This document shows positions 1 through 64,000 of a DNA stretch of 64,000 nt, piece by piece; the first letter of the stretch is position 1; each line of letters opens with the position of its first letter. The stretch is from positions 704,001-768,000 of the forward strand of contig OZ251219.1 in the NCBI GenBank assembly GCA_965240465.1. The letters are read 5' to 3'. Made by a program: the position numbers and the translations under genes. The DNA is from a bacterium. Lineage in GTDB: Bacteria; SAR324; JACQKK01. Under the pieces are notes generated by a model. It searched no databases. It was given only the letters and a program-made list of their open reading frames with translations, and had not been told where the DNA came from.

Positions 1-485
1 GTGGTGCTGGTAATAGTGACTCTGTGGGCGGCTTGTTAGGATATATTGTGTTTGGAACCCTAAAAAACAGTTATTCCCTAAGTACTGTTGATGGGGGAGA
101 TGGGGAAGATAATATTGGCCGCTTGTTTGGTTATAAAGGAGGTGGTTCGTCTGGTACGATTGCGATTACCGGCAACTATTACGATAGTGCTACTAGCAAA
201 CTGGTTTTCAGTACCGCAGACACCATATTAGCCCTTGTAAACACCGAGGCTAAGGGCAAAACCAACGCTGAGATGAGAGCCTTGACTGCTACCATCACCG
301 AAGATGACTTTGCAGGTGATAATAATGGCTGGAGTACTAACAACTGGAAATTCACTGCTGACAAATACCCCAGCCTGAAGTCCTACAAGGTGGATGCCAA
401 CGATGCCCAAATCGCAGGCACTCTACTCTGCGGGCAATTACCCGTGGCTGACTTCGTTCAGTGTCCCCCCCCCACTACGCCTTAG
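1..485 (+). CDS. 3' part of GLUG-repeat surface protein (array gene A, starts before the window)
   Basis: Frame open from the window edge (GAGNSDSVGGLLG...). Ends with the array's shared C-terminal module KYPSLKSY...LLCGQLPVADFVQCPPPTTP. Confidence 0.85.
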   Translation, partial: GAGNSDSVGGLLGYIVFGTLKNSYSLSTVDGGDGEDNIGRLFGYKGGGSSGTIAITGNYYDSATSKLVFSTADTILALVNTEAKGKTNAEMRALTATITEDDFAGDNNGWSTNNWKFTADKYPSLKSYKVDANDAQIAGTLLCGQLPVADFVQCPPPTTP

Positions 486-600
486 GCTAGACCCCCCCCT
501 CCCCGACTGCTTGAAAAATAGAGCAAACCATTCTTCTGGGAGTGAGTACTACTCACTCCCTTTTTCTTTTTGGGGACTGCGTTTTGCTCTTTTAAGCACT
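486..600 (+). repeat. Intergenic array element copy 1 (poly-C, GACTGCTTGAAAAA, 23-bp palindrome plus T-tract)
   Basis: GGGAGTGAGT-act-ACTCACTCCC at 538-560 followed by tttttcttttt. Recurs at ~4424, ~6429, ~11932 and ~12861. Confidence 0.9.
538..571 (+). terminator. Rho-independent terminator-like hairpin plus U-tract (also at 4471, 6484, 12010, 12903)
   Basis: 10-11 bp perfect GC-rich stem directly followed by a T-rich run, downstream of stop codons. Confidence 0.75.
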
Positions 601-659
601 TGATAAACTTATCGCCAATGAAGTTCTGGCTGACTGTGTTCAGTGTGTAACCATTAAAC

Positions 660-688
660 TTGACAGTAGCTAATTTGTGGTGCATAAT
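660..688 (+). promoter_or_regulatory. sigma70-type promoter for array gene B
   Basis: TTGACA (660-665), 17 bp, CATAAT (683-688). Identical copy at 6606-6634. Confidence 0.65.
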
Positions 689-799
689 AGGCGGTCTGGA
701 TTGTCTAGTGCTCTAAGGTACATCACCCTAAGGCACATCAATTTGTGGCGGTTTATGTTAGATCATATCAGTCAAAATTAACGAATAGTAGGAAACTCA

Positions 800-3700
800 A
801 TGAAAAAATTATCATTACTCTCAAGCATTTTTGTTATCACTCTGTTCTTAGCCAGCTGTGGCGGTAGTGAAGATAAGAAAGATGGCGGTAGCGAAGATAA
901 GAAAGGTGTTGTAGACCCTGTTACCGTTACTGATGCCGATGGCGATGGCATAGTCGACGATGATGACGATTGCGACAGTAGCCGCGAAGGATTCAAAAGT
1001 AATGACAACACTGACTACGATGGCGACGGCTGCGAAGATGACAGCACCGAAGACACCGATGACGACAATGATGAGGTAGACGACGGTGATGACGAGTGCC
1101 AAACAAGCATAAACTCCAACTTTGTCAGCGTTAGCACCAGCCCTGGCACTATCAACGACTACGATGGCGACGGCTGCGAAGATGACAGCACCGAAGACAC
1201 CGATGACGACAATGATAAGGTAGACGACGGTGATGACGAGTGCCAAACAAGCATAAACTCCAACTTTGTCAGCGTTAGCACCAGCCCTGGCACTATCAAC
1301 GACTACGATGGCGACGGCTGCGAAGATGACAGCACCGAAGACACCGATGACGACAATGATGAAGTAGACGACGGTGATGACGAGTGCCAAACAAGCATAA
1401 ACTCCAACTTTGTCAGCGTTAGCACCAGCCCTGGCACTATCAACGACTACGATGGCGACGGCTGCGAAGATGACAGCACCGAAGACACCGATGACGACAA
1501 TGATGAGGTAGACGACGATGATGACGAGTGCCAAATAAGCATAAACTCCAACTTTGTCAGCGTTAGCACCAGCCCTGGCACTATCAACGACTACGATGGC
1601 GACGGCTGCGAAGATGACAGCACCGAAGACACCGATGACGACAATGATGAGGTAGACGACGATGATGACAGGTGCCAAACAAGCATAAACTCCAACTTTG
1701 TCAGCGTTAGCACCAGCCCTGGCACTATCAACGACTACGATGGCGACGGCTGCGAAGATGCTGGCGAAGACAAAGATGACGACGACGACGGTCTGATAGA
1801 AATTGCCACTGCCAAGCAGCTGAACAAAATCCGCTATCGGCTGGATGGCACTCTCTACGACGAAGAAGAACTTGATGGCAGCGGTTATGAAGGTTCTAAT
1901 ACTGGCTGTCCCACCGCAGGTTGCAATGGCTATGAACTAATCAATGACATTTATTTAGCAGACCCGGTTGGTACTGCTACTGGCAACTTTGAACCCGTTG
2001 GATTCTTAAGCAGTCCTTTCACGGCTATCTTTGAAGGCAATGGCAACACCATCAGCAACCTAATTATTAGCAATGGCACTAGATACGTCGGTTTCTTTGG
2101 AATCTTGGGTGCTGATAGCGAAGTCCGAAACTTGTCCTTTGCAAAAAGTGCAACGGGTGCAGGTTCAGTTACCAGTGTCAACATTGCCTCTTCTAATACT
2201 GACTCTGGTAGAGTGGGAACCCTGGCAGGGAAGAATGAAGGAACGATATCCAATGTTTCCACTGATATCTCTGTTTCCGTTGATCTCGATACCCTCGTTA
2301 CTGGTTCCAAGCAGGTAGGTGGCTTGGTAGGTGAGAGTAATGGTATCATACAAAACAGTCGAGCCACTGGAAATGTCAGCGGCGGTAATGGTAATGACGA
2401 TGTAGGTGGCTTGGTAGGTTATGCTGCTTTTGGTGCTAGTATCCGAAACAGTTATACTACCAACTCTGTCAGCGGCAGTAGTGGTGGTGACAACGTAGGT
2501 GGCTTAGTGGGAAATGCTTCTTACGTTATTAATAACAGTTACACGATCGGTTCTGTCAACGGTGATGGTGGTGATGACAAAGTAGGTGGCTTAGTGGGAA
2601 TTGGATTGGTATCAATAACGAACAGCTACTCCATAGCCACTGTTGATGGGGGTGACGGAACCGATATTGTCGGTCGCTTAGCTACCCCTTCTTTGTCTAC
2701 TTTCAGTGTTAATAACAGCTATTATGATGGGGATAGCAACCTGACGGGAGAGACCGTCCAAACCTTTGGGATCGGCAAAACCAAAGCCCAACTAAAAGTC
2801 ATCACCCCGGATATCCCCACTACTGATAGTGCTTGCAATGCGGTTGGTGGAACTTTTTCTTCTAATATATGTGATGACGGCAATCTAGATAGCTGGAGTA
2901 CCTATGACTTTAATTTCACTGACGGCAAATACCCCAGCCTGAAGTCTTATGAGACTACCACTGATACCAGCACCAACCCCCCTACAGTCACCCAAGTTAC
3001 GGGCAGTCTACTCTGTGGGCAATTACCCGAAGCTGACTTCGTTCAGTGTGGCTCTGCCCCCCCCACGCCTCCTGTTACTTCTACCGATGCCGATACTGAT
3101 GGCATAGCCGACGACATTGATGTGGATGATGACAACAACGGTCTGATAGAACTCACCGCTACTACCCTAACCAACATCCGCTACCAACTGGACGGCACTA
3201 CCTATAAAATAAATGCCAGCGATACAGGCTCTACCATGGGTTGTTCTACTGTTGATCCCATAGGTTGCAATGGCTATGAAATAACCAATGACATTGATCT
3301 TGTTGGCAACTTTGAACCCGTTGCAGGGAATTTCACCGCTATATTTGACGGCAATAATAATACCATCAATGACCTAACCATTGACAATAGCACTCAGTAC
3401 ACTGGCTTCTTCACTACGGTGGCTTCTGCTGGTGAAGTAAGAAGTATAAACTTTGTTGGTGGCTCAATCACCAGTAGCTTTGGCAATTATGGCTATGTGG
3501 GAGTTCTGGCAGGCAAGAATGAGGGAACAGTATCCGATATTTCTGCCAATCTTTCGGTTTCTTCTGTTGGTGCGGGCCCAAATAACAATACAGGTGGCTT
3601 GATAGGCGAAAATAGTGGTATCCTGCAGGACAGCCAATCTTCTGGCAATATCAGCGGCGGTACCGGTGACAGTGATAAGGTGGGTGGCTTGGTAGGTTCC

Positions 3701-4423
3701 AATAATGGTGGCACCATCCAAAACAGCCGAGCCACTGGCAATGCCAGCGGCGGTACTGGTAACGGTGATAGTGTGGGTGGCTTGGTAGGTGCAAATAAAT
3801 CCAGTAGTAGCATTCGAAACAGTTATGCGATCGGTTCTGCCAAGGGTAATGCTGGTAATGGTGATAGTGTGGGTGGCTTGGTAGGTACCAACACTGGTGG
3901 TAGCATCCAGAACAGTTATGCGATCGGTTCTGCCAACGGTGGTGATGGTGATGACTATGTGGGTGGCTTAGTGGGACTTATTATTCAAGGAACCATCCAA
4001 AACAATTATGCCTTAGGCGATGTGGATGGGGGCAATGGAGCAACCAGTGATAGTGTGGGTCGCTTAATTGGTGGGGAGCAGCTTAGTACGATTTCAGGTA
4101 ACTATTTTGATGAGAATAGTGGATTAATTGGTAAGGAAGAAGAAACCTTTGTAGCTTCCAAAGCTCTGGGCAAAACCAGCGACCAGCTGAAAGCCATCAA
4201 CAATGTTGCCCCCACTACTGATACTACTTGCACTAGTGCTGGGGGAACTTGGGATGGCACTGCATGCACCAATGGGCATCTGGACTTTAATACCAACAAC
4301 TGGGATTTCACTGCTGACAAATACCCCAGCCTGAAGTCCTACAAAGAAGATGCTAGCGATACCCAAATCGCAGGCACTCTACTCTGTAACCAACCCACCG
4401 ACTTCGTTCAGTGTACGCCTTAG
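800..4423 (+). CDS. Large surface lipoprotein (gene B): Asp-rich thrombospondin-type-3-like Ca-binding repeats plus two GLUG-repeat domains
   Basis: MKK+hydrophobic+LASC lipobox, DxDGDGCED repeats, many xVGGLVG...NSYA motifs, 1207 aa. Confidence 0.85.
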   Translation: MKKLSLLSSIFVITLFLASCGGSEDKKDGGSEDKKGVVDPVTVTDADGDGIVDDDDDCDSSREGFKSNDNTDYDGDGCEDDSTEDTDDDNDEVDDGDDECQTSINSNFVSVSTSPGTINDYDGDGCEDDSTEDTDDDNDKVDDGDDECQTSINSNFVSVSTSPGTINDYDGDGCEDDSTEDTDDDNDEVDDGDDECQTSINSNFVSVSTSPGTINDYDGDGCEDDSTEDTDDDNDEVDDDDDECQISINSNFVSVSTSPGTINDYDGDGCEDDSTEDTDDDNDEVDDDDDRCQTSINSNFVSVSTSPGTINDYDGDGCEDAGEDKDDDDDGLIEIATAKQLNKIRYRLDGTLYDEEELDGSGYEGSNTGCPTAGCNGYELINDIYLADPVGTATGNFEPVGFLSSPFTAIFEGNGNTISNLIISNGTRYVGFFGILGADSEVRNLSFAKSATGAGSVTSVNIASSNTDSGRVGTLAGKNEGTISNVSTDISVSVDLDTLVTGSKQVGGLVGESNGIIQNSRATGNVSGGNGNDDVGGLVGYAAFGASIRNSYTTNSVSGSSGGDNVGGLVGNASYVINNSYTIGSVNGDGGDDKVGGLVGIGLVSITNSYSIATVDGGDGTDIVGRLATPSLSTFSVNNSYYDGDSNLTGETVQTFGIGKTKAQLKVITPDIPTTDSACNAVGGTFSSNICDDGNLDSWSTYDFNFTDGKYPSLKSYETTTDTSTNPPTVTQVTGSLLCGQLPEADFVQCGSAPPTPPVTSTDADTDGIADDIDVDDDNNGLIELTATTLTNIRYQLDGTTYKINASDTGSTMGCSTVDPIGCNGYEITNDIDLVGNFEPVAGNFTAIFDGNNNTINDLTIDNSTQYTGFFTTVASAGEVRSINFVGGSITSSFGNYGYVGVLAGKNEGTVSDISANLSVSSVGAGPNNNTGGLIGENSGILQDSQSSGNISGGTGDSDKVGGLVGSNNGGTIQNSRATGNASGGTGNGDSVGGLVGANKSSSSIRNSYAIGSAKGNAGNGDSVGGLVGTNTGGSIQNSYAIGSANGGDGDDYVGGLVGLIIQGTIQNNYALGDVDGGNGATSDSVGRLIGGEQLSTISGNYFDENSGLIGKEEETFVASKALGKTSDQLKAINNVAPTTDTTCTSAGGTWDGTACTNGHLDFNTNNWDFTADKYPSLKSYKEDASDTQIAGTLLCNQPTDFVQCTP
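1013..1760 (+). repeat. 144-bp (48-aa) in-frame tandem repeat, 5 full copies plus a partial
   Basis: Units begin at 1013, 1157, 1301, 1445, 1589 and 1733 and encode DYDGDGCEDDSTEDTDDDNDEVDD...SPGTIN. Confidence 0.95.
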
Positions 4424-4525
4424 GCTAGCCCTCCCCCGACTGCTTGAAAAATAGAGCAGACCATTTTTCTGGGAGTGAGTACTACTCACTCCCTTTTTCT
4501 TTTTGGGGACTGCGTTTTGCTCTCT
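4424..4525 (+). repeat. Intergenic array element copy 2
   Basis: Palindrome at 4471-4493 with the same flanks as copy 1. Confidence 0.9.
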
Positions 4526-4537
4526 TATAAAGAGATA

Positions 4538-4566
4538 TTGACACTAATTAAATTTGGTTATAGAAT
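4538..4566 (+). promoter_or_regulatory. sigma70-type promoter for array gene C
   Basis: TTGACA (4538-4543), 17 bp, TAGAAT (4561-4566). Confidence 0.7.
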
Positions 4567-4619
4567 GATCCGCATCAGCTCGTGGTAATTCTATCAACTA
4601 AATTAAGGGGGGAATACTC

Positions 4620-6428
4620 ATGAAAAAATTAACATCACTCTCAAGTATTTTAATGCTCACTCTGTTCTTAGCCAGCTGTGGCAGTAGCAAAGAGAAGAAA
4701 GATGTAGATACCGATGGCGATGGAATCAACGATTTCAAGACAGATGGCATCACCGAGAAAGACAAATGCCGAACAAGCCGAAACCCCGATTTTGTTAGCA
4801 GTCCCACCAACGACTACGATGGCGACGGTTGCGAAGACAGCACGGAAGACACCGATGACGACAATGATGGGATCAACGATGTTGATGCAAGCAACAACAC
4901 GCTAGATAAATGCCAACTAAGCGAAGACACCACCTTTAGAAGCACTGCCACCAACGACCGCGATCGCGACGGTTGCGAAGATGCTGGCGAAGACAAAGAT
5001 GACGACAATGATGGGATCAACGATGTTGATGCAGGCAACAACTTGCTAGATGAATGCCCCGAAGGCATAATTGGCATCGGAAATGACCTAGATAACGATG
5101 GCTGTAAAAACTCCAAAGACACCGATGATGACGGCGATAGAGTGCTTGACACTGTTGATGCCTGTCCCAGAGGCATAATTGGCACCAACGATCCCGATGC
5201 TGACAGCGACGGCTGTAAAGATTCAGTGGATGTTGATGATAACGGTAACGGTCTAATAGAAATTGCCACTGTTGAGGAGCTAAAGAACATCCGCTACCAA
5301 CTGGACGGCACTAGCTATAAAACAAGTAACACCGATGCAGGCTCTAATGCGGGTTGTTCTACTGCTGATCCCCTAGGTTGCAATGGCTATGAACTAATCG
5401 GGGACATTGATTTAGCAGACCTGATTAGTCCTGCTGTCAGCAACTTTGAGCCCATTGGACCATTAGGCAGTCCTTTTACGGCTATCTTTGAAGGTAATAA
5501 CTATACCATCGGCAACCTAATCATTAGCAATGACGCCAGATGCGTCGGTTTCTTTGGAGTCTTGGGTGCTGATAGCGAAGTCCGAAACTTGTCCTTTGCA
5601 AAAAGTGCAAAAAGTGCAACTGGCACAGGTTCAGTTATCAGTAGCAACGTCACCACTGGTAGTGTTAACTTTGGCAGAGTGGGAACCCTGGTAGGCGAAA
5701 ATAAAGGAACAATATCCAATGTTTCCACTGCTATCCCTGTTTCCGTTGATGTTTCCGTTACTGGTACCAAGCTGGTAGGCGGCTTGGTAGGTGAGAATAG
5801 TGCTGGTACCATACAAAACAGCCGAGCTACTGGAAATGTCACAGGCGGTAGTGGTGATGACAGAGTAGGTGGCTTGGTAGGTCAAGGTAAGGTCAAAAAC
5901 AGTTATGCTACCAACTTTGTCAACGGCGGTAGTGGTAATGACAGAGTAGGTGGCTTAGTGGGATTATCTTTTGGCATTAATAACAGTTATGCGACTGGTT
6001 CTGTCAACGGTGGTGAGGGTGATGACGAAGTAGGTGGCTTGGCGGGAGCTGGAGCAGCTATAACGAACAGCTACTCCATAGCCACTGTTGATGGGGGTGA
6101 GGGAGCCGATAAAATCAGTCACTTAGCTACCAGTATTGTGCAGGGTGCGAATACTGTTACTAGCAGCTATTATGATGATGATAATAGCAAACTGACGGGA
6201 GAAATCGTCCAAACCTTTGGGACTGGCAAAACCAGCCCCGAATTAAAAAAATTGACTGATACCAATACGAGCTGGAGTACTAACGACTGGAAATTCACTG
6301 CTGACAAATACCCCAGCCTGAAGTCCTACAAAGAAGATGCTAGCAATACCCAAATCGCAGGCACTCTACTCTGCGGGCAATTACCCGTGGCTGACTTCGT
6401 TCAGTGTCCCCCCCCCACTACGCCTTAG
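4620..6428 (+). CDS. Surface lipoprotein (gene C): Asp-rich repeats plus one GLUG-repeat domain
   Basis: LASC lipobox, DxDxDG repeats, VGGLVG motifs, shared C-terminal module. Confidence 0.85.
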   Translation: MKKLTSLSSILMLTLFLASCGSSKEKKDVDTDGDGINDFKTDGITEKDKCRTSRNPDFVSSPTNDYDGDGCEDSTEDTDDDNDGINDVDASNNTLDKCQLSEDTTFRSTATNDRDRDGCEDAGEDKDDDNDGINDVDAGNNLLDECPEGIIGIGNDLDNDGCKNSKDTDDDGDRVLDTVDACPRGIIGTNDPDADSDGCKDSVDVDDNGNGLIEIATVEELKNIRYQLDGTSYKTSNTDAGSNAGCSTADPLGCNGYELIGDIDLADLISPAVSNFEPIGPLGSPFTAIFEGNNYTIGNLIISNDARCVGFFGVLGADSEVRNLSFAKSAKSATGTGSVISSNVTTGSVNFGRVGTLVGENKGTISNVSTAIPVSVDVSVTGTKLVGGLVGENSAGTIQNSRATGNVTGGSGDDRVGGLVGQGKVKNSYATNFVNGGSGNDRVGGLVGLSFGINNSYATGSVNGGEGDDEVGGLAGAGAAITNSYSIATVDGGEGADKISHLATSIVQGANTVTSSYYDDDNSKLTGEIVQTFGTGKTSPELKKLTDTNTSWSTNDWKFTADKYPSLKSYKEDASNTQIAGTLLCGQLPVADFVQCPPPTTP

Positions 6429-6546
6429 GCTAGACCCCCCCCCCCTCCCCGACTGCTTGAAAAATAGAGCAAACCATTCTTCTGGGAGTGAGTTATACTC
6501 ACTCCCTTTCTTTTTTTGGGGACTGCATTTTGCTCTTTTAAGCACT
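6429..6546 (+). repeat. Intergenic array element copy 3
   Basis: Palindrome GGGAGTGAGT-tat-ACTCACTCCC at 6484-6506. The whole intergenic region is nearly identical to 486-799. Confidence 0.9.
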
Positions 6547-6745
6547 TGATAAACTTATCGCCAATGAAGTTCTGGCTGACTGTGTTCAGTGTGTAACCAT
6601 TAAACTTGACAGTAGCTAATTTGTGGTGCATAATAGGCGGTCTGGATTGTCTAGTGCTCTAAGGTACATCACCCTAAGGCACATCAATTTGTGGCGGTTT
6701 ATGTTAGATCATATCAGTCAAAATTAACGAATAGTAGGAAACTCA

Positions 6746-9700
6746 ATGAAAAAATTATCATTACTCTCAAGCATTTTTGTTATCACTCTGTTCTTAGCCA
6801 GCTGTGGCGGTAGTGAAGATAAGAAAGATGGCGGTAGCGAAGATAAGAAAGGTGTTGTAGACCCTGTTACCGTTACTGATGCCGATGGCGATGGCGTAGT
6901 CGACGATGATGACGATTGCGACAGTAGCCGCGAAGGATTCAAAAGTAATGACAACACTGACTACGATGGCGACGGCTGCGAAGATGACAGCACCGAAGAC
7001 ACCGATGACGACAATGATGAAGTAGACGACGGTGATGACGAGTGCCAAACAAGCATAAACTCCAACTTTGTCAGCGTTAGCACCAGCCCTGGCACTATCA
7101 ACGACTACGATGGCGACGGCTGCGAAGATGACAGCACCGAAGACACCGATGACGACAATGATGAGGTAGACGACGATGATGACGAGTGCCAAACAAGCAT
7201 AAACTCCAACTTTGTCAGCAGTGCCACCAATGACCGCGATAATGACGGTTGCGAAGATGCTGGCGAAGACAAAGATGACGACGACGACGGTCTAATAGAA
7301 CTCACCGCTACTACCCTAACCAACATCCGCTACCAACTGGACGGCACTACCTATAAAATAAATGCCAGCGATACAGGCTCTACCATGGGTTGTTCTACTG
7401 TTGATCCCATAGGTTGCAATGGCTATGAAATAACCAATGACATTGATCTTGTTGGCAACTTTGAACCCGTTGCAGGGAATTTCACCGCTATATTTGACGG
7501 CAATAATAATACCATCAATGACCTAACCATTGACAATAGCACTCAGTACACTGGCTTCTTCACTACGGTGGCTTCTGCTGGTGAAGTAAGAAGTATAAAC
7601 TTTGTTGGTGGCTCAATCACCAGTAGCTTTGGCAATTATGGCTATGTGGGAGTTCTGGCAGGCAAGAATGAGGGAACAGTATCCGATATTTCTGCCAATC
7701 TTTCGGTTTCTTCTGTTGGTGCGGGCCCAAATAACAATACAGGTGGCTTGATAGGCGAAAATAGTGGTATCCTGCAGGACAGCCAATCTTCTGGCAATAT
7801 CAGCGGCGGTACCGGTGACAGTGATAATGTGGGTGGCTTGGTAGGTTCCAATAATGGTGGCACCATCCAAAACAGCCGAGCCACTGGCAATGCCAGCGGC
7901 GGTACTGGTAACGGTGATAGTGTGGGTGGCTTGGTAGGTGCAAATAAATCCAGTAGTAGCATTCGAAACAGTTATGCGATCGGTTCTGCCAAGGGTAATG
8001 CTGGTAATGGTGATAGTGTGGGTGGCTTGGTAGGTACCAACACTGGTGGTAGCATCCAGAACAGTTATGCGATCGGTTCTGCCAACGGTGGTGATGGTGA
8101 TGACTATGTGGGTGGCTTAGTGGGACTTATTATTCAAGGAACCATCCTGAACAGTTATGCCTTAGGCGATGTGGATGGGGGCAATGGAGCAACCAGTGAT
8201 AGTGTGGGTCGCTTAATTGGTGGGGAGCAGCTTAGTACGATTTCAGGTAACTATTTTGATGAGAATAGTGGATTAATTGGTAAGGAAGAAAAAACCTTTG
8301 TAGCTTCCAAAGCTCTGGGCAAAACCAGCGACCAGCTGAAAGCCATCAACAATGTTGCCCCCACTACTGATACTACTTGCACTAGTGCTGGGGGAACTTG
8401 GGATGGCACTGCATGCACCGATGGGCATCTGAACCTTAGTACCAACAACTGGGATTTCACTGCTGACAAATACCCCAGCCTGAAATCCTACAAGGTGAAT
8501 GCCAGCGATGTCCAAGTTGAGGGTGTTTTACTCTGTAACCAATCCACCGACTTCGTTCAATGTCCTATGCCTGAGGCCGATGCCGATGGCGATGGCGTAA
8601 CCGACGACATTGACGTGGATGATGACAACGACGGTCTAATAGAACTCACCACTACTACCCTAACCAACATCCGCTACCAACTGGACGGCACTACCTATAA
8701 AATAAATGCCAGCGATACAGGCTCTACCATGGGTTGTTCTACTGTTGATCCCATAGGTTGCAATGGCTATGAAATAACCAATGACATTGATCTTGTTGGC
8801 AACTTTGAACCCGTTGCAGGGGATTTCACCGCTATATTTGACGGCAATAATAATACCATCACTAACCTAACCATTAGCAATAGCTCCTCGCCCACGGGCT
8901 TTTTTGCGGTTCTGGGTACTAATAGCACAGTCAAAAACTTATCCTTTACCAGTGGTTCAATTGCTGGCAGCGGTGGTGATGACTACGTGGGTGTCCTGGC
9001 AGGCACTAATGATGGAACAATATTCAATGTTTCCGCTGATATCTCGGTTTCTGCTGGCGATGGTAGCGACACAGTGGGCGGCTTGGTAGGTAAGAATAGT
9101 AGTATTGGCACCATCGTAAACAGCTCTGCCACTGGCACTGCTGATGGCGATGCTGGTCATGATCGGATAGGTGGCTTGGTAGGGGTTAATGAAGGAACAA
9201 TCCAAAATAGCTCTGCCACTGGCACTGCTAATGGCGGTGGCGATAGTGATTATGGGATAGGTAGCTTGGTAGGGAATAATGAGGGAACAATCCAAAATAG
9301 CTATGCCACTGGCACTGCTAATGGCGGTGATGGTGCTGATGGTGGAATAGGTGGCTTGGTAGGGGATAATAGTAGTACTGGCACCATCAGAAATAGCTAT
9401 GCCACCGGCATTGCTAATGGCAATGATAGTGATGATGCTGGGACAGGTGGCTTGGTAGGGGTTAATGAAGGAACAATCCAAAATAGCTATGCCACTGGCA
9501 ATGCTAATGGCGGTGCGGGTACTGACTATGTAGGCGGTTTGGTAGGGGGGAATGTTAGTAATGGCACCATCAGAAATAGCTATTCCTTAGGTGCTGTTGA
9601 TGGGGGGGGGAATGCTAGTTCCGGTGGTGTTGGTAGATTGGTTGGCTATAAAGATATAGGAGTAATTATTACCGGCAACTATTATAATGATACTAGTAGC

Positions 9701-9964
9701 GTATCTAATGGAGCCGAACTAACCCTTGGTAACACCGAGGCCAAAGGCAAAACCCTTGCTCAACTAAAAGACTTGGATGCCGATGATACCGAAACTGACT
9801 TTGGTGCGAGCAATCGCTGGAATGAATTCAACTGGAATTTCACTGACACCAAATACCCCAGCCTGAAGTCCTACAAGGTGGATGCCAACGATGCCCAAAT
9901 CGCAGGCGATCTACTCTGTGGGCAATTACCCGTAGCTGACTTCGTTCAGTGTACCAGTCCCTAG
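6746..9964 (+). CDS. Surface lipoprotein (gene B'), mosaic paralog of gene B with two GLUG domains
   Basis: N-terminus almost identical to gene B. Segment 7289-8483 nearly identical to 3140-4334. Confidence 0.85.
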   Translation: MKKLSLLSSIFVITLFLASCGGSEDKKDGGSEDKKGVVDPVTVTDADGDGVVDDDDDCDSSREGFKSNDNTDYDGDGCEDDSTEDTDDDNDEVDDGDDECQTSINSNFVSVSTSPGTINDYDGDGCEDDSTEDTDDDNDEVDDDDDECQTSINSNFVSSATNDRDNDGCEDAGEDKDDDDDGLIELTATTLTNIRYQLDGTTYKINASDTGSTMGCSTVDPIGCNGYEITNDIDLVGNFEPVAGNFTAIFDGNNNTINDLTIDNSTQYTGFFTTVASAGEVRSINFVGGSITSSFGNYGYVGVLAGKNEGTVSDISANLSVSSVGAGPNNNTGGLIGENSGILQDSQSSGNISGGTGDSDNVGGLVGSNNGGTIQNSRATGNASGGTGNGDSVGGLVGANKSSSSIRNSYAIGSAKGNAGNGDSVGGLVGTNTGGSIQNSYAIGSANGGDGDDYVGGLVGLIIQGTILNSYALGDVDGGNGATSDSVGRLIGGEQLSTISGNYFDENSGLIGKEEKTFVASKALGKTSDQLKAINNVAPTTDTTCTSAGGTWDGTACTDGHLNLSTNNWDFTADKYPSLKSYKVNASDVQVEGVLLCNQSTDFVQCPMPEADADGDGVTDDIDVDDDNDGLIELTTTTLTNIRYQLDGTTYKINASDTGSTMGCSTVDPIGCNGYEITNDIDLVGNFEPVAGDFTAIFDGNNNTITNLTISNSSSPTGFFAVLGTNSTVKNLSFTSGSIAGSGGDDYVGVLAGTNDGTIFNVSADISVSAGDGSDTVGGLVGKNSSIGTIVNSSATGTADGDAGHDRIGGLVGVNEGTIQNSSATGTANGGGDSDYGIGSLVGNNEGTIQNSYATGTANGGDGADGGIGGLVGDNSSTGTIRNSYATGIANGNDSDDAGTGGLVGVNEGTIQNSYATGNANGGAGTDYVGGLVGGNVSNGTIRNSYSLGAVDGGGNASSGGVGRLVGYKDIGVIITGNYYNDTSSVSNGAELTLGNTEAKGKTLAQLKDLDADDTETDFGASNRWNEFNWNFTDTKYPSLKSYKVDANDAQIAGDLLCGQLPVADFVQCTSP

Positions 9965-10008
9965 GCTAGACCCCCCCCCCTCAATCCCCCAGACTGCCTT
10001 ATAGGAAC

Positions 10009-10037
10009 TTGACAACGCCCCCTCTGCCTGCCATGAT
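10009..10037 (+). promoter_or_regulatory. Possible sigma70 promoter for array gene D
   Basis: TTGACA (10009-10014), 17 bp, CATGAT (10032-10037). Confidence 0.5.
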
Positions 10038-10104
10038 AAAAACTGACGATTTCTCAAAGCTGGGGAATGCCCTAGCCTTTTACACCAATATCGGAGGATT
10101 TCTG

Positions 10105-11931
10105 ATGAAAAAATTATCACTACTATCAGCCAGTTGTATTCTGGCTTTATTTTTAGCTAGCTGCGGGGGGGGTAGTAGCGGTGGTGGTGGTGGTGGTGGA
10201 TCTGTTGCCGACGCCGACGGCGACGGTCTAATAGAAATTGCCACTGCTGAGGAACTGAACAACATTCGCCATAATTTGGCAGGCACTAGTTATAATGATG
10301 GCACGAATGCTCCATCTAGTACGGGCTGTCCTAGATCTGGTTGTAATGGCTACGAACTAGCTGACGACATTGATCTTTCCTCCATTACCAACTTTGTTCC
10401 CATTGGACAATTAGGCAGTCCTTTCACGGCTATCTTTGAAGGTAATGATTACACCATCAGTAACCTAAACATTGCCACCGACAATACCACCTACTACACG
10501 GGATTCTTTGCGATCTCTAGAGGCAAAGTGCAAAACTTGTCCTTTGCAACAGGTTCAGTTGCCAGTAGCAATAATGGTGGTAGTAGGAGTAATCTCAACT
10601 GTGTAGGGGTTCTGGCAGGCAGAAATAATGGAATAATATCGGGTGTTTCTTCGGGGCCATCGGTTTCTGCTGGCACAGGTGACTATGACTGTGTAGGTGG
10701 CTTGGTAGGTAGCAATAATGGCACTATTCAAAATAGCTCTGTCACTAGCTCTGTCACTAGCTCTGTCACTGGCTCTGCTGATGGCGGTGGTGGTAACTAT
10801 GACTATGTGGGTGGCTTGGTAGGTTATAATGGAGGTAGCATCCAAAATAGCCGTGCCACTGCCACTGCCAATGGCGGTGGTGGTAACTATGACAATGTGG
10901 GTGGCTTGGTAGGTTATAATGGAGGTAGCATTGGTAATAGCTCTGCCACTGGCTCTGCTGATGGCGATGATGGTGACACTGACTCTGTGGGTGGCTTGGT
11001 AGGTTATAATACTGGCACCATCCGAGATAGTCATGCCACTGGCTCTGCTGATGGCGATGATGGTGAATATGACTCTGTGGGTGGCTTGGTGGGTAGTAAC
11101 TACGGCACCATCGGTAATAGCTCTGCCACTGGCATTGCCAGTGGCGGTGCTGGTAATGACAATGTGGGTGGCTTGGTAGGTGGTAATACTAGCACGATCC
11201 AGAACAGCTATGCCACTGGCATTGCCAGTGGCGGTGCTGGTAATGACTTTGTGGGTGGCTTGGTGGGTTATGATTTTAATGGCACCATCGGTAATAGTTA
11301 TGCCACTGGCAATGCCAATAGCGATGCTGGTAATGACTATGTGGGTGGCTTGGTGGGTTATGATTTTAATGGCACCATCGGTAATAGCTATGCCACTGGC
11401 AAAGCCAATGGCGGTGATGGTGATGACGCTGTGGGTGGCTTAGTGGGGAGTATTAATAATGATGAAAATGCTTTAACCATCGGTAATAGTTATGCCTTAG
11501 GCAATGTGGTTGGGGGCGAGGGAACCGATGAAGTGGGTCGCTTGATTGGAAAAAAAGGGACTGGGACTGGGACAATTACAATTACCAGCAACTATTATGA
11601 TAGTGATAGTGTCTTAGATGGCGAAAATCCCCTATCCCTTCCAGATACCGAAGCTCTGGGCAAAACCAGCGACCAGCTGAAAGCCAACAACAATGTTGCC
11701 CCCGATAGTGGTACTGCTTGCACTAGTGCTGGGGGAACTTGGGATAGCGGTGCATGCACCGATGGGCATCTGAACCTTAGTGCCAACAACTGGGATTTCA
11801 CTGACGGCAAATACCCCAGCTTAAAGTCCTACAAGGTGGATGCCAACGATACCCAAATCGCAGGCGATCTACTCTGTGGGCAATTACCCGTGGCTGACTT
11901 CGTTCAGTGTCCCCCCCCCACTACGCCTTAG
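10105..11931 (+). CDS. Surface lipoprotein (gene D) with an extended GLUG-repeat domain
   Basis: Start moved to ATG 10105 (GGAGG at 10093-10097, MKKLSLLS...LASC like its paralogs). About ten VGGLVG repeats and the shared C-terminal module. Confidence 0.85.
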   Translation: MKKLSLLSASCILALFLASCGGGSSGGGGGGGSVADADGDGLIEIATAEELNNIRHNLAGTSYNDGTNAPSSTGCPRSGCNGYELADDIDLSSITNFVPIGQLGSPFTAIFEGNDYTISNLNIATDNTTYYTGFFAISRGKVQNLSFATGSVASSNNGGSRSNLNCVGVLAGRNNGIISGVSSGPSVSAGTGDYDCVGGLVGSNNGTIQNSSVTSSVTSSVTGSADGGGGNYDYVGGLVGYNGGSIQNSRATATANGGGGNYDNVGGLVGYNGGSIGNSSATGSADGDDGDTDSVGGLVGYNTGTIRDSHATGSADGDDGEYDSVGGLVGSNYGTIGNSSATGIASGGAGNDNVGGLVGGNTSTIQNSYATGIASGGAGNDFVGGLVGYDFNGTIGNSYATGNANSDAGNDYVGGLVGYDFNGTIGNSYATGKANGGDGDDAVGGLVGSINNDENALTIGNSYALGNVVGGEGTDEVGRLIGKKGTGTGTITITSNYYDSDSVLDGENPLSLPDTEALGKTSDQLKANNNVAPDSGTACTSAGGTWDSGACTDGHLNLSANNWDFTDGKYPSLKSYKVDANDTQIAGDLLCGQLPVADFVQCPPPTTP

Positions 11932-12075
11932 GCTAGCCCCCCCCCCCCGACTGCACCCTAGGCTACACCCTCGGCAAACTGCTTGAAAAAAGCAACCGAG
12001 CATTTTTCTGGGAGTGAGTAGTACTCACTCCCTTTTTCTTTTTGGTAGGGGGGACAACCAATCTCTTTTAAGCAC
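11932..12075 (+). repeat. Intergenic array element copy 4
   Basis: Palindrome GGGAGTGAGT-agt-ACTCACTCCC at 12010-12032, ending in ctcttttaagcacttga as in copies 1 and 3. Confidence 0.9.
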
Positions 12076-12104
12076 TTGACAAACTGATCGCGATACCCTA
12101 CACT
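12076..12104 (+). promoter_or_regulatory. Near-consensus sigma70 promoter upstream of the large ncRNA
   Basis: TTGACA (12076-12081), 17 bp, TACACT (12099-12104). Predicted transcription start near 12111. Confidence 0.75.
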
Positions 12105-12193
12105 CACATTATCAAAACATTTTTAGTGATCCAAACTGCAGTTATGCCAAACCTAGGCTGGTAAGGATAGGTTCGCTAAGGGTTTTAGATAAC

Positions 12194-12783
12194 GAATGAA
12201 AGGGGATTGGTGGGTAGTGACCGCCTGAGGTTCCGTCATACCGAAGGGTGGATCATGTGTGTCCTTTGTGCCTTTTGGCATATGTTTTGGCACACGCAAA
12301 TGACGAGGAAGATGAGGAGGTAGATTGCACCGAAATCTCTTCTCCCCTCCGCAAATGAGTAGAACTTAGGCAAGTCCTAGATTCCTGCCATTAAGGGATT
12401 AAAACGCGGATTAAGCAATCGCAGAAACACTGGCGGGAGTTTAATAGCTCCGAAGGTCGTGAAACGCCGTTTCTGTTTTGGTAAGTACTTTTAGTACTTT
12501 TTCCAAGGTATAATTTCACGCCTAGTACCGAGCTGGGACTGAGCAATTTTAATTAATTGCCAGTTTGCATTGCTAGTTTGCATTGCTAGTTTGCATTGCC
12601 AGAGCGAAAGCGAACGCAAGTCTCGGTTCACTTAGTGGCATCCTTTCGGTAGCCACTAGCGAAGCTGAGGTCGTCATTGCAAACCGTAAGACTTCGCGGG
12701 AGGACCGTGCCATCATCTCAGGGTGAGGATTTTTGAGAATAATGGAGCAAGCGATGACATTCCTCACCAAGCCTCTTTCATTC
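12194..12783 (+). ncRNA. Large ornate structured RNA, ROOL-like (~590 nt)
   Basis: No credible ORF. Closing helix 12194-12205/12772-12783. Internal helices 12224-30/12716-22, 12422-28/12469-75, 12530-40/12619-29, 12633-39/12652-58, 12659-64/12692-97, 12722-29/12761-68. Pseudoknot-type pairings 12458-64/12514-20 and 12673-80/12751-58. Motifs GUAGAUUGCACCGA, UAAGCAAUCGCAGAAAC, GUUUCUG and GUAAG occur in the order I recall for ROOL RNAs. Confidence 0.8.
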
Positions 12784-12860
12784 TACCCCCCCAAAAAAAC
12801 CCACCCACCCCCAAAAAAACCCCTACCCCCCTCACCTTGATTTCTCCATCACCCTGCATC

Positions 12861-12981
12861 CCCCTCCCCCCCGACTGCTTGAAGAAGGCAGCCCTAGCAT
12901 TTGGGAGTGAGTCTCACTCCCTTTCTTTTTGGTGGGGGGACAACACCAATCTCTTTTAAGCACTTGATAAATTGATCGCGA
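12861..12981 (+). repeat. Intergenic array element copy 5 (after the ncRNA, abutting the uvrB stop)
   Basis: GGGAGTGAG-t-CTCACTCCC at 12903-12921. Tail ggggggacaac..caatctcttttaagcacttga.aaa.tgatcgcgat shared with copy 4. Confidence 0.9.
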
Positions 12982-12986
12982 TGTTT

Positions 12987-14978
12987 TTAGTAGATTCCCA
13001 GATTTTCCTTTTTAATACGAGTGATTTCATCACGGATATCGGCAGCTTGTTCAAATTTCAGGTTTTTGGCGGCTAGTTTCATGGATTTTTCCAGTTGTTT
13101 GACTTCTTTGAGCCAGTTTAGGTTAGATTGATGGTTTTTGGAGATAAGGGTATCAGGGGGAGATTTTTTTGATTTGGCAGGGGTTTTTTCAGCCGAGCTC
13201 AGTTGAGTTTCCAGTATTCTTTGGACGGCTCGGGGAGTGATGTGATGTTTTTTGTTGTAGTTTTGCTGGATGTTTCGGCGGCGATTAGTTTCATTGATAA
13301 CAGATTGCATGGAGGGGGTGATTTTTTCGGCATAGAAGATGATGCGTCCTTTTTCGTGTCTGGCGGCTCGTCCGCAGGTTTGCATAAGGGAGCGTTCAGA
13401 GCGTAGGAAGCCTTCCTTATCGGCATCAAGGATGGCGACTAGGGAGACTTCAGGGAGGTCTAGTCCTTCTCTTAGGAGATTGATGCCTACGAGTACATCA
13501 AAGGCTCCGCTACGGAGGTTGCGTATTATTTCGGCTCTTTCCAGGGCGTTGACTTCTGAGTGCATCCAGCATATTTTGATTCCGAGTTTTTCATAATAGG
13601 TTGCGATGTCTTCAGCCATTCTTTTGGTGAGGGTGATGATGAGTACTCGTTCATTTTTTTGGGAGCATAGTCGTAGTTCGTGTAGGAGGTGGTCTATTTG
13701 TTGGTTAGCTGGTAGCACTTTGATGGGGGGATCGAGCAATCCAGTGGGTCGGATGAGCAGTTCTAGGGGTTTGCTTATTTTGCGTTCATAGGGTCCAGGG
13801 GTAGCAGAGAGGTAGATGGCTTGGACGATTCTTTGTTGATATTCTTCAAAGGTTAGGGGTCGGTTATCCAGGGCACTGGGTAGTCGGAAGCCGTGTGCGA
13901 CGAGGGTTTTTTTTCTAGCTTGGTCGCCTTTGGACATTCCAGCTAGTTGTGGGAAGCTGACGTGGCTTTCATCAACGAATAGCAGGGAGCGAGTGGGAAA
14001 GTAGTCTATCAATGTTTCTGGGGGGCTACCGGGTTTTCTATTATGTAGCCAGCGGCTGTAGTTTTCTATTCCCTTGCAAAAGCCGGTTTCTTCCATCATT
14101 TCTAGATCAAAGTTGGTGCGTTGTTCCAGTCTTTGTGCTTCTAGCAGTTTGTTTTCTTTATGGAGATTGATTAATTGTTCAGCGAGTTCTTCCCTGATAG
14201 AGTTCAAGGCATGCTTCATTTCACTGGGAGGCGATACATAATGAGAAGCAGGGTAGATAGCAATCTTGCTAAGTAGTTCTACCTTATTGCCTCTTACGGT
14301 ATCTATACGGCTGATGGCTTCTATTTCGTCGCCAAAGAACTCTATCCTTATTGCGTGTTCGCTTTCGGCAGGGAACACTTCTACCACATCTCCCCGTACC
14401 CGAAATACTCCCCGATGAAAATCGTAATCATTACGTGTGTATTGAACATCCACCAGCCGTAGTAGCAAGGTATCTCGGGAGAGTTTCTCGCCTACTTGTA
14501 CGTACACCAGCATTTTCCGATAAATCTCGGGCGAACCCAATCCATAAATGCATGACACACTAGCTACGATTACCACATCTTCTCGCTCCAACAGGGATTT
14601 GGTAGCCGAAAGACGCATGCGATCAAGTTCATCATTGATGGAAGCATCTTTTTCAATGTATAAGTCTTGGGCGGGGAGATAGGCTTCGGGTTGGTAGTAG
14701 TCGTAATAGCTGACGAAGTACTCCACTGCATTATCGGGGAAGAATCTCTTAAACTCTTGGTAGAGTTGGGCTGCTAGGATTTTGTTAGGAGCGATTACTA
14801 ATCCTGGACGCTGGAGATTTGCTATGACATTAGCCATAAGAAAGGTTTTACCAGAGCCAGTAACTCCAGCTAGGGTTTGATGCTGAACTCCAGAGGAGAA
14901 TCCAGTACATAGTTTATCAACCACCTCAGCTTGGGGCGGAGTAAGAGAGAACTGCGATTGCAGACGGAATTTATTCAT
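12987..14978 (-). CDS. uvrB: Excinuclease ABC subunit B
   Basis: GVTGSGKT, FVSYYDYYQPEAY, GINLLREGLDLPEVSLVAILDADKEGFLRS, C-terminal UVR domain. Confidence 0.98.
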   Translation of the reverse strand: MNKFRLQSQFSLTPPQAEVVDKLCTGFSSGVQHQTLAGVTGSGKTFLMANVIANLQRPGLVIAPNKILAAQLYQEFKRFFPDNAVEYFVSYYDYYQPEAYLPAQDLYIEKDASINDELDRMRLSATKSLLEREDVVIVASVSCIYGLGSPEIYRKMLVYVQVGEKLSRDTLLLRLVDVQYTRNDYDFHRGVFRVRGDVVEVFPAESEHAIRIEFFGDEIEAISRIDTVRGNKVELLSKIAIYPASHYVSPPSEMKHALNSIREELAEQLINLHKENKLLEAQRLEQRTNFDLEMMEETGFCKGIENYSRWLHNRKPGSPPETLIDYFPTRSLLFVDESHVSFPQLAGMSKGDQARKKTLVAHGFRLPSALDNRPLTFEEYQQRIVQAIYLSATPGPYERKISKPLELLIRPTGLLDPPIKVLPANQQIDHLLHELRLCSQKNERVLIITLTKRMAEDIATYYEKLGIKICWMHSEVNALERAEIIRNLRSGAFDVLVGINLLREGLDLPEVSLVAILDADKEGFLRSERSLMQTCGRAARHEKGRIIFYAEKITPSMQSVINETNRRRNIQQNYNKKHHITPRAVQRILETQLSSAEKTPAKSKKSPPDTLISKNHQSNLNWLKEVKQLEKSMKLAAKNLKFEQAADIRDEITRIKKENLGIY

Positions 14979-15183
14979 AGCTGAGCTTGTTCAATTAGCC
15001 TTGTTTAGTGAGTCTTATTTAGTGAGTCTTATTTAGTGAGTTTGGGGTGTATTTGACATAATATGGAGTAGCAGTGCATGCTGTGAACGGATGGGGGGAG
15101 GTTTGGGAGAGGTAGAGGGGTTGTCCTTATGATTGGGATATTCTAGTAGTAGGATAGTGTATTTACGAGGGAGGATAGAAGTT

Positions 15184-15567
15184 ATGAGTAAGAAGTTGTT
15201 TATTGCCCATGCTCAGAGTTTGGAAGAAGATTACCTAGGATTAAAGAGGTTGCTATCCCGCTATTACAGCATAGATGATTTTGCGGTTTGGGATAATAAA
15301 CGCCTGCCTCGATCTCGCTGGGATGACGTACAATCGCGCATCAAGGAGTGTGGAGTTTTTGTGTTGGTGGCGGGAGCGTATGGGGTGAATTCGGGTGTGA
15401 TCAAGGATGAAATTAAGATAGCCAAGGAGGCGGGGTTACCAGTGTTAGTGGTGGAGCGTCATAGCAAGGATCGCTCTGTTACCTTGCATTACATGGCCGA
15501 TGAAGTGGTGGCATGGAATACCAACGAGATCAGTAATGCGGTGCGTAGGTTGTCTCAGAAGCAGTAG
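15184..15567 (+). CDS. Stand-alone TIR-like domain protein (MTH538/DUF1863, Thoeris ThsB-like)
   Basis: LFIAHA start, 'SGVIKDEIKIAKEAGLPVLVV' with conserved Glu, 'ADEVVAWN' end. Start placed at ATG 15184 after a GGAGG RBS. Confidence 0.7.
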   Translation: MSKKLFIAHAQSLEEDYLGLKRLLSRYYSIDDFAVWDNKRLPRSRWDDVQSRIKECGVFVLVAGAYGVNSGVIKDEIKIAKEAGLPVLVVERHSKDRSVTLHYMADEVVAWNTNEISNAVRRLSQKQ

Positions 15568-15584
15568 AGTTTTACTAAGTTTTA

Positions 15585-16232
15585 CTAGACTGTGGATGGA
15601 TTTTTGGGTTGGAGAGGTTTAGAGTGGCGTTCTAGAGGGTGGCGTTTCGCAGAGTGACGCTCCTCAGAGTGACGTTCCTCAGAGTGACATTGCGGGCAGA
15701 GACCGCGGAAGTAGATATCTACTGAGAGTGTTTTGTAGTTAGGCGGGTTATATTCGGTCAGTTGCGAGGGTTTAAGGTGGATGTCCTGTATATTCATGCA
15801 GGTATTGCAGATAAAGTGCTGATGGGGTTTGGTGTCAGCATCATAATGGATGGCTTGATCTCCGAACAATTTTCGTACCAAGCCGTGCTGATGGAAGAAA
15901 TCAAGGATTTTATAGACTGTTGCGAGGGAGATGGCTTGATGTTGTTTTCGTACCCGCAGGTAGATATTTTCAGGGATGGGATGATCGCGGCTAAGTAATA
16001 GTTCTCGGTAGACGGCTTGGCGTTGAGCGGTTATTTTGATGTGGTTTTCTTGGCAGTGTTGCAGAAAGGGGATCAGCTCGGGGTACTTGGTATGAGTTAG
16101 ATCTGTTTGGGGCAGCTTTGTTTGGGGCAGCTTTGTTTGGGCCAGCTTTGTTTGGGCCAGCTTTGTTTGAGCCAGCTTTGTTTGAGCTGGGAGGAGTTTG
16201 GGTTCAGTATTTGAGGGAGGGGTAGGTACCAT
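15585..16232 (-). CDS. Fur/PerR family transcriptional regulator with repeat-derived terminal extensions
   Basis: KITAQRQAV, HP, ISLATVYKIL, HQHFICNTC, CPQC. Confidence 0.9.
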   Translation of the reverse strand: MVPTPPSNTEPKLLPAQTKLAQTKLAQTKLAQTKLPQTKLPQTDLTHTKYPELIPFLQHCQENHIKITAQRQAVYRELLLSRDHPIPENIYLRVRKQHQAISLATVYKILDFFHQHGLVRKLFGDQAIHYDADTKPHQHFICNTCMNIQDIHLKPSQLTEYNPPNYKTLSVDIYFRGLCPQCHSEERHSEERHSAKRHPLERHSKPLQPKNPSTV

Positions 16233-16367
16233 TTAATTGAGTTGGAGGGAAATATATCTAGAAGCAAGGAGCGATAAAGACGAGAGTAATTTTGGGCTTG
16301 TGTTTATGGTACTTGTTTTTTGGATTTAATCCAGATTCTACAATAGAAACACTGTGAACAATGTTTT

Positions 16368-17747
16368 TCAGGGTTTTAAGCTGGTGTTTTTATTGTAGAA
16401 TATGGCTAATCGGTTGTTATAAGGTTGTAGCACGATGAGATCACTTCTTCCATTGTGGTTGAGATCAGCGGTGAATGGTTTTCGCATGTAGGAGCTGGTT
16501 CCGATCAGGTTGCGGGTATAGGAGTTGCCTTCTTTTTTCAAGATACCCAGGGCTCGTTTTAAGTTTTCAATTACTACTATATCATTTTTATCTCCCCGAT
16601 TGTCAAAGTTTCCCAGGGCTAGAAAGGTAGTATCGCGGGTAGTGCTGATGGGGATGTTTTCGGTTACTCCATCGTTGTTCAGAGTGAGTACATTGATTTG
16701 TCCGACATTGCGATGTCCTACCAGTAGCAAGTTAGAGTTTGCGGGAGAGAGCAGGGTTTGGGTGCGGGAGCCATCAATGGTGTAAGTGCTACTGGTATAG
16801 GTATTGTTACCATTGTGGCGGGATTTTTTAACTAGCAAGATGGTATTGCTAATGGAGGAGGCAGCTACCACATGTTTTTGGTTTGGATCACTGCCTACTA
16901 CCGCCAGCAGGGAATAGATTGAGGCAGTTTGAAAATTGCCTCTGTTATGGAAGGTATCGGCATTGGGATCATATTCCATTAAGTACAGATTTCCATCAGT
17001 GGCTAGCACTGCCAGGGTGTTGTCATCAACTGTAGCCAGTCGGATGGGTTTGATCACGGTGCCGAAGACATCATTGGTGGTGAGCTTTAATTTGGCATCG
17101 GGATCATCTAGATCAAGCTTTCCTAGTGTGCCTGTTCCATTTGGTCGGTTGTAGCTGAGGACCAGATCTTCATCATCGGTAGCAAATTGAAAAGCCCTAA
17201 GGTCTAAGATGATGGAATCGGTAGCCACAAAACGAGTACTGGAACAGCCGATGTCAGGGTCTAGCTGGCAGATAAATAAGCCCGGGTTTTTCTCATCAAG
17301 TAGGGGTACCATTGCCATGTCATTGACGATAAGTACTCTCGCGGCAGCACCGTTGAGGTTATGACTACTTCCAATGCGAGTGAGATGATCGGGGTCTAGT
17401 TTGAGTATGTGTAGCTGGGCTTGCGGTTGATGGTCTTGGTTAATTCTGGTTAGTACTGCTGCGATGTTATAGTTATGCCAGCTAGCGATATCCCATGGTT
17501 GTTTGGCATTGTTCAATTGGTCATGGTTTATGTACTGGGGGTCATCAAAGTAGGTATCGGTGGAGGTTAGGGCTTGGAAGGGTTGGTTTTGGGATTGTTT
17601 AAGGCAGCTGGAGGATAGGATTAGCAGCAGCAGAGTTGGCAGCAGCGGAGTTGGCAGCAGAGCCGAGCGAGGCTTGGTTAGCGATGAGATTGATAGCGAT
17701 GAGATTGATAGCCATGATATTTTAGGGTAGCGGGGGAGTTTGATCAT
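16368..17747 (-). CDS. Putative lipoprotein with beta-propeller / FG-GAP(VCBS)-like motifs
   Basis: Hydrophobic leader ending LSSSC. GNFDNRGDKNDIVV and ADLNHNGRSDLIV motifs. Start uncertain. Confidence 0.55.
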   Translation of the reverse strand: MIKLPRYPKISWLSISSLSISSLTKPRSALLPTPLLPTLLLLILSSSCLKQSQNQPFQALTSTDTYFDDPQYINHDQLNNAKQPWDIASWHNYNIAAVLTRINQDHQPQAQLHILKLDPDHLTRIGSSHNLNGAAARVLIVNDMAMVPLLDEKNPGLFICQLDPDIGCSSTRFVATDSIILDLRAFQFATDDEDLVLSYNRPNGTGTLGKLDLDDPDAKLKLTTNDVFGTVIKPIRLATVDDNTLAVLATDGNLYLMEYDPNADTFHNRGNFQTASIYSLLAVVGSDPNQKHVVAASSISNTILLVKKSRHNGNNTYTSSTYTIDGSRTQTLLSPANSNLLLVGHRNVGQINVLTLNNDGVTENIPISTTRDTTFLALGNFDNRGDKNDIVVIENLKRALGILKKEGNSYTRNLIGTSSYMRKPFTADLNHNGRSDLIVLQPYNNRLAIFYNKNTSLKP

Positions 17748-17805
17748 TTTCGGCAGGCTATTTTAAGGAGTTGGAGGCGGGTTTTTGGTTTATGGTTTGT
17801 AGTCG

Positions 17806-17879
17806 GGCTGGTCTTAGCTGGGAGGCTGGTCTTAGCTGGGAGGCTGGTCTTAGCTGGGAGGCTGGTTTTAGCTGGGAGG
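17806..17879. repeat. 18-bp tandem repeat x4 copying the stop-codon end of the DnaC-like gene
   Basis: ggctggtcttagctggga units at 17806, 17824, 17842 and 17860. The last contains the real stop codon. Confidence 0.95.
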
Positions 17880-18719
17880 TAGCTCACGGCGATCTGGGCA
17901 GTTTATGTGTAGAAAGTAGCACATTTCCTGCAGGCGAGAATAAACTCTAGGTCCAACTCGTTCAGCCAAGGTTTCCCGTATTTCTATGGGTTCGGCTTCT
18001 GCTATCGTGCCTGGGGGTTTTATTCTTTCAGAGATGGTTTGTCCGTGGGTGATGGCATAGTTAGTAGTGAAGACGCACATGCTACTGGCATTGTAGCGTT
18101 GAGAGATAACCGTATCCAGGATGTCTTGCTCCCATTTGGTATTACGTCCTTTGCCTAGTTCATCTATCACCAGTATTTTGGCGTCCACTAGGGGTTGGAT
18201 TAGTTCTCCATCTGAGGTGCCGTGGCTGTAGCCTGCTTTTAGATCGCTGAGCAAATGGAAGAAATCTCTAAAGATAACTGGCAGCCCGCGTTGTACAATG
18301 AATTCATGGATGAAAGCTGCTACCAGCCAAGTTTTTCCTACTCCCGAAAGCCCCGTTAACAAGATGCCCTTATGGCGATCATGATATTCTTTCACCAGCA
18401 ATTTTAGGGTACTAAAAGCCTCTTGATTGCCTTCATCTTTAAATTTGGAGTTCAAACAAGCCTCGGCATATTTAGCTGGTACCCGAGCATGATTGTAGTG
18501 TACTACCGCTTTATGCACTAAGGCACACTGACACGGAGTAGCAAATTCCCGTCCCAGCTCATCGGTCTTGAAGTTCCAGTGCTGGGAATTACATTTGGGG
18601 CAGGAGCGGGAACAATCACAGATACTGGCTCTAGCCCAGTTACCATCTGGTTCTACTACCAAGCCATGCCCGTTACATCTTGAGCAATTTGGTTCTGAGT
18701 TGGGATTTTTTTTAGTCAT
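17868..18719 (-). CDS. DnaC/IstB-like AAA+ ATPase with N-terminal Cys-rich Zn-binding region
   Basis: GLSGVGKT Walker A, LVIDELG Walker B, TTNY, 'RVYSRLQEMC', several CxxC/CxC. Confidence 0.8.
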   Translation of the reverse strand: MTKKNPNSEPNCSRCNGHGLVVEPDGNWARASICDCSRSCPKCNSQHWNFKTDELGREFATPCQCALVHKAVVHYNHARVPAKYAEACLNSKFKDEGNQEAFSTLKLLVKEYHDRHKGILLTGLSGVGKTWLVAAFIHEFIVQRGLPVIFRDFFHLLSDLKAGYSHGTSDGELIQPLVDAKILVIDELGKGRNTKWEQDILDTVISQRYNASSMCVFTTNYAITHGQTISERIKPPGTIAEAEPIEIRETLAERVGPRVYSRLQEMCYFLHINCPDRRELPPS

Positions 18720-18844
18720 TTAATAAATCTTAGGTACATATAAAAAAACTTCTAAATAAAAGTCTATTATGTTACAGTCAGCCATTGACTACGGGTACTA
18801 TATTGGATAGGATACCCTGAAATGTATTTATTAGCATACCTCTC

Positions 18845-19639
18845 ATGAAGGAATCTTGGTTGTCTTTTTTTCGCACACGAAGCAAAGAAATATCTCCCGA
18901 TGATCGTCGGGAACGCGATAGATCTAGGGGAAGAAATGAAGGCAATAGACGGCCTAAACGCCCTGGTGGTTCTTATTCGGGCCGCCCGCACTCCCCCCGA
19001 AGCGGAAACAGGGATCCCAACCAGGGCTCAGATGAACAAGAATTCCAACAGGAAATCCTCAAACGGATAGGCTTGTTTATTAAGTCGCCAGAGGACAGCC
19101 AAGAACTGGAACCCATGAACTCTTTTCGTCGTCGGCTTGTTCATCAGTTAGCGAATTTGGCAAATTTGGACTCAGAGACCATGGGCGAAGGAAGAGAACG
19201 ATGGGTAAAATGGAACAGAACCACAAACTCCTACATCCCAAAATCCATCCCAGCCCCAACTGATGATAGTCCCCAGTACAACCGAAATCAAGATTCTAAC
19301 TATGATGATAGACCAAGATATAAATCAAATTCAGGTAGACCTCCTAGGGATTCCTCAGGTAGACCCCCTAGGGATTCTTCAGGTAGACCTCCTAGGGATT
19401 CTTCAGGGTACTCCTCAGGGCGTTCATCGGGTTTTTCCCGAGACCCAGGATTAGAAAATAAGGTTCTTTCAATATCCTGTGGCCAAGACGGCATTGAGTT
19501 GGCTCTCAAAAAGGATGGCAGCATCAATGTTTATCAACCCGAAGATGAGCCATACATCATTCATCGGAGACTGGTTACTGAGCCCCAAGTTAAGATCAAG
19601 GAAGGACGCATCCTCCAGCCTTCCGATGCTGACTGGTAA
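18845..19639 (+). CDS. R3H-domain nucleic-acid-binding protein with disordered Arg/Gly/Ser/Pro regions
   Basis: LEPMNSFRRRLVHQLA...SETMGEGRERWV. In-frame 24-bp repeats encode SSGRPPRD. Confidence 0.75.
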   Translation: MKESWLSFFRTRSKEISPDDRRERDRSRGRNEGNRRPKRPGGSYSGRPHSPRSGNRDPNQGSDEQEFQQEILKRIGLFIKSPEDSQELEPMNSFRRRLVHQLANLANLDSETMGEGRERWVKWNRTTNSYIPKSIPAPTDDSPQYNRNQDSNYDDRPRYKSNSGRPPRDSSGRPPRDSSGRPPRDSSGYSSGRSSGFSRDPGLENKVLSISCGQDGIELALKKDGSINVYQPEDEPYIIHRRLVTEPQVKIKEGRILQPSDADW

Positions 19640-20246
19640 GGAGAGAGCAGATGGAGCAGAAGGAGAGAGCAGAGAGGGAGAGAGCAAGGAGAGTAGAGAG
19701 GGAGGTAGCAAGGAGAGCAGAGAGGGAGCGGAGGGAGGTAGCAAGGAGAGCAGAGAGGGAGCGGAAGGAGGTAGCAAGGAGAGCAGAGAGGGAGCGGAAG
19801 GAGGTAGCAAGGATAGCAGAGAGGGAGCAGAAGAAGGAGCAGAAGAAGGAGCAGAGGGAGGTAGCAAGGATAGCAGAGAGGGAGCGGAAGAAGGAGCAGA
19901 GGGAGGTAGCAAGGAGAGCGAGGAGGTAGCAAGGAGAGGAGAGGGAGCAGATGGAGTGAGTAGGGGAGGGAGCAGAGGGAGGGAGTAAAGAGGAGGGAGT
20001 GAGCGGAAGAAGGAGCAGAGAGAGGGAGTAAAGAGGAGGGAGTGAGCGGAAGAAGGAGCAGATGGAGTGAGTAGGGGAGGGAGCAGAGGGAGGGAGTAAA
20101 GAGGAGGGAGTGAGCGGAAGAAGGAGCAGAGGGAGTGAGTAGGGGAGGGAGTAAAGAGGAGGGAGTGAGCGGAAGAAGGAGCAGAGGGAGTGAGTAGGGG
20201 AGGGAGTAAAGAGGAGGGAGTGAGCGGAAGAAGGAGCAAGGAGGGA
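19640..20246. repeat. ~600-bp purine-rich composite tandem repeat between convergent genes
   Basis: Mostly G/A on the + strand, with recurring blocks gagggaggtagcaaggagagcagagag and gagtgagcggaagaaggagcag. Confidence 0.9.
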
Positions 20247-21575
20247 TTAGGGGTGGTATTCAAAAGGGAGGATATTTTCACAGTTCATGGCGCGGGTGAG
20301 AAGGGTTTCTTCTTGGAAGCGAGGAGCTACTAATTGGAGGGCTAGGGGGAGTCCGTTTTTTTGTTCTCGGGATATTGGTAGGCTGAGAGAGGGCAAGCCG
20401 AGAAAAGAGAAGGGCAGGGCTGCTATGGAGGTGCCGACGGAGTTGAGGTTTTTGGGTGCGGGTGCGGGTGTAGCGGGAAGAATGGCGATTTCCACTCTAT
20501 CCATGAGGCTGTCAAACAAGGCTTGTATGGATTGTCGGTCGCGGGTAGCGGCGAGGTAATCGGCGGCGGTGATTTTAAGTCCTTCTTCAATGAGGGAGTT
20601 GATGTTAGGGGGGTATGGAAATACGCTATGGTGTTTATTGTATTTGTGGATGGTGGCTACTTCAGCAGCTAGGATGGTGTGATGGAGTCGGGGTAGTTCT
20701 TTTATTGCGGGCGGGAGTTTTCGCTGAACAAACAGACTGCCTTTTTTTCTGAGCAGGTTGCAGAAGTTATCCAGCATGGTGCGGACATCTTGATTGCAGT
20801 TGGGGACTAGTTCATCAAGCCTCCAGATGCGTTGTGGTAGTTGAGGGACGAGGCGGGGTAGTTTATCATCCAGCAGGGCTTTAGGAGTATTTTGGGGACG
20901 GATGGTTTCCCAGAAGAGCCAAGCATCTTCCACGCTACGGGAGAGAGTGCCTAGTTGATCTAGTTGCCAGCTTAGAGGAATGATGCCTTTTGAAGGTAGG
21001 GAAGCATGCCCAGGCTTAAAACCTACCACTCCATTATAGGCAGCGGTGCTGATGATGGAACCAGAGGTTTCAGTTCCCAAGGCGATTTGACAATGGCGAT
21101 CGGCTACTGCTACCGCGGAACCGCTACAGGAGTCGCCGGGGGTATATTCCAGATGCCAAGGGTTTAAGGTAGGGGAAGGGTCAGTGAAGGCAAATGGGGA
21201 AGTAGCTGTTTTACCTAAGATAATTGCTCCGTTTTTACGCATTCGGGAAACTATTTCTGCATCGGTGGAAACCACTCGGGATGGATAGGCATTGCTTCCT
21301 GCCCGAGTAGCCATTCCGGCTACATCAATGACGTCTTGTACTCCCACGGTAATTCCGTGCAGGGGACTACGCTGGGGGTTGGCTTTTTTTTCTTCATCTA
21401 GCTGGCGGGCGGTTTTCAAGGCTTGCTCTTGATGAACTTCCGTCCAAGCTTTGAGTTGTTTATCTTGTACCAGCAGACGCTCTAAGCAGGAACGCACCAG
21501 TTTTTCACAGGATACCTTCTGGGAACGCATACCGTGAGCGGTTTCGGTTAAATTCAATTCACGAAATTCGGGCAT
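20247..21575 (-). CDS. Amidase-signature family protein (GatA-like) with altered catalytic motifs
   Basis: GAIILGKT, NPW..TPGDSCSGSAVAVA, LGTETSGSI, GVVGFKP. GVQD where GVKD is expected. Confidence 0.85.
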   Translation of the reverse strand: MPEFRELNLTETAHGMRSQKVSCEKLVRSCLERLLVQDKQLKAWTEVHQEQALKTARQLDEEKKANPQRSPLHGITVGVQDVIDVAGMATRAGSNAYPSRVVSTDAEIVSRMRKNGAIILGKTATSPFAFTDPSPTLNPWHLEYTPGDSCSGSAVAVADRHCQIALGTETSGSIISTAAYNGVVGFKPGHASLPSKGIIPLSWQLDQLGTLSRSVEDAWLFWETIRPQNTPKALLDDKLPRLVPQLPQRIWRLDELVPNCNQDVRTMLDNFCNLLRKKGSLFVQRKLPPAIKELPRLHHTILAAEVATIHKYNKHHSVFPYPPNINSLIEEGLKITAADYLAATRDRQSIQALFDSLMDRVEIAILPATPAPAPKNLNSVGTSIAALPFSFLGLPSLSLPISREQKNGLPLALQLVAPRFQEETLLTRAMNCENILPFEYHP

Positions 21576-21772
21576 AAAACTTATCTCTAATGCCAGTGCT
21601 TGCCATGAGCCAAAAGGGTACTCATGCCTTGTTCTAGCAAATCTTTACTCTGCCTGTCATGTTTATCTGCCTTCATGCTTTATTTGCCTTCATGCTTTAT
21701 TTGCCTTCATGCTTTATCTGCGTTCTTATTTTTCAGCAGGAGGTGAGGGGTGGGGGGTGGTGGTGGTGGTGG

Positions 21773-22942
21773 TTAGAGGTTTTGCAGTTCTTCAGCGATT
21801 AGTTCAGCAGCTCGTTGATAGGCACTGGGTTTGCCGAATTTGGAGGTAATGATTTTCAGTTGTTTTTGCATGAGTTTTCTTTGTGGTAGGGGGTGAAGTT
21901 TTTTCAATTGCTGATAGATATTTTCTGCGGTGCATTGTTTTTGTATCAGTTCGGGGATGACCATGCGTCCTGCGGTGATGTTGACGAGTGCGGCATAGGG
22001 GATTAAGAGGAGTTTTTTAAGTATCCAGAAAGTTATGGGGTTGAGGCGGTAGAAGAGTACCATAGGGACATTTGCTAAGGCGGTTTGGAAAGCAGCGGTT
22101 CCAGAGCAGACAGCTGCCAGTTGTGCCCGATGAATGACTGCGAGGAAGCATTTTTCAACTACCAGCAGGTGTTTAGCGATTCCTCTTTTGGCGATGGCTG
22201 CGTGGATGAGTTTTTTGATTTTGGGTTGGTTGAGATTATCTGACAAAGGAATGACGAAGCGAGCCTTAATGCCATTTTTAATGAGTAGCTGGGTGGCATC
22301 CAACAGGGGATGTAGGTGTCGGAGTAGTTCTTCAGCTCGGCTTCCGGGGATGATGGCGATGATTTCTCCTTGCCAGCCCGATAGTCGTTGTTGGAGGAGT
22401 TTTTTTTCTTGGCTACTGGGAACTTGCCCTACCAAAGGATGCCCAAAGAAATAGGCTCTCACCCCTGCTTTTAGATATATGTCCTTCTCAAATGGAAGTA
22501 TTAAAATGATCAGCCGAACTGATTTTTGTACCTGCCGTAGACGTCCAGCTCGGGTTGCCCAAAGCTGCGGCCCAACATAGTAAAAAACTGGAATTCCTAG
22601 CCGCTTAGCTCGCTTAGCCAATCGCAGATTAAAGCCAGAATAATCTATCAGCAACAAGGCATCAGGCTGACGCTCTTTGAGAACCATCCTCAGCCGTCTC
22701 ATGATTAACATCAGACGCGGTAAATGCCTCACCAGCTCCATTAGTCCATACGCCCTCATCGATTCAAGATCCCGCCAGAGGACCATCCCCTGTGCCTGCA
22801 TTTTCTCTCCCCCTATCCCCTCCATCTGCAAATTCGGAAGTCTGGAACGTAAACCACGCAATAACTCGCCCCCATGATTATCGCCAGAGGTTTCCCCAGC
22901 CACAACCCATAATTTCAATGGACGGGAGGAACTCTTTCTCAT
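21773..22942 (-). CDS. lpxB: Lipid-A-disaccharide synthase
   Basis: VAGETSGD, IDYSGFNLRLA, PQLWA, ILPFE, GHPL, PGSR, SGTA, PELIQ. Confidence 0.95.
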   Translation of the reverse strand: MRKSSSRPLKLWVVAGETSGDNHGGELLRGLRSRLPNLQMEGIGGEKMQAQGMVLWRDLESMRAYGLMELVRHLPRLMLIMRRLRMVLKERQPDALLLIDYSGFNLRLAKRAKRLGIPVFYYVGPQLWATRAGRLRQVQKSVRLIILILPFEKDIYLKAGVRAYFFGHPLVGQVPSSQEKKLLQQRLSGWQGEIIAIIPGSRAEELLRHLHPLLDATQLLIKNGIKARFVIPLSDNLNQPKIKKLIHAAIAKRGIAKHLLVVEKCFLAVIHRAQLAAVCSGTAAFQTALANVPMVLFYRLNPITFWILKKLLLIPYAALVNITAGRMVIPELIQKQCTAENIYQQLKKLHPLPQRKLMQKQLKIITSKFGKPSAYQRAAELIAEELQNL

Positions 22943-22984
22943 GCTCTGCTATCCTTGTCAATCCTTGCCCTCTAATAATTCTCT

Positions 22985-23216
22985 CCTAGTCACTCCCTAA
23001 CCATCACTCCCTAACCATCACTCCCCTAGTCACTCCCTAACCATCACTCCCTAACCATCACTCCCTAACCATCACTCCCCTAGTCACTCCCTAACCATCA
23101 CTCCCCTAGTCACTCCCTAACCATCACTCCCCTAGTCACTCCCTAACCATCACTCCCCTAGTCACTTCCTAACCATCACTCCCCTAGTCACTTCCTAACC
23201 ATCACTCCCCTAGTCA
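22985..23216. repeat. Composite tandem repeat of 12- and 14-nt subunits (cccctagtcact / ccctaaccatcact)
   Basis: About 230 bp of directly abutting units starting at the stop codon of the 23214 gene. Confidence 0.95.
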
Positions 23217-23498
23217 TTTGTCCCCTAATAAATTGTGCTGTCCGCGTACTTCTGCCTCCACCCTACGCTGCCACTGAATACGCTCCAACTCCTTAGCCTT
23301 AGCCAAATGAGCCTCAGCAGCTGGATGGCGTTTGAGCTGTTGACATGCTTCTGCTAAAAATTTCTGCCAACGAGGTTCATCGCTTTCCAAGTCTGCTCCT
23401 TCTTTAGCCCCTTGGAGTAATTGCTCCCAGTCCTTACTGGCTCGCCATTCCGAGCAATTCTTTTTCAGCTGTTTTAATTTATCTAGTACATTATCCAT
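23214..23498 (-). CDS. Small helical (TPR-like) hypothetical protein
   Basis: 94-aa ORF in a co-oriented cluster with amphipathic helical pattern. Confidence 0.55.
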   Translation of the reverse strand: MDNVLDKLKQLKKNCSEWRASKDWEQLLQGAKEGADLESDEPRWQKFLAEACQQLKRHPAAEAHLAKAKELERIQWQRRVEAEVRGQHNLLGDK

Positions 23499-23511
23499 TG
23501 CTTATCTCGTT

Positions 23512-24222
23512 TTAGTGGTTTTTTTCTAATTCTTGACCGCGTTCCCGCAGCCAATCTCCCAATATTTGTTGTCCAACTGCCGATAACCGATACTCATCCC
23601 CAGCTACCAAGGGTTGCAGGCGAGGCACTAAATAGGTGTAATAATGAGATCGCCAATCAGCTACCAAATCCAACTTCGCCCGATATAAAACATCACCCAT
23701 TCCCAATTGACGACGCAATTTGAATACCTTAGTTAAATGCCCTGGGGCAATGAAGAGCATTTCCATTTCCACCACATCTTTGGGCATGGGGATTAGGGCT
23801 ATTCCTTGAGTTTCTTCATCGGCTAGGGGTTGCGAGACCTTAGTGGATATGTTTCTCAAGGGGACTCCTGATGTCAGGGGAGTTTTTTGGGAAGAGTCCA
23901 AGCTGTTTTCTTCCGTACCATCCAAGTGAATAAAGGAATGATGGTACCTATACACCACCACCAAGGCATGCTGGGGCAACTTACCGTGGTCATCACTTAT
24001 GACCGCCCGCACCTGAGAAGATCCTAATCCCCAGCTCCAGCTGGCTTCTTGCGGCAAACAAGATGCTAGCACTATCAGCAACAATGACGCCAACTGCCCG
24101 CTTAGCCATTTGCACTGCCTACCCATTTTGCCTATCCATTTGCTCCCGCTCGCACCGCCTACCCATTTGCCTACCCATTTGCTCGGCTGTGCTTCATATA
24201 GATGGACTAGCTTTGGTTTCAT
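23512..24222 (-). CDS. Hypothetical protein, probable lipoprotein
   Basis: LLLIVLASC lipobox about 55 aa into the ORF, so the true start is probably downstream of 24222. Confidence 0.55.
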   Translation of the reverse strand: MKPKLVHLYEAQPSKWVGKWVGGASGSKWIGKMGRQCKWLSGQLASLLLIVLASCLPQEASWSWGLGSSQVRAVISDDHGKLPQHALVVVYRYHHSFIHLDGTEENSLDSSQKTPLTSGVPLRNISTKVSQPLADEETQGIALIPMPKDVVEMEMLFIAPGHLTKVFKLRRQLGMGDVLYRAKLDLVADWRSHYYTYLVPRLQPLVAGDEYRLSAVGQQILGDWLRERGQELEKNH

Positions 24223-24258
24223 CTAGTTCATGTTTTGGTTTATGGATTATCTGCTTGG

Positions 24259-24624
24259 CTATTTATGGGGGAAGTGGATTTTAGAAGCAGTGGAAGGGGC
24301 AGATTTTATTTTTGGGTTTGGATCGGCTTCCAGTTGTTGAGGATCTAGTTTATCCACCACGATTTTTCCTTGTTTTAATTCTACTAAGGCGATGAGCGGG
24401 GCTTTACTGAAGGGGGTTTCTACCAAGGGTATACGCCCCTCATTGTGGATGTCTTTGGCTCGGTTGGCGGTAGCGAGTACTTTTTCAAACAGAGTGTGTT
24501 CTCCACCGCTATAGCGGTAATCTTCCAGTATTCCTACGTGGCCTAGATCATCCGAGGGTTCGGGTTCTATAGCTTGTTCGGTATTGCTACGCTGGTTGGT
24601 GGGAGAATCTGATTTTGGTTCCAT
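24259..24624 (-). CDS. rpoZ: RNA polymerase omega subunit-like protein
   Basis: FEKVLATANRAKDI..G..PLVE...KAPLIALVELKQGKI follows the omega pattern. Confidence 0.65.
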   Translation of the reverse strand: MEPKSDSPTNQRSNTEQAIEPEPSDDLGHVGILEDYRYSGGEHTLFEKVLATANRAKDIHNEGRIPLVETPFSKAPLIALVELKQGKIVVDKLDPQQLEADPNPKIKSAPSTASKIHFPHK

Positions 24625-24784
24625 GATTAATGCCTTATTCTATTGCCTTACTTTATTGCCCTATTCTATTGGCTTAGATCAATGCCTTGTTTTAATGTGC
24701 CGATTAGTAGAAAAATTGTTTAACCTACCATTAGAGACCATAAATGCGACTGTAGTCAAATTGAAAACCATCATTAGGGAAGTT

Positions 24785-25744
24785 TTAGGGGATAGATCTT
24801 ATTAGATCCGAGGCTAGATCTTCTAGTTCTGTGCGGCTGTGTTGACGGAGTAGGATTTCAAATTGATGGCGAGCTTCGCGTTTTTTTCCTTGTCGGAGGT
24901 TAAGATGTCCTGAGTGCCAAGCTGCTAATAGCGGATAATCATTGGTTTTCAGTTTTTCGTAGTATTTAGCGACATCATCTTCTCGGTCTTGCCGTTCGGC
25001 TATTTTTGCTAATCCTATCCAGCTGATAGCCTTTTGTAGGGGAAGTACCTTAGGATGCGAGGCTGCCTGTTGAAACGCCTTTTGAGCTTGGTCTAGGTCG
25101 TCCTGATCCCAAGCCAGCTGTGCTAAACGAAGCCATGCTATGGGAGACTGGACATAATTGCCATAACCCTCCAGAAAATTTTCTAGTGCTTGACGCTGAG
25201 GGTCTGTTTCAGACTTTCCAGCGGTCTTTTCCTTCTTTTCCTCATATTTGGTAATATCCAGCTCCAGATTTGCCTTAATTTCATCGTAGGCCTGGGCAGC
25301 CTCTAAGCGTTTTTGCCCTAGTAACCATAGTCCTACGGTGGTGGAGGATCCAATCAGTATCAAGACTCCCAAGCCACCATACACCCAAGCCCGATGAACA
25401 TTGAGATATCTTAGCACATCCAGCATACGCTCTTGGATCTTATCCTGCTTTAGCTCCTTGCGTTCAATCCTTTCAACCTTAGCAGGCCTAGCAGGTTTAC
25501 TAGCAGACCTGATCCGTGCCAATCCTGCCAGCTTGGTCAATCCTGTCAGCTTGGCTAATCCTGCCAGCTTGGTAAATCCTGCCAGCTTGGTCAATCCTGT
25601 CAGCTTGGTAAATCCTGTCAGCTTGGTCAATCCGAGTCGGGTTGATACCTGCCGTGCTAATCCAGCGAGCCGTGCCGACCAAGCAATTTTCCTTGGCTTG
25701 GCTACTCGCTTGGTCTTACCAGTTGATTTTTTGGTATCTGCCAT
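24785..25744 (-). CDS. Membrane-anchored TPR protein (YfgM-like)
   Basis: Single TM segment followed by TPR-like helices. N-terminal 18-bp in-frame repeats (LTKLAG). Confidence 0.65.
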   Translation of the reverse strand: MADTKKSTGKTKRVAKPRKIAWSARLAGLARQVSTRLGLTKLTGFTKLTGLTKLAGFTKLAGLAKLTGLTKLAGLARIRSASKPARPAKVERIERKELKQDKIQERMLDVLRYLNVHRAWVYGGLGVLILIGSSTTVGLWLLGQKRLEAAQAYDEIKANLELDITKYEEKKEKTAGKSETDPQRQALENFLEGYGNYVQSPIAWLRLAQLAWDQDDLDQAQKAFQQAASHPKVLPLQKAISWIGLAKIAERQDREDDVAKYYEKLKTNDYPLLAAWHSGHLNLRQGKKREARHQFEILLRQHSRTELEDLASDLIRSIP

Positions 25745-25790
25745 TTCTGCTACTGAGTATATTAATGTTTTCTGACTATTCAGTTTTTTG

Positions 25791-25922
25791 GCTGCTTAGT
25801 GTCTCGGCTCTTAGTGTCTTTGCTGCTTAGTGTCTCGGCTGCTTAGTGTCTTTGCTACTTAGTGTCTTTGCTACTTAGTGTCTCGGCTGCTTAGTGTCTC
25901 GGCTGCTTAGTGTCTCGGCTGC
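25791..25922. repeat. ~16-bp tandem repeat, about 8 copies (gctgcttagtgtctcg / gctacttagtgtcttt)
   Basis: Abutting units with no spacers in the divergent intergenic region. Confidence 0.95.
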
Positions 25923-26068
25923 CTTTGTTCTTGCTTTGGCCGCCCAGCAATAAATCATCTCATGTTTCCAGTCAGTTTGGGGATTATTATTATAGACTAT
26001 AAATTCATATCTTTGGTTTTGATAAGGCTCTTTGCTTTCTTGTTGGCCCATCATACATCTTTTAGCTT

Positions 26069-27289
26069 ATGTCCCTCAACAAACATCCCGCTGCTAAGAC
26101 CTTCATTTTTCCTCATCCCTTCTACTTTGAAACTACCTGGATGGGTAATCCTGAGCAAATATCTCAGCTGGAAGTAGCTTATGAAATTTGGGGAGATCCG
26201 TCCCATCCGACCATTTTAATTTGCCATCCCCTAAGCGTCAACACCCACTGCACCGACACCCACTGCACCGACACCCACTGCACCGACACCCACTGCACCG
26301 ACACCCACTTTGCTAACACCCACTGCACCGACAAACCCGATGGCACAGGTCCTTCTAATTCAGGTAGAAACAGAGCTTGGTGGTCGGCTATGGTGGGTCC
26401 TAACAAGCCTATTGATACCAATCGTTTTCAGGTAATTTGTACCAACATGATAGGAGGTTGCGGTGGTAGCAGTGGCCCTGCTTCTATGAATCCCAAGACC
26501 AAAATGCCCTACCGACTACATTTCCCAGTGGTCACCATCGGAGATATCGTACGTTCACAACATCTATTGTTGCAATCATTGGGGATTGAACGCTTGCATG
26601 CGGTTGTTGGCGGTAGCATGGGAGGTTTTCAAGCCTTGGAGTGGGCGATCTCTTATCCTTTGATGGTGGATAACATCATCGTAATCGCCTCGGGACCATA
26701 TTCCACTCAGTTTCAGATCATGACTAATCGGGTACAGATTGAATCTATCCAGCGCGACGGACTATATCAGCAAGGACATTATCGGGCTGGTAATGAACCT
26801 AATTCAGGCTTAATTGTAGCTCGAAAGATTGGTCATACCACCTTTATTGCTCCTCAAGCAATGGAGCAAAAATTTGTTAAATACTACCAGAGTATGCAAA
26901 AACCGGTTGAAGATACCGATTTTCACTCGTTAAGACTCCACGAAGCGGAAAGTTATCTTCGTCATGTTTCCACTGCTTTCAGCCAATATTTTGACGCCAA
27001 TAGTATGATTTATATGTTGCAAACTTGGAGTCATTTTGATTTGAAAGCCAAGTATGGTCCTCTGGCGGGAGCACTTTCTTCCTCTAAAGCCCGCATTTTG
27101 AGCATTTGTGCTAACAGAGATAATCTGTTTCCGCCTTTCTTGTCGCGTGTTATTCAACGGGAAGCCTTAAAAGCTGGCCTCAAGAGCCAGTTGATAGTAC
27201 TCAGAGAACCCTATGGACACGATTTCTTCTTGCTACCAGAGATTATCACTTCTAAGCTGGCACCAATTATTGAGCCCTTCTTAGCTTGA
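26069..27289 (+). CDS. metX: Homoserine O-acetyltransferase family (alpha/beta hydrolase)
   Basis: WWSAMVGPNKPIDTNRF, GGSMGG, FDANS, GHDFFL. In-frame (THCTD)n insertion. Confidence 0.85.
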   Translation: MSLNKHPAAKTFIFPHPFYFETTWMGNPEQISQLEVAYEIWGDPSHPTILICHPLSVNTHCTDTHCTDTHCTDTHCTDTHFANTHCTDKPDGTGPSNSGRNRAWWSAMVGPNKPIDTNRFQVICTNMIGGCGGSSGPASMNPKTKMPYRLHFPVVTIGDIVRSQHLLLQSLGIERLHAVVGGSMGGFQALEWAISYPLMVDNIIVIASGPYSTQFQIMTNRVQIESIQRDGLYQQGHYRAGNEPNSGLIVARKIGHTTFIAPQAMEQKFVKYYQSMQKPVEDTDFHSLRLHEAESYLRHVSTAFSQYFDANSMIYMLQTWSHFDLKAKYGPLAGALSSSKARILSICANRDNLFPPFLSRVIQREALKAGLKSQLIVLREPYGHDFFLLPEIITSKLAPIIEPFLA

Positions 27290-27295
27290 TGCTTT

Positions 27296-27787
27296 ATGAA
27301 CTCTCGTCCACAGCTAGATGAAAAATTTATGCAGGAGGCCATTCGCCAAGCCCAAAAAGCGGTGATAAGCTGTGGTAGCAACCCTCCTGTCGGCTGTGTG
27401 ATCGTCTACCAGCAGGACATCATCGCCAAGGGGTATACTCACGAAGGCACCCACGCAGAAATTCAGGCTCTCAATCAGCTCGGAGGGGGGGGGGCATCCC
27501 TTACCCAAGCCGAAATTTTTATCACCCTGGAACCATGTTGCTTCCATGGACGCACCCCTCCTTGCACCGAGGCCCTTATCAAAGTTCGGCCCCAGAGGGT
27601 GATCATTGCTCACCGAGATCCTCATCCCCTAGTCAGAGGGCGCGGCATCGCCACTCTTAGACAAGCTCAAATCAAGGTCACCGAAGGAATATTGACCCCC
27701 CAAGTAGCCCTGATAATCAAGCCCTGGTTGGCTCGTTTTCCAGCCCTAGTGCCTCAGAAAACCGTCAGGGCTGATTTAGATCGATAG
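27296..27787 (+). CDS. ribD: Riboflavin biosynthesis RibD deaminase domain only (no reductase domain)
   Basis: NPPVGCVIV, HAE, TLEPCCFHGRTPPC, DPHPLVRGRG. Ends at 163 aa. Confidence 0.8.
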   Translation: MNSRPQLDEKFMQEAIRQAQKAVISCGSNPPVGCVIVYQQDIIAKGYTHEGTHAEIQALNQLGGGGASLTQAEIFITLEPCCFHGRTPPCTEALIKVRPQRVIIAHRDPHPLVRGRGIATLRQAQIKVTEGILTPQVALIIKPWLARFPALVPQKTVRADLDR

Positions 27788-27917
27788 CCTTAGTAGTCTT
27801 TGGTTAATTATACTATCAGCAATGGTAGTTATCTTGCATCCTTAGCGTGTTATGATGAGTACTACTAAGTCATCTTCCTAGGCTACTCTTTTATTCTGAT
27901 TCGCGTTCATAGTATTT

Positions 27918-29177
27918 ATGGTTAAATCCAAACAAAATGTGTTGCGTTGTTCCTTCTGTGGTAAATCGCAAAACGATGTCCGAAAAATCATTGCCGGCCC
28001 GACGGTCTATATCTGCAATGAGTGCGTTGAACTCTGCAACGACATCATGGAAGAAGAATGTAGCCGAGAAAAAAATACATCCCCAAAACGCGTTATCCTC
28101 AAACCACACGAAATTAAGGAAAAACTGGATAACTATGTGATCGGGCAAGAACACTCCAAAAAGGTTCTATCAGTCGCGGTCTACAATCACTATAAGCGAA
28201 TCCGCCTCGCCGGCAACAGCGATGTAGAACTGCAAAAAAGCAACATCCTCCTCATCGGCTCTACCGGCACTGGCAAAACCCTACTCGCCCAAACCATGGC
28301 TCGTCTTTTGAATGTCCCCTTTGCCATGACCGATGCCACCACCCTCACCGAAGCTGGCTACGTGGGCGAAGATGTAGAAAACATCATCCTTAAACTGCTC
28401 CAAAATGCCAACTACGATATAACACGCGCTCAAGAAGGTATAATCTACATAGACGAAATTGATAAAATCGCCCGCAAAAGTGAAAACGTCTCCATCACCA
28501 GAGATGTCTCCGGCGAAGGAGTTCAGCAAGCACTCCTCAAAGTAATGGAAGGAACCATCGCCAACATCCCTCCCCAAGGAGGGCGTAAACACCCTCAACA
28601 AGAATTCCTCCAAGTGGATACTTCCAACATACTCTTCATCTGCAGTGGCGCTTTCGTCGGACTGGAAAAAATCATCTCTCAACGAGTTGATAAAAAAACC
28701 ATCGGCTTTGGCTCTCCCACCAATAAAGGTAAAAAAGACCAAATACTAAAACAAGTGGAAGCAGAAGACCTATTCAAATATGGCCTCATCCCCGAATTCG
28801 TAGGACGAATCCCCGTCATCAGCACCCTAGATGAACTCTCACACCAAGACCTAGTACACATCCTCACCAAACCCAAAAACGCCATCAGTAAGCAATATCG
28901 CAAACTATTTGAACTGGAAGGCATTGAACTAGATATCACTGAGGAAACCCTTCAACTGGTCGCCAGTGAAGCCATCCGACGCCACACCGGAGCACGGGGA
29001 CTTAGGGTTATCTTGGAAAAATCAATGCTGGAAATAATGTATCGCATCCCCTTGCTGGATAAACTTAAAAAAGTCGTCATCGTACCCGATGTCATCCGAC
29101 GTAAGTCAGAACCTCTGCTGGTCTTTGAGGATAAACCTAAACAATCTCCCAAAATGAAACTCAGAGTCAGCAGCTAA
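27918..29177 (+). CDS. clpX: ATP-dependent Clp protease ATP-binding subunit
   Basis: CSFCGK Zn finger, [38 protein letters not shown] loop. Confidence 0.98.
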
Positions 29178-29276
29178 AAATACCTCAAATCCTACCAAAC
29201 GCCCTGCCAAACGCCCTGCCAAACGCCCTGCCAAACGCCCTGCCAACAAAACCCAATTATAAACACCCCACCCACC

Positions 29277-29711
29277 ATGATAGATATAAACAAATGCATC
29301 CAAAACGCCATGAAGGCTCAACAACCCGACCTGCTCGTAGGTTGGCGTTCCCTTAAATCCAAAGCCAGCCACAAACTCACCGCCGCTGGCCGACAGCAAA
29401 AAACCCTCTCCGATGCTGAATGGCTCGCACTCATCCAGCGCGAACTAAAAGAACGTCAAGAAGCCAATGAATACCTCTCACCTACCCATCCCGACCACGC
29501 CATCAATCAGGCTATTATAACTGAACTCCAAACTCGGCTACCCAAACCCCTCAGCGAAGCAGAACTCACAAAACTAGTCGCAGAAACCATCAAATCCTGC
29601 CAAGCTAAATCGCCACAGGATTTCGGGGCAATTATGGGCAAACTAAAGGCTCAGCCAAGGGTGGATATGGATAAGGCGGCTGGCTTGGTTAAAAAGACCC
29701 TCGCTGGGTGA
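29277..29711 (+). CDS. GatB/YqeY domain protein
   Basis: AMKAQ...L..LK, LPKPLSEAEL, DFGAIMG pattern. Confidence 0.75.
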   Translation: MIDINKCIQNAMKAQQPDLLVGWRSLKSKASHKLTAAGRQQKTLSDAEWLALIQRELKERQEANEYLSPTHPDHAINQAIITELQTRLPKPLSEAELTKLVAETIKSCQAKSPQDFGAIMGKLKAQPRVDMDKAAGLVKKTLAG

Positions 29712-29808
29712 TAAGGGGGGGGATTTTTATTGACTTTTATTAAGTAGTGTGCTATGCAAGTAGTGCGGGGTGTGTTGGGTTTGGTTACTTTAGAAAAGTG
29801 AGGAAGAG

Positions 29809-31520
29809 ATGAGTAAGACGAGCAGTTACAGTAGTGGAACAAAAATTAGAATTAAGGCGACTCACAGAAAATTAGATGAATTAGTAGAGTCCCTAGATGA
29901 TTTTACAATCCAAATACCCATCTTTCAGCGTAATTTTGTATGGAATCTAAAACAATCAGCAAAATTATTGGACAGCATTATTAAGGGTTATCCGATCGGT
30001 TCTCTTATTTTATGGGAGACAAAAGAAGATTTAAGACGAGCGGAAACTGATGGGTTCCCTACAGGAAACATCAAGGATGGACATAATTATAATTATGTTT
30101 TGGATGGTCAGCAAAGAGTTGCCAGCATCTATTTTGTTATAAAGGGTATTAAGCGTAAAGGTAAAGGAGATAATTATTCAACAATAGGGATTTTAGATAA
30201 AGGAAATGAGGAAAAAGACATAGTTATTGTATTAAACAAGGAGCAGATAAAAAGTGGTAATTTCACCAGCATACAAGACTTATTTTCAACCAATTATAAA
30301 GGTAACCTTACGGAGTATCGTGATAGACTTAGGGGTTATACTATACCTGCTGCGGATTTGATTGGTACAGAGATGGATGAAACAGTTCAAATGTTTATCA
30401 GAATAAATACCAGTGGAACAAAACTGGGTATATTTGATGTAATGTGTGCAAAGACTTATGAAAAAGGTAAATTTGATCTACGTAAAAAATGGAATGAACT
30501 AGAAAAAGAACTTAAAAACCGAGGACAAGTAATCTATGATTTATTTCCCGTTAATATCCTTAGAGCCGTATCTCTTACATTTCATAGAGAGTCAACCGAT
30601 AAGGCTATGTTAGATGCTAATAAAAAAGATTTTATTGATAATTGGGACAAAATAAAACAGGCTGTTTTTGACACAGTACAGCTTTTTAGGGGTTATGGTG
30701 TACTTTCAATTGATGATGTTCCTTATGGTCCGTTGCATGTTTTATTCATTTGTATGCATCTCCGAATGAAAATAGAGGAAAGTGAAGGTGTTTCAAAAAA
30801 TAAAAACCTCAACTTTTCAGAAATAAAAAACTAGAAGAATTTTTCTGGGGAGCTTCCTTTTCTGAAAGATACAATCAGGCAGTAAATTCTAAGACAAAAT
30901 CGGATAGAGAAGTAATTGATAATATTGTTAAGAACCCCGAGTACGATCTTAAAAAAGCCTTTCAAAGTGATTTTTTTGGTGATCTACTGAAGCCCGCAAA
31001 AATTGAAAGCTTTTCAAAAAATGGTGCTTTTGGAAAAGCTGTCTTGTGTATTCTTGCTGAACTAGTCCCACGTTCTCCTCGGGATGGTAGAAAGGTTGAA
31101 ACAGATAGAGGTAATGTAACAGATAAAAAGAGTCAGAATCTTCATCATTTCTTTCCTAAAAAATATCTTAAAGGAACAAGATTACCCCCGAAACTTGACG
31201 ATAGTATTGGAAACATCATATTTTTAGATAAACAATCAAATACTAAAATAGGAGCAAAAGGACCTAGGAAATATTTAGGTGATTATGTAAAGCATCTTGG
31301 AGAAGATAAATTACAGGAAAGACTAGACACACATTTAATAGATTTAATATATCTAGAAAAAGAAAAAAAAGATGGGTTACTGAATTATGAAGAAACTCAA
31401 GAAGGAATTAAAAAAGCCTATGAAAAATTCCTAAATAATCGTTGTAAGCGTATTTCAGATGAAATAAAAAAACTAATTCCTTCCTTGCTAGACGAAGAAA
31501 ACACCCAACCTACCACCTAA
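29809..31520 (+). pseudogene. GmrSD-like type IV restriction gene (DUF262 plus C-terminal HNH-like domain) split by a single-base frameshift near 30801-30831
   Basis: IPIFQRNFVW, DSIIKGYPIGSL, VLDGQQR, FIRINTSG. The -1 frame is open from 30804 (KLEEFFWGASFSERY...NLHHFFPKKYL...NIIFL...N) into ORF 31044-31520. Confidence 0.8.
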
Positions 31521-31538
31521 TTAGCCAAGAACCTCTCG

Positions 31539-31585
31539 CAGTTTTCAGGCGGTTGATTTTCATTTTTCATGTACTGGAAGACGAT
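31539..31585. repeat. 47-bp perfect direct repeat, left copy
   Basis: cagttttcaggcggttgattttcatttttcatgtactggaagacgat, identical to 32484-32530. Confidence 0.95.
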
Positions 31586-31668
31586 ATGGATTATCTAACT
31601 GCCAGATTGAAAAAAAAAGGGATCTTAAACTAAAAATTTGTTTAATTATGTTTTAGGTAGAATGCTCT

Positions 31669-32442
31669 ATGTCTGAAGAAAAAGATATTAAATTAATTAT
31701 CACTATAAATAATACTGAGCCTATTAGCTTAAAAGATTTATCTGTCGGTTTAAATTCTTTTGCTACTCTGTATAAAGATTTCAATCAGGATAACAAGGAA
31801 TATCAACTGTTAGTACATGAGGTAAGGAAAGGCAGTATGGTAATGGAGTTAATTGCTTCATGCTTTCCTTTGATACCGTTAGCGAACGATTTAATCATAC
31901 AATTTGGCCATAACATGGAAGAACTTAAAATTTATTTTAAAAAAAATAAAACAGTAAGAAATCAACCTCCAAGCATTAATAAACTAATAACTGGTAATTT
32001 TAATAAATTTATTAATATAATTAAATATAAGGGAGATTCTGTTAAAATTGAAGCAAAAAATAATGATACGAACGAGAGTGTTGTTGTAAATATTGATTAT
32101 AAAGAAGCTAGAGATATGATACGCAATATATCTAATATGAAAGGTCCTGATAGTGATAAAAAGTATAAAAAACAGAAATTTCAATGGGAGCAGACAAATT
32201 TTAGTGAATCAAAAACAACAGGTAGTAAAGGGTCAATTGAGAAAATATGTGAAAAGCCATTACCAGTAATTTTTGATAATAATGAGCATAAAATACAAAT
32301 GACCACGAGCAATGATGAGGTAGATTGGCATAAAAAATTCTACATTGTAGATGTTATATTACAAATCAGATCGGGGGAGCCTACACAATACAAAATAATT
32401 AATAATTATCCAAAAGATAGCTTTCCTATTAAATTAATTTAA
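31669..32442 (+). CDS. Low-GC hypothetical protein on a direct-repeat-flanked insertion
   Basis: 257-aa ORF, strongly AT-rich. Motif L.VHEVRKGS..MEL. No family confidently recognised. Confidence 0.7.
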   Translation: MSEEKDIKLIITINNTEPISLKDLSVGLNSFATLYKDFNQDNKEYQLLVHEVRKGSMVMELIASCFPLIPLANDLIIQFGHNMEELKIYFKKNKTVRNQPPSINKLITGNFNKFINIIKYKGDSVKIEAKNNDTNESVVVNIDYKEARDMIRNISNMKGPDSDKKYKKQKFQWEQTNFSESKTTGSKGSIEKICEKPLPVIFDNNEHKIQMTTSNDEVDWHKKFYIVDVILQIRSGEPTQYKIINNYPKDSFPIKLI

Positions 32443-32461
32443 TACATTATAGTCTCAGGAG

Positions 32462-34324
32462 TTAGCGTGCCAAGAATTTTTTACAGTTTTCAGGCGGTTG
32501 ATTTTCATTTTTCATGTACTGGAAGACGATTTCTCTTAGGGTAAAGGGCAGTTGATATTGGATGGGCGGATTTTGGAGCAGAGCTCGGGTAGCTATGGTG
32601 TTATGCCCTTGTCGGATGAAGTCAGTGCTCCAGACGAGGTATTTTTTACGCCAGCGGAGAGGGATTTGCGGGGTTTGCGGGGTTTGTGAGTTTTGGATGA
32701 GGAGGGATTTAATGTCGCTGGTTTTGGATTTAGGTTTTTGTTGAAAGGTGAAGCCTCCTGGGTAGAGTGGAGTGAGTCCTCGGGGGCTGTAGTTATTTTT
32801 CCATCGTACCATTCCAGTGAGTAGGATGGCGATTTGCTTACCTTGGGCGTGGAATTGTACTATTTGGTTGGGGTAGTAGAGCCAGCGATAGATGTGTTTT
32901 CTAAGGACAGGGGTGTGTTGCTTTGGGTGGGTTTTCCATTGCTGAGCGTAGAGGATTTTAGGCAGGGGCAGCAGACTAAGTAGTGGAGCAGGAGCAGCTA
33001 TTGAGTTCAGTTGGAGGTAGTTTTTCAGGGCTTGATGCTGGAGATTACCCAGACAACGAGTAAAAGGTCGGCGTTGGCGTTTTAGGAGTTTCGGGATGAC
33101 GAAGTGCCAATCGGTAGGAGTGTTTAGACTATGTTGAGCTGCTAGGAAGCGTTTTTTGGCATAGTTCGGCAGTTGGGTTTGCTGTGGAGTAAGGGAGGGC
33201 AATAGAATTGCGGCGGCGGATATTTTAGGCGGAGTGCTGGGCGGAGTGCTGGGAGGAGTGCGTTGATTGGAGGGATTGTCGGGGTGAGATTTTAGTTTAA
33301 TACGAACGAGCATTAGTCCTCGCCCGCTGGAGCCTACTTCCAGCAGTGGAATGGGCTGAGCGGGTATTTGCCAGCGTAGTTGTTGGTAAGGAAGGGGAGC
33401 ATAAGATAGACGATGAGAACCGCCACTGAGTACGAGGTCGGGATGAGCCTCGGGAGGGAGTTTCCATTTCCAAGCGACCAAGCTGGCAGCAGCAGGCAGG
33501 GGTTGATTTTCAGTAGCAGCGCGTTCCCAGCCGTAAAAGGGGTCGGCACCGCTGTGCATAAGAGCAATGACCAGATTCACCTTTTCCACTTTCCTTAGGT
33601 GAGGCACCCAACGACGCAATCCCGCCCGAATGCTACCCATCCGCCAAGGACCTCGCCACTCGGCTGCCGAAGCTCTAAGTCCGGGCTGTCCAAAACCAAG
33701 CACTCCCACCGAGATATTACCTCTTTTAACAATCACATAAGGAGTAAATACAGGTTCTCCTTGAGGGTTCAGGGCATTGGCTGCCAGCCAAGCAAAATCG
33801 GAGGCAGAATGTGATTTTTCCAGATGTTTGGCATTCAAGTCATAGTTGCCTATCGCCATGGCATCCCAGCCGATTTGGTTCATCAGCTGGATTGCGGGCA
33901 AGTTGCCATACTTATCTGCGGGTGGTTTTTCTCGCAGAGATTCTTGTGGTAGCACGCTGGAAGATGAACCAAATAAGCTGTCCCCAGCATCTAGTAAGAT
34001 CAAGCGATGATGGCTCTGGTTCTGTATCTTTGCCAGCAAGCTTTGTAAAGGTATCCAGCCTCGCTGATGAGAATAAGTATCGGTGAGCAAGCCATTATAA
34101 TCGGCAGTGACCGCCAGCCATAAGCTTTCCTCATCGGGAGCAGCAGTACTCACCAGTTCTTTCTCAGCCGAGCCAAGCTGAGTAAATTGAAGATACCAAA
34201 CCAAACAGAACACAATAGCTACTGAGGCCATCAATAATAACAGGACTTTCCAGCCTAGTGAACTGGATAGCTGGGTAGCAATTTTCCTTGCCTGCTGGTT
34301 AGCACCTCTCATGTTGAGGGGCAT
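32462..34324 (-). CDS. 5'-nucleotidase / 2',3'-cyclic phosphodiesterase-like metallophosphoesterase with degenerate motifs
   Basis: N-terminal TM. TADYNG, LLDAGD..FGS, AIGNYD, WLAANA, PYVIV, VGVLG, LMHSG, GGSH. Confidence 0.7.
   Translation of the reverse strand: MPLNMRGANQQARKIATQLSSSLGWKVLLLLMASVAIVFCLVWYLQFTQLGSAEKELVSTAAPDEESLWLAVTADYNGLLTDTYSHQRGWIPLQSLLAKIQNQSHHRLILLDAGDSLFGSSSSVLPQESLREKPPADKYGNLPAIQLMNQIGWDAMAIGNYDLNAKHLEKSHSASDFAWLAANALNPQGEPVFTPYVIVKRGNISVGVLGFGQPGLRASAAEWRGPWRMGSIRAGLRRWVPHLRKVEKVNLVIALMHSGADPFYGWERAATENQPLPAAASLVAWKWKLPPEAHPDLVLSGGSHRLSYAPLPYQQLRWQIPAQPIPLLEVGSSGRGLMLVRIKLKSHPDNPSNQRTPPSTPPSTPPKISAAAILLPSLTPQQTQLPNYAKKRFLAAQHSLNTPTDWHFVIPKLLKRQRRPFTRCLGNLQHQALKNYLQLNSIAAPAPLLSLLPLPKILYAQQWKTHPKQHTPVLRKHIYRWLYYPNQIVQFHAQGKQIAILLTGMVRWKNNYSPRGLTPLYPGGFTFQQKPKSKTSDIKSLLIQNSQTPQTPQIPLRWRKKYLVWSTDFIRQGHNTIATRALLQNPPIQYQLPFTLREIVFQYMKNENQPPENCKKFLAR
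32484..32530. repeat. 47-bp perfect direct repeat, right copy (inside the 3' end of the nucleotidase-like gene)
   Basis: Identical to 31539-31585. Confidence 0.95.
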
Positions 34325-34917
34325 CTTTTTTTCAGGGTTTGAGCCAACTGAGCTAACTGAACCGATTGAGCCTCGGAGCTGCTTTGAGTGCTTATTTTTC
34401 CTAAGAGTCGGGTTGCCATAGCTGGTTTCATGTTTTGTAAAATCTGCCCTAGTGATTCCAAGCCCAGACTAAGGGATGGTGGTTTGAGACGCTTTTTTAG
34501 GCTGCGATTGACATCTTTTAGTACCAGAGGAGATACGTGTTCCAGCGAAGCCATTCTCAGGGCTAGCTCTTGTTGTAGGGAACTAGGCATGGCTTGCAGC
34601 ACCGCGGCTGCCTGAGAGCGAGGGCGTATTTGCATTAGAACTAAGGTAGCTGCTTGAGGGTGCTCGGTACTGAGTAGCTGGGCGGTTACTGCGGCTGATA
34701 AATGATTTAAGGTTACGATTCCTCCTAGTTGGCTGAGCCGTTGCTGATAAAAATCACTCAGTACTTGGTTCACTTCAGCCCAGCTGGCATCGGCAGCCTG
34801 CTTAATGGAGCCTGCTACCTGATCTACTTGCTGAGGTTGCATGCGTGCCAACACTTGCTTAGCCCTTCTGTGACCCAGCGATAACAACAAAATAGCAGAT
34901 TTTCGTACTACTGACAT
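34309..34917 (-). CDS. Truncated FliG-like protein (N and middle domains)
   Basis: KSAILLLSLG, EHPQ motif, 'RMASLEHVSPLVLKDV'. Lacks the C-terminal torque domain. Start set at ATG 34917. Confidence 0.65.
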   Translation of the reverse strand: MSVVRKSAILLLSLGHRRAKQVLARMQPQQVDQVAGSIKQAADASWAEVNQVLSDFYQQRLSQLGGIVTLNHLSAAVTAQLLSTEHPQAATLVLMQIRPRSQAAAVLQAMPSSLQQELALRMASLEHVSPLVLKDVNRSLKKRLKPPSLSLGLESLGQILQNMKPAMATRLLGKISTQSSSEAQSVQLAQLAQTLKKRCPST

Positions 34918-35106
34918 TATATCCCCAAGAAAACACCCCCATAACCCGCTTAAAGGCTTCTTATTAGGAGGTGCATGCAAAAATCGGGTCTTTTTATTTG
35001 CTCCTTAGTATCAAAAGGGGTTATCTTTGTGGTGGAGTGACTGGAGCATTACTCGGTATTACTCAGTGGTTGCTGGATACTCAAAGGATGGAGTTGTAAG
35101 GGAACG

Positions 35107-36849
35107 ATGGCATTAAATCTAAAACTTCAGCTGCGACAAAATCAGCAGTTGATCATGACCCCTCAGTTACAACAAGCGATTCGCTTGTTGCAGTTATCGC
35201 GTTTGGAATTGGAGTCATTGGTAAATCAGGCTTTGGTGGAGAATCCGGTTTTGGAGGAGGATGAAAACAGAGGCGAAGATATGGAGTCATCAGGCTTAGA
35301 TCAAGGGGAGGAGGGGGGTGAAGCGGGTAGTAGCCTAGATAGTACTGCAGATGGTGTTGCAGATGGTACTGCGGATGGTGTTGAAGATGGTACTGCGGAT
35401 GGTGTTGAAGATGGTACTGCGGATGGTGTTGAAGATGGTACTGCGGAGAATAACGTGGATGATGGCGGGGATTTGATTAGGAACGAGCAGCATGAGGAGA
35501 CTGACCGTGACTGGCAAGAGTACATAGAGAGTGGTTCGGGAGTTATTCCAGAGCGTTCAGCAGGCAAGAGCGGTGAGGAGCCTCAGTTGGAAGCGATTTT
35601 ATCTAGGGATGAGTCTTTACGGGAGCATTTGCTGTGGCAGTTAAAGATGACTTCTTGGAGTGATGCCGAACGGAAGTTAGGTAGGCAGTTGGTAGGCAAT
35701 TTGGATGAGGATGGCTATTTGGTTGTGAGTTTGGGGGAGATATTGGAGACCAATATAGCCTTGGCTGGTGAGTTTGAGGAAGAACTTAAGCAAGAGCGTT
35801 TAACCTTATCTCAGGATGGTTTAGATTTGGAGTTATTGTGGGTGAAGCATGATTCCAAGCCCGCGGGCAAGGAAGGAAATCTTAGAATTAAGCCAGCGGT
35901 TGCTTTGGCTGCTGAAGCCGTTTTGCAGCAGGTGCATCAGTGGGATCCAGTTGGTTGCGGCACTCGTAATTTGCAGGAGTGCTTAGTGGCACAGCTAAAA
36001 TCCATGGGACTGGCAACTCATCCAGCCATACATATCATACACAAAGACCTAAAACTGCTGGAACGCCGCGACCTAAATAAAATAAGCTCCCGACACAAAC
36101 TGAGCCTCGCAGATACCATCGCCGCTTGGCAATTAATAACCTCCCTGGAACCTAAACCAGGCCGCCCCTTCACCGAAAGCCGAGCGGTGAACATCATCCC
36201 CGATGTCTACCTGTTCAAAGTGAACAACCCTGTCAATGCTAGTGATGTCATCGGCAATTATAGGATCTCCCTCAATGAAAATGGCATCCCGCGTCTACGT
36301 ATCAGCGAGTATTATCGCCTGCTGTACGAAAAATCCAACGATAGTAATTCCTTGACCAACCAATATCTGCAAGAAAAAATCAAAGCTGGACAATGGCTCA
36401 TGCGTAGTATTGAACAACGACAAAAAACCATCCTTAAGGTTTCTCAAAGCATCGTTAAACACCAATATGAATTCTTTGAAAACGGCATTGATAATCTAAA
36501 ACCCCTGGTACTAAAAGATATTGCAGAAGACATCGGAGTACACGAATCAACCGTCAGTCGGATAACCACCAACAAGTACATGCACACCCCGCAAGGACTA
36601 TTTGAACTAAAGTACTTCTTCACCAGCGGAGTAGGACAAGAAGATGGAGAAATAATCTCCTCTAAAAAAATCAAGGACATGATCCTCAAACTGGTTAACA
36701 AGGAAAATCACCGCAAACCTTATACCGATATCCAAATCGCCGATATCTTGAACCAAGAATTTAAAATCAAGGTTGCTCGCCGCACGGTCGCCAAATATCG
36801 TGAAGCCCTAAATGTGCTACCTTCTAATTGCAGAAAAAAATTGTTTTAA
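35107..36849 (+). CDS. rpoN: RNA polymerase sigma-54 factor
   Basis: MTPQLQQAIRLLQL, HESTVSR, ARRTVAKYRE RpoN box. 24-bp repeats in acidic region II. Confidence 0.98.
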   Translation: MALNLKLQLRQNQQLIMTPQLQQAIRLLQLSRLELESLVNQALVENPVLEEDENRGEDMESSGLDQGEEGGEAGSSLDSTADGVADGTADGVEDGTADGVEDGTADGVEDGTAENNVDDGGDLIRNEQHEETDRDWQEYIESGSGVIPERSAGKSGEEPQLEAILSRDESLREHLLWQLKMTSWSDAERKLGRQLVGNLDEDGYLVVSLGEILETNIALAGEFEEELKQERLTLSQDGLDLELLWVKHDSKPAGKEGNLRIKPAVALAAEAVLQQVHQWDPVGCGTRNLQECLVAQLKSMGLATHPAIHIIHKDLKLLERRDLNKISSRHKLSLADTIAAWQLITSLEPKPGRPFTESRAVNIIPDVYLFKVNNPVNASDVIGNYRISLNENGIPRLRISEYYRLLYEKSNDSNSLTNQYLQEKIKAGQWLMRSIEQRQKTILKVSQSIVKHQYEFFENGIDNLKPLVLKDIAEDIGVHESTVSRITTNKYMHTPQGLFELKYFFTSGVGQEDGEIISSKKIKDMILKLVNKENHRKPYTDIQIADILNQEFKIKVARRTVAKYREALNVLPSNCRKKLF

Positions 36850-36896
36850 GCACGTTCTAACTCTTCACCAGCCGATCACCAGCCTATCACCAGCCT

Positions 36897-38279
36897 ATGA
36901 AATCATACGACCTGATCGCAATTGGTTCAGGACCCGCCGGCGAAAGAGCAGCTATGCAAGCGAGAAAATTGGCACGCTCGGTGTTGGTGATAGAAGAAGA
37001 TTTTACCCCTGGGGGAAGTTGTACTCATCGGGGTACTATTCCCAGCAAAACCCTGCGGGAATCGGTTAAGTATCTCCAACTTCTCTGGGATCGTTCGCTA
37101 TACGGGATGTCTCTTAATATGAAGGAGCCTCTTACCATCAACCGCCTTATGCATCGCAAGAATGCTGCGGTAGCCTCTTTGGTGGAGCGACAACAAAACA
37201 ACATGCGACGCAATGAGGTGGATTATCTGCGCGGCCAAGCCTGCTTTAAAGATGAACATACCATCGCGGTTAAACTGCCCGATGGTAGTCAGGATATTGT
37301 ACGGGGTAAATGTGTTGTGATCGCCAGTGGTAGCCGACCCTTGCATCCTAAGAGAGTTGATTTCCAGCATCCTCGCATTTGCGACAGCGATAGCGTTCTA
37401 GAAATGCAACAGATTCCTAAAACCCTCACCATTTTTGGGGCTGGAGTGATTGGTTGTGAATACGCCTCCATTTTTTCGGCTATGGATGTAAAGGTGAATT
37501 TGGTCAATCCTCGGCAGGATCTGCTGGATTTTCTAGATTCAGAAATTTCTAGAACCTTGTCTTATTTAATGAGAGAATCGGGAATTCATTTGTACTTTGG
37601 GGAAGCCCTCAAAGAAGTCACCGCAGATGATGAAAAAGTACAACTAATCACCAAAACAGGCAAAACCATCAAAAGCGATTATCTGCTGATGGCTAGCGGA
37701 CGCACTGGCAATACCGAAAAACTAGGGCTGGATAAATTATCCATTGCAGTGAATAGCCGACAACAAATAATGGTCAATGAGTGCTTTCAAACCAGCGTTC
37801 CTCATATTTATGCGGTCGGGGATGTGATTGGATTTCCTGCTCTGGCGGCTACGGCTATGGATCAGGGTCGCTTTGCGGCTCTGCATGCTTTTGAGGACTC
37901 CCTAGAACCACCGAATACTAGCCTTATGCCAGCTGGTATTTATACCATTCCTGAGATTGCTACCGTGGGTGCCAGCGAAGAAGAATTATCAAAAAAGAGT
38001 GTCCCCTATCAAGTGGGAGTAGCTAACTACCGTGAAATTGCCAAATGCCAAATCTCAGGACACACCGTCGGAAAACTAAAACTGATCTTCCACCACGAAA
38101 CTTACAAATTACTGGGAGTACACATTATAGGAGAATGTGCTACCGACCTCATTCACATAGGACAGGCAGTGATGGTTTTTGGAGGTTCCATCCAATACTT
38201 TTTGGATCATACCTTCAATTATCCCACCCTCAGCGAATGTTATCGGGTAGCCACCTTTAATGGACTCAATCGTCTTTAG
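36897..38279 (+). CDS. sthA: Soluble pyridine nucleotide transhydrogenase
   Basis: GSGPAG, GGSCTHRGTIPSKTLRE, GAGVIGCEYASIF, GIYTIPEI, TFNYPTLSE. Confidence 0.93.
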   Translation: MKSYDLIAIGSGPAGERAAMQARKLARSVLVIEEDFTPGGSCTHRGTIPSKTLRESVKYLQLLWDRSLYGMSLNMKEPLTINRLMHRKNAAVASLVERQQNNMRRNEVDYLRGQACFKDEHTIAVKLPDGSQDIVRGKCVVIASGSRPLHPKRVDFQHPRICDSDSVLEMQQIPKTLTIFGAGVIGCEYASIFSAMDVKVNLVNPRQDLLDFLDSEISRTLSYLMRESGIHLYFGEALKEVTADDEKVQLITKTGKTIKSDYLLMASGRTGNTEKLGLDKLSIAVNSRQQIMVNECFQTSVPHIYAVGDVIGFPALAATAMDQGRFAALHAFEDSLEPPNTSLMPAGIYTIPEIATVGASEEELSKKSVPYQVGVANYREIAKCQISGHTVGKLKLIFHHETYKLLGVHIIGECATDLIHIGQAVMVFGGSIQYFLDHTFNYPTLSECYRVATFNGLNRL

Positions 38280-38296
38280 AAGCCTCACAGGAGCTT

Positions 38297-39001
38297 ATGA
38301 CCATCGCCATCGGAGATATCCACGGCTGCTTGCATCCTTTGAAACTTCTTATCCCCAAACTACCTCCTGCTGAGCCCTTGGTGTTCTTGGGAGATTACAT
38401 TGACCGCGGCCCTCACAGCTTTGGAGTGATTGAATTCCTCCAGCAGTTATCCCAGCAGCGTACCTGCCATTTTTTGACTGGTAATCACGAAGACCTAATG
38501 CTGAAGGTTTCTGGAGCCAGCACGGCTACCAATTGGCTGATGAACGGTGGCGATAGTACTCTTAGAAGCTATAAAACCGACCCCCTTAAGTGGTTCAGAT
38601 CTCCCGATAAATTAGCTTTTCTTAAACAGCATCGCCATTTTTTTGAGAACCTCGTGCTCAGTTATGAGGACGAACACGCCATTTATGTGCACGCGGGGAT
38701 AGACCCCTCGGTGCCATCCCTTCAGCAACAAAAAAGAGATGTCTTGCTTTGGATCAGGGAAGATTTCTTCCAGCATTTGGATTTATGGTCAGGTAAGCCG
38801 ATCATTTTTGGGCATACTCCCACTACTAACCTAGGATCTAAGCTAGGGTCTCTGTGGCGACATCCCCGAGCCATAGGAATAGACACAGGCTGTGTGTACG
38901 GAGGAGTACTCACGGCCCTCCAAGTTCCTAGCTATAAAAGCTGGCGACAGGGAGATAGCTCCATGCTGGATAGACATCGCTTGAAACAAAAAAATGGGTG
39001 A
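38297..39001 (+). CDS. Ser/Thr protein phosphatase family metallophosphoesterase
   Basis: GDIHG, GDYIDRG, GNHE, HAG, GHTP, IDTG. Confidence 0.9.
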   Translation: MTIAIGDIHGCLHPLKLLIPKLPPAEPLVFLGDYIDRGPHSFGVIEFLQQLSQQRTCHFLTGNHEDLMLKVSGASTATNWLMNGGDSTLRSYKTDPLKWFRSPDKLAFLKQHRHFFENLVLSYEDEHAIYVHAGIDPSVPSLQQQKRDVLLWIREDFFQHLDLWSGKPIIFGHTPTTNLGSKLGSLWRHPRAIGIDTGCVYGGVLTALQVPSYKSWRQGDSSMLDRHRLKQKNG

Positions 39002-39093
39002 TGATAAAAGCCTGCCGATGCATAGCTTATGAAAGCCTATCAGGCACTAAGCAGCTCTATAAAAAGAAACGAAATAATCCCCCTTTACATACA

Positions 39094-39831
39094 TTATTTT
39101 TTAACGATTCCAGAGTTGTACTCAACTAGCAACTCCCAATTTATTTTTCCATCATCACAAAATTTAGAAATAAATCCTGTTAACAAATTATTTCTTATTC
39201 TTTCATAAGCCTTGTTAAATTCCTCATTCTGTTCTGTTGCTTTATATCCTAAGGGTTCTATAAACCTAGTATATAAAATGGTTTCTCCCGATATAAATTT
39301 CCAAAATTCCTGTCCGCAATATTTCAAATACGATCCTTTATCTGGTTTATTATCCTTACCATAGCAACATCCATTTATAGCAATAATATTATCGGACATA
39401 TTCCCACTACTCCTTAAAATAATCTTAGCTTTATCAAAATTTTCCTTCATCTTTTTTATCTGACTACTGTTCCCCCAATTAGGCCCCGATTTTATAGATA
39501 CTAGATAATTAACATTATCTTTAAAGAATTCTAAATCTATCCCTTCTGCACTTGATTTTTTGCCATTATAAACTTTGCTGTTTATAAAAATAGCTAATCC
39601 TTCAAGAAGATTTCCAAAAATAGTTTCTTCTTGTGAAGATAAATGGGCATCAAGTATAAATTTTACCAAATCATCTGCTAGCAAAATATTTTTACATCTA
39701 AATAGGTATGGATTTTTTCGTTTCAGTAACTTCTCTATTTTTAAAGATTGTAATTTTTTAAGCCGAGCATAATGGAATGGTACTCCTATATTTTTCTCAA
39801 TATATTCTATTATCTCATTATCCGTAATCAT
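39094..39831 (-). CDS. Type II restriction endonuclease, PmeII-like
   Basis: KRKNPYLFR, SSQEETIFG, GIDLEF, SIKSGPNWGNSSQ. Coupled by a 4-bp overlap to a methylase; AT-rich. Confidence 0.8.
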   Translation of the reverse strand: MITDNEIIEYIEKNIGVPFHYARLKKLQSLKIEKLLKRKNPYLFRCKNILLADDLVKFILDAHLSSQEETIFGNLLEGLAIFINSKVYNGKKSSAEGIDLEFFKDNVNYLVSIKSGPNWGNSSQIKKMKENFDKAKIILRSSGNMSDNIIAINGCCYGKDNKPDKGSYLKYCGQEFWKFISGETILYTRFIEPLGYKATEQNEEFNKAYERIRNNLLTGFISKFCDDGKINWELLVEYNSGIVKK

Positions 39832-40658
39832 TGAATTCCCAATCTATTATACATTAAGTCTATATATTCAGAATTAGTATCAATACCTATAGAGTACCGA
39901 TCTAATTTATTTGCAGCAATTAATGTTGTTCCACTACCTGCAAATGGATCAAGGACTACATCTCCGACCTCAGTGAATAGTTTTATAAACCATGTAGGTA
40001 AACTTTCTGGAAAAGTCGCACTATGTTGTTTGTTATTACATTCTGTTGATAACTTTAAAACATTAGTTGGATATACTGTGTCTTTGGAGACCCAATTAGA
40101 TATATTTTTCCCAAAACCACTACCAACTTTTGATACATCTCTAATCATATCTGTTTCGCTCAAATTTTTAAGTCTTTGTTTAGACCAACTACCAATAGGT
40201 ACTTTTACATTATCTTGAAACATTTTAAATTTTTTCTGCTTTGTAAAATGCAACAATCGCTCCCAAGAATCTCTAAATCTGTTTGGCCATTTTCCAGGGT
40301 AACAATTTTTTTTATGCCAGATATATTCTTCTGTCCATAACCACCCCTGTTTTCTCATTTCCAGTATTAATTCTAACACATAAGTATGCCGTTCTCCATT
40401 AATTGCTCTTTCTTTGATGTTTAGGATAAAAGACCCTTCTGGATTTAGCACTCTTTTAAATTCATTTGCACGTGGTAAAAACCAATCTACATAACAATCT
40501 GCGGATATACCGCCGTATGTTTTTTTTCGTTGATCTGCATATGGTGGGGATGTAATTATTAAATCTACATAATCATTTTCATACTCTTTTAGTATATTAA
40601 GGCAGTCTCCTTGTTGTATTTTAGGGTTCTTAGCTTCTTTTAAGATACAACTATTCAT
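39828..40658 (-). CDS. N4-cytosine/N6-adenine DNA methyltransferase (beta class)
   Basis: TSPPY catalytic motif before DPFAGSGTT SAM-binding motif; HSATFP. Confidence 0.92.
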   Translation of the reverse strand: MNSCILKEAKNPKIQQGDCLNILKEYENDYVDLIITSPPYADQRKKTYGGISADCYVDWFLPRANEFKRVLNPEGSFILNIKERAINGERHTYVLELILEMRKQGWLWTEEYIWHKKNCYPGKWPNRFRDSWERLLHFTKQKKFKMFQDNVKVPIGSWSKQRLKNLSETDMIRDVSKVGSGFGKNISNWVSKDTVYPTNVLKLSTECNNKQHSATFPESLPTWFIKLFTEVGDVVLDPFAGSGTTLIAANKLDRYSIGIDTNSEYIDLMYNRLGIQ

Positions 40659-40976
40659 AACTATATTCTAACTTAGAATTGTCTGACTAATCAGTTTCTA
40701 GAATAATAACCTATTATCACGATTATTATACCTAGAACAAAACTAATCAATGTATTTTTGTAGATATTGTGTAGAGACATGATGATAAATACCGTATATA
40801 AAATTTAATATTTGACTATTGCTAATTCATCTGGAAACCTGTTATTAAATTCTAAAAAGTTCATACCCATACCTCCATTGATATGACCATATCGTACTCA
40901 ACCATTTAATGTACGTCAAAGGATTATTCCGAGAAGAAATACCTAAGGAGTACCCTAAGTAGCCTTATCAAAAGAA

Positions 40977-41840
40977 ATGCCTAAAAGAATCCACAATCCT
41001 GGTCTGCCCCATAAATTGACCCTGGACAATGAACCTCTGTTGGCTTTTTCCATTGCGGGATTGTCTACCTATTTGCTGGCTCCTCGTTTGAACTGTGCCT
41101 TTGATATGGGTGATTGCCTGCTAGAAGCCCTGCCTTTGGAACACATTTTCATTACCCATGCTCACGGAGACCACACTCGTTGCCTGTTACGCCACCATGC
41201 CTTGCGGCGTATGATGCACATGAAAGATGCTACTTACTATGTTCCTCAGTCCAGCCTTGCGGGATTTTTATCCCTAGCCGAAAGTTGGGAGAAGCTGGAG
41301 CGATTACCTCATCAGCCCCCAGCTTTTCAAGGACTTCAACCCGGCGATAGTATTTTGCTCCATCAACAATTGAGCGTCCAAGTTTTTGCAGTTCATCACA
41401 CTCTGCCTTCTTTGGGATACACCATATTTAACTTGAGAAAAAAACTGCAACCAGCTTATCAAGATTGTTCTTCTCAGGAATTAGCTCAGCTACGCCGTCA
41501 AGGAATAAACTTTGAAGATAAGCATCAATTTCCCAAGCTGACCTTTGTGGGAGATTGCTCAGAAGAAACCCTCTATGAGTGTCCCCAACTAGGAGATGCT
41601 AAGGTACTCTTCCTAGAACTCACCTTCTTGATGGATGATGAACTGGAACTAGCTAAAAAAAGCGGGCATCTCCATATAAATCAGCTGGCTCGCTTTCTTA
41701 AGCAATATCCCGATAAGCTAAACAATCCTCACATTGTACTGAAGCATTTTTCCATGCGATACAGCTCGCAACACGTACACCAACAATTAAAAATAAAACT
41801 ACCCTCTGCCTTCATGCAAAGAGTACATGTACTGATCTAG
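40977..41840 (+). CDS. RNase Z-like metallo-beta-lactamase fold hydrolase
   Basis: SIAG, FDMG, THAHGDH, HTLPSLGY, GD, ELTF, GHLH, HFSMRY. Confidence 0.8.
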   Translation: MPKRIHNPGLPHKLTLDNEPLLAFSIAGLSTYLLAPRLNCAFDMGDCLLEALPLEHIFITHAHGDHTRCLLRHHALRRMMHMKDATYYVPQSSLAGFLSLAESWEKLERLPHQPPAFQGLQPGDSILLHQQLSVQVFAVHHTLPSLGYTIFNLRKKLQPAYQDCSSQELAQLRRQGINFEDKHQFPKLTFVGDCSEETLYECPQLGDAKVLFLELTFLMDDELELAKKSGHLHINQLARFLKQYPDKLNNPHIVLKHFSMRYSSQHVHQQLKIKLPSAFMQRVHVLI

Positions 41841-41880
41841 CTTTATAAGATGCTTTTTTAAGCAAGCAAGCACTAAATAA

Positions 41881-42978
41881 ATGGCAGCTACCAAGACTAA
41901 ATCTTCCCATTTGCTACTGCGAGCTTTGCACTCAGAGCCCACCGAACGCGCCCCAGTGTGGTTGATGCGTCAAGCTGGCCGAAGCGACCCTGAGTACCTA
42001 GCTTATCGTAGGAAGAGCGGCAAACAACTGGAGGAACTATTTGGTAGTGTTTCCGATATGGTAGCCATATCTTTACTCCCCAAAAGATTAGGAGTAGATG
42101 CCTTGATCTTGTTCCAAGACATTTTAACTCCCCTGTCTGCGATGGGATCACCTTTTATTTTTCGTCCTGGTCCGAAATTGATTTCGCCCTTCTATTTTCC
42201 TCAAGCCAAATTGCGATCCCTGAAACCCAAACGCCAGCTATCCTTTATAGGCGATGCCATCACAAAGCTAAGAGAAATCCAAGAACTTCCCTTGTTAGGA
42301 TTCGCAGGGGCACCGCTAACCCTAATCGCCTTCTTGCTGGATGAAGGCAAAAAACTAACCCGCACCCTAGCCTTAGCACGAGAATACCCCCAAAAATTTG
42401 CGGCACTCATGGAGCATCTTACCGATGCCACCATTGATTATTTGCAATTTCAAATAGAAAGCGGAGTACATGCGGTACAGCTATTTGAATCGCTAGGTCA
42501 TTTGATTCCAAAATCCGTTTATGAGGAACTAGTACAACCCAGCCATGAGCGTATTTTTAAGTCCCTGACCGCTCCGAGCATTTTGTTTGTGCGAGGTTCT
42601 CCTTGGTTGGAGGGTATGATCGCCAGTGGTGCTAATGCCTTGAGCGTAGCATCTCATGTGGACTTGGCACTCTTACAGAAGTCACTGCAGAAGTCATTGC
42701 AAAAGTCACCGCAGAAGTCACCGCAGAAGTCACCGCAGAAATCCACCCCAAAACGACTGGCGATACAAGGCAACCTAGATAACAAATTACTACGCGATGG
42801 TCCCTCGTCAGAGATTATAAAAGCCGTAAATGCTTGTTTAGAGGAAACCAATGGGCAAGGACATGTTGTTAATCTCAATCATGGGGTTTTTCAGGACACC
42901 CCATTAGAGCACATTCAAGCCTTTATAGATGCCGTCAAGCGGTGGCGTCCTGCTGGTGGTGGGGGGAGTAGTGGATGA
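41881..42978 (+). CDS. hemE: Uroporphyrinogen decarboxylase
   Basis: PVWLMRQAGR, LLGFAGAP, QLFES, IQGNLD, NLNHG. 12-bp in-frame repeats (QKSP). Confidence 0.93.
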   Translation: MAATKTKSSHLLLRALHSEPTERAPVWLMRQAGRSDPEYLAYRRKSGKQLEELFGSVSDMVAISLLPKRLGVDALILFQDILTPLSAMGSPFIFRPGPKLISPFYFPQAKLRSLKPKRQLSFIGDAITKLREIQELPLLGFAGAPLTLIAFLLDEGKKLTRTLALAREYPQKFAALMEHLTDATIDYLQFQIESGVHAVQLFESLGHLIPKSVYEELVQPSHERIFKSLTAPSILFVRGSPWLEGMIASGANALSVASHVDLALLQKSLQKSLQKSPQKSPQKSPQKSTPKRLAIQGNLDNKLLRDGPSSEIIKAVNACLEETNGQGHVVNLNHGVFQDTPLEHIQAFIDAVKRWRPAGGGGSSG

Positions 42979-43021
42979 TTGCTCTGTTGGGTATGGTAGA
43001 AGTTAGAATCGCTCCTATTAT

Positions 43022-43993
43022 TTGATTATCTTTGGGGCGTCAGTAATTTTTTTTTCAAGAGATAAGTCAGTGGGTGTTAGTGGTCGGGATTATTTGGGGA
43101 GGGTTAGTTTTTCGGATATTAACCATCAAGGTTTGCTGACTTGGCGGGCTTTACTTTATTGGGGGATGTATCCTTTATTGGGGGTTCTTTCTGAGGAGGA
43201 GGTTCGTTCGGAGTTGCAGTTGATTAAGGTTGCTCCGGTGATGTGGGTAGTGCGGGCTATTTTAGGCAAGCGACCGCTAGTGGAGTGTCCTCAGGTGGAG
43301 GGGGGGGAGGTGCAGTTGGAAGGAGCATTTCAACAGCGGTTGTGGGAGGCGGATCGTCAAGTTTTGGGAGGTTCAGGTTCACAGAAGCGTTGGTGGTGGG
43401 AGGTAGGCGTCAATTTATACGGGCGTTCTGATCACCCTAATAAATCGTCCGAGCAACCTTTAACCGAGCCTCCTGTTGCCCGAGTACGCTCTTGGTTGGC
43501 TCTCACTCGCCCTTTTGGCAAAGTTGGTGAGCGTCATTTGGAGTCATTACCGGAGAGTTTATTAAAGCGATTACCTCTGCATTCTTGGATTGGTGGCTGG
43601 CCTGATTGGCGAGGGTTGTCTTTGGAGCCAGTTTGTCCTTGGCAAGAGTTATTGCGGGCTGATCCTCAGCAGTTAAGGTGGGGGCCTCAGCAAACCGATG
43701 GTCTGGGACACGTCAATATGAATGAATCTTTAGCCGCGGTAGAAGGCTATGGAACTCAGCTACTTGCTCGGAACGGAGTGCCTTTGTTTGGCATCCGACC
43801 AGCGGGTTTGCGGGCTTATTTTCGTAAGCCTTTGTTTGCAGGGGATTTAACTAAGGTGCATGGTAAGTTGTGGCGTAGGCGGAACTCCTTTATGTTTTCA
43901 GGAGGGCTTTGGGCTAGTAGCATAAAAAACGGCAGAGAGAGCATTGATGCATCGCCCGCGTTATTTTGTCGGCTACGCTGGCATTTGTTGTGA
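43022..43993 (+). CDS. Hypothetical protein, possible double hot-dog (thioesterase-like) fold
   Basis: DINHQG and TDGLGHVN motifs, 'YFRKPLFAGD'. Start uncertain. Confidence 0.5.
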   Translation: MIIFGASVIFFSRDKSVGVSGRDYLGRVSFSDINHQGLLTWRALLYWGMYPLLGVLSEEEVRSELQLIKVAPVMWVVRAILGKRPLVECPQVEGGEVQLEGAFQQRLWEADRQVLGGSGSQKRWWWEVGVNLYGRSDHPNKSSEQPLTEPPVARVRSWLALTRPFGKVGERHLESLPESLLKRLPLHSWIGGWPDWRGLSLEPVCPWQELLRADPQQLRWGPQQTDGLGHVNMNESLAAVEGYGTQLLARNGVPLFGIRPAGLRAYFRKPLFAGDLTKVHGKLWRRRNSFMFSGGLWASSIKNGRESIDASPALFCRLRWHLL

Positions 43994-44020
43994 TACCAGA
44001 TACGGCACGGCTATAATTAG

Positions 44021-44126
44021 GACGGATATGGCATCAGGCGATGCAATCACATTTGGCGATGCAATCACATTTGGCGATGCAATCACATTTGGCGATGCAA
44101 TCACATCAGACGGATATGGCATCAGG
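44021..44126. repeat. 18-bp tandem repeat x4 nested between an 18-bp direct repeat
   Basis: ggcgatgcaatcacattt units at 44037-44106. gacggatatggcatcagg at 44021 and 44109. Confidence 0.9.
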
Positions 44127-44175
44127 ATACCGCGGGTACTCATTTTAGGATCATTTTATCAGCTGGAAAAACATA

Positions 44176-44472
44176 ATGCAGGCTAAGAAACTAACTCCCA
44201 CCGAGCTTCAGCAATCTTTACTAGAACTCCCAGGCTGGAAGCTAATAGATGGGAAACTACAGCAGGAATTTTGCTTCTCAGATTTTTTGGAGGCTTTTTC
44301 CTTCATGTGTCGGGTAGCCTTGCTGGCTGAGCGTTTCAACCATCACCCTGATTGGAGCAATGTGTACCAAAGGGTTCATATTTCGCTCTTTACCCATGAT
44401 TTGGGATGTTTAAGCACCAAAGATTTAGTACTAGCGCGTCATATTGATCAGGCTGCGGTTGACAAGAAATGA
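44176..44472 (+). CDS. phhB: Pterin-4-alpha-carbinolamine dehydratase
   Basis: F.DFLEAFSFM, AERFNHHPDW.NVY..V...THD. Confidence 0.92.
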   Translation: MQAKKLTPTELQQSLLELPGWKLIDGKLQQEFCFSDFLEAFSFMCRVALLAERFNHHPDWSNVYQRVHISLFTHDLGCLSTKDLVLARHIDQAAVDKK

Positions 44473-44552
44473 TGATATTTACCTTAAAAAAAGATTTTTT
44501 AGCCATATTGTGTTAGACCTATGTTCATGTGGTAGCTGATTGCTATCGTTTG

Positions 44553-44582
44553 CTCTTAGCTAGAGAATATCTAAGAGTTGAG
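44553..44582 (+). promoter_or_regulatory. Conserved inverted-repeat element upstream of both DoxX genes (second copy 45146-45175)
   Basis: CTCTTAG-N11-CTAAGAG within a 30-bp identical block. Confidence 0.55.
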
Positions 44583-44615
44583 AGCGTTTTTTGTCCCTAA
44601 CCCGGAGATTAAATT

Positions 44616-45041
44616 ATGAGTTCAATATTAACCTTTTTTCAAACCAAGTTTGATGTAGTCCTTTTGTTTCTGCGTCTAGTGCTTGGAGTTTTTCTACTAA
44701 TATCGGGATTGGGTAAGATTTCCGGCTTCGCGGTGGAGACCTTTAGGGAACTTAGTGTGTTCCTTCCCTCCATAACCGGTCCTTTTATAACCCTATTGGA
44801 GGTAGTAGGCGGCTTATTCTTAATATTTGGTTTGTTTATCCGTTATACCTCTTTGCTGTTTGTGGTTCAGTTTCTAGTGATTATTCTTTATGTGAATCTA
44901 GTAGTGCAGAAGCTCAGCCTGACTGACACGGAGTTTAGCTTGAACTTAACCATCTTAGCAGGGATTTTAGTTCTCTTATCTCAGGGTGAAGGCTCTTGTT
45001 CATTGAGTAAGGTGCTGGGTATTGATAAACGCATGCTATAG
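44616..45041 (+). CDS. DoxX family membrane protein
   Basis: LRLVLG..L..SGLGK, E.VGGLFLIFGLF.R, G.G..SL. Confidence 0.88.
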   Translation: MSSILTFFQTKFDVVLLFLRLVLGVFLLISGLGKISGFAVETFRELSVFLPSITGPFITLLEVVGGLFLIFGLFIRYTSLLFVVQFLVIILYVNLVVQKLSLTDTEFSLNLTILAGILVLLSQGEGSCSLSKVLGIDKRML

Positions 45042-45058
45042 ACGCTAAGGTGTTGTTT

Positions 45059-45096
45059 CACGGGGAGGGGTTCTAAACTCCTCCTTCGTGCACTTT
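45059..45096 (+). terminator. Hairpin after the first doxX gene
   Basis: cacggggagggg...ctcctccttcgtg imperfect stem with a weak U tail. Confidence 0.45.
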
Positions 45097-45211
45097 GGCT
45101 ACCAAAAAAACATCCGTTCTCATTATGCGGTGACTGTCCGCGATCCTCTTAGCTAGAGAATATCTAAGAGTTGAGGGCGTTTTTTTGTTCCTATATGCAG
45201 GAGGTTAAATT

Positions 45212-45651
45212 ATGAATTCAATGTTAGTGCTTTTTCAAAGCAAGGTTGACCAGTTTTTTGGCTTTGTAGAAGCAAGGTTGACCTGTTTCTTTTGCTTTTG
45301 CGTCTAGTGCTGGGAACTGCATTGCTAAGGTTTGGATTGGAAAAGTCAGGAGACATAGATGGATTTCTGAAATTTCTGGTAGCACTGCTGGACATAATCG
45401 GTGGTTTGTTCCTGATATTTGGCTTATTTGTTCGTTACACTTCATTACCGCTGGCGATCCAGTTATTTGCAATACTTCTTTACGGGATCTGGGCGGTGCA
45501 AGGATACGGCGAATTGGAATTACTCAGTGTGGACTTTGTTTCTAACTTGATCTTGGCATCAGGGATATTAATTCTCTTGTCCCATGGTGGTGGTAGAATA
45601 TCACTGGAACGCCCAATAAAGCGTCTTGCATCATATATTGATGAACCATAG
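45212..45651 (+). pseudogene. Second DoxX paralog frameshifted by a 32-bp internal duplication
   Basis: RBS CAGGAGG and ATG 45212 align with doxX1. aagcaaggttgacc occurs at 45238 and 45270. In-frame TAG at 45305. The DoxX body continues in ORF 45292-45651. Confidence 0.75.
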
Positions 45652-45732
45652 GTGTAAATCTGATGGAGGCTGGTTTTTGCGTTGCTAATGGCAGCAAAAA
45701 AAGGCTCTTGCTGATTTGCAGAGGTGTCGTAT

Positions 45733-45838
45733 CAAGGTATTGTCATACCAAGGTATTGTCATACCAAGGTATTGTCATACCAAGGTATTGTCATACCGAG
45801 ATATTGTCATACCAAGGTATTATACCAAGATATTGTCA
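45733..45838. repeat. 16-bp tandem repeat (ccaaggtattgtcata) resembling the panC 3' end
   Basis: About 6 abutting units running into the panC stop codon. Confidence 0.9.
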
Positions 45839-46650
45839 ATCAATCTTACCTTGCCAAAGCGGGCTGCTAAGCTGATGAGGGTAGGGGGGCTGATTTGGAT
45901 TTGCTCTGCCAGATCTTCTGGATCGGCGAGGCTAAGGTACTCTAGCTGAGCGAGGGGTGCTTTTTTGATGACACGGAGCATTTGTCGCTTGATCTCAGAA
46001 GCGGTGCTTATTTTTTGAGCAATGGCATCGGCTCCGATTTGCAAGGCCTGATACAAACACGGAGCTTGAAGCCGAGCTGTTTTAGTAAGGAGGGCATTTC
46101 GGGAAGATAGTGCTAATCCATCGGGGTTGCGGATGGTCGGACAGATAACGACCTGACAGTCCAATAGCAGGTCTCCGACTAGGCGTTTGATGATGACACA
46201 TTGTTGGGCGTCTTTTTGTCCGAAATAGATTTTTTGGGGGAGGGTGAGGCACAGCAGCTTGGTTATCACGGTAGTTACTCCCTTAAAATGTCCTTGGCGA
46301 TGTTGTCCTTCAAGGAGAGAAGAAAGTTTTGGTAGTTCCACTATGGTTTGTGATTTGGGGGGATAGATTTCTTTTACTGCGGGTGCTAGCAGAGAATCGG
46401 CTCCATTTTCTTGGGCGAGGGCAATATCTTTTTTCATTTGTCGGGGGTAGGCTGCTAGATCAGCTGAGCGGTTAAATTGCAGCGGATTGACAAATATCCA
46501 CACCAAGGTGTGCTTATTTTCGGCTACTGAACGGCGGATGAGAGATAAATGTCCTTCGTGCAGGGCTCCCATTGTGGGGACCAATCCCAGCGGCGAGGGA
46601 ATTTCAGATTTTAGGGTGTGCCAAGCATTCAGCGAGCGTAGTTCTTTCAT
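45820..46650 (-). CDS. panC: Pantoate--beta-alanine ligase
   Basis: VPTMGALHEGH, FVNPLQF, FGQKDAQQ, GLALSSRN, VRLIDN. Confidence 0.97.
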   Translation of the reverse strand: MKELRSLNAWHTLKSEIPSPLGLVPTMGALHEGHLSLIRRSVAENKHTLVWIFVNPLQFNRSADLAAYPRQMKKDIALAQENGADSLLAPAVKEIYPPKSQTIVELPKLSSLLEGQHRQGHFKGVTTVITKLLCLTLPQKIYFGQKDAQQCVIIKRLVGDLLLDCQVVICPTIRNPDGLALSSRNALLTKTARLQAPCLYQALQIGADAIAQKISTASEIKRQMLRVIKKAPLAQLEYLSLADPEDLAEQIQISPPTLISLAARFGKVRLIDNILV

Positions 46651-46745
46651 CAGCAGTTAGCGAGGGTTAGAAGGGGGGGCTTGTTTAGTAAGATGATAGT
46701 ATTTAGATTACACTGGAGAGTTGGCTAGCAGATCAAGGTACTAAA

Positions 46746-47168
46746 ATGAAGAAATTAACTCCAGCCGCGTTATTTTGTTGGTATTATTTGGCAGTAAGTC
46801 CTCAGGGTAAATATGGATTTATCAATGCTAATCAATTGTCGAAGGAATTGGGAGCCACGGTGGATGAACTCATGGCATGCCTAAAAAAAGAAGGTATCCA
46901 TCCCGATGAGGTACTTAATACCGATTTTCCAATGGCACGGCATCAAGTAGAATTACAATTGTTGGCTAATACTTCCTCTGATGGTGTCTTGGGAGAATTG
47001 TTGTCTAAGGCACAAAGAGTGTATACTGTTTGGAGTCTCCAACGTGGTCGGAAGCGCGACTGGGTGGCAGAAATTGCTCAGGAACGGGAGCAAGATAGCG
47101 AGCGTTCTCGTGAGCGTGGGCGTGAGCGTGGGCGTGAGCGTGTCAAAGCACAAAAAGTGGGGTCATAG
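46746..47168 (+). CDS. Hypothetical protein
   Basis: 140-aa ORF divergent from panC; C-terminal 12-bp repeats (RERG). Confidence 0.6.
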   Translation: MKKLTPAALFCWYYLAVSPQGKYGFINANQLSKELGATVDELMACLKKEGIHPDEVLNTDFPMARHQVELQLLANTSSDGVLGELLSKAQRVYTVWSLQRGRKRDWVAEIAQEREQDSERSRERGRERGRERVKAQKVGS

Positions 47169-47215
47169 TTAGTAGGGCGAGGGATATTGGTATTTTTAAT
47201 GATTATTAAGTAAGG

Positions 47216-48490
47216 ATGGAAATGTTTGATTGGTTGTATTCAATATCGGCAGAGTCTTGGCTAGCTTTGGTAGCAGGGATGATAATAACAAGATTTGTGG
47301 TAGAGAGCGGGCTGGATTGGTTAAATTTGCAAAACATAAGGCAGGCCCCTGAGGTAGTGCCTGTTGGTCTTCGGGTATCGGTGGATGTTTTGAAGAAGGG
47401 TTCATCTTATCATAGCGTATTAATGCGGGTTTCTTTGTGGAGGCGGTTGGCAGCGACCCTATTTTTTGGATGGGTAGTATTTGGAGGGATTTTACCTAGT
47501 TTAGCCAGCTGGGTAGATTTGACGGGTTTAGCTGAGTCGCATCAGTTTGTTTTGTATTTTGGGGCATTGGGATTGTTATTCTTTGTATTTTCATTACCTT
47601 GGGGGTGGCACAGAACTTTTTCAGTGGAGGAACGCTTTGGCTTTAACAAACAAAAACCAGCTAGCTGGTGGCTGGATGTAGCAAAGAAATTATTGGTAGC
47701 TGCTTGTTTTGGTATCCCTTTGGCGTATGCGGCTTTTTGGTGTTTAGTGCTCAGCGAGAGCTGGTGGTGGCTGTATCTGAGTCTATTGTTTATCTTATGG
47801 GGGGCATTGGTAATGTGGTTATTCCCGACCGTGATTGTGCCCTTATTCAATCGCCTGACGCCACTGCCAGAAGGTGAATTGAGCTCTCGTTTGGAATCCT
47901 TGGCGGAACGGGAAAGATTTGCTTGTCGGGGTATATTTGTTCTGGATGCCTCCCAGCGTTCAGGACATTCCAACGCCTTTTTTGCGGGATTGTTTCAACC
48001 TCGCATCGTTTTGTTTGACACTTTGGTAGAAGAAATTTCTCCTCAGGAATGTGAAGCAGTTTTGGCACATGAGATCGGTCATTATAAGCTGGGACACATG
48101 CTCTGGAATTTGCTGGCAGCATCCATAACGCAAATAATGAGGTTCTTTGTTTTGAGCTTGATCCTGATTGCTCCTAAATGGTCAGTAGCCTTTGGATTTA
48201 ACCAACCTTCCTTAGCAGGAGAAATAGCATTGTTGCTTTTGTTGTCGGGTCCGCTGTTTTTCTTTTTATCCCCGCTAAGTGCGATGCTTTCTAGACGCTT
48301 TGAATACCAAGCCGATGCCTTTGCTTGCCGTGCCGTCGGAGAAAGCAAGCCTCTGGAAACAGCTCTGCTATCACTGAGTAAGCACAATCTAGCTAATTTT
48401 CATCCTCATCGTTTGTTCAGCATTTATCACCACAGTCATCCTACCTTGGTAGAAAGAATAGCGGCTATGGCTAAGCTGCAAAAGGTTTAG
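47216..48490 (+). CDS. M48 family (Ste24-like) membrane zinc metalloprotease
   Basis: EERFGFNK, DASQRSGHSNAFF, LAHEIGH, RRFEYQAD, HSHPTLVERI. Confidence 0.93.
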   Translation: MEMFDWLYSISAESWLALVAGMIITRFVVESGLDWLNLQNIRQAPEVVPVGLRVSVDVLKKGSSYHSVLMRVSLWRRLAATLFFGWVVFGGILPSLASWVDLTGLAESHQFVLYFGALGLLFFVFSLPWGWHRTFSVEERFGFNKQKPASWWLDVAKKLLVAACFGIPLAYAAFWCLVLSESWWWLYLSLLFILWGALVMWLFPTVIVPLFNRLTPLPEGELSSRLESLAERERFACRGIFVLDASQRSGHSNAFFAGLFQPRIVLFDTLVEEISPQECEAVLAHEIGHYKLGHMLWNLLAASITQIMRFFVLSLILIAPKWSVAFGFNQPSLAGEIALLLLLSGPLFFFLSPLSAMLSRRFEYQADAFACRAVGESKPLETALLSLSKHNLANFHPHRLFSIYHHSHPTLVERIAAMAKLQKV

Positions 48491-48508
48491 TCCTGCGAAG
48501 GTCTGCCT

Positions 48509-49552
48509 TCAGAGGGAAAACTTGAGTTGGTTTTGGTGTAATTTGCGAGCCTCGCGGATGATATAAGCGAGCACATCAGGGGTAATTGCTTGACGAGGGT
48601 CATCCCCGATCCCTTTAAGGGGCTGGATATTTGTTTCTATTAGGAGGCCATCGGCCCCATAAGCGGTAGCTGCCATAGCCGAAAAAGGAACGTAGCTAGC
48701 GTGTCCGACTGAGTGACTGGGATCCACCACGATTGGTGCCCAGGTTTTTTCTTTTAGGATGGGCGTGATACATTCATCGGGGTGATTGCGATATCCTTCC
48801 AGAGCGGGGATTGTGCCTCTGGGGGTGAGGATCATATTGGAGCATCCTTGGGAGACGACATATTCTGCGGCTAGGATTAGTTCATCGGCTGTGCCCATGT
48901 GCATGGTACGCTTTAGGAGTACCGCGGAGTTTTTGGGGAAGGCTTTTTTTCCTACTTGCTTGAGTAGATTGTAATTAAGGGCATTGCGAGTGCCAATTTG
49001 TAATACATCTAGTTTGGCTGCCAATAATAAGTCCAGTTGTTCTACGTCCATTACTTCGGTGATGATAGGCAGCCCCGTGCGTTCTCGGGCTTCCAGCAAA
49101 ATATCCAGTGATTTGTGGTCGCCCTGGTAGGAATGAGGACTGGTTCGGGGCTTCCAGATACCTCCTCTGAGGACATCTCCCCCGGCTTCTTTGATGGCGT
49201 TGGCGGTTTCATAAAACAGGGAAGGATTTTTAGGGTCAATGGTGCAATGACCCGCAAACACTAAAAAATGTCCTTTTCCCAGAGGCTTACCTCCCACTGT
49301 GACCTGACCCTCTGCCAAAGCTGATCCTTTATCCATCAGGCGATAAGGGCTTTGAATTGTTTGCACTCGTTTTACAAAATCAAGTCCTTCTAGGCGTTTG
49401 AGCATCAGGTCATTGCGTTCATCGCCCTTGATAAGGTAAATATCTTGGGGTTCTCCAGAGACCTTTAGCAGGCTCACCTTGAATTCGTGGGCTACCTTAT
49501 AAAGCAATTTTTCTTGCTCATCGTTAAGCTTGGCTATTTTGGGAATAATCAT
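48509..49552 (-). CDS. 3-deoxy-7-phosphoheptulonate (DAHP) synthase, class I-beta
   Basis: RGGIWKPRTSP, QIGTRN, LLKR, VDPSHS, GADGLLIE. Confidence 0.88.
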   Translation of the reverse strand: MIIPKIAKLNDEQEKLLYKVAHEFKVSLLKVSGEPQDIYLIKGDERNDLMLKRLEGLDFVKRVQTIQSPYRLMDKGSALAEGQVTVGGKPLGKGHFLVFAGHCTIDPKNPSLFYETANAIKEAGGDVLRGGIWKPRTSPHSYQGDHKSLDILLEARERTGLPIITEVMDVEQLDLLLAAKLDVLQIGTRNALNYNLLKQVGKKAFPKNSAVLLKRTMHMGTADELILAAEYVVSQGCSNMILTPRGTIPALEGYRNHPDECITPILKEKTWAPIVVDPSHSVGHASYVPFSAMAATAYGADGLLIETNIQPLKGIGDDPRQAITPDVLAYIIREARKLHQNQLKFSL

Positions 49553-49688
49553 AGGTTGTTATGTACCTGAAAAAGCAAGCTATTGGCCTGAAATATTATT
49601 AGTGGATGCATAGGATCAAGCTGGTGAATAGAATAGATACCACTCTCAGCCTGATTTTTTCTAGTCAGAAGTAAAAAATCAAGGGAGA

Positions 49689-50336
49689 CTAGCTGGGTAT
49701 ACGGCTAAGCAAATGGCTAGCATATTTAGCCATCATGTCTACTTCTAGATTGAGTTTTTCCCCCAGTTTTTTGGTAGCCAAAGTAGTTTGCTGCTGAGTG
49801 TAGGGAGTAAGCATAAAGGAAAACCAGTACTCAGAAGTACTTTCTGGCAAGGATCCAATCGTAAGGCTGACTCCATCAACCGCGATGCTACCCTGAGGAA
49901 TCAAGTACCTAAACAGAGATTTTGGAACCGCAACCTTAAGCAGCAAAGAATCTCCTTCTGGGTGTTGTTGACGGAGTTCTCCGAGATTATCCACGTGTCC
50001 CTGTACCAAATGTCCGTGTAGTCGGTCATTCAAACAGAGCGGTCGCTCCAGATGAACTTTGTCGCCGGTAGTGAGCTCCGATAAATTAGTACGCCGCAAA
50101 GTTTCGGAACCCAAATCAAATTGTAATAGCAGTTCGCCAGCAGGGCTGGTTTCCCGATGAATGATGGTAAGGCAGACCCCTTGCACTGCCAAGCTATCGC
50201 CCAATTTGAATGACTCTAGACCCCATTCAGACCCGACAGATTTCACTGAAGGACACCCCACCCGCAGACATCCCTGCTGGGTATTAACCGAAAGAGATCT
50301 CACCACCCCCATTTTTTCTATAACACCGGTGAACAT
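49689..50336 (-). CDS. ribE: Riboflavin synthase alpha chain
   Basis: MFTGVIE, GVCLT, GHLVQGHVD, GSIAVDGVSLT, NLEVD. Confidence 0.96.
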   Translation of the reverse strand: MFTGVIEKMGVVRSLSVNTQQGCLRVGCPSVKSVGSEWGLESFKLGDSLAVQGVCLTIIHRETSPAGELLLQFDLGSETLRRTNLSELTTGDKVHLERPLCLNDRLHGHLVQGHVDNLGELRQQHPEGDSLLLKVAVPKSLFRYLIPQGSIAVDGVSLTIGSLPESTSEYWFSFMLTPYTQQQTTLATKKLGEKLNLEVDMMAKYASHLLSRIPS

Positions 50337-50423
50337 CGGTGATCTACTAATTCAGCCAACAAAACACGCACGGACCCTCTTTGTCTCCTTGGTGGCTTCG
50401 TCTCTTTGGTGGGCGATGCTAAA

Positions 50424-51200
50424 TTACAGCTTGAGGAAATCACTGTGATGCTGGGGTTTTTTCTGAAGGTCAATCAAGCGTTTAATGTCGCGGTCATCAT
50501 GATTGATTACCACACCCGCATCCACGATTCCACTTTTTAGCTCTGATTTGAGAAAGCGGGAATGATGAGGCACTTTGGAAGCATCTTCGCTCAGGGTTCC
50601 AATAGCAGTTTTAGAATTGAGATAATCGGCTTTTCCATTGCAGAGGCAAAAATAATCTTTGGCATCAGCAGGGACCTTAACTGGCCTATTTTTAATATCC
50701 CGATTCATTTTATCGGGATTGCCATGAATTACCTCCCGATAGAAGACCGTGCCCTTGATTCCCAAAGTAGCCGTAGGACCTTCCACTAGGTATCGCTGCC
50801 GAGTAGGGATTACCGCCAGTATGGCTCCGCGGGTTAAGGACAATATGCCCCGTTTTTTGCCATCAATATTAAAACGCATGTCCAAGGGTCCCTTCAGCTG
50901 GACGGTGGTATTATCAGACAAGCGGAGAAAGAGTTCTCCTGCTTCTTTAGAGGTAATGCGGACTCCGCTTTTAATGACAGAACCCTTACGCAATTTTTTG
51001 AGACCCGCCCGAAATACGCCCTTGATGGAGAGCACTTCTCCCTTACCGCCGCGGGGTTTGCGTCTTAAGAGGCTTTTCCACTCAATGGCTTGAGCCGCGG
51101 CACGATTGCCCCAGCAGGCTAGGCTGGCAAAAGCACTCAGAGCTAGCGTCTTTAGCCCCAAGGAAATCACTCGGCGACGCTTAAAATTTTGCTGAATCAT
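50424..51200 (-). CDS. FecR-domain-like exported protein with a twin-arginine-type leader
   Basis: KRRRVISLG leader, L.LSDNT.V.L, PTATLGIKGT.F. Confidence 0.6.
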   Translation of the reverse strand: MIQQNFKRRRVISLGLKTLALSAFASLACWGNRAAAQAIEWKSLLRRKPRGGKGEVLSIKGVFRAGLKKLRKGSVIKSGVRITSKEAGELFLRLSDNTTVQLKGPLDMRFNIDGKKRGILSLTRGAILAVIPTRQRYLVEGPTATLGIKGTVFYREVIHGNPDKMNRDIKNRPVKVPADAKDYFCLCNGKADYLNSKTAIGTLSEDASKVPHHSRFLKSELKSGIVDAGVVINHDDRDIKRLIDLQKKPQHHSDFLKL

Positions 51201-51471
51201 GCCAGACTGATTAGTTAATTTATTTTTTTGAGATGCTGTATTAATGGTTTTATTCCCTTTCGCAAGCGATGAAAAAAAATGTTCTCAGGAAACTTTTTTA
51301 CTCGGATGCCTGACACAAGTACAACAAGGTTAATTTTGGAAGATCAAAACCTACTCTATTTAATAGAGGCAAGCAATGCACGGCGCATGATAGCACTAAT
51401 ATTGCTATTAGGTAAATATTTTTTTAAGGGTGCTTTTTGCTTGCAAAAAAAGTATGGTTAGCAAGGATGAT

Positions 51472-51632
51472 GGCACTTATCACGATCTCAGTCTTTGGCA
51501 GGTATTTGAATGAATTTGCTTTTAGGCTGCATAAGTTTATGGTGAAGTGATGTGTGTGTGGAATAGTGCGTGCGTGGGACGTATTTATCGCCTGTGGTTG
51601 TTGGCAAGAGTTTAATTCATAGATGACTTATT
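51472..51632 (+). mobile_element. Degraded IS1595-family transposase C-terminal remnant
   Basis: GTYHDLS (51472), GRYLNEFAFRL (51497) and GKSLIHR*LI (51603) lie in three different frames, in the order of the IS1595 C-terminal motifs GTYH..S..HL.RYL.EF.FR.N and GKRLTY..LI. Confidence 0.6.
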
Positions 51633-52237
51633 TGCCAATGGAAACCAATAGCAAATTATCTCAAGGGGGGTTAAGTTGCGGCCATGGTAGCGTATTTCCC
51701 CCGCTTCCCCAAAAAAGATTCCCCATTATTTATGCAGATCCTCCCTGGGACTATAAAGGGCAGTTGCAACATGCAGGAAAAGGTAATGGAGACTCTGGAG
51801 GGGCAGTAAAACATTATCCCACGGTGACAGTTAAGGACTTAATGAAGCTAGCGGTTAATGAAATAGCCACCGATGATAGTTTGCTTTTTATGTGGTCAAC
51901 TTCTCCTCACTTAGACCAAGCAATAGATTTGGGACGGGCTTGGGGATTTCGGTGGGCCACGGTTGCTTTTGTTTGGAATAAGCTAAAAACTAACCCGGGT
52001 TTTTACACCCTCTCTCAATGTGAATTGTGTCTGGTTATGAAAAGAGGTAAGATTCCCCACCCCCGAGGTGCTAGGGACGTCCGACAACTAATTGAAGTGA
52101 AGAGGAACGGTCATAGTGAAAAACCCCAAGAGGCAAAGATAAGGATTGAGAACATGTTTCCCTCCCTTAAAAAAATTGAGCTTTTTGCCCGCAGCATTAG
52201 CGGTAAGAATTGGCATCACTGGGGTTTGGTTCAATGA
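51623..52237 (+). CDS. MT-A70 family N6-adenine methyltransferase (orphan)
   Basis: IIYADPPW, HYPTV, LFMW, AWGF, HSEKP, KIELFAR, WG. Start may be 51638. Confidence 0.9.
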   Translation: MTYLPMETNSKLSQGGLSCGHGSVFPPLPQKRFPIIYADPPWDYKGQLQHAGKGNGDSGGAVKHYPTVTVKDLMKLAVNEIATDDSLLFMWSTSPHLDQAIDLGRAWGFRWATVAFVWNKLKTNPGFYTLSQCELCLVMKRGKIPHPRGARDVRQLIEVKRNGHSEKPQEAKIRIENMFPSLKKIELFARSISGKNWHHWGLVQ

Positions 52238-52388
52238 GAGAACGCCAATGAGAGAACGCACGAGAGAACACCAATTAGAGAACATCCTGAGGAAAAAGCG
52301 ACCGAATGTCTCAAAAATAGCTGCATCCTCAATGCTTGGTTTCATCAGCTAGATCCCCTCCTGCCACTCTTGGTATGAGGGGGGCGGA

Positions 52389-53261
52389 TTACTCGGGGGA
52401 TTTTTCAGAGGATTTCTCGGGGGATTTTTCTTTTTCAAGTTCTTTCACTTGGACGGTGTCAGGTTCTTCTTTTTCTACCTGAGGAGGTTCAGGTTCTTTC
52501 ACTTGGGCGGTGTCAGGTTCTTCTTTTTCTACCTGAGGAGGTTCAGGTTCTTTCACTTGGGCGGTGTCAGGTTCTTCTTTTTCTACCTGAGGAGGTTCAG
52601 GTTCTTTCACTTGGGTGGTGTCAGGCTCTTCTTTTTCTACCTGAGGAGGTTCAGGTTCTTTCACTTGGGTGGTGAAAGGTTCTTTCTTGAGTAGCTCTGG
52701 AGGGCTAGATTTACCGCCCTTTCCTTTGGCAAGCACCATGGATAGGGTACGGCGTTCTAGTTTTATTTCGCCTTCCACTGTGGCGATTTCTTCCATTTCA
52801 TGGGCAAAGCGTTCCATCAATTGTTCGCCCAGTTCGCGGTGAGTTACTTCACGTCCCCTAAATTGGACGGTGATCTTTACCTTGTCGCCTTGCTCAATGA
52901 AATGCATGGCGTGCTTGACCTTGAATTGCAGGTCGTGTTCCTCGATTTTAGGGCGGAGCTTAATTTCCTTCAGGTGGACTATTTTTTGATTTTTTTTGGC
53001 TTCGTGCTGACGCTTGCTGATCTGATATTTGAACTGTCCATAATCCATAACCCGACAAACAGGAGGATTAGCTTTGGAATCTACCTCCACCAGGTCCAAG
53101 CCAGCATTTTCTGCCAGACGCAGTGCTGAGGAAGTATCCATGGCTCCCAGCTGCTCTCCATCAGAGCTGATAACAAACACTTCAGGACTACAGATGTCTT
53201 TGTTAACCCGGTTGCGGGGTTCCTTTACCCGGGTATGAAACTGGCGAGGGGAGTATGCGAT
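52389..53261 (-). CDS. infC: Translation initiation factor IF-3 with a long repetitive acidic C-terminal tail
   Basis: GEQLG, LDLVEV..A.PPVCRVMDYG, KEIKLRPKI, GDKVKITV.FRGRE. Start inferred at ATC 53261. Confidence 0.93.
   Translation of the reverse strand: MAYSPRQFHTRVKEPRNRVNKDICSPEVFVISSDGEQLGAMDTSSALRLAENAGLDLVEVDSKANPPVCRVMDYGQFKYQISKRQHEAKKNQKIVHLKEIKLRPKIEEHDLQFKVKHAMHFIEQGDKVKITVQFRGREVTHRELGEQLMERFAHEMEEIATVEGEIKLERRTLSMVLAKGKGGKSSPPELLKKEPFTTQVKEPEPPQVEKEEPDTTQVKEPEPPQVEKEEPDTAQVKEPEPPQVEKEEPDTAQVKEPEPPQVEKEEPDTVQVKELEKEKSPEKSSEKSPE
52441..52672. repeat. 54-bp (18-aa) in-frame tandem repeat x4 in the infC tail
   Basis: Encodes QVKEPEPPQVEKEEPDT(T/A/V). Confidence 0.95.
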
Positions 53262-53375
53262 AGCGAAAATATCCTGGAGCTGAGATCTTAAAAAGAAGCA
53301 AGCGCGACATGTCCCCAAGTGCGACATGCCCATGTGTCAGAAAGTATCAAATATTGGGTAGGAATGTCAACTGTA

Positions 53376-54695
53376 TTAAGTAATTTTATGAGGTATCACC
53401 GAGCGAGCCCGCATGATTTCATGGAGTACTTGGGGGTGAGTTTCTAGGTTTGCCATACGCTTTAACCAGCGAGCTGCCAATTTACTCTGGCTTTGCCCCA
53501 GTGCCCAGACAGCTGCTCCTCGGATAAGGGGTTCTGACTCACTGAGTAAGAGACGGCAGAGGGTTCTCAGGGCTTGGAGAGGGGCATGGAATTCGTTTTT
53601 TTGTAGTTGATTACCCAGGGCTATGGCAGCATTACGGAGTAGTCCTCGTCTTTTTGGTCGTGCCAGTGGTGTTTGGGAGAACCTTTGCTGCCACTGAGAC
53701 TCATCTTCTGCTAGCAATTCCAGCAAATTTGGTTGGTCCTGAGAGGCAAGAGGCAGAAAATCGGGTTCAGTGGTGGTAGTGAAAGTATTATTCCAGGGAC
53801 AAACTTGCTGACAAATATCACATCCAAAGATCCAGCTATCCATAGCGGATCTCAGGTGTATGGGTAGCGGTCCTTTGTGTTCAATGGTGAGATATGAAAT
53901 ACAACGAGTAGCATCCAGGGTGCCAGAGTCGCTCAGGGCTTGAGTGGGACAGGCATCCAGGCAGGCACGACAACTACCGCAGCTATTGGCGATTGGGAGT
54001 TCTTGCATAAATTTAGCTACTGGATAATTTGGGTTCGCACTGCGGGTTAATTTTTTTACTCTGGGGAGCTGTTTCTTTGATGGCTGGTTTTTCAGGTGAT
54101 CGGGTACTGGGCAGTTGAGTAGCAATTCCGCTAAGAACCACCAGGAGCCATGGCGGTGATTGATGAGCATGGTATTTTTTCCGATCCAACCGAGTCCTGC
54201 CCTCACAGCCCATTCGCGTTCTAGCAAGGGTTTAGAGTCCACGCAAGCGACATAACGCAGTGGCGTAGCTGGTAGCAGGGAGGAGTTGGATTGTCGTTGT
54301 AGCCAGACTGCTAATTGTTCCAGCTTGTTGCCGAGGATTTGGTGATAGTCTTTTTGGTGAGCATAACGAGAAACCTGTCCGCACCCGTTTTTTTTATCAG
54401 TAGACATATGATGCCCATAGGGGTGAGCTAGTACCAGTATGGATCTTGCCCAAGGAGCAAAATGGAGGAGGTTTTTTTTCAGGTAGCTGTGCCGATGCAA
54501 ATATTGCATGCCTGCAGCATAGCCTTGTTTCAGCCAAGCCTGATAAAATTCATGGGTGCCGCTGGAGGCAACCTTCAGCCATCCTATTTCGGCAAATCCC
54601 AGTGTTTCTGTTTTTTGTTTAAGTTGCTCCCAGCTGATCTCTGCTAGGGAGGAATTCGCAGCAGGCTCGGGAGGACACATGATATTCATCATCAA
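53376..54695 (-). CDS. queG: tRNA epoxyqueuosine reductase
   Basis: SRYA..DYH, AGLGWIGKN, CGSCRACLDACPT, RCISYLTIE, FGCDICQQVCPWN. Confidence 0.95.
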   Translation of the reverse strand: MMMNIMCPPEPAANSSLAEISWEQLKQKTETLGFAEIGWLKVASSGTHEFYQAWLKQGYAAGMQYLHRHSYLKKNLLHFAPWARSILVLAHPYGHHMSTDKKNGCGQVSRYAHQKDYHQILGNKLEQLAVWLQRQSNSSLLPATPLRYVACVDSKPLLEREWAVRAGLGWIGKNTMLINHRHGSWWFLAELLLNCPVPDHLKNQPSKKQLPRVKKLTRSANPNYPVAKFMQELPIANSCGSCRACLDACPTQALSDSGTLDATRCISYLTIEHKGPLPIHLRSAMDSWIFGCDICQQVCPWNNTFTTTTEPDFLPLASQDQPNLLELLAEDESQWQQRFSQTPLARPKRRGLLRNAAIALGNQLQKNEFHAPLQALRTLCRLLLSESEPLIRGAAVWALGQSQSKLAARWLKRMANLETHPQVLHEIMRARSVIPHKIT

Positions 54696-54700
54696 TTATT

Positions 54701-54800
54701 CTAGTCATGGCTTTCCTTAGTCATGGCTCTCCTTAGTCATGGCTCTCCTTAGTCATGGCTCTCCTTAGTCATGGCTTTCCTTAGTCATGGCTTTCCTTAG
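54701..54800. repeat. 16-bp tandem repeat x6 copying the ferredoxin stop-codon end
   Basis: ttagtcatggct(t/c)tcc units at 54701-54796. The last is the gene's own terminus. Confidence 0.95.
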
Positions 54801-55206
54801 CCAAGTTCCTGTTCCAGGAGGGTATTTTCACTACCAGATCCTCACTGCCATTGGCTATGCATTGGCATGCCAAGCGGGATTTCATGGTCAGCCCAGGGGC
54901 TTCGTCCAGCATTTCGTCTTCTTCATCGGAAATTTCATTGCAACTATCATATCCAGATTCAATTATTACGTGACAGGTAGAACAGGCTGCAAATCCGCCA
55001 CAGGCGTGATCAATGTCAATCCCGTTTTTCATAGCCCAATCCAGCACCGATCCTGGTAGACCTTCATGGTGCTCGTTATCATCCGCGACCGGTCCAGCTG
55101 CTACGGTTTTATCCAGCGGCGAAAAGGTGAGCTTGAAATCCTGACGAGGACCTTCCACCTGAGCGTTCAAACGAGATAATGAACGGGATTTACTAACTTC
55201 TGACAT
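54781..55206 (-). CDS. fdx: 2Fe-2S ferredoxin (ISC/adrenodoxin type)
   Basis: HACGGFAACSTCHV, EDEMLD, SRLACQ. Confidence 0.92.
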   Translation of the reverse strand: MSEVSKSRSLSRLNAQVEGPRQDFKLTFSPLDKTVAAGPVADDNEHHEGLPGSVLDWAMKNGIDIDHACGGFAACSTCHVIIESGYDSCNEISDEEDEMLDEAPGLTMKSRLACQCIANGSEDLVVKIPSWNRNLAKESHD

Positions 55207-55311
55207 AATGGAAATAACCTGCGGTGAACTAATAAGAAATGCTTACTCTACCAATCTATCATAACCATGAGCAATCATCAGGCGGACTGTCAATGTGAAA
55301 TACAAACACCT

Positions 55312-55758
55312 CTAGCCGAATACCAGCATCAAGATTCCGCCCAGGCTAAGTAGCAACCACAAGGGATACAAATTGGCAAGGGCACGCTTCTCTAATAGCA
55401 TGGTCAGGAACAAAACGGCAATAGATGTCGGGGCTAGCCAGTAGCGAGGCGAGAAAGATAGTAGCAATATTGGCCAGCCGATAGCGAATCCGAGTTCCAG
55501 ACAAAGGGTACGCACCCCAAAGGATACCTTGCAATAACGGCAACGACCTCTCAAATAAAGCCAAGCGAGTAGGGGTATATTATCAAACCAGGGGAGTTGT
55601 TTTTCGCATGCCAAGCAATGAGAATGAAGAGGATAAAACCAACTGATGGGCTTATCAGCAATGGTAGCTCGGGCTAGGGTCGGGCCTTGGTATCTAGGGC
55701 TGCGATCCAGGCATTGATTAAGAAAACTTCCCCAGCAGGCACCTATAATAGCCACCAA
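55312..55758 (-). CDS. Prepilin peptidase N-terminal (Zn-binding) domain only
   Basis: GSFLN, SHCLAC, WFDNIPLLAWLYLRGRCRYC. A24 peptidase C-terminal domain absent. Confidence 0.7.
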   Translation of the reverse strand: MVAIIGACWGSFLNQCLDRSPRYQGPTLARATIADKPISWFYPLHSHCLACEKQLPWFDNIPLLAWLYLRGRCRYCKVSFGVRTLCLELGFAIGWPILLLSFSPRYWLAPTSIAVLFLTMLLEKRALANLYPLWLLLSLGGILMLVFG

Positions 55759-55937
55759 TAAGGGGTTTTTGATGAGAATATCTATGATGCATTCCTAAAG
55801 GGAGGGGGGAGAGGGGAGTATTATTCAATTCTGCCGATATGCTTACAGAATTTAATCAATATGGTTTTTGGTACTTAAAGCATCGGGTATATTATAAGGT
55901 GTTATTGTTTTAATAGCTTTGTATAGGGAAAATTTTA

Positions 55938-56327
55938 GTGTCTATTTTCAATCAAATCATTCAAAGGGAGGTTTCCGCGGAAATCGTACAAGAGAACGAG
56001 CAGATTATATCTTTTATGGATATTTACCCCAAGGGCATCGGACATACCCTAGTGGTACCCAAGCGGGAATGCCCTAATTTTGATGAACTTCAGCTAGCAG
56101 AGATTCATAGCCTGATAGAAGTGGTGTCTTTGGTGGCTAAGGCTCAGCAACGAGCTTTTGGCAATAGTGATTACAATTTAATTCTCAACAATGGAGCTTT
56201 GGCGAGTCAGCAAGTTTTTCACGTTCATATGCATGTGATTCCGCGTTATAAGGAGGGTCAGGCACCTTCTGGAGATATTGTTACTTTGGCAAAGCAGTTA
56301 CGCCAAGCAATCATCGCTGCCGAGTAG
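55938..56327 (+). CDS. HIT family nucleotide hydrolase
   Basis: SIF..II, FMDIYP...GHTLVVPK, QQVFHVHMHVIPR. Confidence 0.93.
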   Translation: MSIFNQIIQREVSAEIVQENEQIISFMDIYPKGIGHTLVVPKRECPNFDELQLAEIHSLIEVVSLVAKAQQRAFGNSDYNLILNNGALASQQVFHVHMHVIPRYKEGQAPSGDIVTLAKQLRQAIIAAE

Positions 56328-56520
56328 CTGGGGGCAGATTTGATGCAGAGGCAAGTTCTATCCAGAGGCAGATATTAGCTGGGGGCAGATTTGATGCAGA
56401 GGCAAGTTCTATCCAGAGACAGATTTGATGCAGAGGCAGGTTCTATCCAGAGGCAAGTTTTATCCAGAGGCAAGTTTTATCCAGAGGCAAGTTTTATCCA
56501 GAGGCAAGTTTTATCCAGAG
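56325..56520. repeat. Composite tandem repeat between convergent HIT and aminotransferase genes, containing both stop-codon ends
   Basis: 17-bp gcaagttttatccagag units, plus tagctgggggcagatttgatgcagag twice. Confidence 0.9.
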
Positions 56521-57764
56521 GATTGCAAGGTGGTTTTGATGGATTCCACCACATAGTCCAAGTTTTCAGAAGTCAGTGCAGAGACATTAATTCTTCCGCT
56601 GTCTAGGAAGTACACTCCAAAGCGTTTACGCAAGGTGAGGGCGTGTTCAGGGGATAAGTTGGTGAGGGCGAACATACCCCTTTGGCGAATAATGGGAGAG
56701 AAGTCAATCTCTGAAATGGAAGAGAGGCGTTTTGCAAACAAGCCCCGCATTTTTTGAATTCGCAGCCGCATTTGGACGATTTCTGCTTCCCACTGGGTTT
56801 TTATCTTTGGGGTGTCCAGCAACAAGAGAGCGACTTGTCCTCCATGGGAGGGGGGATTGGAATAAAGAGCTCGGGCGTGAAATTTGGCTTGGCTGAGAAC
56901 CAGTCGGGCTTGCTTGGCATTCTGGCATACGATGACCAAAGCTCCAGTTCGTTCTCGGTAGATACCCATGGTTTTAGATAAGGTATAAGTGATTACAAAG
57001 TCTTGTCCGCTTTCGGCAAATATCTTAATGGCTTGCACATCTGCTACCATGCCATCACCGAAGCCTTGGTAGGCACAGTCCAACACCGCTAGGGCTCCTG
57101 TTTTAGCTAATACAGTGGTTATTCTCCGCCAGGTATCGGCGGTCATATCGATTCCGCTGGGGTTGTGGCAACAAACCTGTAGTACCACCACATCTCCCCG
57201 AGATACCTTTTGCAACTGGGCGAGCATCTCTTCTTCCCGCAGGCTGTAGGTAGATGAGTCCAGATATGGATAGTATTCCACCTTCATTCTCGCAGCTTGG
57301 AACAAACCCTTATGTCCCACCCAGCTGGGAGTACTCAGCCAGACGGTCTGGCTACCTAAGGTACGGGCTGATAAATCTGCCAACAAACGTAATGCCCCTA
57401 CTCCCCCAGTCGTGTGAAGAGATACCACCCGCTGGCTATCCAGCAGAGGATGCTCTGCTCCCAACAGAAGTTCTTGCACGTGCCGACCGTAACGGGCTTC
57501 TCCCTCAATACTTAAGTAAGACTTAGAGGTCTCTTGCTCTAGTAGCAAGGCTTCGGCTTGTTTAACGCTTTTTGGCACCGAATTAACACCAGTATCATCG
57601 GTGTATACTCCCGCGCAGAGGGTTATTTTTTCGGGACGGGGGTCGGCTCTGTATTGCTCCAGCAAACTAAAGATAGGATCCTGAGGTGCCGCAATATCAA
57701 TGGCCGATAATGGATGATTCAGATGGGCTAAAGAAACTCTGGAATCTTGATTTTGGTTCGGCAT
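56511..57764 (-). CDS. Aspartate/aromatic amino acid aminotransferase (AspC/TyrB family)
   Basis: GVY, GGVGALR, CCHNPSGID, DCAYQGFG, SKTMGIYRERTG, YSNPP, GRINV. Confidence 0.93.
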   Translation of the reverse strand: MPNQNQDSRVSLAHLNHPLSAIDIAAPQDPIFSLLEQYRADPRPEKITLCAGVYTDDTGVNSVPKSVKQAEALLLEQETSKSYLSIEGEARYGRHVQELLLGAEHPLLDSQRVVSLHTTGGVGALRLLADLSARTLGSQTVWLSTPSWVGHKGLFQAARMKVEYYPYLDSSTYSLREEEMLAQLQKVSRGDVVVLQVCCHNPSGIDMTADTWRRITTVLAKTGALAVLDCAYQGFGDGMVADVQAIKIFAESGQDFVITYTLSKTMGIYRERTGALVIVCQNAKQARLVLSQAKFHARALYSNPPSHGGQVALLLLDTPKIKTQWEAEIVQMRLRIQKMRGLFAKRLSSISEIDFSPIIRQRGMFALTNLSPEHALTLRKRFGVYFLDSGRINVSALTSENLDYVVESIKTTLQSSG

Positions 57765-57873
57765 GGATTGTCCCTGGATTGATAAATTGGTACGGGGTTT
57801 GAGAAATGTATCTGAGAAATATATCTAAGAGCTGGTCGGTAGCTTTTTAAGGCTGAGAGCTAAGTTTGTGGAG

Positions 57874-58575
57874 TCATCCACGTAACTCTATCACTTTATC
57901 ACCATAACCCATAAGCAATAGTTGTGTCATGTTGCAGAATAATCCCGTTTCCAGGACTCCCATTATGGAACGCAGTTGGGCTTCGGTTTGGCTGGGAAAG
58001 GGAATGCTACCTCCCCAATTGCAATCCAGGATATAACCTCCATTATCGGTGAGCCAAGGCTGGCTACCGCGGTAGCGTAACTGAGGTTGACATCCCAATT
58101 TTTTCAAGCGTTCAGCCGTTTGCTGCCAGCCAAATGTGGCTACCTCTAAGGGTAGCAAACCCACTCCCAGTTGTTTGACCTGCTTACTGGAATCGGCAAC
58201 AATCACCAACTTATGAGAAGCCGCCGCCACCATTTTTTCCCTTAACAAGGCACCACCACCACCCTTGATTAAATTTAACTGAGGATCAAACTCATCCGTG
58301 CCATCCAAAGTGAGGTCAATTCCGCCAGCCCAAAATGCCTCTTCCATGCTCATCAGCGGAATGTTTAACTCCCCCGCCAACCGAGTAGTCTCCAAAGATG
58401 TGGAAACTCCTCGCACCCGCAACCCCCCCTCAATACGTCTCCCGAGTGCCATCAGCACTCGGGCAACCGTGCTACCACTACCCAATCCCAGTATCATGCC
58501 ATCTTCTGCTAGCTCGGCTGCTCTTTGGGCAGCCAGGGTTTTTTCCTTATCCAGCTGAGGATTGGTCTTAGTCAT
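57874..58575 (-). CDS. rpiA: Ribose-5-phosphate isomerase A
   Basis: GLGSGST, DGTDE, LIKGGGGALLREK, TDNG. Start moved to ATG 58575. Confidence 0.96.
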   Translation of the reverse strand: MTKTNPQLDKEKTLAAQRAAELAEDGMILGLGSGSTVARVLMALGRRIEGGLRVRGVSTSLETTRLAGELNIPLMSMEEAFWAGGIDLTLDGTDEFDPQLNLIKGGGGALLREKMVAAASHKLVIVADSSKQVKQLGVGLLPLEVATFGWQQTAERLKKLGCQPQLRYRGSQPWLTDNGGYILDCNWGGSIPFPSQTEAQLRSIMGVLETGLFCNMTQLLLMGYGDKVIELRG

Positions 58576-58939
58576 TTTTCTTAATAGATTCTTTGATAGG
58601 GCTTGCTTTGATAGGGCTTGCTTTTTTAGAACGGCTCTGGCTCGCCTTGGTAGTTTTTTTAGCACTTCCCTTTGTTCTGCCCAAAACTCCGAACCGAGTC
58701 TGACTGCCCAATTTTTCTAATTCTTGTTGAACCTCTTGCTTGGTTTCTTCCAGTCCGACATCTTGTTCCAAGCGTTCTGCTTCTTGGTGCATGAGATCTC
58801 GTAACTCATTACCCGCCCGTTGTAGCTGAGCCAACATGCGACCCAGCCCTCTAGCTACCTGCGGTAGATGTCTGGGACCGATTACCACTATTGCTACCGC
58901 AGCTAGAAGTAGCAATTCTTGTATTCCTAATCCAAACAA
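58568..58939 (-). CDS. tatB: Twin-arginine translocase subunit TatB
   Basis: MFGLGIQELLLLAAVAIVVIGPRHLPQVARGLGR. Confidence 0.85.
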   Translation of the reverse strand: MFGLGIQELLLLAAVAIVVIGPRHLPQVARGLGRMLAQLQRAGNELRDLMHQEAERLEQDVGLEETKQEVQQELEKLGSQTRFGVLGRTKGSAKKTTKASQSRSKKASPIKASPIKESIKKND

Positions 58940-59067
58940 CAGCTATTTTCCCTTTAATTGACGATAGCAGGTCTAATGTATATTATGGTAGCATGAATGC
59001 AGATTCATCAGGAATGGATTTGTGATGCCTTAGCCATGCTTATAGGTTAACTGTAGGCGACGCCCCA

Positions 59068-59556
59068 GTGATAGTCATGACCCCCCCCCAGCAACCCCCA
59101 ACTCCCCCCAACCCCTCAGCCCCCGACCCTCAAACACCAGCTCTGCCAGTTTCTCAAAAAAAACCTACCACCCTTAAAAATCCTTCCTCGCAGTTAAATC
59201 AAGACCCCGAGGCACTAGCTTGCTTGGAAGTACTGTGGCAGGTAGCTCTAGAACTAAAGGCACTAAACGCGGTAGCATTTGATGTTCGCTCTCGTACTCC
59301 CTTGATGGACTATGTGCTACTGTGTAGTGGTCGTTCTTCGGCTCATGTGCGTGGCATCGGAGAAAAAATGCTTAGCTCCCTGAAAGAGGCTCGCCAGTCA
59401 TGCTGGGGAGTGGAAGGAAGGAATACGGGAAACTGGCTTTTGTTGGATTGTGGAGTGGTATTAGCTCATGTCTTTCGTCAGGAGACCCGTCAACAATACG
59501 ATTTAGACTCGCTTTTGGATCACAATCCCAAAATAAAAACTGCTGCTGAAGAATAA
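59068..59556 (+). CDS. rsfS: Ribosome silencing factor
   Basis: KA....DV, DYVLLCSGRS..HV, EG....WLLLD.G.V..HVF..ETR..YDL. Confidence 0.9.
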   Translation: MIVMTPPQQPPTPPNPSAPDPQTPALPVSQKKPTTLKNPSSQLNQDPEALACLEVLWQVALELKALNAVAFDVRSRTPLMDYVLLCSGRSSAHVRGIGEKMLSSLKEARQSCWGVEGRNTGNWLLLDCGVVLAHVFRQETRQQYDLDSLLDHNPKIKTAAEE

Positions 59557-59597
59557 GTACCGCAGAATAAGTACCGCAGAATAGGCGATGCCGAGGA

Positions 59598-60647
<1,050 letters not shown>

Positions 60648-60764
60648 TTACTAATCATCAAACATTTAACGAGGCACAATAACATACATTCATAGATTAC
60701 CCTAAAAGGCTTTCTTAGTATATTCCTTCATAAAGAAAAAACAACCTACTTGCAATCATCCACC

Positions 60765-61676
60765 TTAACGACAAATACCTCGCTCGGAAGAACGAACAAA
60801 ATTTATAAAGTGCTTAGCATGCGGATCATCCCCAAACTTTTTTCCTATCTGTAGCAGAGCTTCATCAGCTTTAAGATTCTTATTAAAAAACATTTTATAA
60901 ACTTCTTGCATAATTCTCACCTGCTGGTCAGAAAAACCCGCTCGCTCCAAACCCAGCCTATTCAATCCATACAAGCGAGCCCGATTGCCTACCACAAGCA
61001 CATAGGGGGCAACATCCTGAGTCAGGACGGTTGCAACTCCTGCCATCACTAACTTGCCAATCACGCAAAACTGATGCACCATCGTGAATCCCCCCGCATA
61101 GACACCATCCTCAATCCTGACATGTCCTGCTAGTGTTGTACCATTAGCCATGGTGATATCGTTGCCCAAGACGCAATTATGGGCTACGTGGCAGTATGCC
61201 ATTATCCAATTCCTATTCCCTATCTTAGTTCTACCACCATGCTCTGGACTACCCCGATTAAGGGTCACAAACTCTCTGAAAACATTGTCATCCCCGATCT
61301 CCAAAAAGGCTTCATCTTCACGGCAATGTTTCTTGTCTTGGGGCGGCTGACCAATACTAGCGTGCGAATAAACATGATTCCTCTTCCCCATAGTCGTGTT
61401 GCTTTCTATAATCACATGAGATTGCAACTCGGTGTTCTCCCCCAGTACCACCCCATGACCAATTACACAATAAGGACCGATCACTACCCCGTCCCCCAAC
61501 TGAACACTATCATCAACTATCGCAGTAGGGTGAACCTGTGCTGCTGAGGAAACTGCTGGAGTTAATTTTGCTGGAGTTAATTTTGCTGGAAGTGGTTTTA
61601 AATTAGCCAAAGAACATCCATAACGAAAAATATCATACGACTCATCCCAAAAAATCCCCACCATCAGTGGTAGCAC
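60765..61676 (-). CDS. lpxA: UDP-N-acetylglucosamine acyltransferase
   Basis: HPTAIV hexapeptide repeats, PPQDKK, FREFVTLNRG, HVAHNC, LAGHV, HQF. True start probably downstream of 61676. Confidence 0.95.
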   Translation of the reverse strand: MLPLMVGIFWDESYDIFRYGCSLANLKPLPAKLTPAKLTPAVSSAAQVHPTAIVDDSVQLGDGVVIGPYCVIGHGVVLGENTELQSHVIIESNTTMGKRNHVYSHASIGQPPQDKKHCREDEAFLEIGDDNVFREFVTLNRGSPEHGGRTKIGNRNWIMAYCHVAHNCVLGNDITMANGTTLAGHVRIEDGVYAGGFTMVHQFCVIGKLVMAGVATVLTQDVAPYVLVVGNRARLYGLNRLGLERAGFSDQQVRIMQEVYKMFFNKNLKADEALLQIGKKFGDDPHAKHFINFVRSSERGICR

Positions 61677-61699
61677 AATTTTCCACCAATGCCTAGCCC

Positions 61700-63385
61700 T
61701 TATGAGGATGCTTTTTCATTGCTATATTTGTGTGTTTCTTCACCCAACATATCTATTATTTTTACTGCTACACAGCCATAGGGTCTGGCGAGCTTTAAGG
61801 TGTAGCTTCCTTTAACAATATCATTCTTCTTAGCAGGAATATCGCTTTCGGTGATATTGAATGACTTGCCATCATAGTCAGCATCTAACATCACGCAGTC
61901 AATTTGTGAACGGAAATCTTTAATATCTTCCTGAAATATGGTGCGGTCCATATCCAAACGGCGTAGAATGGTAGGACTAAGATAATCCTCAATGGTGACC
62001 TTCATGGTGTTTTTCTCTGGCTGGAATTTTACATCAGCAATAGCCGGTGAAAATATTACCAATCCATCTTGCTGAATATCTTGTATCTCAAGCTTGTTAA
62101 TAGTAGCAATTCGGTTATGCTTCTCAGCCTCTAGGCTAACAGTAGGTTCACTGCCATAGCCAATCAATACAACATCCCGTTTTTCATCAGGACGGTTTTT
62201 CAGCTCTTGGTATATGTCTTGAACATCAATAGGAGAAAGCGGGCGGTTAAGCTCGGCGATCTTCACCAGTTTGCCTGATTGTGTGCCATCAAAGAATAAA
62301 TCGTTAGTTTTTTCTATCCCACATTTGTTAACCACTATATTGTGTAATTCGTGCTGTTTTTGGAAATCATAATTGTTCACCCGGTAATGAGAAAAGCCAC
62401 TAATTGCTTTGTGTAGGGACTTTTCTTTTTCTTGTAAGATCCCTTGCAAGCGTTTCATGGTAGTGTGAATGGCTCCCTTGTTCATGTCGGCAACAATCCA
62501 ACGGCGGCCTAGCTTTTCTGCTACCGCAGCAGTGGTGCCACTGCCACAAAAGCAGTCCAGCACAATGGAGTCTTCATTGCTAGAAGCCTTGATTATGCGT
62601 TCTAATAGGGCTTCTGGTTTCTGGGTGGGGTAGTCTGTACGTTCCTTAGCCATATTATTTATAGTCGGTATATCCCATATGTCCGTAGCTCCTTTCATCT
62701 GCCCCTTCATCATTATGGATGTGGCTGGGATTTTCGGCTTGTTAAATACGTAGGAATTCCCTTTGGAATAAAAAAATATAATGTCATGCTTCCTACTAAA
62801 ACACCTACAAGATGAGCCACCTAACCCGTAGTGCCAAATAATTTCATTTACAAAATTATCTGCCCCAAAGACCTCATCCATTAAAAATCTTAGGTGGTGG
62901 TTTTTATGCCAGTCGCAATGGAGGTAGATGCCTCCTTTTTCGCTTAGGAGTTCTCTTAGTAATATCAGCCGTTCAAACATGTATTGTAGATAGGTATCGT
63001 TGGCCCAGATGTCTTGGTACTGAATTTCTTCCATAGGTGAATAGCTTTCGCCTTCTAGAACTCGGTCTTGGTGTCCTTGCAGGGTGATTTTTCTTACATA
63101 GTTGGCACCAGAGTCAAAGGGAGGATCAATGTAAATGAGGTCTATCTTGTTCCTGAAACCGTTGATAAGGAGGGTAGCTAGGATTTCCTTGTTGTCGCCA
63201 TGGAAGAGCAAGTTGCCCCAGTTTTTCTGTAAGGTAGACCAATGAGGGGTTTTTGGTGGGTTGGGCAGGCGGTAAGTTTCACAAAGTTGAGCTGGATAAT
63301 CTTTTACTACATTGAGGGGGAGTTTACCTACCCAGTGTAGCAGTGGGCGGCCTTTCATGGGTTTTATCTTGATGGATTTACTCAT
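61700..63385 (-). CDS. Adenine-specific DNA methyltransferase, type III Mod-like
   Basis: DLIYIDPPF, YPTQKPEALLERII, LDCFCGSGTT. ATGA overlap with the upstream res-like gene. Confidence 0.9.
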   Translation of the reverse strand: MSKSIKIKPMKGRPLLHWVGKLPLNVVKDYPAQLCETYRLPNPPKTPHWSTLQKNWGNLLFHGDNKEILATLLINGFRNKIDLIYIDPPFDSGANYVRKITLQGHQDRVLEGESYSPMEEIQYQDIWANDTYLQYMFERLILLRELLSEKGGIYLHCDWHKNHHLRFLMDEVFGADNFVNEIIWHYGLGGSSCRCFSRKHDIIFFYSKGNSYVFNKPKIPATSIMMKGQMKGATDIWDIPTINNMAKERTDYPTQKPEALLERIIKASSNEDSIVLDCFCGSGTTAAVAEKLGRRWIVADMNKGAIHTTMKRLQGILQEKEKSLHKAISGFSHYRVNNYDFQKQHELHNIVVNKCGIEKTNDLFFDGTQSGKLVKIAELNRPLSPIDVQDIYQELKNRPDEKRDVVLIGYGSEPTVSLEAEKHNRIATINKLEIQDIQQDGLVIFSPAIADVKFQPEKNTMKVTIEDYLSPTILRRLDMDRTIFQEDIKDFRSQIDCVMLDADYDGKSFNITESDIPAKKNDIVKGSYTLKLARPYGCVAVKIIDMLGEETHKYSNEKASS

Positions 63386-64000
63386 GATTTTATCCAATCC
63401 TCTATGAGAGATTTATCCGCTGGGGGACAGTAGACAACATGGTATTTAAGTTTTTCGGGTTGAATTCCAGCCAATTTTTTAACTGCCATGCATTTGGCTT
63501 TAACGTCGGGGTGGTGTTCATCGCGTTCGGCTTTGATTTCCACAATAAAGCAATCGCCGTTTTTTTTGAATAAGACGAAGTCAGGAAAGTATTTATGATA
63601 TAGCTTATCTTTTCCTTCATATTCAAACCAGAGACCGGTTTTTTTTGGGTCTGTTATGCCTCCTGAGAAGAAGAAGCCAGTTACTTCGGTGGGTTTGGTA
63701 TTGAGCTGGTTGAGTAGGTTCTGAAAGAAGCTTTGTTCATCCTTGCTATCAAAATAGTAGGGGCTGTAGTGAAAGCTGAGATCATATTTATCGGAGTGGT
63801 TTTTCTTTGCAACTGAGATTGCTTTCATTTTTTTCAGTCTTTCAGTTGAGAATCGCAGGGTGTGGTAGAGGCATCCATCTTTTTCTTCAAATGGTGATTC
63901 TCCACCAGCATTATGGGTGTGGATTAGTGCCAACACTAGCTTAGTTTTTTCTTCTTTTATTTCGTATTCACCGATGGCTTCAGCAGCTTGCTCAGACAAG
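63382..64000 (-). CDS. C-terminus of a type III restriction (Res-like) subunit, 5' end outside the window
   Basis: FDSKDE, YFPDFVL...IVEIKA PD-(D/E)xK motif. Coupled to the methylase. Confidence 0.75.
   Translation of the reverse strand, partial: LSEQAAEAIGEYEIKEEKTKLVLALIHTHNAGGESPFEEKDGCLYHTLRFSTERLKKMKAISVAKKNHSDKYDLSFHYSPYYFDSKDEQSFFQNLLNQLNTKPTEVTGFFFSGGITDPKKTGLWFEYEGKDKLYHKYFPDFVLFKKNGDCFIVEIKAERDEHHPDVKAKCMAVKKLAGIQPEKLKYHVVYCPPADKSLIEDWIKS

Follow-up and report, generated by a model that had tools for sequence, protein, structure and literature searches.

A probable structured RNA gene of about 680 nt and its paralogs among the GLUG lipoprotein genes of a 1.6-Mb bacterial genome

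The non-coding gap of 1055 bases that separates the stop of a GLUG lipoprotein gene (11931) from the stop of the convergent uvrB gene (12987) quite probably contains an independent gene for a structured RNA of ~680 nt on the plus strand. This RNA is one of seven paralogs, and the repeats on its two sides would be terminators and promoter stubs, not a recombination device. The original prediction, made for the same window (the whole 64-kb stretch of DNA that was analysed), had regarded the RNA as the occupant of a cassette slot in an array of surface-lipoprotein genes, captured or excisable by means of the repeats and transcribed from a promoter supplied by the repeated element. The slot appears to be ordinary gene-family architecture, and the object of interest is the RNA family itself. 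The gap holds 19 ORFs of at least 25 aa, none of which is above 78 aa. The uvrB gene (12987..14978, minus strand; NCBIfam NF003673, E 2.5e-300), which is convergent with the RNA, delimits the array. Genes for sigma-54 and LpxB show the genome to be that of a Gram-negative bacterium.

The RNA of the gap (paralog R1, about 12108-12786, plus strand) has a covariance-model score of 205.5 bits, and its probable start point was set from the position of the -10 box. In the predicted fold, a 5' hairpin domain (12109-12192, plus strand) is followed by a closing helix, in which 12194-12214 is paired with 12763-12783 on the same strand. The invariant core (GAGGAGGT..TGCACCGAAATCTCTT) is located at about 12311-12338 of the plus strand, and a variable loop carries a short tandem repeat (12562..12606, plus strand; unit AGTTTGCATTGC.), which is present in three copies in R1, in two copies in R2 and is missing from R3. 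The repeat unit within R1 is 15 nt long, and that of another tandem array, situated 5' of R7, is 16 nt long. The RNA is followed by a C/A-rich and G-poor trailer (12787..12865, plus strand), common to R1, R2 and R3, which is possibly an entry site for Rho.

The folding z-score at R1 is -4.79 for the plus strand and -3.37 for the minus strand. RNAalifold predicted 190 pairs for R1-R5, with 94.7% of the cells paired as against 38-46% when the partners were slid; 20 of these pairs are compensatory, compared with a mean of 6.3 in shuffles and with 3-8 for slid partners, and none of 500 shuffles reached 20. For the 172-position core of all seven paralogs, compensatory change affects 16 of the 46 pairs, and again none of 500 shuffles reached this number, in an alignment that was fitted to the covariance model and is biased toward structure. 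As the family comes from one genome only, all covariation is drawn from paralogs and represents effectively 3-5 independent sequences. Predominantly G-U pairs, according to our own count from the R1-R5 pair table, make up 28 of the 190; on the other strand they would be A-C mismatches, and the plus strand is therefore taken as the RNA. Compensatory helices, stability above that of shuffled sequences and the lack of a conserved ORF are the features of a structured non-coding RNA, and all of them are present here.

Seven paralogs of the RNA were identified in the 1.6-Mb genome by BLAST and by a covariance model of the 172-position core, with scores of 208, 205.5, 200, 170, 155, 91 and 50 bits. 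R2 (876.9 kb, minus strand), R3 (348.0 kb, in the array designated A), R4 (530.7 kb) and R5 (1210.7 kb) are 96%, 91%, 73% and 68% identical to R1, respectively, and R6 (1572 kb) and R7 (1328.6 kb) are forms of about 365 nt and about 230 nt. Three features are kept in all seven: the closing helix (GAAUGAAAGGG / CCCUUUCAUUC), a hairpin with the conserved loop UGAGGUUC...CCG, and the invariant segment GAGGAGGU-(4 to 6 nt)-UGCACCGNAAUCUCUU. In the long forms, additional domains are inserted within the closing helix. The 5' domain of R7 is replaced by a tandem repeat and its core reached only 50 bits with the first model; R7 may be a decaying copy. The seven paralogs in three size grades form a natural deletion series, with a core of about 230 nt. 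The segment GAGGAGGU...UGCACCGNAAUCUCUU is modelled as partly single-stranded and might, at a guess, serve as the binding site of a trans-acting structural or scaffold RNA.

The occurrence of multiple copies in a small genome, together with the absence of the family from every relative searched, might also be expected of a non-autonomous mobile or selfish repeat, either MITE-like or the remnant of an intron or a retroelement, which would not be a functional RNA gene. Such a nature is very unlikely, since the promoter is conserved at all copies, the changes in helices are compensatory, the core and the closing helix are kept across variants of ~230, 365 and 680 nt, and the structure is retained in paralogs down to 68-73% identity. 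No reverse transcriptase was found in the genome either, and there was no Rfam intron match.

For R1, a consensus scan found a -35 box TTGACA (12076-12081) and a -10 box TACACT (12099-12104) separated by a 17-nt spacer, a combination that fits the sigma-70-type consensus at 10 of 12 positions. Both boxes are located in the tail of repeat copy 4 (type-I tail, 12043..12104, plus strand). The original prediction had correctly read the -35 box as TTGACA in copy 4 and as TTGATA in copies 1, 3 and 5 (600, 6546 and 12964 in the window), but its conclusion that the promoter was derived from the element is reversed by the distribution of these sequences in the genome. The box CTTGACAAAC occurs ten times, and seven of these occurrences are upstream of the seven RNA paralogs, including R5, R6 and R7, which have neither a terminator hairpin nor an adjoining lipoprotein gene; the promoter is thus a feature of the RNA family itself. 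The full -35/-10 layout is retained at R1-R6, with TAYACT or TAGATT as the -10 box, and at R7 the sequence TTGACA-17-TACGAT lies ~270 nt 5' of the core, with the 16-nt tandem repeat between them. R1 is probably transcribed from the RNA family's own sigma-70-type promoter, TTGACA-17-TACACT, and the tail of the inter-gene element would be a stub of this promoter, not the reverse.

All seven RNA-linked boxes have TTGACA, and all eight RNA-less tails in the genome have TTGATA, although these tails represent about two independent lineages and thus not eight events: seven of them are of a second subtype (GGGGACTGCRTTTTGCTC...) and the eighth is copy 5. In the second subtype, the tail is followed by 30 nt derived from the 3' end of a gene and, after these, by the promoter of the next gene. 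An identical C-to-T change is present in both tail subtypes.

The gene that precedes R1 (gene D, 10105..11931, plus strand) encodes a GLUG-repeat lipoprotein with seven stretches matching Pfam PF07581 (Glug, E 1.2e-26), and all four array genes in the window are above the gathering score of this family (E 1.7e-9 to 1.9e-32). The real start of gene D is the ATG at 10105, preceded by GGAGGA, and its signal peptide ends with the lipobox LASC; a run of eight G is found at 10165-10172. A promoter-like site upstream of the gene, TTGACA-17-CATGAT (10009..10037, plus strand), was detected by a consensus scan. Gene D is followed by a junction box composed of a C-run and GACTGC (11932..11976, plus strand), which stands likewise at the head of the terminator and second-promoter modules.

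The window contains five copies of a terminator-like hairpin (GGGAGTGAGT..ACTCACTCCC with a T run), at 538, 4471, 6484, 12010 and 12903. Each has 8-10 pairs, 5-6 of them G-C, and is followed by a T run, as in intrinsic (Rho-independent) terminators, and all five are predicted to act as such. Four of them (538, 4471, 6484 and 12010) are situated 50-90 nt past the stop of a GLUG gene, and the core of the element is therefore taken as the intrinsic terminator of the array genes. The terminator half of copy 4 (11977..12042, plus strand), with a hairpin at 12010-12032 (10 pairs, 6 G-C) and then TTTTTCTTTT, is the predicted intrinsic terminator of gene D. That of copy 5 (12866..12930, plus strand) contains a short-loop hairpin (12903-12921) followed by TTTCTTTTT, and passes into a type-I tail stub (12931..12984, plus strand) with the -35 box mutated to TTGATA (12964-12969). 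The homology of copy 5 ends at GATCGCGAT, without any -10 box and three bases short of the uvrB stop. The element would thus be a composite of (a) the conserved 3' end of a GLUG gene, (b) its intrinsic terminator and (c) the 5' half of the promoter of the RNA.

The bracketing of the RNA by copies 4 and 5 was confirmed. Copy 4 (about 11977-12095) and copy 5 (about 12873-12982) are identical in 100 of 120 aligned columns, their longest exact common run is 23 nt, and BLAST gives E 2.1e-26 for the pair within the genome. Their private tail, GGGGGGACAAC..AATCTCTTTTAAGCACTTGA.AAA.TGATCGCGAT, is likewise found in the window in these two copies only; the tail of copies 1 and 3 is GGGGACTGCRTTTTGCTCTTTTAAGCACTTGATAAACTTATCGCCAAT, and copy 2 departs after GCTCTC. 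Direct repeats of ~120 nt (83% identical, with a 23-nt exact core) around the RNA might indicate a mobile cassette, captured or excisable by Campbell-type recombination of the flanking repeats and borrowing the promoter of the element. The predicted product of excision, a terminator with a TTGATA tail, resembles the solo copies 1 and 3, and a repeat of this length and identity might mediate rare excision by homologous recombination.

A mobile cassette is nevertheless unlikely. The element is present on both sides of the RNA at R1 only, so that the proposed bracket stands for this locus and fails at the other six paralogs, and the promoter box occurs at all seven, three of them far from any element. 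The terminator half of copy 5 has its counterpart after genes located 3' of the RNA at other loci: over 63 nt it shares 92% identity with the terminator of the R3-downstream gene in array A, a match that takes in the unusual short-loop hairpin of copy 5, and its identity to the terminator of the R2-downstream gene is 84%. Neither excision nor a recombinase was seen; PF00589 (tyrosine recombinase) has no match in the window and just two in the whole genome (309 kb and 1446 kb), which perhaps represent the usual Xer pair. The proposed junction of copies 4 and 5 was absent from the 15 joints listed of 79 in assembled contigs of four public runs, a check that covered 9500-14000 and in which pieces within repeats are short and rare variants drop out of the contigs. 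In two runs of a second study, short pieces identical or nearly identical to the RNA were present at low depth.

For an RNA gene surrounded by terminators and promoter stubs, the bracket is best read as the relic of a unit with a lost gene, because the terminator of copy 5 is like that of the R3-downstream gene; this origin argues for gene loss in place of the capture by repeat recombination that had been proposed. Comparison of the R1 and R2 loci reveals high-identity homology from 11788 to 12864 (88.8%), ending just before copy 5. Gene D and the gene 3' of R3 are 87.8% identical over the promoter and start (10006-10226 against the stretch just after R3, so that the same promoter module is found 3' of the RNA in array A) and about 73-78% identical over the body. 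The unit therefore appears to be circularly permuted between arrays, as expected for a tandem repeat. This repeating unit would consist of the second promoter, the GLUG gene, the terminator, the RNA promoter, the RNA and the C-rich trailer, in this order. The lipoprotein genes may have been amplified by ordinary unequal homologous recombination or tandem duplication, which would have copied the terminators and promoter stubs many times and left the RNA at one per array. A next unit may once have followed R1; its gene would have been lost, probably between two C-run and GACTGC boxes, and its RNA would have been lost at the array edge, so that only copy 5, as its terminator, and an inactive promoter remnant (TTGATA, without a -10 box) stayed in place. 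Present-day homologies suggest this order of events, with gene loss and not insertion. Copy 5 would now act as the terminator of R1, and the 3' ends at the other paralogs might be formed by Rho on the C-rich, G-poor trailer.

The terminator repeat is represented by 19 BLAST copies at E<=5e-12, and every one of them falls within one of three arrays of GLUG lipoprotein genes (321.8-350.9 kb, 704.5-717.0 kb and 871.5-908.5 kb). Dispersal of the element throughout the genome, which the original prediction had named as evidence against itself, is thus not observed. Each of the three arrays contains exactly one copy of the RNA, near the downstream end. Among the seven paralogs, four are directly 3' of a GLUG lipoprotein gene and five are at most 4 kb from one; R4 lies 3' of a lone member of this lipoprotein gene family and retains half of the terminator hairpin. 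A simple motif count gives 54 GLUG-type ORFs, or 8.8% of the genome, and the naive binomial P for five of seven paralogs within 4 kb of such an ORF is about 0.001, rising to 0.026 when R1-R3 count as one. The physical tie of the RNA to the lipoprotein arrays, one per array, is thus upheld; it is at least historical, via a common ancestral unit, and a regulatory tie is possible.

Behind R2 and R3, the C/A-rich trailer, a C-run with a GACTGC-like box, a promoter and the next lipoprotein gene follow one another in this order. At neither locus is there a copy of the array terminator between the RNA and the next gene, and R2 has only a weak, generic terminator-like hairpin, within the leader of that gene. 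Such an arrangement might be expected if the RNA were a giant cis-acting leader (5' UTR element) controlling the downstream lipoprotein gene. This role is quite unlikely, since R1 has no downstream gene on its own strand and is followed by a terminator and then by the convergent uvrB, R5, R6 and R7 have no lipoprotein gene after them, and a separate promoter-like site precedes each of the genes 3' of R2 and R3. The predicted pairing of the RNA with the 5' regions of 32 lipoprotein genes and of 200 other genes (mean -54.5 vs -53.7 kcal/mol) revealed no enrichment.

The RNA family is outside the 4227 Rfam families and was found only in this genome. At the gathering score no Rfam family matched anywhere in the 64-kb window; at E<=10, the region 11800-13100 gave five chance-level matches only, with ROOL, GOLLD and OLE not among them, and at E<=1 the six other paralog loci gave none. 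GOLLD, OLE, HEARO, group I/II introns, RNase P and 6S had no Rfam match in the window or the paralog loci. The RNase P RNA of the genome maps elsewhere (225900-226344, 256.8 bits), and the 6S family model had no match in the genome, with a control in which it was detected in only 5 of 14 named genomes.

BLAST and the covariance model found the RNA in none of 40 relatives, and a separate search of the same-genus genome at E<=10 was also negative. Wider searches were negative for 87 other genomes of the class and for 71 others of the phylum (>=80% completeness), under stricter filters that applied to searches over more than 40 genomes and with only part of the first-look candidates scored; the 87 class genomes seem to be the whole phylum set, and the phylum search drew on the same families. 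A loose motif scan of genome contigs, for which the pattern was too degenerate, returned at least 117 chance loci, and the covariance model found only four partial matches (<=17.6 bits) in 100 of them. Strict motif scans found nothing in metagenome contigs or viral contigs, and a second motif found no viral loci and five metagenome loci, all due to chance according to the covariance model. The RNA had no blastn match among 50,697 phage records and no match in a plasmid collection. GLUG motifs were absent from the same-genus genome, in which uvrB (76% protein identity) has a different neighbourhood, and from 18 of 18 family relatives searched; both the RNA family and the expansion of the lipoproteins are therefore special to this genome among those searched. 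A literature search on GLUG lipoproteins and noncoding RNA yielded nothing related.

Large, intricately folded bacterial RNAs without known function are rare, and ROOL, GOLLD and OLE have each been structurally surprising. The family described here might be a new class of large ornate RNAs, with seven modular paralogs (~230-680 nt) functionally coupled to the surface lipoproteins that fill ~9% of the genome; in this full form the proposal is doubtful. If it is true, it would mean RNA-based control of surface variation: the single RNA of each array might select the lipoprotein genes to be expressed, or might act as a scaffold for the lipoproteins or join them in an assembly. As a candidate class, the family has a clear predicted promoter and a recurrent physical link to an expanded surface-lipoprotein family in a small genome. 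The locus also provides a worked example of apparent cassette repeats that would be terminators and promoter stubs duplicated along with genes.

ROOL averages 581 nt, has many junctions and no known function, is often located near tRNA genes and in prophages, and is reported from three phyla (Weinberg et al. 2017, PMC5737381). The present family is like ROOL, GOLLD and OLE in its length of several hundred nt, its many helices and multistem junctions, and in being an independent gene with covariation support for several of its helices (PMC5737381; Nature 2025, PMC12286853). The similar size class might suggest a divergent member of ROOL or GOLLD. This assignment is extremely improbable and the earlier ROOL label had to be given up, since the Rfam searches of the window, of R1 and of the six other loci gave no match, no tRNA genes are present in the 3.1-kb loci (within 1.5 kb) of any of the seven paralogs, and the phage records are unmatched. 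The family further differs from ROOL, GOLLD and OLE in having no sequence or structure match to their models, in having seven paralogs of ~230, 365 and 680 nt in one 1.6-Mb genome, and in its restriction to that genome, as opposed to the three phyla of ROOL.

The arrays themselves are similar to integron cassette arrays in consisting of a row of genes with a recurring short element between them. Unlike integron cassettes, the array genes are paralogs that arose by duplication and not unrelated captured genes, what recurs between them is not attC but a terminator hairpin followed by a T run, and no IntI-type integrase was found beside the arrays. The vsp, vlp and vsa loci of Mycoplasma are tandem families of variable surface lipoproteins in small, host-associated genomes. 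Arrays of this type and those described here have in common paralogous lipoprotein genes set in rows, spacers that recur, homopolymer runs within the genes or next to them, and signs of unequal recombination and gene conversion. Unlike the Mycoplasma-type arrays, those of this genome show no site-specific invertase; their spacer is made up of an intrinsic terminator, as predicted, and the promoter stub of an RNA gene, and there is one such RNA gene per array in all three.

The genome encodes 54 GLUG-type ORFs (by motif count over the whole genome), which form 11 clusters and make up about 8.8% of its 1.6 Mb. Searches for the motif found none in the same-genus genome and none in 18 family relatives. 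By motif count, the largest cluster lies at genome positions 310.5-350.8 kb. One of only two tyrosine-recombinase matches in the genome (309093-309599) is located about 1 kb upstream of this cluster; it could be a Xer gene that occupies this position by chance.

Lipoprotein gene D, the last array gene before the RNA, contains a G8 run (window 10165-10172) directly 3' of the lipobox cysteine codon, and similar G runs are present at the matching place in paralogs, for example the array gene at genome 348.8 kb. These runs look like a slipped-strand on/off switch for individual lipoproteins. Array genes also have C runs four codons upstream of the stop (window 465-475, 6408-6418 and 11911-11921), followed by TAGGCTAG. 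Because the two stop codons that come after each run are not in the same reading frame, a longer or shorter run would affect no more than the last few residues. Two lipoprotein genes contain internal 144-bp tandem repeats (window 869-1888 and 6815-7258), which are 98-99% identical and encode aspartate-rich protein stretches (GATGACGAC...).

Tandem repeats are also found in the RNA family. One variable loop of the RNA includes a 15-nt tandem repeat (window 12562-12606), present in three copies in R1, the copy in the window, two in the paralog R2 and none in R3. In the minimal paralog R7, which lies outside the window, a 16-nt unit (GCATTAGAACATGCAA) repeated in tandem about 10 times (genome 1328370-1328545) separates the core from the promoter box and takes the place of the 5' hairpin domain. 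In the promoter stubs that lack an RNA, the -35 box TTGACA is changed to TTGATA (window 600-605, 6546-6551 and 12964-12969); this C-to-T change is identical in both stub subtypes and could have arisen by parallel inactivation or gene conversion.

Short contigs of 151 and 175 nt, identical or near-identical to parts of the RNA (window 12114-12263 and 12619-12792), were found at low depth in two runs, both from a second, separate study. The organism, or a very close relative, is thus present elsewhere too.

Follow-up and report, generated by a model that had tools for sequence, protein, structure and literature searches.

A seven-copy family of probable structured non-coding RNAs, distinct from ROOL, in a small bacterial genome

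Results

The locus and its promoter

Within the window, i.e. the whole stretch of 64,000 nucleotides analysed here from a closed genome of 1,599,138 bp (completeness estimate 83.6%), a gap of 1055 nt (11932-12986) separates a gene for a 640-residue GLUG-motif protein (10009-11931, plus strand), the last gene of a co-directional array, from uvrB (12987-14978, assigned via Pfam), which is convergent to the RNA gene described here. The longest open reading frame (ORF) in the gap encodes 78 aa, in agreement with the initial annotation of this DNA, which had described an ORF-less gap of about 1 kb. Several of its remarks on the surroundings were likewise confirmed: LpxB is encoded at 21773-22942, no tRNA genes were found in the 64-kb window and no phage genes adjoin the locus.

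A sigma-70-type promoter is located at 12076-12104 on the plus strand, consisting of TTGACA (12076-12081), a 17-nt spacer and TACACT (12099-12104) and matching the consensus at 10 of 12 positions. A single promoter-like site of this kind is at the level of shuffled sequence (mean of 1.1 in shuffles), and the near-consensus promoter proposed earlier is credible because it is conserved in all seven paralogues of the RNA found in this genome, each of which carries ACTTGACAAAC followed by a 17-nt spacer and TAnnnT. In copies c4 to c7, conservation sets in exactly at the promoter. The transcription start is predicted to lie near 12111. As the upstream gene ends in its own terminator hairpin (12010-12032) and uvrB is convergent, the RNA gene would form a separate transcription unit. 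On the 3' side, the last base of the RNA body is followed by a C-rich, G-poor tract (12784-12872, plus strand), a putative Rho-utilisation region, and the genome encodes Rho. An intrinsic-terminator-like hairpin with a T run follows at 12903-12921 (plus strand) within the second copy of a GLUG intergenic module (see below). Both the 5' and the 3' end of the RNA are predictions derived from these signals.

Two further observations were made around the locus. Homopolymeric C runs (C7-C12) occur at 11912-11920, 11937-11948, 12787-12793 and 12861-12872, i.e. at GLUG gene 3' ends and in intergenic DNA, and are candidates for slipped-strand phase variation. Beyond uvrB, a ThsB-like TIR-domain protein of 144 aa is encoded at 15133-15567 (plus strand) next to a Fur-family gene (Pfam 2e-4, PADLOC ThsB 2e-6).

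A family of long and mini copies

The genome contains seven paralogues of the RNA, five long copies (c1 to c5, with c1 being the copy in the window) and two mini copies (c6 and c7). BLAST recovered five full copies at 100, 96, 91, 73 and 68% identity together with one fragment, and covariance models (R1 and R2) of the conserved 5' core (12215-12349) recovered all seven copies with scores of 79-164 bits. Bodies are about 550-590 nt long in the long copies (551-589 nt), 220 nt in c6 and 250 nt in c7. Identity among the long copies ranges from 68 to 97%, with c1 to c3 being 91-97% alike, and the minis are far more diverged. In the alignment of the copies, the conserved part runs from ACTTGACAAAC to the final base of the closing helix.

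The minis are without the middle domain of about 330 nt. They retain the closing helix P1, hairpin P2 with a CUGAGGUUC(C)GUCA loop, P3, a long-range helix, the P4 loop GAGGAGGU..UGCACCGNAAUCUCUU and the 3' AGCA(A/U)GC segment. Both P1 and the long-range helix are maintained in the minis by different sequences: the strands of the long-range helix are GCAAAUGACGA/UCGUCAUUGC in the long copies, GCAAGUGA/UCACUUUGC in c6 and GCAAGU/AUUUGC in c7. Invariant unpaired segments include GGAGGU, UGCACCG, GAAGGUCGUG, AAACGCGGAU, AGCAAGC and the palindromic CUGCAG of the leader.

Some copies contain or adjoin tandem repeats. A 13-nt unit, located in the middle domain (12556-12602 in c1), is present in three copies in c1, in two in c2 and in none or one in c3. 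The leader of c6 carries about 10 copies of a 16-nt unit (about 1300-1458 of locus L098), and c7 is followed by a repeat of about 24 nt (about 1160-1290 of locus L099, minus strand).

Architecture of the RNA

All features of the c1 RNA lie on the plus strand. It starts with a structured leader (12111-12193) containing helices 1 to 4, in which four pairs are changed on both sides among the copies. About 85-90 nt long here, the leader measures 84-95 nt in six copies, while expansion of a tandem repeat brings that of c6 to 253 nt. Within the leader, AAACUGCAG (12133-12141) shows no variation among the five long copies and is left unpaired in each of them; it contains the palindromic CUGCAG, which is a candidate dimerisation or processing site.

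The leader is followed by a body of 590 nt (12194-12783) closed by helix P1, which is found in all seven copies and whose distal pairs covary. A long-range helix between 12194-12205 and 12772-12783 had already been noted; it extends to 20 pairs (12194-12214/12763-12783), is 99% paired across five copies and has three pairs changed on both sides. Seen as DNA, the body is enclosed by inverted arms of 26 nt (12194-12219/12758-12783).

Inside P1, the conserved 5' core (12215-12349) comprises the hairpins P2 (loop CUGAGGUUCCGUCAUACC), P3 and P4 (12307-12343; loop GAGGAGGU..UGCACCG), and the long-range helix has its 5' strand (GCAAAUGACGA, 12296-12306) directly before P4. The middle domain (12350-12670), present in the long forms and absent from the two minis, contains the invariant segments AAACGCGGAU and GAAGGUCGUG, a helix formed by GCAGAAAC and GUUUCUGU (12421-12428/12469-12476), a candidate pseudoknot (12458-64/12514-20) and the variable 13-nt tandem repeat. 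The 3' domain (12671-12762) contains two hairpins and the invariant segments UGCCAUCAUCU and GAGAAUAAUGGAGCAAGC; its first nucleotides (UCGUCAUUGC, 12671-12680) supply the 3' side of the long-range helix, and it includes an alternative pairing (12673-80/12751-58).

Overall, the RNAalifold model shows several multistem junctions and two candidate pseudoknots. The two pseudoknot-type pairings at 12458-64/12514-20 and 12673-80/12751-58 had been pointed out in the initial annotation. Both can form in 5/5 long copies, with wobble-compatible changes only; the data agree with these pairings but do not prove them. The second of them excludes the long-range helix 12296-12306/12671-12680, and an alternative conformation of the RNA is therefore possible.

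Covariation and absence of coding capacity

The structure of the long copies was derived using RNAalifold on a MAFFT alignment of the five long copies. This resulted in 193 pairs, 21 of which show compensatory double changes, compared with 3-7 when pairing partners were slid. In shuffles, the number of such pairs was 6.5 +/- 2.1, and none of 500 was as high as observed. Across the five long copies, 95.1% of the paired cells can pair, compared with 39-46% for slid partners. G-U is common at about 29 of the 193 pairs (hand count from the pair table), so that the many internal helices with G-U pairs described at the outset hold up, as does the fold when examined by the covariation analysis that had been suggested, which was carried out here on the paralogues. 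In the 5' core, compared among all seven copies, double-sided changes affect 16 of 40 pairs, and pairing is possible in 96.3% of cells compared with 38-57% for slid partners; these values lean towards the model since the alignment was fitted to it. The G-U pairs, together with the promoter, assign the RNA to the plus strand.

Folding energies gave z-scores of -4.0 (plus strand) and -4.6 (minus strand) for c1, based on 20 shuffles each, and of -5.7 and -6.9 for the minis. While the z-score of c1 is not decisive alone, covariation is decisive for structure beyond chance. All copies come from one genome, and covariation therefore rests on about five independent lineages (c1-c3, c4, c5, c6 and c7). 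No ORF of at least 30 aa occupies matching alignment columns throughout the five long copies. The comparison of paralogues shows that selection has kept structure and not coding capacity.

Comparison with ROOL and other known RNA families

The initial annotation had assigned the RNA to the ROOL family. This assignment did not stand up to the cmscan search that had been proposed alongside it. Using Rfam 15, no match at the gathering cut-off was obtained in the whole window. At E<=10 with permissive filters, the region 11900-13000 yielded only five chance matches to snoRNA, miRNA and sRNA models (16-21 bits), none of them ROOL, and the mini-copy loci gave nothing relevant and no ROOL match at E<=5. 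The best score of the ROOL model anywhere in the genome was 11.7 bits at an unrelated site, compared with a gathering cut-off of 99.1. As a positive control, the ROOL RNA of L. salivarius pMP118 (NC_007930) scored 130.4 bits (E 2e-28) over the full model with the same settings and DNA length. This published locus (PMC5643018, PMC5737381) was chosen because the control genomes contain no ROOL: the model matched in 0 of 14 control genomes and in 0 of 5 randomly picked Bacillota genomes.

Three sequence motifs had been quoted in favour of ROOL. All three are present in the sequence; the motifs taken as characteristic of ROOL have, at best, 5 and 7 mismatches in true ROOL, which equals the shuffled expectation, and blastn of the RNA against true ROOL gave nothing better than E 1.9, with pMP118 serving as the one ROOL representative in both comparisons. 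Without the assignment, the earlier claim that ROOL occurs here in an unusual host falls away as well.

Every other Rfam 15 family, including GOLLD, OLE, HEARO, raiA, group I and II introns, RNase P, tmRNA and 6S, was likewise without a match for both long and mini copies. The genome has its canonical RNase P RNA at another place (C1:225900-226344, 256.8 bits) and the search for reverse transcriptases gave no matches in the genome, which argues against readings of the RNA as a divergent RNase P, a retron, a DGR or a group II intron.

Genomic context and the GLUG-motif genes

GLUG-motif paralogues make up a large part of this genome: 57 ORFs of at least 150 aa, with a total of 144.5 kb or 9% of the 1.6-Mb genome, are arranged in six co-directional arrays and as single genes. 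The arrays are located at 310-351, 691-716, 794-812, 871-910, 1342-1357 and 1565-1570 kb of the chromosome (G000:C1), with 800-11931 being the part in the window. This investment suggests a variable, possibly surface-exposed protein repertoire.

Four of the seven RNA copies immediately follow a GLUG gene of the same orientation: c1 at the end of an array, c2 and c3 inside arrays and c4 after a single GLUG gene. A fifth copy, c7, is located 2.3 kb upstream of two GLUG genes, and the remaining two are not beside GLUG genes, with c6 located between hypothetical genes and followed by an unrelated proline-rich ORF. The genes next to c1, c4, c5 and c7 are convergent to the RNA and encode UvrB, Smr, an OLD-like ATPase and an aromatic amino acid lyase, respectively. 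In case of c5, the RNA lies between a UvrD-like helicase gene (5197-7596 of locus L107, plus strand; weak GajB-type matches) and the convergent OLD-like ATPase gene (8372-10261, minus strand; AAA_15 and Toprim; AriA, Old and GajA-type matches). This pair resembles a defence system with an RNA gene in between.

An intergenic module characteristic of the GLUG genes precedes the RNA at 11975-12094 (plus strand) and consists of the terminator hairpin at 12010-12032 followed by AAGCACTTGACAAAC. It is present as a direct repeat at 12874-12982 and at 18 further sites in the genome. A 25-nt segment of the module, CTTGAYAAACTKATCGCCA, is homologous to the -35 box and spacer of the RNA promoter, with the -10 box missing. 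At GLUG genes, the module continues into a TTGACA-17-TGcATAAT promoter, a long conserved leader and the next GLUG gene, and further modules in the window are located at about 465-615, about 4418-4506 and about 6408-6561. A separate count puts the module at 19 occurrences. A skip joint (11954->12896) in sample X1/X2 was considered as a deletion form of the locus and is read instead as another copy of the GLUG module.

Rough arithmetic over independent lineages, taking 57 GLUG genes among 1212 ORFs of at least 150 aa, gives p of about 0.02 for the link between RNA and GLUG genes. Only two of five independent lineages are directly behind a GLUG gene, because c1 to c3 have probably spread together with their flanks. 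The neighbourhoods are suggestive of an association between the RNA and the GLUG genes, but not strong evidence for it. A congener (G001), whose UvrB is 76% identical, lacks both the RNA and, with the query used, GLUG paralogues. To named genomes of many phyla, the identity of UvrB is 60% at most. G065, a genome of the same class and another family (1.6 Mb, one contig), gave 19 GLUG-paralogue matches and no RNA match. Its GLUG matches lie inside giant ORFs of 2400-4500 aa, e.g. at C1:13-51 kb and 1582-1599 kb.

Distribution beyond this genome

Searches of related genomes recovered the RNA in the source genome and found it in none of 40 relatives by blastn (1 of 41 genomes positive), none of 60 relatives by covariance model R1 (1 of 61) and none of 87 other genomes of the phylum by covariance model R2 (1 of 88). 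Full scoring of R2 in five small genomes of the class gave noise only (11 bits). Further, no match was obtained by blastn against 50,697 phage records or against a plasmid collection. Viral and metagenome contigs were scanned using an exact motif from the conserved P4 loop. The two viral and three metagenome loci recovered are considered chance matches, with only the motif aligning and the P2 loop missing, and one motif-scan match (L100/L101/L102) lies inside an ORF of 269 aa. As an exact-motif scan is insensitive, its outcome does not establish absence from metagenomes. Among the contigs of four sequencing runs, sample X1/X2 carries all paralogues, and study X3/X4 contains short, low-depth pieces of the RNA, with no differences in one and one difference and one gap in the other. 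Being nearly identical to the RNA, these pieces represent the same or a very near strain and not a new homologue. The runs carrying the sequence come from these two studies, and no RNA run is among them. In the literature, where the sequence itself is not searchable, no described RNA of this kind was found.

Discussion

The comparison of the copies demonstrates that the promoter is conserved, that the leader is structured, that the RNA has a closed multi-domain fold in which a modular core is joined by an optional domain, and that purifying selection acts on pairing. From these features, it is highly probable that the seven loci constitute a genuine gene family of structured non-coding RNAs. 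Our preferred reading goes further and holds that 12076-12783 is a gene of an undescribed, lineage-restricted family of structured non-coding RNAs which is not ROOL, and which is transcribed, processed and active in trans as outlined below. Taken as a whole, we consider this reading somewhat probable.

The RNA would be transcribed independently from about 12111, with its 3' end generated by Rho in the C-rich tract at 12784-12872 or at the hairpin at 12903-12921, and the transcript may then be trimmed back to the nuclease-resistant helix P1. The RNA would accumulate as a stable structural RNA acting in trans and might, much like OLE, ROOL or raiA-class RNAs, serve as a scaffold or as part of an RNP. 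Its invariant unpaired segments could represent contact sites for proteins, another RNA or the RNA itself, and the presence of multiple copies would provide both dosage and variants. For a trans-acting structural or RNP role, we see about even chances. The role may additionally be tied to the GLUG-motif arrays beside most copies, as weakly indicated by the 25 nt which the promoter shares with the GLUG module; such a functional link is conceivable but rather doubtful. A bolder version would be a new class of ornate RNA with long and mini isoforms built on one core, which has co-evolved with the GLUG family and serves it as an RNP scaffold or as a regulator of expression, export or variation, or which forms an RNA-only assembly independent of ROOL and GOLLD. 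We offer this as speculation and regard it as improbable in this full form.

The alternative that survives best, and which we nevertheless regard as unlikely, is that of a selfish or non-autonomous repeat, MITE-like or spread by recombination, whose inverted ends and folding serve its own spread. Such an element would be multi-copy and enclosed by inverted arms like the 26-nt arms found here, a direct repeat of about 115 nt flanks c1, c1 to c3 lie at homologous junctions with the GLUG module, c5 sits within a defence-like gene pair and the RNA is present in one genome only among the relatives searched. However, the conserved unit spans from the promoter, about 118 nt outside the 5' arm, to the 3' arm and is therefore not bounded by the inverted repeat. 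Further, internal hairpins of the mini copies pair with wholly different sequences, which would be unneeded for a DNA transposase site, and compensatory pairs persist at 68% identity. No accompanying transposase was found, nor a reverse transcriptase in the genome, and the repeat flanking c1 is the ordinary GLUG module, which occurs at 18 further sites without the RNA. A MITE in the strict sense is TIR-bounded, has a target-site duplication and occurs in near-identical copies; here, the promoter lies outside the arms and the long copies are 68-97% identical. ERIC, Correia and BOX elements likewise recur between genes, have inverted ends and fold once they are transcribed. The present element resembles them as a repeated intergenic unit with inverted ends but differs in having its own promoter outside the arms and in the compensatory evolution of its many internal helices, with the structure being kept at <=68% identity.

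It is quite unlikely that the RNA is a large ribozyme which processes itself or acts on a different substrate. The size of the RNA and its many invariant unpaired nucleotides, e.g. in GAAGGUCGUG, AAACGCGGAU and AGCAAGC, would fit a ribozyme, as would the compact conserved core with optional peripheral domains known from RNase P and group I introns. On the other hand, no ribozyme or intron match was obtained in Rfam, and the loci have no intron-like context in the form of flanking exons, a homing endonuclease or a reverse transcriptase.

Very unlikely, in our judgement, is a cis-acting part of the GLUG arrays, i.e. a long leader or riboregulator for the downstream GLUG gene or an insulator or terminator at array ends. 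A co-directional GLUG gene does follow c2 and c3 (about 100 nt downstream in case of c3), and the promoter segment is common to the GLUG module. Yet the next gene is convergent in c1, c4, c5 and c7, the ORF after c6 is unrelated, and the upstream gene already has its own terminator.

That an unusual host here carries ROOL, or a distant relative of ROOL, is hardly tenable given the search results above, in which a genuine ROOL was readily recovered under identical settings. There is a general likeness to ROOL (RF03087) in the 590-nt body, close to the ROOL average of 581 nt (PMC5737381), and in the probably independent transcription, the predicted multi-junction architecture with candidate pseudoknots, a hypervariable internal stretch and a function that is not known (PMC5737381, PMC12286853). 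In contrast to this likeness, the present RNA shows no match to ROOL in sequence or structure and has seven paralogues in its genome including mini forms. ROOL is typically found near tRNA genes and in prophages or phages, whereas the RNA described here has GLUG genes and uvrB as neighbours, no tRNA genes in the window and no match in phage records. For ROOL, an RNA-only homo-octameric cage has been reported (PMC12286853). Finally, that the locus encodes one or more small proteins can be dismissed as extremely unlikely: ORFs of 30-88 aa exist on both strands and GGAGGU is invariant in all seven copies, but none of the ORFs stays in place and in frame across the five long copies, those of at least 30 aa number just three in c5, indels are not in threes, and GGAGGU is followed after 3 nt by UUG in c1 to c3 and by no start codon at the usual spacing in the other copies.

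As a general kind, the RNA resembles the ornate large bacterial non-coding RNAs GOLLD and OLE, which have been described as forming RNA-only cages and a membrane RNP, respectively. It differs from both in having no Rfam match and in its host, which is an LpxB-encoding bacterium from a small phylum and not a member of the Bacillota, and no OLE-associated genes were seen beside the copies. Multi-copy sRNA families such as Qrr and the CsrB/CsrC-type decoys also comprise several paralogous genes per genome with similar promoters of their own. The present family shares this arrangement and conserves purine-rich, GGA-containing loops; its members are three to ten times the size of these sRNAs, fold into a closed structure of several domains and show neither a repeated array of protein-binding motifs nor target complementarity. 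A search for antisense targets gave only matches of 13-15 nt at chance level, none of them in GLUG leaders.

In conclusion, large and intricately folded bacterial RNAs of unknown function are rare, with OLE, GOLLD, ROOL and raiA as the main examples, and each of these has led to unexpected biology, e.g. membrane RNPs and RNA-only cages. The family characterized here is known from the DNA of a single lineage. Its seven diverged paralogues in one small genome provide internal covariation evidence for which no other species is needed, and the natural minimal versions define the core and are suited to structural work. In this organism, whose genome is much smaller than those of its family relatives, the RNA family is physically interleaved with massively amplified GLUG genes.
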